Part shown: positions 1 through 33,354 of the stretch, piece after piece
How positions within the stretch are numbered: the stretch's first letter is position 1
Layout: every line of letters starts with the position of its first letter
Virus record (IMG/VR): IMGVR_UViG_3300048578_000099
Coordinates: 1 to 33,354 of that record
Source: a virus
Lineage: Duplodnaviria > Caudoviricetes
Length of the DNA: 33,354 bases
Reading direction: 5' to 3' (one strand)
The notes under the pieces: generated by a model
Databases searched by the model: none
What the model was told of the DNA's origin: nothing
The model's input: only the letters and a program-made list of their open reading frames with translations
Made by a program: the position numbers and the translations under genes

Positions 1-2348
1 TCAAATTCGGTTGCTGTGCCTAGTCTTATTCCGATATTATTCACAACCGATCCAGTATATTTAAATTTCAACGTAAAGCTACCTGTAACCATCTTATCAG
101 ATAGCGGCCACACCATCCAGCCTTCATCAACTCTTATTTTTTGCGTTCCAGTCCCTAATATCAAATTTCGCCCACCTACTTGTATGTTGTCGGCGGTGCT
201 TTGCGCCGTTGCTGCTGCCGCTTCTACCTCTGTTACATTCTTATATGTTCCATCGCTTGCCTTAAAAGTAACCTTGCCGTAGATTTCGCGCTTATCAATA
301 TCCAAGAAGGTTTCGCCTAAACTATTTACAATTGCACCTGCTTTTATTGAGCGTCCGTAAACAGCTGCTGAGCCGTAGGTTAATGAAACTTCTCGGTAAC
401 CCTCGTTCACTGAATGAACTATTCCAATCGGGAAAGTGTAGTAAGAGCCTTCGTTGTCTATCTTTCTAATTTCGGAGTCTAAAACAAAGGTTCCAGTTGT
501 GCCTGAAATTGGACAACGTGCGTATAAATAGTAAGCGTTTGCATCAATAAGACCTGTCACGTATAATTGAGACATTGTCCATTGTCTAATATTCGATTCA
601 ATAGATAAATGAGTTAAAACCCCAGACGATGCTAAGAATTTAGCTTTGTCGTTTATGTAATTTGCAGTAAATGTTGATGATAACGTAAGATTACCCGCAC
701 GTGTTCCAACTGTCAAAAGCGAAGTATCAATCGAAAGAGGTTTTATTTTGTCTGTGAAATACTGGCCATCAGGATCGAAAACCATGTTTTTCATTTCCTC
801 CATATCCTTCCATGATCGGCGAGCTTTTGCAGGGTCTAAAAGATTATTCATTTTAATAACCTTTTCGGTCTGCTTAAGTGCGTTGAATACACGCTCAATA
901 CGAGTTACCTGTACTGTGTTTGAAAGCGTAAGGGTGTATTTGAAAGGTTTTAAAACATCTCTTGTAAATGACTGAATCCTAATGTAATCATCTATTTTAA
1001 AGTCACTATCCTTTAAATGAAGACTATCGCCAATAGCAAAACACTCAACTTCAATATTGTTATTGATCTGAGCTAGATACAAGTCATCAATAGTCAATGA
1101 ATATTGAACATTGATACGACTATTATCATTAAGATATTTTTGAGCTTCGAGTAATAATTTGCTTTCTGCTTCTGTAACATAAGAATCTGGTAATACAATA
1201 TTAAGAATCACATACTTGTCACCTGCTGCAATTCGGAATGCTGTATTAGTTGCAGACGGAAAGCTTGTACCTCGCTCGTCTTTATATGATTTGATCGTGA
1301 ACTTCTTAGTTGAATGATCGTAATCAGTATCAAATTCGTATCCGGCCAAATTTCCGGTATTGAAATGAATTTTCGGTGATGTACCATCGACTAGCCATTT
1401 TGTATTGCCCTCCGTATCTTTCTCTTTTAAATCAAAATTCATTGACGTATCAAAGAATTCAAGAATATTATCTGAAATTGCCGATACAGTCCCGATTCGA
1501 TTAGGGTAGATGTCGTCAAACTCTTTTGTAGCTTCTTTTACGCCAAACAACTTAACCGCCAAATCATTTTGAATATATGACTGGTCATTACCAATCATAA
1601 CAGGCAACTTCAACCGAGTTGAAAAATTACGGTAGCCACTCTTTAGATTTGTTGTTCCGCCAAAGGCGAAAAGTTTAGTCAATATGTTTGAGTCACTTGC
1701 GGCTTGCCTTTTTAGGCTATATAAACCATTGCCTTTACCGTATTCAAATGCTGTTTCTAAAACAACTCCTTGTTGCCTTATATTAATAGTGTTTACACCA
1801 TTTAATGAGACAATATCAAATTCTTGATTAAAACCGTTATCTTTTTCGCACAACGACTGAAGAACGGCCAAACATGATTGGTTTGAAAATGTCATGTCTT
1901 TATAATCTGTTTCGGGACATTCGCCTAAAACCCATTTCCCAATACCAAAAACTCTATTTGTGTTGTTAATAAGGACCTCAAGAAAAAATCTTAGATTACC
2001 GGTTAAAGCAAAATCGCTGCGAGTAAATACACCCGAAGCATCGCAATCAAAGTACATAACATCAATGAGATCATATTGAACACTTTCGAATTCAATATCA
2101 TATTCAAATTGAGTTTCTCCTTTTTTTGTCGGTGAAATTGGCTTGTTTATCTTATACGTCTTACCAAAGAAAACAGCAGTATCACCAATTTCAATCGAAA
2201 GTGGCGATACGCTACTTAATGATAGTGTAACAGTATCTTCCGCTAAAAGAGTTCGTTTTTGTTCTCCTTTTGTAACGTATGTACCTGTTTCTTTTGAAAT
2301 CAGGTTTATTTGAGAGCCATCAGGCTTAGTTATAGTAATCTGTTCCAT
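1..2348 (-). CDS. Tail tip/baseplate hub-like structural protein (3'-truncated by window edge)
   Basis: Absent from the ORF track because no stop lies in the window. ATG at 2348 (MEQITITKPDGSQINLISKETG...). Frame checked open at both ends (...VGGRNLILGTGTQK...YTGSVVNNIGIRLG). Follows distal tail and tape measure. Confidence 0.8.
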   Translation of the reverse strand, partial: MEQITITKPDGSQINLISKETGTYVTKGEQKRTLLAEDTVTLSLSSVSPLSIEIGDTAVFFGKTYKINKPISPTKKGETQFEYDIEFESVQYDLIDVMYFDCDASGVFTRSDFALTGNLRFFLEVLINNTNRVFGIGKWVLGECPETDYKDMTFSNQSCLAVLQSLCEKDNGFNQEFDIVSLNGVNTINIRQQGVVLETAFEYGKGNGLYSLKRQAASDSNILTKLFAFGGTTNLKSGYRNFSTRLKLPVMIGNDQSYIQNDLAVKLFGVKEATKEFDDIYPNRIGTVSAISDNILEFFDTSMNFDLKEKDTEGNTKWLVDGTSPKIHFNTGNLAGYEFDTDYDHSTKKFTIKSYKDERGTSFPSATNTAFRIAAGDKYVILNIVLPDSYVTEAESKLLLEAQKYLNDNSRINVQYSLTIDDLYLAQINNNIEVECFAIGDSLHLKDSDFKIDDYIRIQSFTRDVLKPFKYTLTLSNTVQVTRIERVFNALKQTEKVIKMNNLLDPAKARRSWKDMEEMKNMVFDPDGQYFTDKIKPLSIDTSLLTVGTRAGNLTLSSTFTANYINDKAKFLASSGVLTHLSIESNIRQWTMSQLYVTGLIDANAYYLYARCPISGTTGTFVLDSEIRKIDNEGSYYTFPIGIVHSVNEGYREVSLTYGSAAVYGRSIKAGAIVNSLGETFLDIDKREIYGKVTFKASDGTYKNVTEVEAAAATAQSTADNIQVGGRNLILGTGTQKIRVDEGWMVWPLSDKMVTGSFTLKFKYTGSVVNNIGIRLGTATEF

Positions 2349-3793
2349 ATTATTGTACCATTTGTAGTTATAGATGTTATTTCTTCAACAACACCTGTAA
2401 GAATTATAATATACTCGCCTTCAATAGTATAGTTATGATATACCTTAATGTTGTTACCTGCTATATCATAGCTATGAGAGCCGTCACCGAAGTAGGCATT
2501 AATTCGTTTTAAAGAGGTTAGCGTTATCTCTAGCCCTTTTACATTCAAGGCAAACATTGAGTTATCCCTCATCAAACTAGCTTGTTGACTTGAATAAGCG
2601 GCTACCGCTATTGAATTGTAATTCGTTAATCGAGATTGAGAAGCGGTATTGATTGAATTAAGTAACGTAGTCCTGTTATTATAATAGGTCGTGAATAAAG
2701 TAACCATACCCGTTGATCCTGACTTCAACCCGATGTTATTATCATCAAGTAATTGAGGATAACCGGTTGTTACAACACTAGCCCTTGAACCATCTAAAAA
2801 CCTACTAAGAGCCTCAAATGCTGACACGTAGCTAGATGAAGAGATACTATAAGCCGGAGACCAATAATTTATATTAGCTCTTTCCGCAAGTATCTTATTC
2901 CATTCTATCCTAAGCTGTTGCTTTTGTGCTGGCCACATGATTCCGTCATCAATAGCAGACATTGTCGCTAATTTGTTAGCACTATCAATTGGAGAATCTG
3001 TTTTTGCTGTAAGAATATTAGCAGACTCATCAATTTGCGCTTGTGACTTACTTGCTATTTTTGAAAATAAAGCTTTTCTCGCATCATAGTATGTTTTGAA
3101 CGTGCTTTCAAATACTGATAATGAGATATTTGTATTAACTGAGAGGTTGGTATCGTTTATCCACGAAGGAGTACCAGTGCTCCACGTTGTGTCGTTATTC
3201 AAATACGTTGCAAGTGATTGAAATGCAGCATTATATGCAGTATTCTCGGTCGTAATCGAATAAACTGATGCATATTGATTGCAATAGCTTTTTTCTGCAA
3301 CTATATCGATCCATTCCGCTCTGAGTTTCGTTTTATCAGCCGGTAATAATATTGAAGTAGCCGTGTATTTTATCACCTTTTTGACCGGTTCAGGCTCCCG
3401 AAGCTTTAAAGTAAACGTACCGGCCATTGTGCCTACATTCCACTCTTTTTCTACATCTATGCTTTCAGGTGCAAATACCTCATATACAAATGGTTTGTCA
3501 ATACCATCAACAACAAACATAAATCGTTTTGTTCCGGCACCTTCAAACTGAGCCCAAAATGCATTCATTTTTGTAATAAAATCAGCCGGGCTGCTTGCTT
3601 CAATAAAGCATTCTAGTATTATGTCTCGTGCTTCAAATCGCGGCTTTGTCAAATCTACATAATCCCCGTGCTCCTCCGGCCACGAGTATTTCTGTTGCTC
3701 TTTCACTTTTAGCTTATCTACGATTCCCTTTGAGGCCGATACATGAACCGAAAGACTGTCGAATGAAATGCCATTTATATAATATTGTATCAT
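2330..3793 (-). CDS. Distal tail (Dit-like) protein with a large internal duplicated helical insertion
   Basis: Directly downstream of the tape measure. N-terminus (SWPEEHG..DL..PRFEARDIILEC...LKLREPEPVKKV) and C-terminus (YFGDGSHSYD...HNY) resemble Bacteroidota phage tail proteins. Confidence 0.65.
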   Translation of the reverse strand: MIQYYINGISFDSLSVHVSASKGIVDKLKVKEQQKYSWPEEHGDYVDLTKPRFEARDIILECFIEASSPADFITKMNAFWAQFEGAGTKRFMFVVDGIDKPFVYEVFAPESIDVEKEWNVGTMAGTFTLKLREPEPVKKVIKYTATSILLPADKTKLRAEWIDIVAEKSYCNQYASVYSITTENTAYNAAFQSLATYLNNDTTWSTGTPSWINDTNLSVNTNISLSVFESTFKTYYDARKALFSKIASKSQAQIDESANILTAKTDSPIDSANKLATMSAIDDGIMWPAQKQQLRIEWNKILAERANINYWSPAYSISSSSYVSAFEALSRFLDGSRASVVTTGYPQLLDDNNIGLKSGSTGMVTLFTTYYNNRTTLLNSINTASQSRLTNYNSIAVAAYSSQQASLMRDNSMFALNVKGLEITLTSLKRINAYFGDGSHSYDIAGNNIKVYHNYTIEGEYIIILTGVVEEITSITTNGTIIWNRLL

Positions 3794-6700
3794 AATCCTT
3801 TTGATCTTAATGAATTATCACTCTTTAATAAATCTCTAATCTCTTCTAAGTGATCTGTGCCGTTCGCAATTCTGGCTTGTAATATCAATCCCTCTCTTAT
3901 TCCATTAAGCATTAGCTGTTGATTGATTCTTATTGCTGTTACTTGCCCGGCAACGATATTCACAGTCTCCTGACTTGCGCCCTTTATTGAACCACTTAAG
4001 GAATTTGAATCGGATGTTGAAGAGGCATTTTTAAATAGTTCTAATCCGGCAGCGGCACCACCTTCTTGTGCAGCTTTCATTATCTGATTATAGACTTGTG
4101 TATCACCAGCTACTTTAGCATAGAATCGACTAAAATCATCTGTTAAATTTTGATCGCCTTTTGCTGATAATGAATCTTCTGTTTCAGATTGAAGTGCGGT
4201 TAAATCTTTATTAAAAGCGGCGGCATACGCCATCTTTGATATGTAATTGCTAAGAGCATCATTTATTGCTTTAAACATCGCTACACCTGCATCAGTACCA
4301 TTTTTAAATGCGGTTAGTAATGCGTCTTCAAGATTGCTACCCATACCGCCGATAAGAGTAGATAATGTATCAGATAGTTGTTTTTGAGCTTCTTCGTAAG
4401 ATTTCTGCCAGTCTAATGCTGTTTTCAAGTTATCTTTAGTAGCTTCATTAACTAAATTTTGATCTATAAGTGTTTGTGCAAGAGAAGCGTTTAAAGATTG
4501 TTGCCCATCTTCTGCTGTTTTAATAAGTTCAGGATATTCAGTAAGTAAATCTCCCCAAACGGTTTTATTCTTCTTTCCAAATAACCCCCCAGCTAATGCA
4601 CCTACTCCTCCGAACAATGCACCTTTTGCTACATTTGCCCAGTTTGTTGCCTTTTTCATTCCTGTCTTAACTTCGCCTTCTGCTAGCATACCTAGCTGTT
4701 GGTCGAGATTAGCTGAGGCATTTGTCATCGCTGAAAACGAATCATTGATTCTTCCAGCGTAATCAGGGTTGAATATGTTTTCGTTATTCTGAGATTTTAA
4801 CCTTATTTCGTCATTAAGTAATAAATTGTATGCTGTTTGTTGTGCTATTACTGAATTATAAAACGCTTGCTCTTCTTCTCTTCTTTTTTTTGCCGAAGAA
4901 GCTAAATCTGAAACAAATGATACACCAGCGGTTACTATTTTTGTTGCGGCTCCTACCAAATTTCCACTTGCTACATCTGTACCTATTCCAATACCAGTAC
5001 TTAAGGTATCAGTTAATGCTGAAATTGTTTCTCCGGCTTGACCATTTACTTTAGATATAGCATTACCAATTTGACCTATCCCATCTATTATGGTATTGAT
5101 GTTTTCCAGATCGCGTGCATTTAACTCTTTCTTTAATTCATATAAGTCAATTTCATATTTTTTGCGCATCTCTGCGCTAAGTTGGTCACTCGCTAATGCC
5201 TGCTCTATATATAGTTTGTGTTTTTCAAGTTGTTTTCTGTCGCTATTATCTATGTAAGCATTAAGGTCTTTATATAGCTGTGTTTTCTCAAAGGCGGACT
5301 GTTTAGCAGCATTCGAATCTTCTTTGTATTGGTATTCAAGATTAACCAATGCACCGGAAGCTTCACCCGCACCTTTAGTATCACCTTTGGCAGTAGCATC
5401 AGCAATGCGTTTAGCTATTAATTCCTTATCTTCTGCATACTTTCTATCAATAGCTAACTGTTGAGCTACATAAGATTTGTTTGCCTCGATCAAAGCAGAG
5501 GTGTCTTCGTATTGCTTAGCTTCAGCAGCATTTCTTTCTTCCTGTAGCTTCTTGTTTATCTTAATACCTACCTCGCTGGTATTGCCTTTATAATCATTCT
5601 GATAGTTGCTTATTATTTTTAAGTATTCCGAAAGGCTCGAAGCGTCTTTTTTCTGCTTCTCAAGGTTTTCGGTAAATGTCTCAACAACACCTTTACCGCC
5701 TTGAGCTTCTTGCAGATCAGCAACTACCTTTTGATATTCGCTTGTCTGTTGTTTTGTACGTTTCTCAGCAGGTATTTTCTCGTATGCTTCTTTTTGCCTC
5801 TTTAAATAATCAGCATACGACGCTCCTTTTTTTAATAAATCAGCAAATACTTTATCACCGGCAACACGTACTCCCTCATCTGAGCTATTGGCCCATTGAT
5901 AATAGTCATCATATCTTTTCTTAATAGCAGCTTGTTGCTCATCAAATGTCTTAGCCGGGTCTTTTTCTTTTTTCTCTTTGATGCCGGTTAACGTTTCGCG
6001 CTGTTTCTTAAGCGCTGAAAGTTCAGCTTCATTTTTTCCAATATCCTCACTTGTAGCCGTTGAGCTGCTTTTACGCATCTCAACAATTCTCTGCTTTAAA
6101 ATTGCAATCTGAGAATCTATATCATTGATTTGTTGCTCATGAGTTTTTGGTATCAATGCCTCCAACTCAGCTCTTACCGCTTTGACTTTTTTATCCTGTT
6201 CGTCAATAGCCGATTTAGATGAATTTGTATTATTCATCTTTTGATAAATGGCTAACTCTTTATTAAGTTCAGACCGTTTTGCCTTAATCGGATCTATATT
6301 ATAAACCGAATTCTGAATATCATTAAGATTTGCATACGAAGATTGAAGTTCATTATTTGACTTCGTTAATTCATCATTTATTCGTGCTAATTCACTTGCA
6401 GCAAACTGTTTATCCTTTGTCGATGCAGTTGTGTTCTGCATCGTGTAGGTTCTTGTACCTGCATTATAGACAGCAGTTTCTACAGTTCCTTTAGATAGCG
6501 TCTTTTCGTATTCAGCTTTCTGTCTTTTAAGTTCATTTACATTTGCTTGATTAGCTCCGATCGCAAGAATCAAGCTTTCTTTCAAAGCTTTCTTGTTTTC
6601 GTTAGCAAATGCCTTAACCTGCCCAATATTTACCGAAATAGCTTTACCATACCTGTCGAATTCAGTAGTTAGTCCCGGAATGGTCGAACGCATACGGTTC

Positions 6701-7968
6701 ATGATATTGTCAAGTTCAGCGTGTTCCGTATTACTCAATTTAACCCCTTTAGCGATCTGACTTTGATAACTTTCATACTTCTGGATATCGCTACTCATCG
6801 ACTTGACAGAAGTAGAATAATTATCGTTTGCCTTACGCGACTCTTCAATTATTTCTGCGGTTGATTTAGTTCTCTTCCCAAATACAACCAATGCCGATAC
6901 AGCCAACCCAACCACCGCTGCAATTGCAACATAAGGATTAGCCATAGCTGTTCCGTTCAACGCTTTTTGAGCTATGATTTGCGCTTGAGTAGCGCGTGTA
7001 AGCATCTGCGTTTTTTCTAAGAATGCCTGTAATGCAGCTATCGAAGCCTGAGCTTTTTGTGCTGCATTTAGAGCGATAACAGCAGCCTTGTAAGCCCCAT
7101 AAGTAGCTACAATGACCTTCATTATATCTATGATGTCCTGAAAGTGCTGAACAATCTCAGTAGCTAATCCGATACCGCCTTCAAGTGCTCCCTGATTAGC
7201 TGTACCCATCTTATTCAACGCCTGACTCCACGCGTCTTCAAGGTTACTCATCATGCCGGAAAGCGATTTGCTTTGCGCCTCCATCATATTGTAGAACATA
7301 CCTCCCTCGTTGGTGAGGTTGCTTATCACTTTCTGAACTTCTGGGAATCCGATCTGACCAGCTTCTACCATTTTAGAAATAGAGCTTTCGGCCACTCCCA
7401 TTGACTTAGAAAGTTCGTGAATCATAGGTATTCCCGACTCTGTGAACTGACGCAAATCATCACCTTGAAGTTTGCCTTTAGCTTTCACCTGACCATAAGC
7501 CAATATCAATCGATCAACCGGAACAGAAACACCGGCGGCCACATTTCCCAATCTAGTAAGGGTGTCAATAACTTCATTGGCCGGAACCTGAAATGCAAGA
7601 AGCTGCTTGGCTCCTGAACCTACTTGTTGAAGTGTAAATGGTGTTTTAGCGGCTAATGTAACAACTTCGCCCATTAACTTATCGGACTTCTCTTTATTGC
7701 CAAGCATAGTAGTAAAGGCAATATCCATCTTCTGAAATTCGCCGCGAGTCTCAATAAGCTTAGCTCCAAAACCCGACATAGCCTGTAACGAGAAATAACC
7801 AGCCATAGCGGCACCAGCCTTGTTAAAGGCGTTATCCATTTGCTCCCCTTGGCGCGTAGCTTCACCGCCCACGTTTCGAATACCATTTTCGATATTGCGA
7901 AGTTGTGCTTCAAATTGAGCTTGATTTTTTATGATTGCTTCAAAAGCAAGTGCGCCGCTATTATCCAT
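3790..7968 (-). CDS. Tape measure protein
   Basis: 1392 aa, Ala/Gly-rich and coiled-coil. Tape-measure N-terminal motif (LAAKTPFTL...GAKQLLAF...AYGQVKAKGKLQGDDLRQF). Canonical position. Confidence 0.93.
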   Translation of the reverse strand: MDNSGALAFEAIIKNQAQFEAQLRNIENGIRNVGGEATRQGEQMDNAFNKAGAAMAGYFSLQAMSGFGAKLIETRGEFQKMDIAFTTMLGNKEKSDKLMGEVVTLAAKTPFTLQQVGSGAKQLLAFQVPANEVIDTLTRLGNVAAGVSVPVDRLILAYGQVKAKGKLQGDDLRQFTESGIPMIHELSKSMGVAESSISKMVEAGQIGFPEVQKVISNLTNEGGMFYNMMEAQSKSLSGMMSNLEDAWSQALNKMGTANQGALEGGIGLATEIVQHFQDIIDIMKVIVATYGAYKAAVIALNAAQKAQASIAALQAFLEKTQMLTRATQAQIIAQKALNGTAMANPYVAIAAVVGLAVSALVVFGKRTKSTAEIIEESRKANDNYSTSVKSMSSDIQKYESYQSQIAKGVKLSNTEHAELDNIMNRMRSTIPGLTTEFDRYGKAISVNIGQVKAFANENKKALKESLILAIGANQANVNELKRQKAEYEKTLSKGTVETAVYNAGTRTYTMQNTTASTKDKQFAASELARINDELTKSNNELQSSYANLNDIQNSVYNIDPIKAKRSELNKELAIYQKMNNTNSSKSAIDEQDKKVKAVRAELEALIPKTHEQQINDIDSQIAILKQRIVEMRKSSSTATSEDIGKNEAELSALKKQRETLTGIKEKKEKDPAKTFDEQQAAIKKRYDDYYQWANSSDEGVRVAGDKVFADLLKKGASYADYLKRQKEAYEKIPAEKRTKQQTSEYQKVVADLQEAQGGKGVVETFTENLEKQKKDASSLSEYLKIISNYQNDYKGNTSEVGIKINKKLQEERNAAEAKQYEDTSALIEANKSYVAQQLAIDRKYAEDKELIAKRIADATAKGDTKGAGEASGALVNLEYQYKEDSNAAKQSAFEKTQLYKDLNAYIDNSDRKQLEKHKLYIEQALASDQLSAEMRKKYEIDLYELKKELNARDLENINTIIDGIGQIGNAISKVNGQAGETISALTDTLSTGIGIGTDVASGNLVGAATKIVTAGVSFVSDLASSAKKRREEEQAFYNSVIAQQTAYNLLLNDEIRLKSQNNENIFNPDYAGRINDSFSAMTNASANLDQQLGMLAEGEVKTGMKKATNWANVAKGALFGGVGALAGGLFGKKNKTVWGDLLTEYPELIKTAEDGQQSLNASLAQTLIDQNLVNEATKDNLKTALDWQKSYEEAQKQLSDTLSTLIGGMGSNLEDALLTAFKNGTDAGVAMFKAINDALSNYISKMAYAAAFNKDLTALQSETEDSLSAKGDQNLTDDFSRFYAKVAGDTQVYNQIMKAAQEGGAAAGLELFKNASSTSDSNSLSGSIKGASQETVNIVAGQVTAIRINQQLMLNGIREGLILQARIANGTDHLEEIRDLLKSDNSLRSKGL

Positions 7969-8200
7969 CGTTTTCTACCATGTTTTGTAACATAAGCTGA
8001 GCATTTTCATTTGTCAGCCTTATTACCTGTTTCTCTTCCTTTTTTTCTTCCGAATCATAATCATAGCTTGGAGCATCGGCCATCATTAGCGCTACTATAC
8101 GATAAGGGATACCCCACATTAAGTATTCATAAGTCCATCCGTAATTGGCGCAAATAGCTCCACGGACACCGAAAGGACTTGTTAAGCCTGTTTCTTTTCC
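7961..8200 (-). CDS. Tail assembly chaperone -1 frameshift extension (gpGT-like)
   Basis: The -1 frame is open from the end of the chaperone gene to TAA at 7961: GKETGLTSPFGVRGAICANYGWTYEYLMWGIPYRIVALMMADAPSYDY...ENDG*. Candidate slip site G GAA AAG at 8200-8194. Confidence 0.7.
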   Translation of the reverse strand, partial: GKETGLTSPFGVRGAICANYGWTYEYLMWGIPYRIVALMMADAPSYDYDSEEKKEEKQVIRLTNENAQLMLQNMVENDG

Positions 8201-8673
8201 TCTATCTGATTTGCTTTCGGTTCGCTTGTCCTTACGCCCTGCATTAATCTGATAGAGCTCGTAAAATCCACGGCGTTATTCAGCGCGTTTATTATCATAA
8301 CGAGCTGAAATAATTCGCTAGGCCTAATCCTCCACATCAATCGTTTAGCCAACGCATTAGCAAATAATTTGATTAGCCATTTATTATTCAACATAGCGAC
8401 AGCAACAACTTTAGCAGCCTTCAAAGCACTTCTTTTTATGAGCTCCTTGCTTTCTTTATTAGCATTCTCTTTTAGCTTATCCTCATCTAAATCCATCGAT
8501 AAGTACAAGCCACAAAGCGCATCGAGCGTACCCAAATACGGCTGTTTAATAGTTACTTTCCAACTCTTTTTTTTTGACAAAAGCTTTAATAATCCGCGTT
8601 TTGGAATTTCGTAACTCATGCCCTTATTTAGCAATGAGGCTATTACATCCTTCTCAATATCTATGTTTTGCAT
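8182..8673 (-). CDS. Tail assembly chaperone (gpG-like)
   Basis: 163 aa between major tail and tape measure, followed by an overlapping -1 frame ORF. Confidence 0.7.
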   Translation of the reverse strand: MQNIDIEKDVIASLLNKGMSYEIPKRGLLKLLSKKKSWKVTIKQPYLGTLDALCGLYLSMDLDEDKLKENANKESKELIKRSALKAAKVVAVAMLNNKWLIKLFANALAKRLMWRIRPSELFQLVMIINALNNAVDFTSSIRLMQGVRTSEPKANQIEEKKQA

Positions 8674-8691
8674 ATCTCATCTGTGTTTATG

Positions 8692-8726
8692 CAAATTTAA
8701 CTATTCTAGTGTCTATTTTGACACTA
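8692..8726 (-). promoter_or_regulatory. Bacteroidota -7 box (TAAATTTG, 8699-8692) with palindromic operator copy 1 (8707-8726)
   Basis: TAGTGTC-TATTTT-GACACTA next to a TAnnTTTG box pointing at the tail chaperone gene. Confidence 0.7.
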
Positions 8727-8790
8727 CATAGGCATATAACATCTTAATCTAGTGAGTATTACCATATTACGCAAATAAATAGCAAATTTC

Positions 8791-8822
8791 TTGCAATAGT
8801 GTCTCAGTGGACACTATTTTTA
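8791..8822 (+). promoter_or_regulatory. Rha-ant promoter with operator copy 2 (8797-8816)
   Basis: TTGCA...TAGTGTC-TCAGTG-GACACTA overlapping a near-consensus -7 (TATTTTTA). Confidence 0.6.
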
Positions 8823-8852
8823 CATCCTATTCTTTTTTGAAAAAACGCAATT

Positions 8853-8941
8853 GTAGAAGGTTGCAAACGATATTTGGGTTTAATAACCTGAAAGCCTCAC
8901 TTCGGTATCTTCTACTACCGATTTGAGGCTTTCTAATTTTT
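8853..8941 (+). promoter_or_regulatory. Structured 5' leader/attenuator of the antirepressor gene
   Basis: Hairpin GAAAGCCTCA..TCGGTA-[TCTTCTAC]-TACCGA..TGAGGCTTTC (8890-8933) followed by a T-rich tract. The loop is complementary to GTAGAAG at 8853-8859. Confidence 0.5.
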
Positions 8942-8948
8942 AAATGTT

Positions 8949-9686
8949 ATGGAAACTTTATCTATTTTAAATAGCCAAGACAATGACAAAACAATGAGCA
9001 GCCGCGAAATTGCTGAACTCACAGGTAAAAGACACGACCATGTGTTAGTTGATTGCGACAAACTAAATATAAGTTATCGAAACCTTACCCTTCCCGAGAT
9101 CTCGGGAGGGGTCTATACACTCCAGAGTACGGGAAAACAACAGCACAGAGAATACCATCTTACTCGAATGCAAACATTCGACTTGATGACCGGTTACAAC
9201 GTCGAACTTAGGATAAAAGTAAACCGACGTTGGGAGGAACTCGAAAGCAAAGCTAAATTAGACTTCACTAATCCGAATGTGGTTTTGCAACTTGCTCAAA
9301 ATTGGGCAGAGGAGCAAAACAAGCGAATTGCAGCCGAAAAGCAGGTGAAAATGCTCACGCCTAAAGCTGAACTTATGGATAAGGTATTAGATACCGATAC
9401 TAAAATTGATATTGGACAAGCTGCAAAAATATTAGGGTTATCATTTGGACGAAACTCTTTATTCGAAAAATTGCGCGAAAAGGGAGTCTTCTTTAAGAAT
9501 AAAAACGAACCTAAGCAGGAATACATCGATCGGGGATATTTTCAACTTAAAGAAAAATTTATCGAACGTACCAATCATCCCGGATTTGTTGTGATAAAGG
9601 TTTTAGTTACTCAAAGAGGATTAGAATTTATCGCAAATACATTCAATGCTGTTCATGTACCAAAACGACTGGCAAATATTGAATAA
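8949..9686 (+). CDS. Rha-family N-terminal domain fused to KilA-C/ANT antirepressor domain
   Basis: MSSREIAELTGKRHDHVL (Rha-like). PKAE...IGQAAKIL...GRNSLFEKLRE...EPKQEYIDRGYF...LVTQRG (ANT/KilA-C). Confidence 0.88.
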   Translation: METLSILNSQDNDKTMSSREIAELTGKRHDHVLVDCDKLNISYRNLTLPEISGGVYTLQSTGKQQHREYHLTRMQTFDLMTGYNVELRIKVNRRWEELESKAKLDFTNPNVVLQLAQNWAEEQNKRIAAEKQVKMLTPKAELMDKVLDTDTKIDIGQAAKILGLSFGRNSLFEKLREKGVFFKNKNEPKQEYIDRGYFQLKEKFIERTNHPGFVVIKVLVTQRGLEFIANTFNAVHVPKRLANIE

Positions 9687-9688
9687 AC

Positions 9689-9721
9689 AAAAAAAGGCTC
9701 GACATTACGTCGAGCCTTTTT
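9689..9721. terminator. Bidirectional intrinsic terminator
   Basis: AAAAAGGCTCGAC-ATTAC-GTCGAGCCTTTTT between the convergent ant and major tail genes. Confidence 0.85.
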
Positions 9722-9743
9722 AAAATTGAAATAAGGGGTCGGA

Positions 9744-10259
9744 TTAAACTGGAAAATCACTCACATCCTCAGTCATCTGAGATGGGCAAAGAGGAGTAAT
9801 TGTAAGTTGAATAACATGTAATCCATCTACTTTTAAGTCGCGTTTCTGAGTAGCAACAACGTCCGCTGTTGGGAAAATAGTTGCATAACCGGCATCAGGA
9901 AAACACTTGATAGCCTTTTTAATTGTGACCTGTGAAGTAGGCTCTGTCCAAGTCTTCTTAGCTAGTTCTCCAACTCCAACAGTAGCAATTGTTCCTCCAA
10001 AAAAATCAACCATAGTTGAAATATCTTCAAGAACAATATTTACTTTAATTGATTTTGTTCCTTTTTTTGAAGTAACAAGAAAAGGGAAAGGAGCACCTTC
10101 TTCGCGATGTTCTTTTTTGGTAGGTTCTGTTTCCTCCATTGTTCCGGTATCCTCGTAAACCTTACCGATTTTAGTAAATGTTGGAGCAGTGCCGCCAGGT
10201 AAAAACGCTGTTCCCCATACAAGGCCTTTTAGCCCAAATGTATATTCAGGTGTTGCCAT
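9744..10259 (-). CDS. Major tail (tube) protein
   Basis: 171 aa, beta-rich, located after the tail terminator and before the chaperones. Confidence 0.7.
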   Translation of the reverse strand: MATPEYTFGLKGLVWGTAFLPGGTAPTFTKIGKVYEDTGTMEETEPTKKEHREEGAPFPFLVTSKKGTKSIKVNIVLEDISTMVDFFGGTIATVGVGELAKKTWTEPTSQVTIKKAIKCFPDAGYATIFPTADVVATQKRDLKVDGLHVIQLTITPLCPSQMTEDVSDFPV

Positions 10260-10267
10260 AATTATAA

Positions 10268-10687
10268 TTATTTGAATGTTAAGTATCTAAACTCTATTCT
10301 AAGGTTGACGTAAAATTCGCCAACCTCTTCTTCTGCAATTGGATTAGATTGATTCGTAAGCCAAGCAGTGTAGTCATCGCCTTTAAATTGTTCCAATAAC
10401 GGAACGGCAACGGTGAGTAACTCTTTAAAACGTATGTCGTTAGGGATATTTGTGATTTTGCTGCTTACTTCAAGCTTTTGCGCTGGTAAGTGAATATTAA
10501 CATTAACCGTGCATTTTTGTGCTCCTTGGCCTACGCCTGTCATAGGCAAGCAGTTAATAGCAATATCTTCTTTACCTGAATATGGCCTTACAGTTTTATA
10601 AATTGAACCCGTAATCATAGTTTTTAAGGCCGAAGTATTTATCAGCTTATAAACCACGGTTAACGCATCTAATGTTGTTTTCATCAT
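10268..10687 (-). CDS. Tail terminator/completion protein
   Basis: Size, position and motif pattern (GSIYK..RP....EDIAIN......Q...VNVNIH). Confidence 0.6.
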   Translation of the reverse strand: MMKTTLDALTVVYKLINTSALKTMITGSIYKTVRPYSGKEDIAINCLPMTGVGQGAQKCTVNVNIHLPAQKLEVSSKITNIPNDIRFKELLTVAVPLLEQFKGDDYTAWLTNQSNPIAEEEVGEFYVNLRIEFRYLTFK

Positions 10688-11109
10688 TTCAATTTACTTA
10701 ACATGCTTGGCAATATTGACTCAGCTAAATGCTCAGCCGAGCTCAATACATCATACCCTTTACTCTCAACAGCAGCAGCATAATTCATCCCTGCAACAAC
10801 TATCAAACACCAGCCGGCAGCGTTCATCTTTGATGCTGCAATACGACGACTTTCATCAGCCGCTTTAGCATCTTCGCCTTCGCCCGGATAGGCATCAAAA
10901 ACAAGCTTTCCATTTTTGAAAATTGAATAACCTATCGAGTTACGTAAAGCTACTGTCTGATCTTGATATGTATCTAAACTACGAGCATGGTTTATACATT
11001 TTTCTCCAACGTACTGAAATACTGAAAGAATCTTAGAATCCCTTCGCATCTCAAATTTTGCAATCTGAGCACGTACATCAGACATTGAGAATGTTGCATT
11101 TATACCCAT
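10684..11109 (-). CDS. HK97 gp10-like neck/tail completion protein
   Basis: YQDQT..LRNSIGY and VVAGMNYAAAVESKGYDVL motifs. Confidence 0.75.
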   Translation of the reverse strand: MGINATFSMSDVRAQIAKFEMRRDSKILSVFQYVGEKCINHARSLDTYQDQTVALRNSIGYSIFKNGKLVFDAYPGEGEDAKAADESRRIAASKMNAAGWCLIVVAGMNYAAAVESKGYDVLSSAEHLAESILPSMLSKLK

Positions 11110-11420
11110 GCTTGGCAGTTCAATTGATTGTTTACAAATCTTTTGACCTCGCCTAAAACCCGTAAATTTTCACCGTCAATTACTTTTACCATTGAGCCGG
11201 AAAGCAATGTCTCGGTGCCTTTTGGCATGTAGATAGTTGAAGCAAAAACAATTGGCGAACCATCAACAAGGTTAACCTTTGCTCCTTTTGTGTTCGACTC
11301 GTCGCGGCATTCGCCAACCTCAACCCATGATTCAGTAGGTTGTGACCAATTTCCGTCCTCATCTTGCACGCTTGGTGTATATACTTTCTTTAATAGTTTG
11401 TAAGGATATTGCTTTACCAT
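11100..11420 (-). CDS. Head closure/head-tail adaptor
   Basis: QDEDGNW motif, 106 aa, second gene after the capsid. Confidence 0.6.
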   Translation of the reverse strand: MVKQYPYKLLKKVYTPSVQDEDGNWSQPTESWVEVGECRDESNTKGAKVNLVDGSPIVFASTIYMPKGTETLLSGSMVKVIDGENLRVLGEVKRFVNNQLNCQAWV

Positions 11421-11728
11421 ATACTTGACTTATCAGTTATTTTTGGCTGTGGTTTAAGCGGATTATCTAATCCGTACTTTTCGTAAATAGCAGAAGCAAG
11501 CGTAATCATATTGCTCTTATCTGTCATACTGACTTCGTAACCTCCCTCTTTTATGTTCGCCGTAGCTAATAACAAACAATACAACCCGGCAGTAGCTAGT
11601 TCGAATTCCTTTGTCAATCCAGAATATTCACTGGCAGGTGAAATACTATAGTCAATCAAAAGTTTTTCGATTTTATCGGCATCAATTGGGTAATTAACTG
11701 AAGCTATTAACGCGGCGCTATTTGTCAT
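11414..11728 (-). CDS. Head-tail connector protein
   Basis: First gene after the capsid, with a KEGGYEVS motif. Start moved to ATG 11728 (MTNSAAL) because the longer start lies inside a hairpin. Confidence 0.6.
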   Translation of the reverse strand: MTNSAALIASVNYPIDADKIEKLLIDYSISPASEYSGLTKEFELATAGLYCLLLATANIKEGGYEVSMTDKSNMITLASAIYEKYGLDNPLKPQPKITDKSSIW

Positions 11729-11769
11729 AAAGAAGAAAATTAAGAAGGCGGAGTATTGCATCCGCCCTC
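11729..11769 (-). terminator. Hairpin/partial terminator after the major capsid gene
   Basis: Minus strand GGCGGA-N8-TCCGCC followed by TTCTTAATTTTCTTCTTT. Confidence 0.55.
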
Positions 11770-11772
11770 ATC

Positions 11773-12852
11773 TTAGAAATCAATCGTGAGCAAGAAAATA
11801 TTATCAATAGCTTCCAACGCTGGGAAAGCATTCAACTCAACAGAGGTAAACTCAGCCCAAGGATCGTTTTCAGAGTATTTGCTCAACAACGCATGGTTGT
11901 ATGTTGCATAGTTTACTTTCTCAACCGGCATCATTTGTTCAATGCAGAGAGCATTTTTAATGCTTCCAAGCTGTCCGGCAGGAATGAAAGAAACATTCGT
12001 ATCCGAGAATGGACGAATAGGACTAATAACGCCGTCTTTTTCAACGCCGATAACTTCATCAACGATCTCGATAACAGGCAAAAGATTGGCTGTTAAATAC
12101 TCATTGACTTTGTCAAGAGTTGCAATTGCAGCGCCTTTTTGAAGCTGGTTGAACGAAACAAGGCTATCGATAACCTCTTTTGCCTTAGCCATCGCCAAGA
12201 AAGCGGTATAAGACATAAGAATTTTTGCAAATCCGCGACCTTTTGACTTCGCGTCTAATACTACATTTGTAATATCAGTCAGAGGAGTAGCAGTTGCAGA
12301 GGTTGCCCATTTTACAGCCGCTTGTTTTTTGTTACCCGAAGGCATCAAAAGGTCAAGGTCGTTTTTCAAAACGATACCATCAGGGTTGTTGTCAATGTTT
12401 AAACTGATCTTACCTGTCGATACTGCTTGTAAAGCATAGATGTCAAGGCGTTTATGAGCTGAATTACCAGCTTTAAGAAGATCACCAAACATCAATTCTA
12501 ATGTTTGATTTTTCTTGATAACATCATCAACGTTCATTGACTGAATAGCCAAGTAGTTGCGATAATCATCTTCACGCATCACAAACTTTTCTTTGATAGC
12601 CTCTATATTACCTTGATATAAGGCAAGATCAGGACGCGAACGAAGAGGGGAAGGAGACGAACGGTTGACAACCGAAGCAGCAGCCTCGATTCGAGAAGCA
12701 CCAACCACTGAGGTAAAATTCAGTGTATTTTGAGTTGGTGCCCAGCCGAAATATTTTTGATACCAAGTTGGCGCAAAACGCGATAAACTTGAATCAACGA
12801 CAACCTGCAACTGTGTTGCATATGCGCCGAATACGGATTGTATTTTTGCCAT
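11773..12852 (-). CDS. Major capsid protein (HK97 fold, lambda gpE-like family)
   Basis: 359 aa. AAASVV...SPLRSR, QAVSTGKI and KWATSATATPLTDI motifs. Follows scaffold and decoration genes. Confidence 0.85.
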   Translation of the reverse strand: MAKIQSVFGAYATQLQVVVDSSLSRFAPTWYQKYFGWAPTQNTLNFTSVVGASRIEAAASVVNRSSPSPLRSRPDLALYQGNIEAIKEKFVMREDDYRNYLAIQSMNVDDVIKKNQTLELMFGDLLKAGNSAHKRLDIYALQAVSTGKISLNIDNNPDGIVLKNDLDLLMPSGNKKQAAVKWATSATATPLTDITNVVLDAKSKGRGFAKILMSYTAFLAMAKAKEVIDSLVSFNQLQKGAAIATLDKVNEYLTANLLPVIEIVDEVIGVEKDGVISPIRPFSDTNVSFIPAGQLGSIKNALCIEQMMPVEKVNYATYNHALLSKYSENDPWAEFTSVELNAFPALEAIDNIFLLTIDF

Positions 12853-12864
12853 TTCTTACTACTA

Positions 12865-13431
12865 TTAATAAGATTGTGAGAACGTGATTAAAGGCATCTT
12901 TGCCTTAATCGTTGACGGGATTGGACTGATACGGCGATCGTAAACAGTTCCGCTGATTAACACAGCTGCCGAAGCAATACCATTGCTATCAATTTCAACA
13001 TCGGCATACAGCAAGCCTTTTACGCCTGTGTACCCAGCGTCATCAATGAATATTGCATCACCAATAGCAACCGCAACACCTAAAGTGGTAGCAGTCGTAA
13101 TTACATCGTAATTAGCATTAGTGGTGTCAATTGCAGTGATCGCTTTCGCGGCAGATGCACCCGATTTAATCGAAGAACCAACCTTTAAGTTATGTCCTTT
13201 CTTTACCTGATAGGTAACATCGGTATTGGTAGCAGCAGCACTAGCAACAGCTAGTTTTGCGACTTTTGCAATACGGGTTGACTCATCGAACCCGATTGGA
13301 GTACCAGCAAGAATAACAGCACCGGCAGCAAATGCAGAGTCATCTAAGGTGAAACCACCTTGAGCTAACTCATTTACATTTTGCCAAATGACTTTGTTAT
13401 TAGTGGCACTTGTTTTTGAAGCACTTAGCAT
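12865..13431 (-). CDS. Head decoration protein
   Basis: Ala/Gly/Thr-rich 188 aa between scaffold and capsid (GGFTLD...AGTPI...KGHNLKVG). Confidence 0.65.
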   Translation of the reverse strand: MLSASKTSATNNKVIWQNVNELAQGGFTLDDSAFAAGAVILAGTPIGFDESTRIAKVAKLAVASAAATNTDVTYQVKKGHNLKVGSSIKSGASAAKAITAIDTTNANYDVITTATTLGVAVAIGDAIFIDDAGYTGVKGLLYADVEIDSNGIASAAVLISGTVYDRRISPIPSTIKAKMPLITFSQSY

Positions 13432-13442
13432 ACTTTTATTTT

Positions 13443-14114
13443 TTATTTAGTTTCGGCAACCGGAGTTTGTGCTTTAGCCCAATTTTGAATGTCGCTTTTT
13501 ACGGCATCCGCAGAAGGGTTAGCCCCGCCACCTCCGGTAAATGGCTTGCCCATTCCGCTTAATCCTTGATCTGATACTTCTTGAATTATGCCCGGTATAT
13601 CAGCTTCAAGCTCTCCCAAATAGCTGTTAAACTCCTCATCTGAGGCAAACTGCATCTTGTCAAAGTTTTTAAGAATGATGTTTTTCTGTTTCTCAGGCAC
13701 CTTTTCAAGCTTAGTAGCAAGAACGGTTTTGCGGCTTTCGCCAGTTTTTCCAGCCTTTATTGCGTTGATTTCAGCAGCTAGGTCTTCGTTTTTCTTTATT
13801 AAAACTTGCGCCCATGCCGGCGTGTCGTCCCCGCCTTTTGATTGTTCAACTGGTTTGGTTTTCGGTGTGCCATCCGGGTTTAATTCGTTTCCTCCCTGCT
13901 CTTTCAATTTCTTGTTTTCAGCAGTTAAGACAGAAACCCGCCTGTCAAATTCCGATTGTAAAGGTTTTGTGAGTGGTTCTGCGGCCTCAACAGCAGCCCC
14001 GATTTGATCCTCTGTGGTAACAGTTTTGCTTAAATATTCAGCAACCCCGTTTAGTATAGTAGCGTCTACACCGTTGTATTTCAGTTTTAACGCGTCTAAA
14101 ATCTTCTGTTTCAT
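13443..14114 (-). CDS. Capsid scaffolding protein
   Basis: MKQKILDALKLKY..., QSEFDRRV and DDTPAWA motifs, coiled coil, upstream of decoration and capsid genes. Confidence 0.7.
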   Translation of the reverse strand: MKQKILDALKLKYNGVDATILNGVAEYLSKTVTTEDQIGAAVEAAEPLTKPLQSEFDRRVSVLTAENKKLKEQGGNELNPDGTPKTKPVEQSKGGDDTPAWAQVLIKKNEDLAAEINAIKAGKTGESRKTVLATKLEKVPEKQKNIILKNFDKMQFASDEEFNSYLGELEADIPGIIQEVSDQGLSGMGKPFTGGGGANPSADAVKSDIQNWAKAQTPVAETK

Positions 14115-14146
14115 CTTCCACTAATTAGTTTGTATGACAGTGAAGA

Positions 14147-14187
14147 CAAATGTACAGAACTGCTTTTTAGTGTCATAATAGACACTA
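14147..14187 (-). promoter_or_regulatory. Scaffold/capsid operon promoter (-7 TACATTTG, 14154-14147) with operator copy 3 (14168-14187)
   Basis: TAGTGTC-ATAATA-GACACTA upstream of a consensus -7 box. Confidence 0.7.
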
Positions 14188-14239
14188 AACTATTTACTTA
14201 ACTTGGTGATTAACAGATATTAATATGTAAAATTCAAAA

Positions 14240-14325
14240 TAGTGTCCAAAATGATACATTTTTAACTAAAATATTTGTTTTATTTAATAAAACAAATATA
14301 TATTTGTGTATCATTTTGGACACTA
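14240..14325 (+). promoter_or_regulatory. Accessory island promoter (-33 TTTG 14274, -7 TATATTTG 14299-14306) flanked by operator copies 4 and 5
   Basis: 14240-14258 and 14307-14325 are exact 19-bp reverse complements. The -33/-7 spacing of 21 nt fits the Bacteroides consensus. Confidence 0.75.
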
Positions 14326-14338
14326 AAAAGAACATCAA

Positions 14339-14590
14339 ATGACAACTAACGAATTTGAAGCTTACAAAAGCGAAATAGAACTTAAGATGAATGGAATGAA
14401 AAACCATGCTATTGCTTGCAAACTTGCTGGTATTGAAAGCTTAGTTAAAGAGGGGCTTTCTGATTCACCCGCGATGGTCACTATAATAGAGCAAGAGAAA
14501 GCAAATATTAACAACCTTTTAAAAGGCGAATCTATAGAGCATTTCGGAAAATCGAAAGAATTTAAAGGTTGTCAAACAATAGGAGGTTAA
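14339..14590 (+). CDS. Hypothetical protein
   Basis: First ORF after the promoter, with an A-rich start context. Confidence 0.65.
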   Translation: MTTNEFEAYKSEIELKMNGMKNHAIACKLAGIESLVKEGLSDSPAMVTIIEQEKANINNLLKGESIEHFGKSKEFKGCQTIGG

Positions 14591-14591
14591 G

Positions 14592-15020
14592 ATGAAAACA
14601 ATAATAATTACACTATTCCTCATCTTGAGTATTTCGGCATCGGCTCAGCTTAACCCGAAAATAGCTTTCGATTATTTCCCGTATAAATCGGAAATCAGAA
14701 TGGCGAACTTCTATGCACAAAGCGGCAACGCGGCGTACATATCGCATTATAACGGCATGTTTCGGGTTCGTGTAGGTGCTGACTATTCGATAAAGAAGTT
14801 CACTATTTATTTTGACCAGAAAGTCTACATGAATAAAGCATCAGGTGTATCGTTTCGCCCTCTTCAGGCCGAGTGGTTCGCCGGATTATCTTACTCAATA
14901 ACAGCAAAAGTGAAGGTTACTTATGAACACTTGTGCATACATCCTATTCTAACCGACGGGAAAGATCAAACTAAGATATTCGGCGGTTACGATGTTATAT
15001 CAATTTCTTACGGTTATTAA
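14592..15020 (+). CDS. Signal-peptide-bearing, probable small outer-membrane beta-barrel protein
   Basis: MKTIIITLFLILSISASA|Q signal peptide, alternating aromatic beta-strands, C-terminal ISISYGY. Confidence 0.6.
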   Translation: MKTIIITLFLILSISASAQLNPKIAFDYFPYKSEIRMANFYAQSGNAAYISHYNGMFRVRVGADYSIKKFTIYFDQKVYMNKASGVSFRPLQAEWFAGLSYSITAKVKVTYEHLCIHPILTDGKDQTKIFGGYDVISISYGY

Positions 15021-15031
15021 AATTTACATAT

Positions 15032-16531
15032 ATGTTTGATTTAGAGTTTTATCCTACGCCTCCTCTCATTATTGAGATGATGACTTCCGGTCTTGATTTA
15101 ACCGGTAAAACAGTTCTTGAACCTTCGGCTGGCTCAGGCAACATCATAGATTGGTGTAAGCATTTAGGCGCTAACGTAATTGCATGCGAAACTCATAAAG
15201 ACTTACAAAGAATAGTAGCAAGTAAATGCAAACTTTTAAAACCTGACTTCTTCGAGGTTCGTAGTGAGGAGATTTCTCATATTGATTTTATAATTATGAA
15301 CCCTCCTTTTAGTAATGCTGACAAGCATATCAAACATGCATGGGATATTGCACCAGAAGGATGTGAAATAATTGCTTTGTGTAATTCGGAAACACTAAGT
15401 AATAGATATTCTCGAAATAGAGAAGTATTAGGTGAAATAATATCGAATCATGGCAACTGGCAAAATTTAGGAAATGCCTTTTCTGAAGCCGAACGCAAAA
15501 CAGACTGTAATATAGCTCTAGTTAAATTATTCAAACCAAAAATAGGTGAAAGCGAATTTGATGCTTATTTCTTCAATCTAAATGAAGATCAAGAAGATGC
15601 AATAAATGGTTCAGGCATAATGAAACACAATGATATACGCGAAATAGTAAATCGTTATGTCGGAGCTGTTAAAATGTTCGACACTGTTATTTCTGCTTCC
15701 GATGAAATTAACTCAATAATGAAACCTATAGCTGGAGGCTTGGGAATCGCTTTCGGGGCTTACCATACTTCACGCAATAATCAATTTGATACAATTACAC
15801 GCGACACCTTTAAGAAAGAACTTCAAAAATCAGCTTGGCGGTCAGTATTCAATAAAATGAATATGGATAAGTATGTTACAAGATGTGTTATGTCTGATAT
15901 TAACAAATTCGTTGAACAACAGCAGCATATACCATTCACGATGCAAAATGTGTATAAAATGATCGAGCTAATAATTGGTACGCATAGCGAACGAATGGAG
16001 CGTGTTCTCGTTGAAGCTTTCGATCATATATGTAGCCTTTCATCTGATAATAGCGAAGCAGGAGAAAAATGGAAAACAAATAGCAACTATAAGATAAACC
16101 GTAGATTTATTGATACTTATATCTGCGAATACGATGCCCGTTGGCCTAAAGAGACTGTTAAGTTACGTTCTGCACATAGGAATGATACAATAGACGACAT
16201 AGTTAAAGCACTTTGTCATCTCACGGGTAAAAGCTATGAACAAGTGATGAGACCTAATTATAAGACAGACTACGACAATGTTAGTAATACCCTTTATGCT
16301 TTTACATGCTATAAGCAGATACCATGGGGACAATGGGTGCAATGGAATGAGTTTTTTCGAGTTCGCGGCTACAAAAAAGGCACAATGCATTTCGAGTTTG
16401 TAGACGAAAATGTTTGGATGGAATTTAACAGAAGAGTATCAAAAATCAAAGGCTGGGTTTTGCCTAGAAAAACCGACACTAAGCATACCGGCAAAGAGAG
16501 AACAAGAAAAACAGGAGTTGAAGTTTATTAA
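15032..16531 (+). CDS. Amino (N6A/N4C) DNA methyltransferase with DUF4942-like C-terminal domain
   Basis: FYPTP, VLEPSAGSG (motif I) and IMNPPF (motif IV). C-terminal WKTNS.Y.IN.RFI and FF.VRGYKKGTMHFEF. Confidence 0.82.
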   Translation: MFDLEFYPTPPLIIEMMTSGLDLTGKTVLEPSAGSGNIIDWCKHLGANVIACETHKDLQRIVASKCKLLKPDFFEVRSEEISHIDFIIMNPPFSNADKHIKHAWDIAPEGCEIIALCNSETLSNRYSRNREVLGEIISNHGNWQNLGNAFSEAERKTDCNIALVKLFKPKIGESEFDAYFFNLNEDQEDAINGSGIMKHNDIREIVNRYVGAVKMFDTVISASDEINSIMKPIAGGLGIAFGAYHTSRNNQFDTITRDTFKKELQKSAWRSVFNKMNMDKYVTRCVMSDINKFVEQQQHIPFTMQNVYKMIELIIGTHSERMERVLVEAFDHICSLSSDNSEAGEKWKTNSNYKINRRFIDTYICEYDARWPKETVKLRSAHRNDTIDDIVKALCHLTGKSYEQVMRPNYKTDYDNVSNTLYAFTCYKQIPWGQWVQWNEFFRVRGYKKGTMHFEFVDENVWMEFNRRVSKIKGWVLPRKTDTKHTGKERTRKTGVEVY

Positions 16532-16541
16532 AATCAATCAA

Positions 16542-16727
16542 ATGGAACAATACTATAACGTTAAACGGTTGGCTTTAGTTTTAGCCGTACAGGCTGAAAT
16601 TGAAGCAATGAAAGCTGAAAATATAGTGCGCGAGCAAAATAACCAATCTCCTGCCTATATCGAACAATTCTACGACAAAGCGCAAGAATTAAGAGATTTA
16701 GCTTACGCGAACGACGAACAATTATAA
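16542..16727 (+). CDS. Hypothetical protein (61 aa)
   Basis: ATG 16542 just after the methyltransferase stop (shortened from track ORF 16410). Confidence 0.65.
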   Translation: MEQYYNVKRLALVLAVQAEIEAMKAENIVREQNNQSPAYIEQFYDKAQELRDLAYANDEQL

Positions 16728-16739
16728 ATCAAAATTATT

Positions 16740-17180
16740 ATGAACAAAGAAACATTAGCAGAATTGATTAACGGTAGAAGCTACCGTAACGAAATGAACA
16801 AACAAGAAGAGTTAATCGCAGAAGAAAGCGGCTTAATAGTAATATTTGGCGCAAGTGATGACCTTATCGAGTTTAGGGGTGCAATTTACGATGAAATTGA
16901 TGCCTATGATGGCACTGATTTTATTATTGCAACTCCCGGAACTGAAATTTCAGTTGATGAAAACGAAGAAACTTATCGTAAAGCTAAAGAGTTAGAAGCC
17001 GTATCTATAGAGGAAAGAAGTTCAACAAAAAAGAACAGATTTTCAGCTTTATGGTCTCCCGAAGAATTAGAGTGCTCATGGCTAATTAAGACCGATTTAC
17101 CTCACGTTTCATTTAACATTATGGAAGATGGGGAACTATATTGTCGTGGGCTTATCATTGAAGTAGCAGCCCTTTCTTAG
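16740..17180 (+). CDS. Phage hypothetical protein
   Basis: 146 aa acidic. GLIVIFGASDDLIEFRGAI.DE motif recognisable from phage early proteins. Confidence 0.75.
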   Translation: MNKETLAELINGRSYRNEMNKQEELIAEESGLIVIFGASDDLIEFRGAIYDEIDAYDGTDFIIATPGTEISVDENEETYRKAKELEAVSIEERSSTKKNRFSALWSPEELECSWLIKTDLPHVSFNIMEDGELYCRGLIIEVAALS

Positions 17181-17211
17181 GGTTACTACTAACATTTAAC
17201 ATTTAAACAAA

Positions 17212-17364
17212 ATGGATGCATTCTCAATTATTTTTATTGTATTAGGAATAATCGCAATAATTAACAACATAAATAAGTGGATTTCAGAAGGTGAGAACCA
17301 ATTATCAGAAATAATTTGGATTGTTGCTGCAATAATTTGGTGTATAAATTCACAATTACGATAG
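17212..17364 (+). CDS. Small two-TM membrane protein (50 aa)
   Basis: Hand translation: MDAFSIIFIVLGIIAIINNINKWISEGENQLSEIIWIVAAIIWCINSQLR*, with an A-rich start context. Confidence 0.6.
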   Translation: MDAFSIIFIVLGIIAIINNINKWISEGENQLSEIIWIVAAIIWCINSQLR

Positions 17365-17394
17365 AGTGTAAAAGTGGTAGACTGTTTCTTATGC

Positions 17395-17534
17395 TTACCG
17401 CTAACGTGTTGCAGCTATGCGCTGAATGGGGATTGTACCCACGAAACTTAAAACGAATAACGAAACTATGAATACAGATAAATTATCCAACGAGAACGAC
17501 AGCCCCATTTTGCGTATAGGTGCGGTTAGCAGTA
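17395..17534 (+). repeat. attC-like long imperfect inverted repeat, element 1
   Basis: CGCTAAC-GTGTT-GCAGCTATGCGCTGAATGGGG ... CCCCATTTTGCGTATAGGTGC-G-GTTAGCA (17/21 inner-arm matches). Confidence 0.7.
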
Positions 17535-17881
17535 GTGATTTTCTCAGTCTTTCTGAAAATAGATTTAGAGGGTTTTTTGAAGAGTTCGGGAACGCTGCTG
17601 AAAGGTATGAGAATAGTGAAAAGATTGTTGTTTATACGCTTAATAGAAAAATTGATAACAACTTTAATTTATCTTATCATTTAAAATTTCCACAAAAAAA
17701 AGTACAGTTCAATTTTTGGTTTGAAAAAATTAGCTACTTAAATTCAAAAGAAAGCGTAACAATTTCTTTTCATAATAGCAATGAGCCATTAGAAATGAAT
17801 AGGCTAAAAAACATATTAACAACGAATTGCTTAAATGGATTAAAATCAAAAGTAGATGAGATTTTTACCCTATACAGATAA
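17468..17881 (+). CDS. Cassette 1 hypothetical protein, with its start inside repeat element 1
   Basis: MNTDKLSNENDSPILRIGAVSSS... reads across GTTAGC (alternative start at 17426). Confidence 0.65.
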   Translation: MNTDKLSNENDSPILRIGAVSSSDFLSLSENRFRGFFEEFGNAAERYENSEKIVVYTLNRKIDNNFNLSYHLKFPQKKVQFNFWFEKISYLNSKESVTISFHNSNEPLEMNRLKNILTTNCLNGLKSKVDEIFTLYR

Positions 17882-17905
17882 TTGTCGCAGTGCGGTTTTT
17901 ACCAT

Positions 17906-18045
17906 TACTGCTAACGGTCGGCAATAAGAAATGTACGGGATTTGAAACCACTTCTTTATCCACCGACACAAACGTTCTTTAGGATTACTTAGTTTAAAAT
18001 ACGCACTACCACCCGCATATTTTTTATTGCGTGTTACCGCCAGTA
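17906..18045 (+). repeat. attC-like long imperfect inverted repeat, element 2
   Basis: TGCTAAC-GGTCG-GCAATAAGAAATGTACGGG ... CCCGCATATTTTTTATTGC-GT-GTTACCG (16/19 inner-arm matches). Confidence 0.7.
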
Positions 18046-18078
18046 CTTATTGATTATTAACATTTTAAAAACAAATAT

Positions 18079-18330
18079 ATGAAAACACGTAAAGGATGGG
18101 ATAAATCCAACTTAGATTTAAAAGACTATTTGCCAGAACCTTGTCAAATAGATGAAAGCTTGCATAACTATTTAGGCGAAATAGTTGCACCACAATACTG
18201 TTACGATGGTTTAATCCAATTAGGAGAAGCCGAACGCTCTGACGATGAAGGAATAATGTATTATATGACTTCTGTTCACATTAATGGCAAATATTTTTAT
18301 CTCGGAATATTGCCAGAGTTCCATCAGTAA
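18079..18330 (+). CDS. Cassette 2 hypothetical protein
   Basis: 83 aa with its own start. The stop abuts TATTGGCGGTAAC. Confidence 0.7.
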   Translation: MKTRKGWDKSNLDLKDYLPEPCQIDESLHNYLGEIVAPQYCYDGLIQLGEAERSDDEGIMYYMTSVHINGKYFYLGILPEFHQ

Positions 18331-18387
18331 TATTGGCGGTAACAACTCAATAACCGCTTGCACGAATGTGCAGAGCGATTAGGCGTT
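18331..18387 (+). repeat. Short terminal attC-like hairpin, element 3
   Basis: GGTAAC..TAACCGCT-TGCAC-GAAT-GTGCA-G-AGCGATTA-GGC-GTT. Confidence 0.5.
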
Positions 18388-18415
18388 TATATTCAATTAA
18401 TTATAAATACAAACA

Positions 18416-18604
18416 ATGATAAAATTAATAGTAAACTACTACACTCAAGAATGGAATGGACAAACATATTGCAATAAAAACCATTCACTTATACTAACTT
18501 TTGAAACACTTGAAGAAATTTCAAATCAAAAAGTAGAAGAAATTCTACATAAAAAGCACAAATATATTTTCATAATAGAGTCTATTCAACAAATCAAATG
18601 CTAA
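18416..18604 (+). CDS. Hypothetical protein
   Basis: A-rich start, overlaps the next ORF. Confidence 0.6.
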   Translation: MIKLIVNYYTQEWNGQTYCNKNHSLILTFETLEEISNQKVEEILHKKHKYIFIIESIQQIKC

Positions 18605-18867
18605 ATACAGATATAAAATATAATACATCAACTGATTACAAAGAGTTATATCGGTTACTCAAAGAAGGTAATCTGTTAATCGGATTTATTGCTATTGATG
18701 TTGACGGCGTTCCAAATAAAGATTATTCCAAACTGATTCAAATGTCTTATAATGAGAAATGGAAATCATTTGATCTAGGATTTACATTTTTTGAAAGCGA
18801 CTTTGATAAAATAGGATTTGAACAACTATGCCTAGAACAAAATTTGCGATTCATTCCTTTGAGTTAA
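18598..18867 (+). CDS. Hypothetical protein
   Basis: Coupled to the upstream ORF. Confidence 0.65.
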   Translation: MLNTDIKYNTSTDYKELYRLLKEGNLLIGFIAIDVDGVPNKDYSKLIQMSYNEKWKSFDLGFTFFESDFDKIGFEQLCLEQNLRFIPLS

Positions 18868-18929
18868 GCATAAGTTTCCAGTAATAAATAGGTAATATTG
18901 TAACAGATATACACTTTAAAAGACTTAAA

Positions 18930-19148
18930 ATGAACTTTGAATACCTCATCGGCAAGACAATAATAAACGCAAAACAAAAGAAGCGCAAAGAGTACGACGA
19001 CAAAGGTTATTTAGAATTGACATTTTCCGACGGTTCTAAAGTAGTCATCGTTAGTTCATACAACGAATCATGGACCGGTAACTCTTACAATGAATATCAA
19101 ACTGATATTGAGTTAAAAACTGATATTATAGATCAATTAGAAGATTAG
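18930..19148 (+). CDS. Hypothetical protein
   Basis: LIGKTI...LELTFSDG small beta-rich phage protein pattern. Confidence 0.65.
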   Translation: MNFEYLIGKTIINAKQKKRKEYDDKGYLELTFSDGSKVVIVSSYNESWTGNSYNEYQTDIELKTDIIDQLED

Positions 19149-19149
19149 C

Positions 19150-19248
19150 ATGAGAAGATTTCTTCGCACACTTATAAAAGTTTTGACAACTATACTAGCC
19201 CTTATCTTTACTCCATATAAGGTAAGGAACAAACACTGGAATAAATGA
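19150..19248 (+). CDS. 32-aa cationic hydrophobic peptide
   Basis: MRRFLRTLIKVLTTILALIFTPYKVRNKHWNK*. Fills the gap exactly, with an ATGA overlap to the next gene. Confidence 0.5.
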   Translation: MRRFLRTLIKVLTTILALIFTPYKVRNKHWNK

Positions 19249-19493
19249 AAAAAGACCAGAAACTATACCACGTTGAGTTACTCGACCCCTCTACATTAGG
19301 GGTGAATAAAAAGCACCATTATTTTGGGTCTATTTCGGCCATATTCGAAACGTTTACCGACGAACAACTTGGTATTAAGCTCACAAGTCTGTGGTCTAAC
19401 CACGACTTTGATAATGAACCTTATGAGAATAAAGTATGCATCATTCGAAAAGGTGATATAAAAAGAAAAACCTCTAATAGAGGTAAAAAATAA
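19245..19493 (+). CDS. Phage hypothetical protein
   Basis: YHVEL...HHYFGSISAIF...LGI...L pattern typical of Bacteroidota phage small proteins. Confidence 0.7.
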   Translation: MKKDQKLYHVELLDPSTLGVNKKHHYFGSISAIFETFTDEQLGIKLTSLWSNHDFDNEPYENKVCIIRKGDIKRKTSNRGKK

Positions 19494-19516
19494 TTGCATT
19501 TTATTTGATTATTTTC

Positions 19517-19556
19517 TTGCATTTGTTTGCGAATCGCAAACAAATGGTTACCTTTG
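19517..19556 (+). promoter_or_regulatory. Promoter (-7 TACCTTTG 19549-19556) with a 25-bp palindrome
   Basis: ATTTGTTTGCGA-A-TCGCAAACAAAT at 19521-19545. Confidence 0.7.
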
Positions 19557-19611
19557 TAGGGTAATCAAATAACACTGGTGAGCGACCAGGATAAAAACTA
19601 GCAAAAACATT

Positions 19612-19938
19612 ATGTTCATTGAAATACTGAAAATTGCCGAAGCCAACAAGGATGGTTTCACGGTAAACATTGAGAGTTTTAAACACGTTACTTCTGGTAT
19701 CGTAGTTGCTTACAAAGAAACTCAAAACGCTTTCGATTATGAAGGGCTAATAAAGTGTGTAGAACATGCTTTACTTCACGACAAAGTAATCGGGGGCTGG
19801 TTTAACGAAGACAACGGAAAATTTTACTACGATTCGTGTAAAATCTTCACCAACGAAGCCGAGGCAATTGAGTTTGGAAGGGCAAACGGTCAAATAGCAA
19901 TCTTTGACCTCACTAACCTTCGAGAAATTAGGTTATAA
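19612..19938 (+). CDS. Conserved hypothetical protein
   Basis: DGFT...IGGW......YYD...EAIEFGR.N.Q.AIFDL motif. First gene after the promoter. Confidence 0.75.
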   Translation: MFIEILKIAEANKDGFTVNIESFKHVTSGIVVAYKETQNAFDYEGLIKCVEHALLHDKVIGGWFNEDNGKFYYDSCKIFTNEAEAIEFGRANGQIAIFDLTNLREIRL

Positions 19939-19943
19939 ACCAA

Positions 19944-19967
19944 AAGGAGGGGCAAAAGCCTCTCCTT
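19944..19967 (+). other. Intercistronic hairpin
   Basis: AAGGAGGGGC-AAAA-GCCTCTCCTT with no U-tract. Confidence 0.6.
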
Positions 19968-19982
19968 AAAAACAACAATATT

Positions 19983-20705
19983 ATGAAAGGCATTGAATTA
20001 TTGTCTTTTCTAACACAAGAGCAAAAAAGGATTTTACTCAACTCTGAGCAAAACTATAAAAGATTTGCACGGATATACTTTTCTGTTATTCAAGCAACAG
20101 AGAACGAAATAGTTGTAAAGGTCTGGCAAGACGAAAACGAAGCAGGTAAATACCTTTCAGCTAAAGAGCTTATTGATCGCGTAAAAGAAATGTTTACCGG
20201 AATACTACCGGTAAACACAAAGCTACATGTTAGGCCAATACCGTTCAAAGAAGATACGCTTGAAAAGGTTGATGTTGTGTATGTAGAAAAACAAATGGAA
20301 AAACATAACCTACAAGCTAAAGACCTTGTTAAACTTTTAAATATCGATAAAGCTACATTAAGCCGTACTCTTTCGAGTGAGGAGATGACTAAGAGTAGTA
20401 AAGCTATGTTTTACTATCTGTTTAAGTATCTGGAAGCGTCTCATAAGACTGTAGAAAAAGTTCATATAACAAAGCAATGGCTTGTTAATGTTGGGTTTTA
20501 TTACAATGAAGAACTTAGATGCTATCTAATTGAAACAGATCAAAATCACGACTATTGCTTAGCTATTGATGAGTACTTTAGAGCTTACCAATATAGTAAG
20601 CTTTCAGAAAGCTCGCTTATGATTAAAGTTGTTCGCTTTGAGCATGAAGTCAATGAAATTTATCACCTGATAACTGACAAGAACCTACCAAACTATAATG
20701 CCTAA
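19983..20705 (+). CDS. Multi-domain protein with a central XRE-like HTH
   Basis: MEKHNLQAKDLVKLLNIDKATLSRTLS HTH pattern at about aa 105-132. Confidence 0.65.
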   Translation: MKGIELLSFLTQEQKRILLNSEQNYKRFARIYFSVIQATENEIVVKVWQDENEAGKYLSAKELIDRVKEMFTGILPVNTKLHVRPIPFKEDTLEKVDVVYVEKQMEKHNLQAKDLVKLLNIDKATLSRTLSSEEMTKSSKAMFYYLFKYLEASHKTVEKVHITKQWLVNVGFYYNEELRCYLIETDQNHDYCLAIDEYFRAYQYSKLSESSLMIKVVRFEHEVNEIYHLITDKNLPNYNA

Positions 20706-21033
20706 AGCCATGAATACAAAAGAGAAAGTTCAATTTATCGAAGATAATAAGGTAATTGTTCCAATACCGGCGACAGCTGAAAAAATTGCTCAAACAATAA
20801 TTCTCATTCAACAGAAGCTTGAAAATAAAGCAATAAATCGCTTTATCAACGCTGGCGTAAAAGAAGGCTATTTAATGGCGATTGAAGTGTTGGAAAGTGG
20901 GTTTGCTGATTTGGGAAAGATAGGTAAATTAAAGACGGTGCAAGGTCGCGCTATCGCTTTACTTGCTAATGACTATTTGCTCGGAGAATGTTCGCAGGAG
21001 ATGTTTGTTGCTGTTCCAATTAAAGAAAGATAA
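20698..21033 (+). CDS. Hypothetical protein
   Basis: Overlaps the upstream stop. Confidence 0.6.
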   Translation: MPKAMNTKEKVQFIEDNKVIVPIPATAEKIAQTIILIQQKLENKAINRFINAGVKEGYLMAIEVLESGFADLGKIGKLKTVQGRAIALLANDYLLGECSQEMFVAVPIKER

Positions 21034-21037
21034 AGCT

Positions 21038-21229
21038 ATGAGTAATAAATTTGAAGACGGAAGTCGTTACGTACTAAGTGTTCGTAGATATGTATGGAAC
21101 ATTGATGGTGTTGTAAATATGAATCTATATGCTGGTACAAATACTATCGAAGCGATCTGGCATGAAAATAAAAAGGAGTTTGACCCGTATGTTAAATTAG
21201 ATGACATAGTAAAATTTTCAAAGTGCTAA
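21038..21229 (+). CDS. Hypothetical protein (63 aa)
   Basis: ATG 21038 just after the upstream stop. Ends at the terminator. Confidence 0.55.
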   Translation: MSNKFEDGSRYVLSVRRYVWNIDGVVNMNLYAGTNTIEAIWHENKKEFDPYVKLDDIVKFSKC

Positions 21230-21260
21230 AAGAGGGAACTTATAAGTTCCCTCTTTTTTT
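21228..21260. terminator. Bidirectional intrinsic terminator
   Basis: AAAAGAGGGAACTTATAAGTTCCCTCTTTTTTT between convergent genes. Confidence 0.85.
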
Positions 21261-22325
21261 TTATTTCAACCCCTTCTCTAAATCCCCCTCTTTAAAGTTA
21301 TCCTTAATAAAATACGGCATAGATTTCCAATTCTTAGCCCGATCTTTATTGGCCTCAACCCAATCGGTAAAACCTTGCGGTACATTAAGTATTGATTGTG
21401 TACTGCTTAACTCAGTGTCATTGTTTAATGAGTTCAAAAGCTCCTCTTCGGTGGCCAAAATAGAAACTGCATGACACATACATTGTGTGTGCCAACCTCT
21501 GAATTTAAACTCTTTCGGGTATTTACCCTTTAAATGATCGCAAATATCGGAGGTCGGGTGATTATTAGATAGCTTAACTTCAACACCCACTACAAAATCA
21601 AGCTGTTGCCACCTCGTGTAGTCGCTCTCATGGTAAGCGTTGTTAATTTCAGAACGAGTCAACCTCATCGCATTTTTATAGCTACTCCGGTAAACTCCTT
21701 GTCCGGGATGATATGCTTTTGCATTTTTAGACAAATGAAGGTTTCCACGTTTGTCTCGAACTCTGCGAAACAGCTTATTAGGTTCTTGTAAGTATTGCCT
21801 CAAATCGCGAGATAGTGCCGCCGCTCCTTTCCCTTCGCCAAGTCCAACATCCAAGCCCATTTCTATCTCATTGCGAAACTGGCTTGCATACTTCCAAGCC
21901 TTATCTGAAAGGCTCATTCCATCATTACCAAGTTTGCGAGTTTGAAACGAGGAAAGAGCCTTTAAATTTGGCTCTTTATATGCCGAAATTTGAGACTTTG
22001 AAAGCTTGCTTGTCGATGCTACTAAGTCAACTAATGCGTCATTTTTAGAGTTAGCATATAGCCACTCGGCACGCGTTCCATCGTTGATTGTTGAGAGTAC
22101 GCTCGACTCTATTTCAGAAAACAGTTTTTCTGCTTTCTCTTTTGTTGATGGAAAGTCATCGAACGAAAAAGGTTTGTTCGGGTCTATCTTCTTTACCGTA
22201 GAAGCTAATTGAGCTGCTTCCTTTAAGGCACGTACATAAATAGATTGAACACGTTGAGCGTATGTTTCCATCCTCTTGACGTGTTCAGCATTATAAGTCT
22301 GTTGTATTACCTTACTGGCTGGCAT
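21261..22325 (-). CDS. Minor head morphogenesis protein (SPP1 gp7/Mu F-like)
   Basis: AMRLTRSEINNAY...ICD.LKGKYPK.F.F.GWH.QCMC motif, downstream of the portal. Probable ATG at 22325. Confidence 0.85.
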   Translation of the reverse strand: MPASKVIQQTYNAEHVKRMETYAQRVQSIYVRALKEAAQLASTVKKIDPNKPFSFDDFPSTKEKAEKLFSEIESSVLSTINDGTRAEWLYANSKNDALVDLVASTSKLSKSQISAYKEPNLKALSSFQTRKLGNDGMSLSDKAWKYASQFRNEIEMGLDVGLGEGKGAAALSRDLRQYLQEPNKLFRRVRDKRGNLHLSKNAKAYHPGQGVYRSSYKNAMRLTRSEINNAYHESDYTRWQQLDFVVGVEVKLSNNHPTSDICDHLKGKYPKEFKFRGWHTQCMCHAVSILATEEELLNSLNNDTELSSTQSILNVPQGFTDWVEANKDRAKNWKSMPYFIKDNFKEGDLEKGLK

Positions 22326-22512
22326 TTTCTCGATATAAACAAGGTTTGAGTACATTTATTGGCGAAAGCATCTTAACTTGAATATGAGAGCAGTAACCGG
22401 TACCCCTTCCGACATCCTCTAAGTATTGACAACCAACACACGAAACAAGTTTAATACTGAGTTTTTGCTCGACTTTAGGCTGCTGTTCTCTTTTAATTAC
22501 GCCTTTTCTCAT
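22312..22512 (-). CDS. Small Cys-rich hypothetical protein
   Basis: CxxC...C...C. Overlaps the portal stop. Confidence 0.5.
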   Translation of the reverse strand: MRKGVIKREQQPKVEQKLSIKLVSCVGCQYLEDVGRGTGYCSHIQVKMLSPINVLKPCLYRENASQ

Positions 22513-23897
22513 GCTCCTGAACCAAATAAATCAACAGTATTAGATGCCTTTTCTTCTGCTTGAATTTGAATAAGTTCCGCGTCTGCATCTTCTACTAAGT
22601 TGGCCATTCTAATAGCTGTCTTTTGTGAGACAACAGGTTTACCGCCGTTGGCAGTTGAGAGCATGTCGATGTAGCTTGCTTGGTCATCAATCATGTACGG
22701 TGTTATTTCAGTATCAATATCAAGTTGAACATCTTTTAATGAATTATTCATAACACCAACAAAAGCCTTAAGAAGATTAACCCTCCGCTGCATGTACTCC
22801 CCGAAAATTTCTTTTTTATCCTCAACTTTTAAATGCGGATTCATAAACAATAATTCAAGCGCAACGCCAGAAATATTGCCTAATCCCTTAACGGAATCAA
22901 AAGATATGTCTGCTGTCTGAGTAATTGAGTAAATGAACTTTACAAGTGTATCTATTTCAAGCTTTACGGCTTCTGGAGCCTGATCCCATGATAAGTACTT
23001 AGCTTCCGATCCAGTCTCACCCTCAATTATTCCACCAGCCTCACCTTTTTTCGCAAAGCCTTTTATCCCCCCAACGATAAATATCTTAGGAGAGGCGTGA
23101 TAATCATTTGTATCGCCAAAATTTGAGAGTAGTTTCTCTAAACGATCAATAAGATGTTGTACATCAACCCATTCAACCTCATCTTGACGAGCATAAATGA
23201 CGGGTATTTTTTCAACAACATTTTTTTCGTTGCTTACTTCAACATAATTTCCATCAACTTCTTGCCATTTAATTATCTGTAATGATGTATATGTTTCAAA
23301 GCATTTTATTTTAACCCCTGATTCGGTTCGCGTAAATTCGCGTGAAAATGCTATTAAATCACCATATTCATCAAACAAAGGGTATAATGTATCACCTAAA
23401 GCTGGCGAAACGATAAGACACCTCATCTTGAACTTCGTATCAAACCCATACCGGTTATTCATCTCAGAACCTTCAACCGGATACCATATTTCAGCCGCTT
23501 CGGTATAAGCAAAAACACAACGCCCAAGTTTTCTATTCAAAAAGTCAAGCTTTGTGTCTTTCCATATCTTTTTAACAGCGCTGAAAAGAAGCTTTGTATT
23601 ATTGTCTAACGCTTCAGCATTCAACCTAACCTTGCGGCCAAAAGTGAACATTGCTGAGCTCTTTACAATGATCTTTTGTAGCGCAACCGCTATACGAGCA
23701 ACTTTTTCTGTTCTTGTACTTCCATCTTCTTGCTTAACCAACTTGTCTGGCCTTTCGGTTGTATCAAATATCTTATGCTGAGCAGGTATATATTCTTTTT
23801 CAATATCAGCAACTACTGGGGCTGTTGTCGCACGCTGCTTGAGTTGTTTAAACTTCTCATTAATATCAGTTAGCGCAAGAATTTCTTCGATTTTCAT
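22509..23897 (-). CDS. Portal protein (SPP1 type)
   Basis: KIPVIY, NDYHASP, AKYLSWDQAPEA and GNISGVAL motifs. ATG 23897 (MKIEEIL). Confidence 0.9.
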   Translation of the reverse strand: MKIEEILALTDINEKFKQLKQRATTAPVVADIEKEYIPAQHKIFDTTERPDKLVKQEDGSTRTEKVARIAVALQKIIVKSSAMFTFGRKVRLNAEALDNNTKLLFSAVKKIWKDTKLDFLNRKLGRCVFAYTEAAEIWYPVEGSEMNNRYGFDTKFKMRCLIVSPALGDTLYPLFDEYGDLIAFSREFTRTESGVKIKCFETYTSLQIIKWQEVDGNYVEVSNEKNVVEKIPVIYARQDEVEWVDVQHLIDRLEKLLSNFGDTNDYHASPKIFIVGGIKGFAKKGEAGGIIEGETGSEAKYLSWDQAPEAVKLEIDTLVKFIYSITQTADISFDSVKGLGNISGVALELLFMNPHLKVEDKKEIFGEYMQRRVNLLKAFVGVMNNSLKDVQLDIDTEITPYMIDDQASYIDMLSTANGGKPVVSQKTAIRMANLVEDADAELIQIQAEEKASNTVDLFGSGA

Positions 23898-23898
23898 A

Positions 23899-23925
23899 TA
23901 GTGTCCATTTTGATACACAAATGTA
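23899..23925 (-). promoter_or_regulatory. Portal promoter (-7 TACATTTG) with operator copy 6 (23899-23918)
   Basis: Minus strand TACATTTGTGTATCAAAATGGACACTA, nearly identical to plus strand 14299-14325 TATATTTGTGTATCATTTTGGACACTA. Confidence 0.72.
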
Positions 23926-24060
23926 TCAAAAGACTATTCAAAGGGTTATTATTTAGTGTGTTATGTGCTTAACTTGGTGTTAGTCAGTAATCTTTTATCA
24001 AGTACTCGATGTCAGGAAGATGATACTTTGTATCTACAAATACGGCCTTAAATGTTAAAA

Positions 24061-24126
24061 ATTACGCTTTAACGTAATTTTTAACTAAAAAAGCTTGCAA
24101 TCAATATACGCTATAGCGTATCTTTG
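24061..24126 (+). promoter_or_regulatory. Promoter (-33 TTGC, -7 TATCTTTG) with two TACGCT-type palindromic operators
   Basis: ATTACGCTTTAACGTAAT (24061-24078) and the perfect palindrome ATACGCTATAGCGTAT (24106-24121). Confidence 0.7.
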
Positions 24127-24171
24127 TTTCAACAAATCAGAGATAAACAAACTGATTATAAATTTAAAATT

Positions 24172-24420
24172 ATGACAACGAATCAAACATTTATTTACAA
24201 CGTAATCAGAAACAGTGAAGTAATAACATTATCTGATTTGAAAACATACTTTAATGTATCTATTTATCAAGGCGCTAGCTGTAATAGCGAAGAAAAAAAC
24301 GAACTTATGAATGATTTGAAATTATTAATTGAATCTGGTGATGTTATTAAATTCAATGATGAAAATGGACTTCTTTATAGAATTAGTGACGAATCTTTAA
24401 AAAATGATTTAGAATGCTAA
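24172..24420 (+). CDS. Hypothetical protein, possibly winged-helix
   Basis: ATG 24172. The track's TTG start lies inside the -7 box. Confidence 0.6.
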   Translation: MTTNQTFIYNVIRNSEVITLSDLKTYFNVSIYQGASCNSEEKNELMNDLKLLIESGDVIKFNDENGLLYRISDESLKNDLEC

Positions 24421-24866
24421 AAGAACAAATAATAAAAGCAAGAAAAGAGCAAGGTCTTACACAAAAAGACCTTGCTCTTAAAATTGGAGTAAGAAAAGCT
24501 ACTATTTCAGACTTTGAAACTGGAAAAACAGCATTAGGTTCTGATATTTTAGAAAAAATTATTAACGTTTTAAGTATCAATGTCATGAAAATACTTGATG
24601 AAAAAAAAATGCAATTGGAACTTAGTAAATCAATAGCTAATATATTGGTTACTAACTATAATATAAATATAAAGCAATTAGAAAAAATGACTCGCGATGA
24701 GATTTATGCATTGACAAAAGAGCTAGGAGATTATATTATAACATTGCCTGTTGTGTCTGAAAATGAGTATAAAAAGTTAGAAAAAATAGATCAAGATTAT
24801 AAAACATGGAATTTATTTTTTACACTATTAAAGCTTGATCTTATTTATCAAAATAGAATTTCATAA
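24414..24866 (+). CDS. XRE-family HTH regulator with C-terminal extension
   Basis: IKARKEQGLTQKDLALKIGVRKATISDFETGK. Confidence 0.85.
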   Translation: MLKEQIIKARKEQGLTQKDLALKIGVRKATISDFETGKTALGSDILEKIINVLSINVMKILDEKKMQLELSKSIANILVTNYNINIKQLEKMTRDEIYALTKELGDYIITLPVVSENEYKKLEKIDQDYKTWNLFFTLLKLDLIYQNRIS

Positions 24867-24875
24867 TGTTAAATA

Positions 24876-24938
24876 TTTCACTTTACTGCATTTTTAACAT
24901 TTCAAATGTTGCAGTAAAGTGAAAGTTTACTATCTTTG
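24876..24938 (+). promoter_or_regulatory. Promoter (-7 TATCTTTG 24931-24938) with a 15-bp inverted repeat
   Basis: TTTCACTTTACTGCA (24876-24890) / TGCAGTAAAGTGAAA (24910-24924). Confidence 0.65.
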
Positions 24939-24992
24939 ACTCATCAAATAACAACAAAACCGCACACCCAGGGCTATAGGTGTATAGATATT

Positions 24993-25277
24993 ATGAGAAC
25001 AGCAATTGATTCATCAGTATTACCATCATTAGTAGGTAAAAAAATTAAATGGGACGCTCCTATTTATAGTGGCAATAAAGGTCATTATGGTTATGGCCTA
25101 GATGGTGGTATTTTCATTTTAAAAAGTATTGATATCACCCAAAGACGTCCAATAATTGAAGTCGAAATTATTGAAGGTGCTGATCCTATCTATATTTTTG
25201 TAGAAACATACGGCACAGATCATGTTTTGTGTTACACTGATTCAGACAGATTTGTAACATTCGAATATGAAGACTAA
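24993..25277 (+). CDS. Hypothetical protein
   Basis: Probable ATG 24993 (MRTAIDSS). Confidence 0.6.
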   Translation: MRTAIDSSVLPSLVGKKIKWDAPIYSGNKGHYGYGLDGGIFILKSIDITQRRPIIEVEIIEGADPIYIFVETYGTDHVLCYTDSDRFVTFEYED

Positions 25278-25464
25278 AGTAGTATCAGTAAGATTAAAAA
25301 GCCTTATCCTTATATCGGATAAGGCTTACAAAGCAACCGCCTTTGATGGCTCAACTGCCGTTATTCCTATATCTCAAGTTTTTGGTGAAGACTATGATGT
25401 TCAAAAATCAGAAGCATACTGGATAAGTGAATGGATTATTGAAAAATATAGGTATGGATGCTGA
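25267..25464 (+). CDS. Hypothetical protein, possibly C-terminally truncated
   Basis: SVRLKSL..ISDKAYKA..FDGS..IP.SQV...AYWI.EWI.EK followed by an abrupt end. Confidence 0.55.
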   Translation: MKTKVVSVRLKSLILISDKAYKATAFDGSTAVIPISQVFGEDYDVQKSEAYWISEWIIEKYRYGC

Positions 25465-25546
25465 CGAAATTTTAAGGCTAAAACAATTATCGGGTTTAGC
25501 TGAACTTTTTAAAGACAAAGAATTTTCAAATTCACAGGAACAATGA
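25454..25546 (+). CDS. 30-aa ORF or gene remnant
   Basis: MDADEILRLKQLSGLAELFKDKEFSNSQEQ*, with an ATGA overlap to the HTH gene. Confidence 0.35.
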   Translation: MDADEILRLKQLSGLAELFKDKEFSNSQEQ

Positions 25547-25779
25547 AATCAAACCTAAATACGGACTTTCTTACTGAGACAAGAAAGTACATAAGCTCAC
25601 AATTGATATATTTTCGAGATAAAGAAAAATTAACTCAATTACAATTAGCTGAATTAATGGGAGTTTCTCCCACGACAATATCAAAAATAGAGACAGGTAA
25701 ATGGTCCATCTCATTAGACACTCTAGCTACATTTGCTCACTATCTAAATTTCACGATAAAACTCGAACAAAATGAATAG
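25543..25779 (+). CDS. XRE-family HTH regulator
   Basis: LTQLQLAELMGVSPTTISKIETGK. Confidence 0.88.
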   Translation: MKSNLNTDFLTETRKYISSQLIYFRDKEKLTQLQLAELMGVSPTTISKIETGKWSISLDTLATFAHYLNFTIKLEQNE

Positions 25780-26317
25780 TAAAAGAAATTACCCTCTATT
25801 TCTAATTGATAGAACCAAAAGCAGCTCTTATCATTTCGATTATATTACTTGCATGGATAGGCAAGTTGGGTTTATTGCTCGTGTTGTTTTTTTTAATGAA
25901 AATGCCCCTCTCAATGCATTTATCGAACAGCAAAGCAAAATTGAAAATGCGGATATCAGTTCAATAGTCCATCGATTAAAAAAAGGAGGTATAATTCTAG
26001 TCGTTGAAGATTTTCTGTATTATTTCGAAATAACAGAAGAAATAAAAAGTCGAATTAATACGTTGATGAAAAAAGCTTTAAAAAAATACTTGCATGCTGA
26101 AATTGAGAAAGCACCTGACAAGAATAGTTTCGGAATAGACGAGCAAATAAAGCAGCAAGAACTGACAATTGAACGAGCCAAAGCTAATTTTGATGATTTG
26201 GTAAAACGATCTTCGAAAGAACAAGCCGAATACAGCCTTGCTCTTGCCGAGGCGACGCTCGAAACATTAAAAAACTACCGAGATAATATCAATATTCTTA
26301 AATTTGGGTTGCAATAA
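25772..26317 (+). CDS. Hypothetical protein
   Basis: Overlaps the HTH gene. N-terminal YPLFLIDR, helical C-terminus. Confidence 0.7.
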   Translation: MNSKRNYPLFLIDRTKSSSYHFDYITCMDRQVGFIARVVFFNENAPLNAFIEQQSKIENADISSIVHRLKKGGIILVVEDFLYYFEITEEIKSRINTLMKKALKKYLHAEIEKAPDKNSFGIDEQIKQQELTIERAKANFDDLVKRSSKEQAEYSLALAEATLETLKNYRDNINILKFGLQ

Positions 26318-26340
26318 AGACTAGCAATTAGCTAGTCTTT
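26316..26340. terminator. Hairpin, probable bidirectional terminator
   Basis: AAAGACTAGC-AATTA-GCTAGTCTTT between convergent genes. Confidence 0.7.
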
Positions 26341-26344
26341 CCAT

Positions 26345-27898
26345 CTACCAAAATAATCCGCTCAAATCTTGAGCTTCTTTCTTCCTGAAAGGATAGAACG
26401 TATTAGCTAGAGCGTCGAACTCATCAATGCTTCGGCCAAGGCGTTTTTTTATATCCTCTTTAGGTTCTATTTTTATTTTACCATCACTTCTAAAGGACCA
26501 TTTAATTTCACTCGCTTCTTCGGCAAATGAATTACCAGGAGGCAACATAGCATTAGTATTATTTTTTGGGTCTAACCAGTCACGAACAGCCCAAAATAGA
26601 TAAGCTCTCATGTTTGCAAACTTGTATTGACCTGTTATATCTGTTAAGTCGCCTCCCGATTCATTTTTAGCACTATTACTGAACTTACAGCTTATGGTCC
26701 TATCTTCGAGTCCTTGCTCTACTAACCTAGGATAAATACCAGCACCTTCGCCGATTGTATCAATACTCGCTACTGCATATTTATTTGCATCAAGCTTGAT
26801 TTTTACTTGTCCGGCTACCTTCATATGATCGGCTTTACCCCCTGAATTATGCTTGTCGAACGACTTTACATAATTGTCGAATCTATCGCAGAAAACCGTA
26901 CTGTCACGACCCATTCCCGCTACGTCGACGCCAATAACCTGTGTTCTTACATCAATCATTGAGTTAACAGCAGTCTTCCATCGTTCCTGAGCTAATTCAA
27001 TCCACTGAGGCGGGATAAGAACATCCTCATCAACTTTCGGAAACTTACCAAGTATCTTTTTTCGACAAATATCTTCGGGTCTGTACCATTTGCCCTCAAA
27101 CTCAAAATCATCAAAATCAGCTAAAACGTCATCTTTCGAAATTGGAGTACACCAGTCAGGATCGCTGATGTAGTTTTTTACCCATTCGTAGTCTACTTGA
27201 CCCGGTATGATTATTTTCTTTGCAATGACATTGGGCGCGTTAAGGCTATTGAGATTTAACGTGTTCCATTTATCTTTTTTCTTGAATGTTTTTGCTGCGT
27301 AACCGGTTGTTTTGTTCGGGTTAAACACAAGCAAAATACGACTATTCCCTTGTAAGTTTCCCTCTATAGCCCCGAAGGTATCATCAACGATCCCTGTAGC
27401 TTCAGTAATCGCAAACATGGTGTTAACAGCATGAAATCCAGACCACGCCTCATGGTTGTGTTCGTCTGCTTTAAATCCAGTCAAGAACCACTCTTCATTG
27501 GGTGTTCGTATGTCATTCGATACTAATCTACCGGGTAGTATAATTCCTTTACTCTTCGCCCTATTAAATAACCGGCTTATTTCGGGAATCATAATGTTTT
27601 CAACCTGTCGTCCGGTTGGAGCTGTTAAGGCAACCTTGGTATTTTCTACCATTTCCCCGTTTTTATTCCATTTCGGGGTAAGGTATAAAAAACAGATAGC
27701 GGCCACAGCGGTAACAAAGTCTTTGCCCCTTGCCGTGCCGCTGGCCACCGATGTGCGCGGGTTGAACTGAACTGAACGAAGTATCTCTTCTTGCTCTTTG
27801 TCGAGAGTTACACCAAGCGCTTCACGAGCAAACTTGCACCAATCCGCAACCCATGAGCGCATAAGCTCAGCACCCTTCTTCTGCAAGTCATCAGTCAT
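26345..27898 (-). CDS. terL: Terminase large subunit
   Basis: Walker A-like SGTARGKD, TAPT..Q, Walker B-like MFAITEA, RNase H-like IGVDVAGMGRD and terminal DEFDALA. Confidence 0.9.
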   Translation of the reverse strand: MTDDLQKKGAELMRSWVADWCKFAREALGVTLDKEQEEILRSVQFNPRTSVASGTARGKDFVTAVAAICFLYLTPKWNKNGEMVENTKVALTAPTGRQVENIMIPEISRLFNRAKSKGIILPGRLVSNDIRTPNEEWFLTGFKADEHNHEAWSGFHAVNTMFAITEATGIVDDTFGAIEGNLQGNSRILLVFNPNKTTGYAAKTFKKKDKWNTLNLNSLNAPNVIAKKIIIPGQVDYEWVKNYISDPDWCTPISKDDVLADFDDFEFEGKWYRPEDICRKKILGKFPKVDEDVLIPPQWIELAQERWKTAVNSMIDVRTQVIGVDVAGMGRDSTVFCDRFDNYVKSFDKHNSGGKADHMKVAGQVKIKLDANKYAVASIDTIGEGAGIYPRLVEQGLEDRTISCKFSNSAKNESGGDLTDITGQYKFANMRAYLFWAVRDWLDPKNNTNAMLPPGNSFAEEASEIKWSFRSDGKIKIEPKEDIKKRLGRSIDEFDALANTFYPFRKKEAQDLSGLFW

Positions 27899-27904
27899 TA
27901 TTAT

Positions 27905-28477
27905 TTACTCCTCAATTGTATTTACCTGCATTAAAAATGACGTAAAATTCACGTCGTTTCCTTCTTTGTCAGTCTGTGCAATTTTCGTAGGCGCGTACAA
28001 TCCAAGCAGTTTGATACGCTGCTCTCGGCAATCGCTCAATGCAGCCATATAGCGTGGATCACCAAGCATAACAACGTTTTCTTCGTTCTTTTCAACACGA
28101 GTAGTGCGAATGTCGCCATTTTCTTTCTTGCTTTTACCAGTACCAATAACCTCGCCTTTTTTCTTCTGAGACACGTTCTTGTAGTCAGTTTTAGACTTTT
28201 CCCACTGCTCCCATAGTTCAGCTTCGCAAATAGCAATCTTCTCAAGCTCTGCTTGTATTAGCAAGTCAATATCATCAATTCGCGTCTTCTTCCATTCTGC
28301 GAGCAAAAACTGTATGTCTTTATGAACAGTTTGAAGACTATACGTCTTAAGCTCAAGTCGCCTCATTACTTCACTTGAAATGTCGCGATAGCTCTTGCCC
28401 TTCTTATACAACTCAGCAACTATAAGCAAACGGCCTTCTTTTATTTTGTTATGCTTTACATGTGCTATGTTTCCCAT
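27905..28477 (-). CDS. Terminase small subunit (putative)
   Basis: N-terminal HTH (ELYKKGKSYRDIS...TVHKDI) and KLLGLYAP motif, directly upstream of TerL. Confidence 0.72.
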   Translation of the reverse strand: MGNIAHVKHNKIKEGRLLIVAELYKKGKSYRDISSEVMRRLELKTYSLQTVHKDIQFLLAEWKKTRIDDIDLLIQAELEKIAICEAELWEQWEKSKTDYKNVSQKKKGEVIGTGKSKKENGDIRTTRVEKNEENVVMLGDPRYMAALSDCREQRIKLLGLYAPTKIAQTDKEGNDVNFTSFLMQVNTIEE

Positions 28478-28668
28478 TATACAAATGTTTTAGTAGTCGA
28501 TAACTCATGCCCGAAATACCAAAGCGATTGCGACTCGGCTGAGAATGATACTTGATACTCGTGCATATCTGTCGAGTAGGTATATCGAACGTCTATCACA
28601 ATACCTAAAGGACTTTCGAGGGTAATATGATAAACTCGATCTAATATGTTGAATATTGGCTTTCTCAT
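28477..28668 (-). CDS. Small SH3/KOW-like hypothetical protein
   Basis: MRKPIFNILDRVYH...GIVIDV...YQV pattern. ATG 28668 overlaps the upstream stop. Confidence 0.55.
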   Translation of the reverse strand: MRKPIFNILDRVYHITLESPLGIVIDVRYTYSTDMHEYQVSFSAESQSLWYFGHELSTTKTFV

Positions 28669-29222
28669 TATATTTCCTCCCCGCAATGTGGACAAACCAT
28701 CTTTTCTTTTTCCTTAGGCTTAGGCTCTTCTTCTTCCTCCGTATCTGGCTGCCAAACGTCTAAACCCCACTCGTGAAGCTCAGATTCGTTCCATTCATTC
28801 GCCAGTGCATCCCAATTCCACTCACCAAACCCAACATTATCTTTAATGAGAAACTCTTTCTGTTCGTCGGGCGTTAAGTCGTCCATCGGCACCACTTCGA
28901 CAACCGGTTTCTTTTGCCATTTTTCCCAGTAATCAAGCAGTAGCTTTTGTTCTGGCGCTGTCTTCTTTTGAAACGAGTTTTGCGACTCAAGCCTTATCCT
29001 TATCTCTTTTGCCTTCATGGTAGAGATAGCAGTAAGAGCACGGTAACGCATGTTGCCGCCTAGCGCAATAAATGCAGCATCAACCGCAATAGGGCGAATG
29101 CTGAGCATCTTCGGAAAAGAGAGAATAGAATCAACTAACTGGTCGAATTTCGCTTCTGTTATGGTTCTCGGGTTAACATCGTTTGCCCGTATAGTTTCTA
29201 AACTTACGATTTGAGTTTTCAT
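28668..29222 (-). CDS. ParB/Srx-like N-terminal domain protein
   Basis: NPRTI...LVDSI..FPKML..RPI.VD....LGGNMRYRAL, IKDN..FGEW and C-terminal CPHCG. Confidence 0.8.
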   Translation of the reverse strand: MKTQIVSLETIRANDVNPRTITEAKFDQLVDSILSFPKMLSIRPIAVDAAFIALGGNMRYRALTAISTMKAKEIRIRLESQNSFQKKTAPEQKLLLDYWEKWQKKPVVEVVPMDDLTPDEQKEFLIKDNVGFGEWNWDALANEWNESELHEWGLDVWQPDTEEEEEPKPKEKEKMVCPHCGEEI

Positions 29223-29239
29223 ATCATTTTGCTTTGTAA

Positions 29240-29279
29240 CAAAAATACTCTAATAGTGTCATCCTAGACACTATTAGAG
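29240..29279 (-). promoter_or_regulatory. Packaging operon promoter (-7 TATTTTTG) with operator copy 7 (29254-29273, extended to 13-bp arms)
   Basis: CTCTAATAGTGTC-ATCCTA-GACACTATTAGAG at 29248-29279. Confidence 0.72.
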
Positions 29280-29635
29280 GTAAAAAAAACCGCTTCTTTA
29301 ATCATTGTCAGCGTGTTATCAGTGTTCAATGTCGTTGGAACAACACGAAGTATCTTCCAACCCAACACCGCCGCTTTATTGTACTTCTCCATATCGCCAA
29401 GAAACCCTTTCCCCGAGTTGTGCCGACCGCCAACGGTGGTTATAAGCACGCCTTTCTTATTTCGATAGGTCCTTTCTTTGAATACGCCTCCCTCAACCTC
29501 AATGGCAATCTTGTGTGATGGTATAGCGTAATCAAAACGCCACATACGACCTTCACAGAAGTAATGCTCTTTAACGCAATCGAGCTTAAGGCTTGACTTA
29601 ACAAGCGTGGTGAAATAGTCGGTTTTGTTTTTCAT
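29264..29635 (-). CDS. PD-(D/E)XK endonuclease (DUF559/Vsr-like)
   Basis: EHYF...WRFDYA.P..KIAIEVEGG...D.EKYN.AA.LGW.ILR. Confidence 0.8.
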   Translation of the reverse strand: MKNKTDYFTTLVKSSLKLDCVKEHYFCEGRMWRFDYAIPSHKIAIEVEGGVFKERTYRNKKGVLITTVGGRHNSGKGFLGDMEKYNKAAVLGWKILRVVPTTLNTDNTLTMIKEAVFFTSNSV

Positions 29636-29861
29636 TTTTAGCCTCATCTACGATCTTCTTAATATCATTTAAGCAATTGTTTCGCCCCCTTATGTATTCT
29701 ACTCTCATTAATTGAGTTATAGTTACAAGTAAAACAATCCACAAAAAGGCGTAATACGGACGCTCAAATTTGATACTGAAAGGATGAAAAGTTATTGTAG
29801 TGTTGGCTAACCAAAACCAACTGATTGCTATAATAATAGCCGCAATTAATACTGTTTTCAT
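29598..29861 (-). CDS. Two-TM membrane protein
   Basis: Two hydrophobic segments. Confidence 0.6.
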   Translation of the reverse strand: MKTVLIAAIIIAISWFWLANTTITFHPFSIKFERPYYAFLWIVLLVTITQLMRVEYIRGRNNCLNDIKKIVDEAKNEKQNRLFHHAC

Positions 29862-29865
29862 GTGC

Positions 29866-30066
29866 TTATTTGTTTCTATTGTTAACTAAATCGTGAATAG
29901 CTCTCTCAGGAACCTGTTTGGGTTTATTTTCAGAGTTTTCAGTTTTTTCAGTTTTAACTCTGTGTACTAGCCAATAGTCGCATTCATCACAATTTTGAAT
30001 GCAGCCTTCTCTTTCATTACAACTCTGATTTACAAACCTGTTTTTGTTAATACATTGTCCTTCCAT
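29866..30066 (-). CDS. Small Cys-rich hypothetical protein
   Basis: C...C...CxxCxxC. Confidence 0.5.
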   Translation of the reverse strand: MEGQCINKNRFVNQSCNEREGCIQNCDECDYWLVHRVKTEKTENSENKPKQVPERAIHDLVNNRNK

Positions 30067-30089
30067 GATTTATGAGTTTAAATTACTAT

Positions 30090-30641
30090 TTACAATTTTG
30101 GCTTATAAGTATTTGTTTTTAATGCATTTAAGTCTTCAGTTGTTACTCTTTTGAAAATATCGGCTGGATCAGATATTTCCGAAAATTCCCAAAATCTCAA
30201 TTTGCCTTTTGCCGAAATAGGTACAGGAAATTTTATTGGGTTTGCCAGTATCCAATTGTAAATTGGTTTTGGCTTTGATCGAGGTATGAATTTTTTTATA
30301 TTAATATCAAAAACACCATCTGTTTTTTTAGCCCAAATGCTTGAGTGATTGATAACACTGCCAACGATTTCAACCGATCCGATAATTGCGCCGTATTGTA
30401 AATGAGTCCCAAATATTTCAAGTTCTTTGTCATGCTGCATGATGCATTTAAACTGATCTTCATTTACTGTATTTAACTCTCCATATCTTGCATTTTTTTC
30501 AAAATGCTTGTCTAATGCAGCATGAATTAAAACACGTTTACCAATGTTTTTTTTAGGACACGCCCAAGTACGGTTTTCGATGTCCTTAATGCCTTCAACA
30601 ATAAGCTGCGCCCAAGGCTGTTTTATCGAAATTGCTTTCAT
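30090..30641 (-). CDS. ASCH domain protein
   Basis: MKAISIKQPWAQLIVEGIKDIENRTW...VLIHA...GAIIG.V...KGKL.FW. Confidence 0.9.
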   Translation of the reverse strand: MKAISIKQPWAQLIVEGIKDIENRTWACPKKNIGKRVLIHAALDKHFEKNARYGELNTVNEDQFKCIMQHDKELEIFGTHLQYGAIIGSVEIVGSVINHSSIWAKKTDGVFDINIKKFIPRSKPKPIYNWILANPIKFPVPISAKGKLRFWEFSEISDPADIFKRVTTEDLNALKTNTYKPKL

Positions 30642-30675
30642 AATGTAAATGTTTGGTTTCTATGTGTTTGAAGAT

Positions 30676-32136
30676 TTAATACGGCACGTCGGTAGACATC
30701 GAGAACTCAAGATTAGGTAAAACGCTATCTTGCTTGCTTTCAATGTATTCAACTACAGAAGGGTCAACATAATCGTAAATCTGAGTTACGCTTTCGTTAT
30801 ACTTGAATTCAATTACTCCAATTTCGCCTTCTTTATGTTTTGCGATAATAAGCTCACCGAGTCCTTTTGTTGAGCGACCATCTTCTGTTTCGAGAATGCC
30901 ATATTTTTCAGGTCTATTTATGAATAGCACCATGTCCGCGTCTTGCTCAATAGCTCCAGATTCGCGTAAGTCTGCGAGTTGTGGTCGTTTGTCGGTACGA
31001 GATTCAACTGCACGATTTAGCTGAGAAAGAAGAATAACAGGAACACCAAGATCTTTTGCCATTACCTTACACTTTCTTGACATTATAGCAACTTCTTGTT
31101 CGCGATTACCTTTCGACTTCTCTTCTGTAGCTAGCTGTAAGTAGTCGATTAAAACCATCGTTAAATGTCCTTTTTTCTTAAGTGACCGAGCTTTTAACTT
31201 GATGAGGTCGATAGATAAACCGGAACGATCATCAACATAAATATTTAATCCTTCAAGATTCGATACAGCTCTTTCAATACTCTTCCAGTCACCATCTTTA
31301 AGATTTCCTGTTCTAAAGTCAGATGGATTAATACCTGATTCTCCAAGAAGAACTCTATCTGTTATTACTTTGCCAGTTGTTTCAAGAGAGAAAAAAGCCG
31401 GACTACCTCCATTCATCGCATCTTTTTTCATAATCGCAATTGCCATCGCAGTTTTACCCATTGATGGACGAGCAGCTAAAACAATTACTTGTCCGGCTTG
31501 CCATCCTTGAGTACACTTTGTAAGCTCAAGTAAAGGCGTAGGTATTCCGATGCATTTGTTTTCAAGTCTCAATTTTTGTCTTCTCTCTGCATCTTTAGCA
31601 GAAATCTGAACAAGTTCTCGCCATGAGGTATTTTCACCGGCATTTTCAAGAAGTGAGTAGATGCTATCAATTGAACTATTTGAATAGCTCATAAGATCCT
31701 CTGCATCTATAGAGTTGTCATATGCTTTCTTAATCGTTTCGGAAGCTATCAATATCAACTGCCTCTTGATAAATTGTTGCTGAACTAATCTTGCATGTTC
31801 TACAATATGAGCAGCAGATGCCACTTTATCAGTAAGTTGAGCAATAGCATACGGACCACCAACTTCATCAAGATTATTAGATCTACGTAGCTCATTCGTT
31901 ACTGTTAACAAGTCGATTTGCTTACTTGCTGAAAACAGATTGTAAATAGCTTCGTAAATAAGCTCATTTGAGGCCTTGTAAAACGACTCAGGTCTCAATA
32001 TACCTGCCACATCTAAAATCGCGTCTTTTTCGAGCATCAACGCCCCTAAAACGGCCTCTTCTAAATCTATTGCCTGAGGCGGTACTTTTCCAAGGTCTGA
32101 ATATTGAGAATTATTTGAATTTTGTTTTGTGTTCAT
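30676..32136 (-). CDS. dnaB: Replicative DNA helicase
   Basis: PPQAIDLEEAVLGALM, AARPSMGKT, IDYLQL, LSQLNR and DLRESGAIEQDAD. ATG 32136 overlaps the initiator stop. Confidence 0.95.
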   Translation of the reverse strand: MNTKQNSNNSQYSDLGKVPPQAIDLEEAVLGALMLEKDAILDVAGILRPESFYKASNELIYEAIYNLFSASKQIDLLTVTNELRRSNNLDEVGGPYAIAQLTDKVASAAHIVEHARLVQQQFIKRQLILIASETIKKAYDNSIDAEDLMSYSNSSIDSIYSLLENAGENTSWRELVQISAKDAERRQKLRLENKCIGIPTPLLELTKCTQGWQAGQVIVLAARPSMGKTAMAIAIMKKDAMNGGSPAFFSLETTGKVITDRVLLGESGINPSDFRTGNLKDGDWKSIERAVSNLEGLNIYVDDRSGLSIDLIKLKARSLKKKGHLTMVLIDYLQLATEEKSKGNREQEVAIMSRKCKVMAKDLGVPVILLSQLNRAVESRTDKRPQLADLRESGAIEQDADMVLFINRPEKYGILETEDGRSTKGLGELIIAKHKEGEIGVIEFKYNESVTQIYDYVDPSVVEYIESKQDSVLPNLEFSMSTDVPY

Positions 32137-32924
32137 TTTTGCCCAAGTTTTTTGTAGTACGGAAGAATAGGTTGTGTTGAAGTTTGCGTTACTGCTTTGG
32201 GATTGAATTTCTCTTCGTTTCTTTGCCACGTTTGAAGTCTTTTTGCCAATTCCCAAGTTTCTTCCTTTTCAAATTTCATTTTCTTCCCATCTCTTGACAT
32301 TTCACTCCAGTAGTTGAAAAACGAACGAAGCATTTCTTTTGGGTACGTTCCCGAAAAAGCAGCTATCTCGTCGTAGAATATTTTAGTTCTTTCTTCAAAC
32401 GATTTGGGAGGGTGTGAAATCGGATTTTCCGATTTTCCCTCTTCTTTATTTCTTTTATTCTTATATTCTTTTATTCTTATATTCTTAGAGTGTGTTCGGT
32501 CGTTGTTCGATTGTTGTTCACTCGTTGTTCGGTCGTTGTTCGATTGTTGTTCACTCGTTGTTCGGTCGTTGTTCGATTGTTGTTCAATCTGCTGTTCACT
32601 TACTTGGTATTGTTCCCAGTTAAGTATTGTTATTAAGCGATTTGTAGAGCTTTTCTGTTGTTCAATCTGTTGTTCGATTTTTTCGAAATAGTTCAAAATT
32701 CTTTCAATTTTGCTTTCAGAAATTCCCGTTTCGGTTGAAAGTTGTTTTCGACCTGTAGTAAATTGTCCGGGTTGACAAATGATTGCTTTTCCGGCAAACA
32801 TTTCTTCACGGTCCTGATGACTTGCTTTAATGAGAATATGTATCCAAACATGAACTTTTTCAGAGTCTTTGGAGTAATACGCCTTCTCAGAAAGCTTTTT
32901 ATATATCTTTATCCAGCCTTCCAT
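32133..32924 (-). CDS. Replication initiator (lambda O-like/replisome organizer)
   Basis: MEGWIKIYKK start, PGQFTTGRKQLS HTH, repeat linker and C-terminal FFNYWSE...TW.L..RL.TW, upstream of dnaB. Confidence 0.8.
   Translation of the reverse strand: MEGWIKIYKKLSEKAYYSKDSEKVHVWIHILIKASHQDREEMFAGKAIICQPGQFTTGRKQLSTETGISESKIERILNYFEKIEQQIEQQKSSTNRLITILNWEQYQVSEQQIEQQSNNDRTTSEQQSNNDRTTSEQQSNNDRTHSKNIRIKEYKNKRNKEEGKSENPISHPPKSFEERTKIFYDEIAAFSGTYPKEMLRSFFNYWSEMSRDGKKMKFEKEETWELAKRLQTWQRNEEKFNPKAVTQTSTQPILPYYKKLGQK
32446..32586. repeat. Probable replication origin: 33-bp tandem repeats (11-bp subunits) plus an AT-rich tract
   Basis: TGTTCGGTCGTTGTTCGATTGTTGTTCACTCGT at 32493, 32526 and 32559 (last copy 28 bp), next to TATTCTT repeats at 32446-32486. 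Confidence 0.75.
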
Positions 32925-32925
32925 G

Positions 32926-33108
32926 TTACAGTTCGAATTTGAGTTTGTAACGCATAATGTATATATCACCAAGATTCCAAGAATTAGATTTCATTTTGGA
33001 ACCTATAGTAAATCTTGACTGCTCCATTTGTTCTGCTAACTCTTGCTGAGTCATGCATTTACGTTTCAGTTCAATTCTTACTTTTTCCGATGTTGTTAGG
33101 TCTTGCAT
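32926..33108 (-). CDS. Cro-like HTH protein
   Basis: ELKRKCMTQQELAEQMEQSRFTIG. Confidence 0.7.
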   Translation of the reverse strand: MQDLTTSEKVRIELKRKCMTQQELAEQMEQSRFTIGSKMKSNSWNLGDIYIMRYKLKFEL

Positions 33109-33180
33109 TCTTGTATAATTTAAACATTCAAGGACTTAAGCTGATAAAACCGGACTTGCACATCCGGTTAATAAGAGATG

Positions 33181-33206
33181 TAAATATAGTATCATTCTGG
33201 ACACTA
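33181..33206 (-). promoter_or_regulatory. Operator copy 8 (33187-33206) overlapping a near-consensus -7 box of the replication operon
   Basis: TAGTATC-ATTCTG-GACACTA. Minus strand TATATTTA at 33188-33181. Confidence 0.62.
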
Positions 33207-33258
33207 TAAGGGATTTTAAAAAAAACATTATTTCGTTTATTGGAGTGTTAGGCACAAG

Positions 33259-33354
33259 CTAATCAACGAGCTGGTCTTTTATGTAAAGTCTTTGTTTGAA
33301 AGTTAACTTTTGTTTTTCACCATCAATCCAATGATAATACCAATTTGTTGCCCA
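33259..33354 (-). CDS. 3' end of a hypothetical gene entering the window
   Basis: Open frame ...WATNWYYHWIDGEKQKLTFKQRLYIKDQLVD*. Confidence 0.4.
   Translation of the reverse strand, partial: WATNWYYHWIDGEKQKLTFKQRLYIKDQLVD

Follow-up and report, generated by a model that had tools for sequence, protein, structure and literature searches.

The stretch of DNA analysed here (the window) is a whole viral record of 33,354 bases, estimated to be 61% complete; its genes include those for tail, capsid, portal and replication. Past a putative methyltransferase gene (15032-16531) comes a rightward run of small genes, and there the window carries two hairpins with AAC/GTT cores, two genes and a short closing element. 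The features needed below, in window coordinates, are:

17402..17528, plus strand: hairpin site 1, attC-like (TAAC core 17402-05, GTTA core 17525-28; 81.8 bits with covariance model R1)
17912..18036, plus strand: hairpin site 2, attC-like (TAAC 17912-15, GTTA 18033-36; 71.9 bits with model R1)
17405..17914, plus strand: cassette A, putative mobile unit of 510 bp (C, hairpin 1, gene, TAA)
17468..17881, plus strand: gene of cassette A, 137 aa, with its ATG within the loop of hairpin 1
17915..18342, plus strand: cassette B, putative mobile unit of 428 bp (12/13 end complementarity; tail matched at locus L079)
18079..18330, plus strand: gene of cassette B, 83 aa (23 homologs)
18340..18387, plus strand: candidate terminal docking site, attI-like (TAAC, 7 nt, TAACCG, then a short stem)
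33234..33250 (to 33264), minus strand: candidate second attI-like half-site (weak model hit, 14.9 bits, E 0.3)

Two hairpins and two genes are arranged like an integron cassette array

The original prediction, made from the letters alone, had read this region as an integron-like array of gene cassettes inside a phage, and the strings and coordinates it quoted are exact. The shared fold it described is there as well: in both elements TAAC is followed by 5 nt and a stem of about 20 bp, and the returning stem by 1-2 nt and GTTA. With scores of 43.5 and 39.5 they exceed every other hairpin of this kind on both strands of the window (next 28), and the plus strand is the predicted folded strand of hairpin 1. 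Two descriptive points need amendment. Single open reading frames were said to lie between the repeats, but the first of them (17468-17881) starts inside the loop of element 1; and the short terminal hairpin, although present, differs in geometry and has GTTT at its end instead of GTTA.

The predicted complementarity of the cassette ends is also exact, at 10/10 between 17525-34 and 17906-15 and at 12/13 between 18033-45 and 18331-43, and joining the ends of cassette A extends the stem. As three 10/10 end pairs lie within 2 kb in the window, against a shuffle mean of 0.8 and a maximum of 3, the end matches of the window alone are modest evidence. Searches of Rfam gave no relevant match for the hairpins (no motif there matched at gathering score, and Flavo-1, seen in the available text of PMC9723704, was rejected as a candidate), and terminator prediction made no call at the hairpin sites.

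The loop and right arm of hairpin 1 code for the N-terminal leader of the cassette A protein, with the GTT core read as Val. Among its 70 homologs the body is conserved, while the leaders vary up to the GTT codon, and a V-x-x-S junction is found in 52 of them. Neither cassette protein has a match in PHROG, NCBIfam or Pfam, or a usable Atlas match. Copies of hairpin 1 in five other loci (L030, L033, L073, L050 and L051) are 88-94% identical and bounded by both cores; they precede unrelated DNA, and homology stops at 17528-17531. At the other end, BLAST identity of six cassette A homologs (L230, L231, L232, L233, L238, L243) ends at 17915-17917 and is followed by different DNA. The cassette B protein as a query found no viral locus; a tail in locus L079 is homologous to cassette B and ends at 18343.

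Neighbouring features of the phage

Positions 16700-18900 gave no match among cultured phage records, and the system is assigned to Bacteroidota through homologs: Flavobacterium is the source of the named relatives of the cassette A protein, and the titles of genomes with the arm pattern of the hairpin family point mostly to Bacteroidota. Upstream of the array, the gene at 15032-16531 encodes a 499-aa methyltransferase-like protein with DUF4942 and has no hairpins at its borders. Relatives of the next upstream gene (16740-17180), found at 27 loci, are too distant and lack hairpins of the family; immediately past its stop codon lies GTTACTACTAAC (17181-17192), possibly a collapsed remnant of a cassette core. 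Downstream, the frame at 18416-18604 (over 18414-18590) is matched at about 88% identity by short contigs with a depth in the thousands in one wastewater run, X2.

Elsewhere in the window, a partly palindromic motif of about 20-30 nt (AGTGTC-N7-GAYAC type) is repeated between genes on both strands:

8696-8731, 14163-14196, 14228-14266, 14298-14339, 23882-23926, 29251-29284 and 33180-33223, both strands: AGTGTC-N7-GAYAC-type motif

It is likely to be a phage operator or promoter; a strict regular expression for it did not recover the motif in the window. The DnaD-like replication gene (32133-32972) contains an 11-nt tandem repeat in eight in-register copies (32482-32602), presumably origin iterons by analogy. 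A low-GC (26-33%) block of plus-strand frames with two HTH regulators (24124-26317) lies amid minus-strand packaging genes. Finally, the minus-strand half-site at 33234-33264 is preceded by the 3' end of a cassette-type gene and lies just upstream of the replication module; the 33234..33250 element is likely the end of another array, most of which would lie past the end of the contig.

The hairpins belong to a family widespread in Bacteroidota and their phages

A 16-base pattern taken from hairpin 1 matched 71 viral loci, several with arrays of 7-9 hairpins (overall, loci were selected with two sequence patterns). The core pattern of the family is TAAC-G...T-GTTA, with G after the left TAAC in 97% of 116 elements. 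In 320 of 576 hairpins a second-box motif stands at a distance of 10 nt from TAAC, with its partner 5-6 nt from GTTA, and the consensus next to the core has a 5-versus-1 nt bulge, in line with the early remark that the spacer asymmetry is unlike that of canonical attC sites. Across 45 elements, double-sided changes occur at 16 of the 17 predicted pairs. The covariance model that had been suggested as a check (R1) was built from these 45 elements with the window excluded, and it finds both window hairpins at the scores listed above.

It had further been claimed that the left end of each repeat fits the start of its own cassette better than its own right end. This does not hold at element 1, whose own ends match over 6 nt (GCTAAC/GTTAGC) and whose best upstream match is 4/6, but it does hold for the family. 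We scored 67 adjacent pairs from the 71 viral loci and the window over six outer bases. On average 4.6 of these match where a cassette closes, while the two ends of one hairpin match at 2.1 and shuffled partners at 2.3 (no more than 2.85 in any of 2000 shuffles); 46 of the 67 pairs reach at least 5 (3.8 expected). At the family level, complementarity between successive hairpins is thus far beyond chance. One position departs from the pattern: the seventh base outside the core is complementary in 6% of closed cassettes (L043 is an example), versus 63-94% at neighbouring positions, which suggests a conserved mismatch in the outer stem.

The family is widespread in Bacteroidota and their phages, in tandem cassette arrays on one strand; 4 loci out of 178 are exceptions, with elements on both. 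In the genome survey, where the best 150 of 459 hairpin matches are listed, hairpins occur in at least 58 of 101 Bacteroidota genomes. Together with the covariation, this bears out the predicted structure-recognised cassette system of Bacteroidota and their phages. One chromosomal hairpin gave no match when searched against plasmids. As to cargo, 32 of 100 cassette proteins scanned (out of 161, a pattern-biased sample) are DNA methyltransferases or Mom-family modifiers. In two viral loci a tmRNA gene and a tRNA gene lie near the arrays (L064 4255-4640; L078 1137-1237).

A specific recombinase stands at the downstream end of the arrays

The original prediction had placed the recombinase outside the window and advised looking for a tyrosine recombinase that co-occurs with the repeats. 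No tyrosine recombinase was found in the window record (61% complete), and one is linked to the arrays at other loci. In the viral loci L034, L102 and L110 and in contig L293 its gene starts 25-51 nt past the terminal TAAC, terminal sites lie 25-235 nt from it at several loci, and longer forms face the arrays in bacterial contigs. The short phage form is encoded at L034:1583-2386, and a chromosomal form at L382:18327-19367 on the minus strand. The recombinase is present in 34 of the 101 surveyed genomes, at least 29 of which also have hairpins (at least 29/34, versus at least 29/67 of the genomes without it; p 8e-5, with the seed genome excluded and kinship not corrected). It lies 3' of the last hairpin in 14/14 regions with detected hairpins (out of 17 regions considered), and it is oriented toward the array in 10 of the 14 host arrays examined. 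A specific recombinase family thus co-occurs with the hairpins, at the downstream array end. Searched against cultured phage records at E 1e-50, its short form had no match.

The enzyme combines PF00589 with PF13495. Its best PDB and NCBIfam matches are XerA/XerC-like, with VchIntIA among the top PDB matches, and it scores below the cut-offs for XerC, XerD, XerA and the integron integrase (for TIGR02249, 136-209 bits against a cut-off of 265). About 48 residues of VchIntIA are missing from it (two-piece alignment, 178 to 209 against 181 to 260); according to the available text of PMC7790495, that region is held to contain the I2 helix of IntI, which reads extrahelical bases. Other tyrosine recombinases of the same genomes score 115-165 bits versus 280-327 for the array-linked enzyme. 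This Xer-like enzyme without the IntI insertion is likely to be the recombinase of the system.

The orientation of genes relative to hairpins depends on the setting. In phages 152 genes are on the hairpin strand and 5 opposite to it, with 13 undecided, and in integrase-linked chromosomal arrays the corresponding numbers are 1, 23 and 9. A sigma-70 promoter scan was uninformative for a Pc.

A different reading is that the hairpins are ordinary attC sites without an integrase nearby (CALIN), served by the canonical IntI of some host. On one hand, the AAC/GTT core, the hairpin and the G after AAC are the same, complete integrons occur occasionally in Bacteroidota (Salinibacter) according to the accessible part of the IntegronFinder 2 report, and Qi 2023 (PMC9892861, in its available text) found that IntI1 recombines 5/6 phage attC sites. 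On the other hand, the single site not integrated by IntI1 in that study, P12002L_attC1, which the available text treats as a canonical attC, is a short member of the present family on the phage coding strand, albeit with a weak score (22.3 bits, E 0.0055). Around the methyltransferase and Mom-like genes of that Polaribacter phage (L099, NC_028924, 30001-39252) we find seven model hits of at least 20 bits on the coding strand, whereas two sites were tested there, and the text at hand recognises no family, orientation or recombinase for P12002L_attC1. Moreover, the second box stands 10 nt from the core in hairpins and 7 nt in terminal sites, the bulge is non-canonical, and the linked recombinase lacks the VchIntIA residues and stays under the TIGR02249 cut-off. 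We thus regard service by a canonical IntI as improbable.

Homologous cassettes point to exchange at the left core

Since flank complementarity cannot tell which core is exchanged, homologous cassettes were compared; the flank test covered 404 elements, closed cassettes by themselves having yielded 12 homologous pairs. Where the downstream gene is shared, hairpin identity averages 0.79 and is at least 0.8 in 76 of 163 pairs and in 18 of 28 families (20 of 72 pairs after removal of those in which both members were selected by pattern). Where the upstream gene is shared and the downstream gene is not, identity is 0.54, which equals background, and not one of 49 pairs or 25 families reaches 0.8. 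Genome loci repeat this result, the hairpin being kept with the downstream gene in 8 of 9 cases and with the upstream gene in 0 of 11. Neither the pairs nor the genomes in these tests are phylogenetically independent. Between homologous cassettes, identity of 0.9-1.0 drops to about 0.4 one base past TAACG; the breakpoint falls within this invariant motif, and the exact base is beyond the resolution of the comparison.

These comparisons indicate base-precise exchange at the left core, and the dominant mobile unit would be a hairpin with the gene that follows it, i.e. 17405-17914 and 17915-18342. As the gene start lies in the loop, a left-core cut keeps the start with its gene. Because G follows the left AAC in nearly all elements, the coding strand here corresponds to the bottom strand of a canonical attC; in most attC sites, according to the available text of Bouvier 2009, the R'-box AAC is followed by G. 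It follows that the G|TT rule holds for the minus strand at the left core.

The original prediction had drawn the main crossover elsewhere, as a G|TT cut of the coding strand at the right core (17525/6 and 18033/4), with the gene travelling together with the hairpin that follows it and 17526-18033 as the circle. Certain observations agree with it: the complementarity of cassette ends fits either geometry, homology of the hairpin 1 copies ends at or just past the end of the GTTA core, and cassette A homologs have variable leaders as far as the GTT codon. Nevertheless, no hairpin is kept with the upstream gene in the 49 pairs and 25 families above, homologs of cassette A break at the left core, and the strand assignment and the published Riemerella unit described below both favour that core. 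As the main route, the right-core cut is refuted, and we give it very little chance; it survives as a minor one. Among 100 close homolog pairs sharing the downstream gene, 41 differ in the hairpin, so a single left-core cut cannot explain everything. Ten of 17 families in which the gene is shared and the hairpin differs break within 3 nt of GTTA, as had been expected of relatives in general; most of the remaining swap families are inflated by the search pattern, and some break inside the arms. The right GTTA core is thus a real, though minor, breakpoint.

A Riemerella resistance unit ends at the same core

According to the available text of PMC13148043 (2026), no flanking homology is needed for aph(3')-IVb to integrate in the duck pathogen Riemerella anatipestifer, and the mechanism is left unexplained. 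The integrated unit is described as including 27 bp upstream and a 140-bp "attC-analogous" stem-loop, with no enzyme named in that text. This stem-loop is a member of the present family (84.5 bits). The published ends of the unit map to 16531 and 17486 on plasmid NZ_CP073240, both in GTT (AAC on the folded strand), the same core as the comparative breakpoint; the mapping used the RCAD0416 plasmid copy rather than the transformed strain and assumes that they match, the identity given in the available text covering the 140-bp side only. In this unit the gene has host orientation, with the hairpin after it, and the text at hand names no family.

On the Riemerella plasmid NZ_CP073240 (L398, 1989-17495) the phage-trained model finds ten sites of 63-108 bits, one after ere(D) and nine directly after plus-strand genes:

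NZ_CP073240, plus strand, genes before the nine sites: aadS, tet(X4), lnu(I), RelE-HTH pair, blaOXA, tet(X5), estT, phosphotransferase, aph(3')

The resistance region of this plasmid is a cassette array of the same hairpin family.

Wobble pairs follow the strand of the core

A further proposal would see in the hairpins conserved RNA leaders or terminators that double as short homology blocks for homologous recombination by host or phage, with no dedicated recombinase. An ATG within the loop, in frame with at least 50 open codons past GTTA, is present in 176 of 560 elements, some swaps break inside the arms, and an excess of G.T over A.C pairs on the phage coding strand would suit RNA too. However, this excess follows the TAACG strand in either gene direction, whether or not that strand codes (phage 757:275, chromosomal 97:48, plasmid 19:6), which favours a folded DNA strand over mRNA structure; in 94 of 120 elements sampled the TAACG strand also has the more stable fold. 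Base-precise breakpoints at a 5-nt core, the linked recombinase and the negative Rfam and terminator results likewise speak against such leaders, and we find them a very unlikely explanation. MITEs or other dispersed repeats with target-site duplications, which the approximately 120-bp imperfect inverted repeats and their many copies per genome (among the matches listed) could bring to mind, can practically be discarded: no direct repeat abuts the cores in 385 of 459 elements and one of at least 3 nt does in only 10, this absence of duplications contradicting the idea, as do the complementary flanks of successive elements and the rarity of loci with both strands.

The element at 18340 fits an attI-like docking site

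There are 101 TAAC sites that close a cassette without a detected hairpin; the 39 with a following G were excluded as probable missed hairpins, and the 62 with no following G form the terminal-site set. Among the latter, TWNNCG lies exactly 7 nt past TAAC in 28 (0.8% of random TAAC), and 54 have no stem. The terminal element of the window fits TAAC-N7-TWNNCG at 18340-18356, retains a short stem with its GTTT end, and gave no match with model R1 over 18340..18387. It fits an attI-like docking site.

Three related phage contigs from three studies (X1, X3 and X16) bear on what happens there. X1 and X3 bridge both window flanks with other DNA in place of the array, 349 nt and 1064 nt long against 1616-1620 nt in the window. 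The point of rejoining the window is 18340 for X3 and X16 and 18350 for X1; upstream of it the DNA differs, and in X16 it includes a different cassette end ahead of 18340. Related phages thus swap cargo at 18340. In X3 and X16 the terminal element is about 95 nt longer, that of the window being a shortened version. The left breakpoints of the relatives (16719, 16733) lie off any TAAC core, which means that other processes, too, alter the upstream side. In related contigs from eight sequencing runs a precise empty site was not seen, and the joint of a circle was absent from the contigs of these runs, although contigs alone prove nothing here.

Proposed mechanism and its meaning

The full explanation that we prefer, and hold to be quite probable, is a two-cassette array of an integron-like system common to Bacteroidota and their phages. 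The substrate would be the folded single plus-strand hairpin, recombined at its left TAAC core with a cut at AA|C by a Xer-like tyrosine recombinase supplied in trans from elsewhere, and the product would be resolved by replication as in integrons. The 5-versus-1-nt bulge may replace the extrahelical bases read by the I2 helix of IntI. Units made of a hairpin and a gene would be inserted at the docking site 18340. In host arrays genes have the canonical orientation and are followed by their hairpin; in phages they lie on the other strand, so that a hairpin heads each gene and often gives its start codon. Minor exchange, or homologous recombination, at the right GTTA core would swap hairpins and leaders between genes. 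Against this we count the absence of a recombinase from the 61%-complete record, the hairpins in genomes without the recombinase (at least 29/67) and the left breakpoints off the cores.

Bacteroidota are regarded as nearly free of integrons, and the I2 helix is held to be what allows hairpin recombination. We consider it somewhat probable that the system is a second, independent integron lineage in this phylum, with an I2-less enzyme, single-stranded DNA hairpins read by their bulge, tet(X), blaOXA and further resistance genes as cassettes, and, in phages, a reversed, swappable library of DNA methylase and other accessory genes. If so, more than half of the genomes of the phylum would contain sites of this lineage, phages would draw on a host or phage recombinase, and the hairpin would serve as the gene's translation start. 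A parallel system without I2 would make it possible to test the origin of single-strand recombination directly. It would also explain how Riemerella takes up resistance genes independently of homology, and would assign tet(X) variants to defined cassettes that current integron software misses; for phages it would be a dedicated route of accessory-gene exchange. The window is a small example without its own recombinase, with a docking site and cargo-swapping relatives.

Comparison with integrons and Xer recombinases

In the literature searched, mostly outside subscription papers, no description of the system was found. The accessible part of the IntegronFinder 2 report mentions almost no integrons in Bacteroidetes, and none of the 11 taxon-specific attC models is for Bacteroidota; neither source covers the present family. 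As for XerC, XerD and XerA, the recombinase best matches XerA/XerC-like proteins; unlike them, it falls below all curated cut-offs and is linked to cassette arrays.

The likeness to integrons is considerable. Both have an AAC/GTT core whose AAC is followed by G on the folded strand, hairpins that are strand-biased and little conserved in sequence, tandem one-gene cassettes, and a non-hairpin docking site beside a tyrosine recombinase, whose N-terminus here falls in PF13495. The sites are imperfect palindromes with the R'-box crossover on the bottom strand, as in attC, and the terminal site lies next to the integrase at the insertion end, as attI does, although that of the window keeps a short stem. 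Gene orientation follows the canonical integron layout in host arrays (23 of 24 decided cases) and is reversed in phages (152 of 157). The differences concern the enzyme and the spacers: the recombinase lacks the insertion that holds the I2 helix, and the spacers of 8 versus 4 nt are partly paired into the 5-versus-1 bulge, whereas canonical attC sites, which also have 2-3 extrahelical bases on the R''-L'' arm, have unpaired spacers of similar length. The system thus works like an integron, yet departs from one in two defining respects, the IntI domain and the attC geometry.
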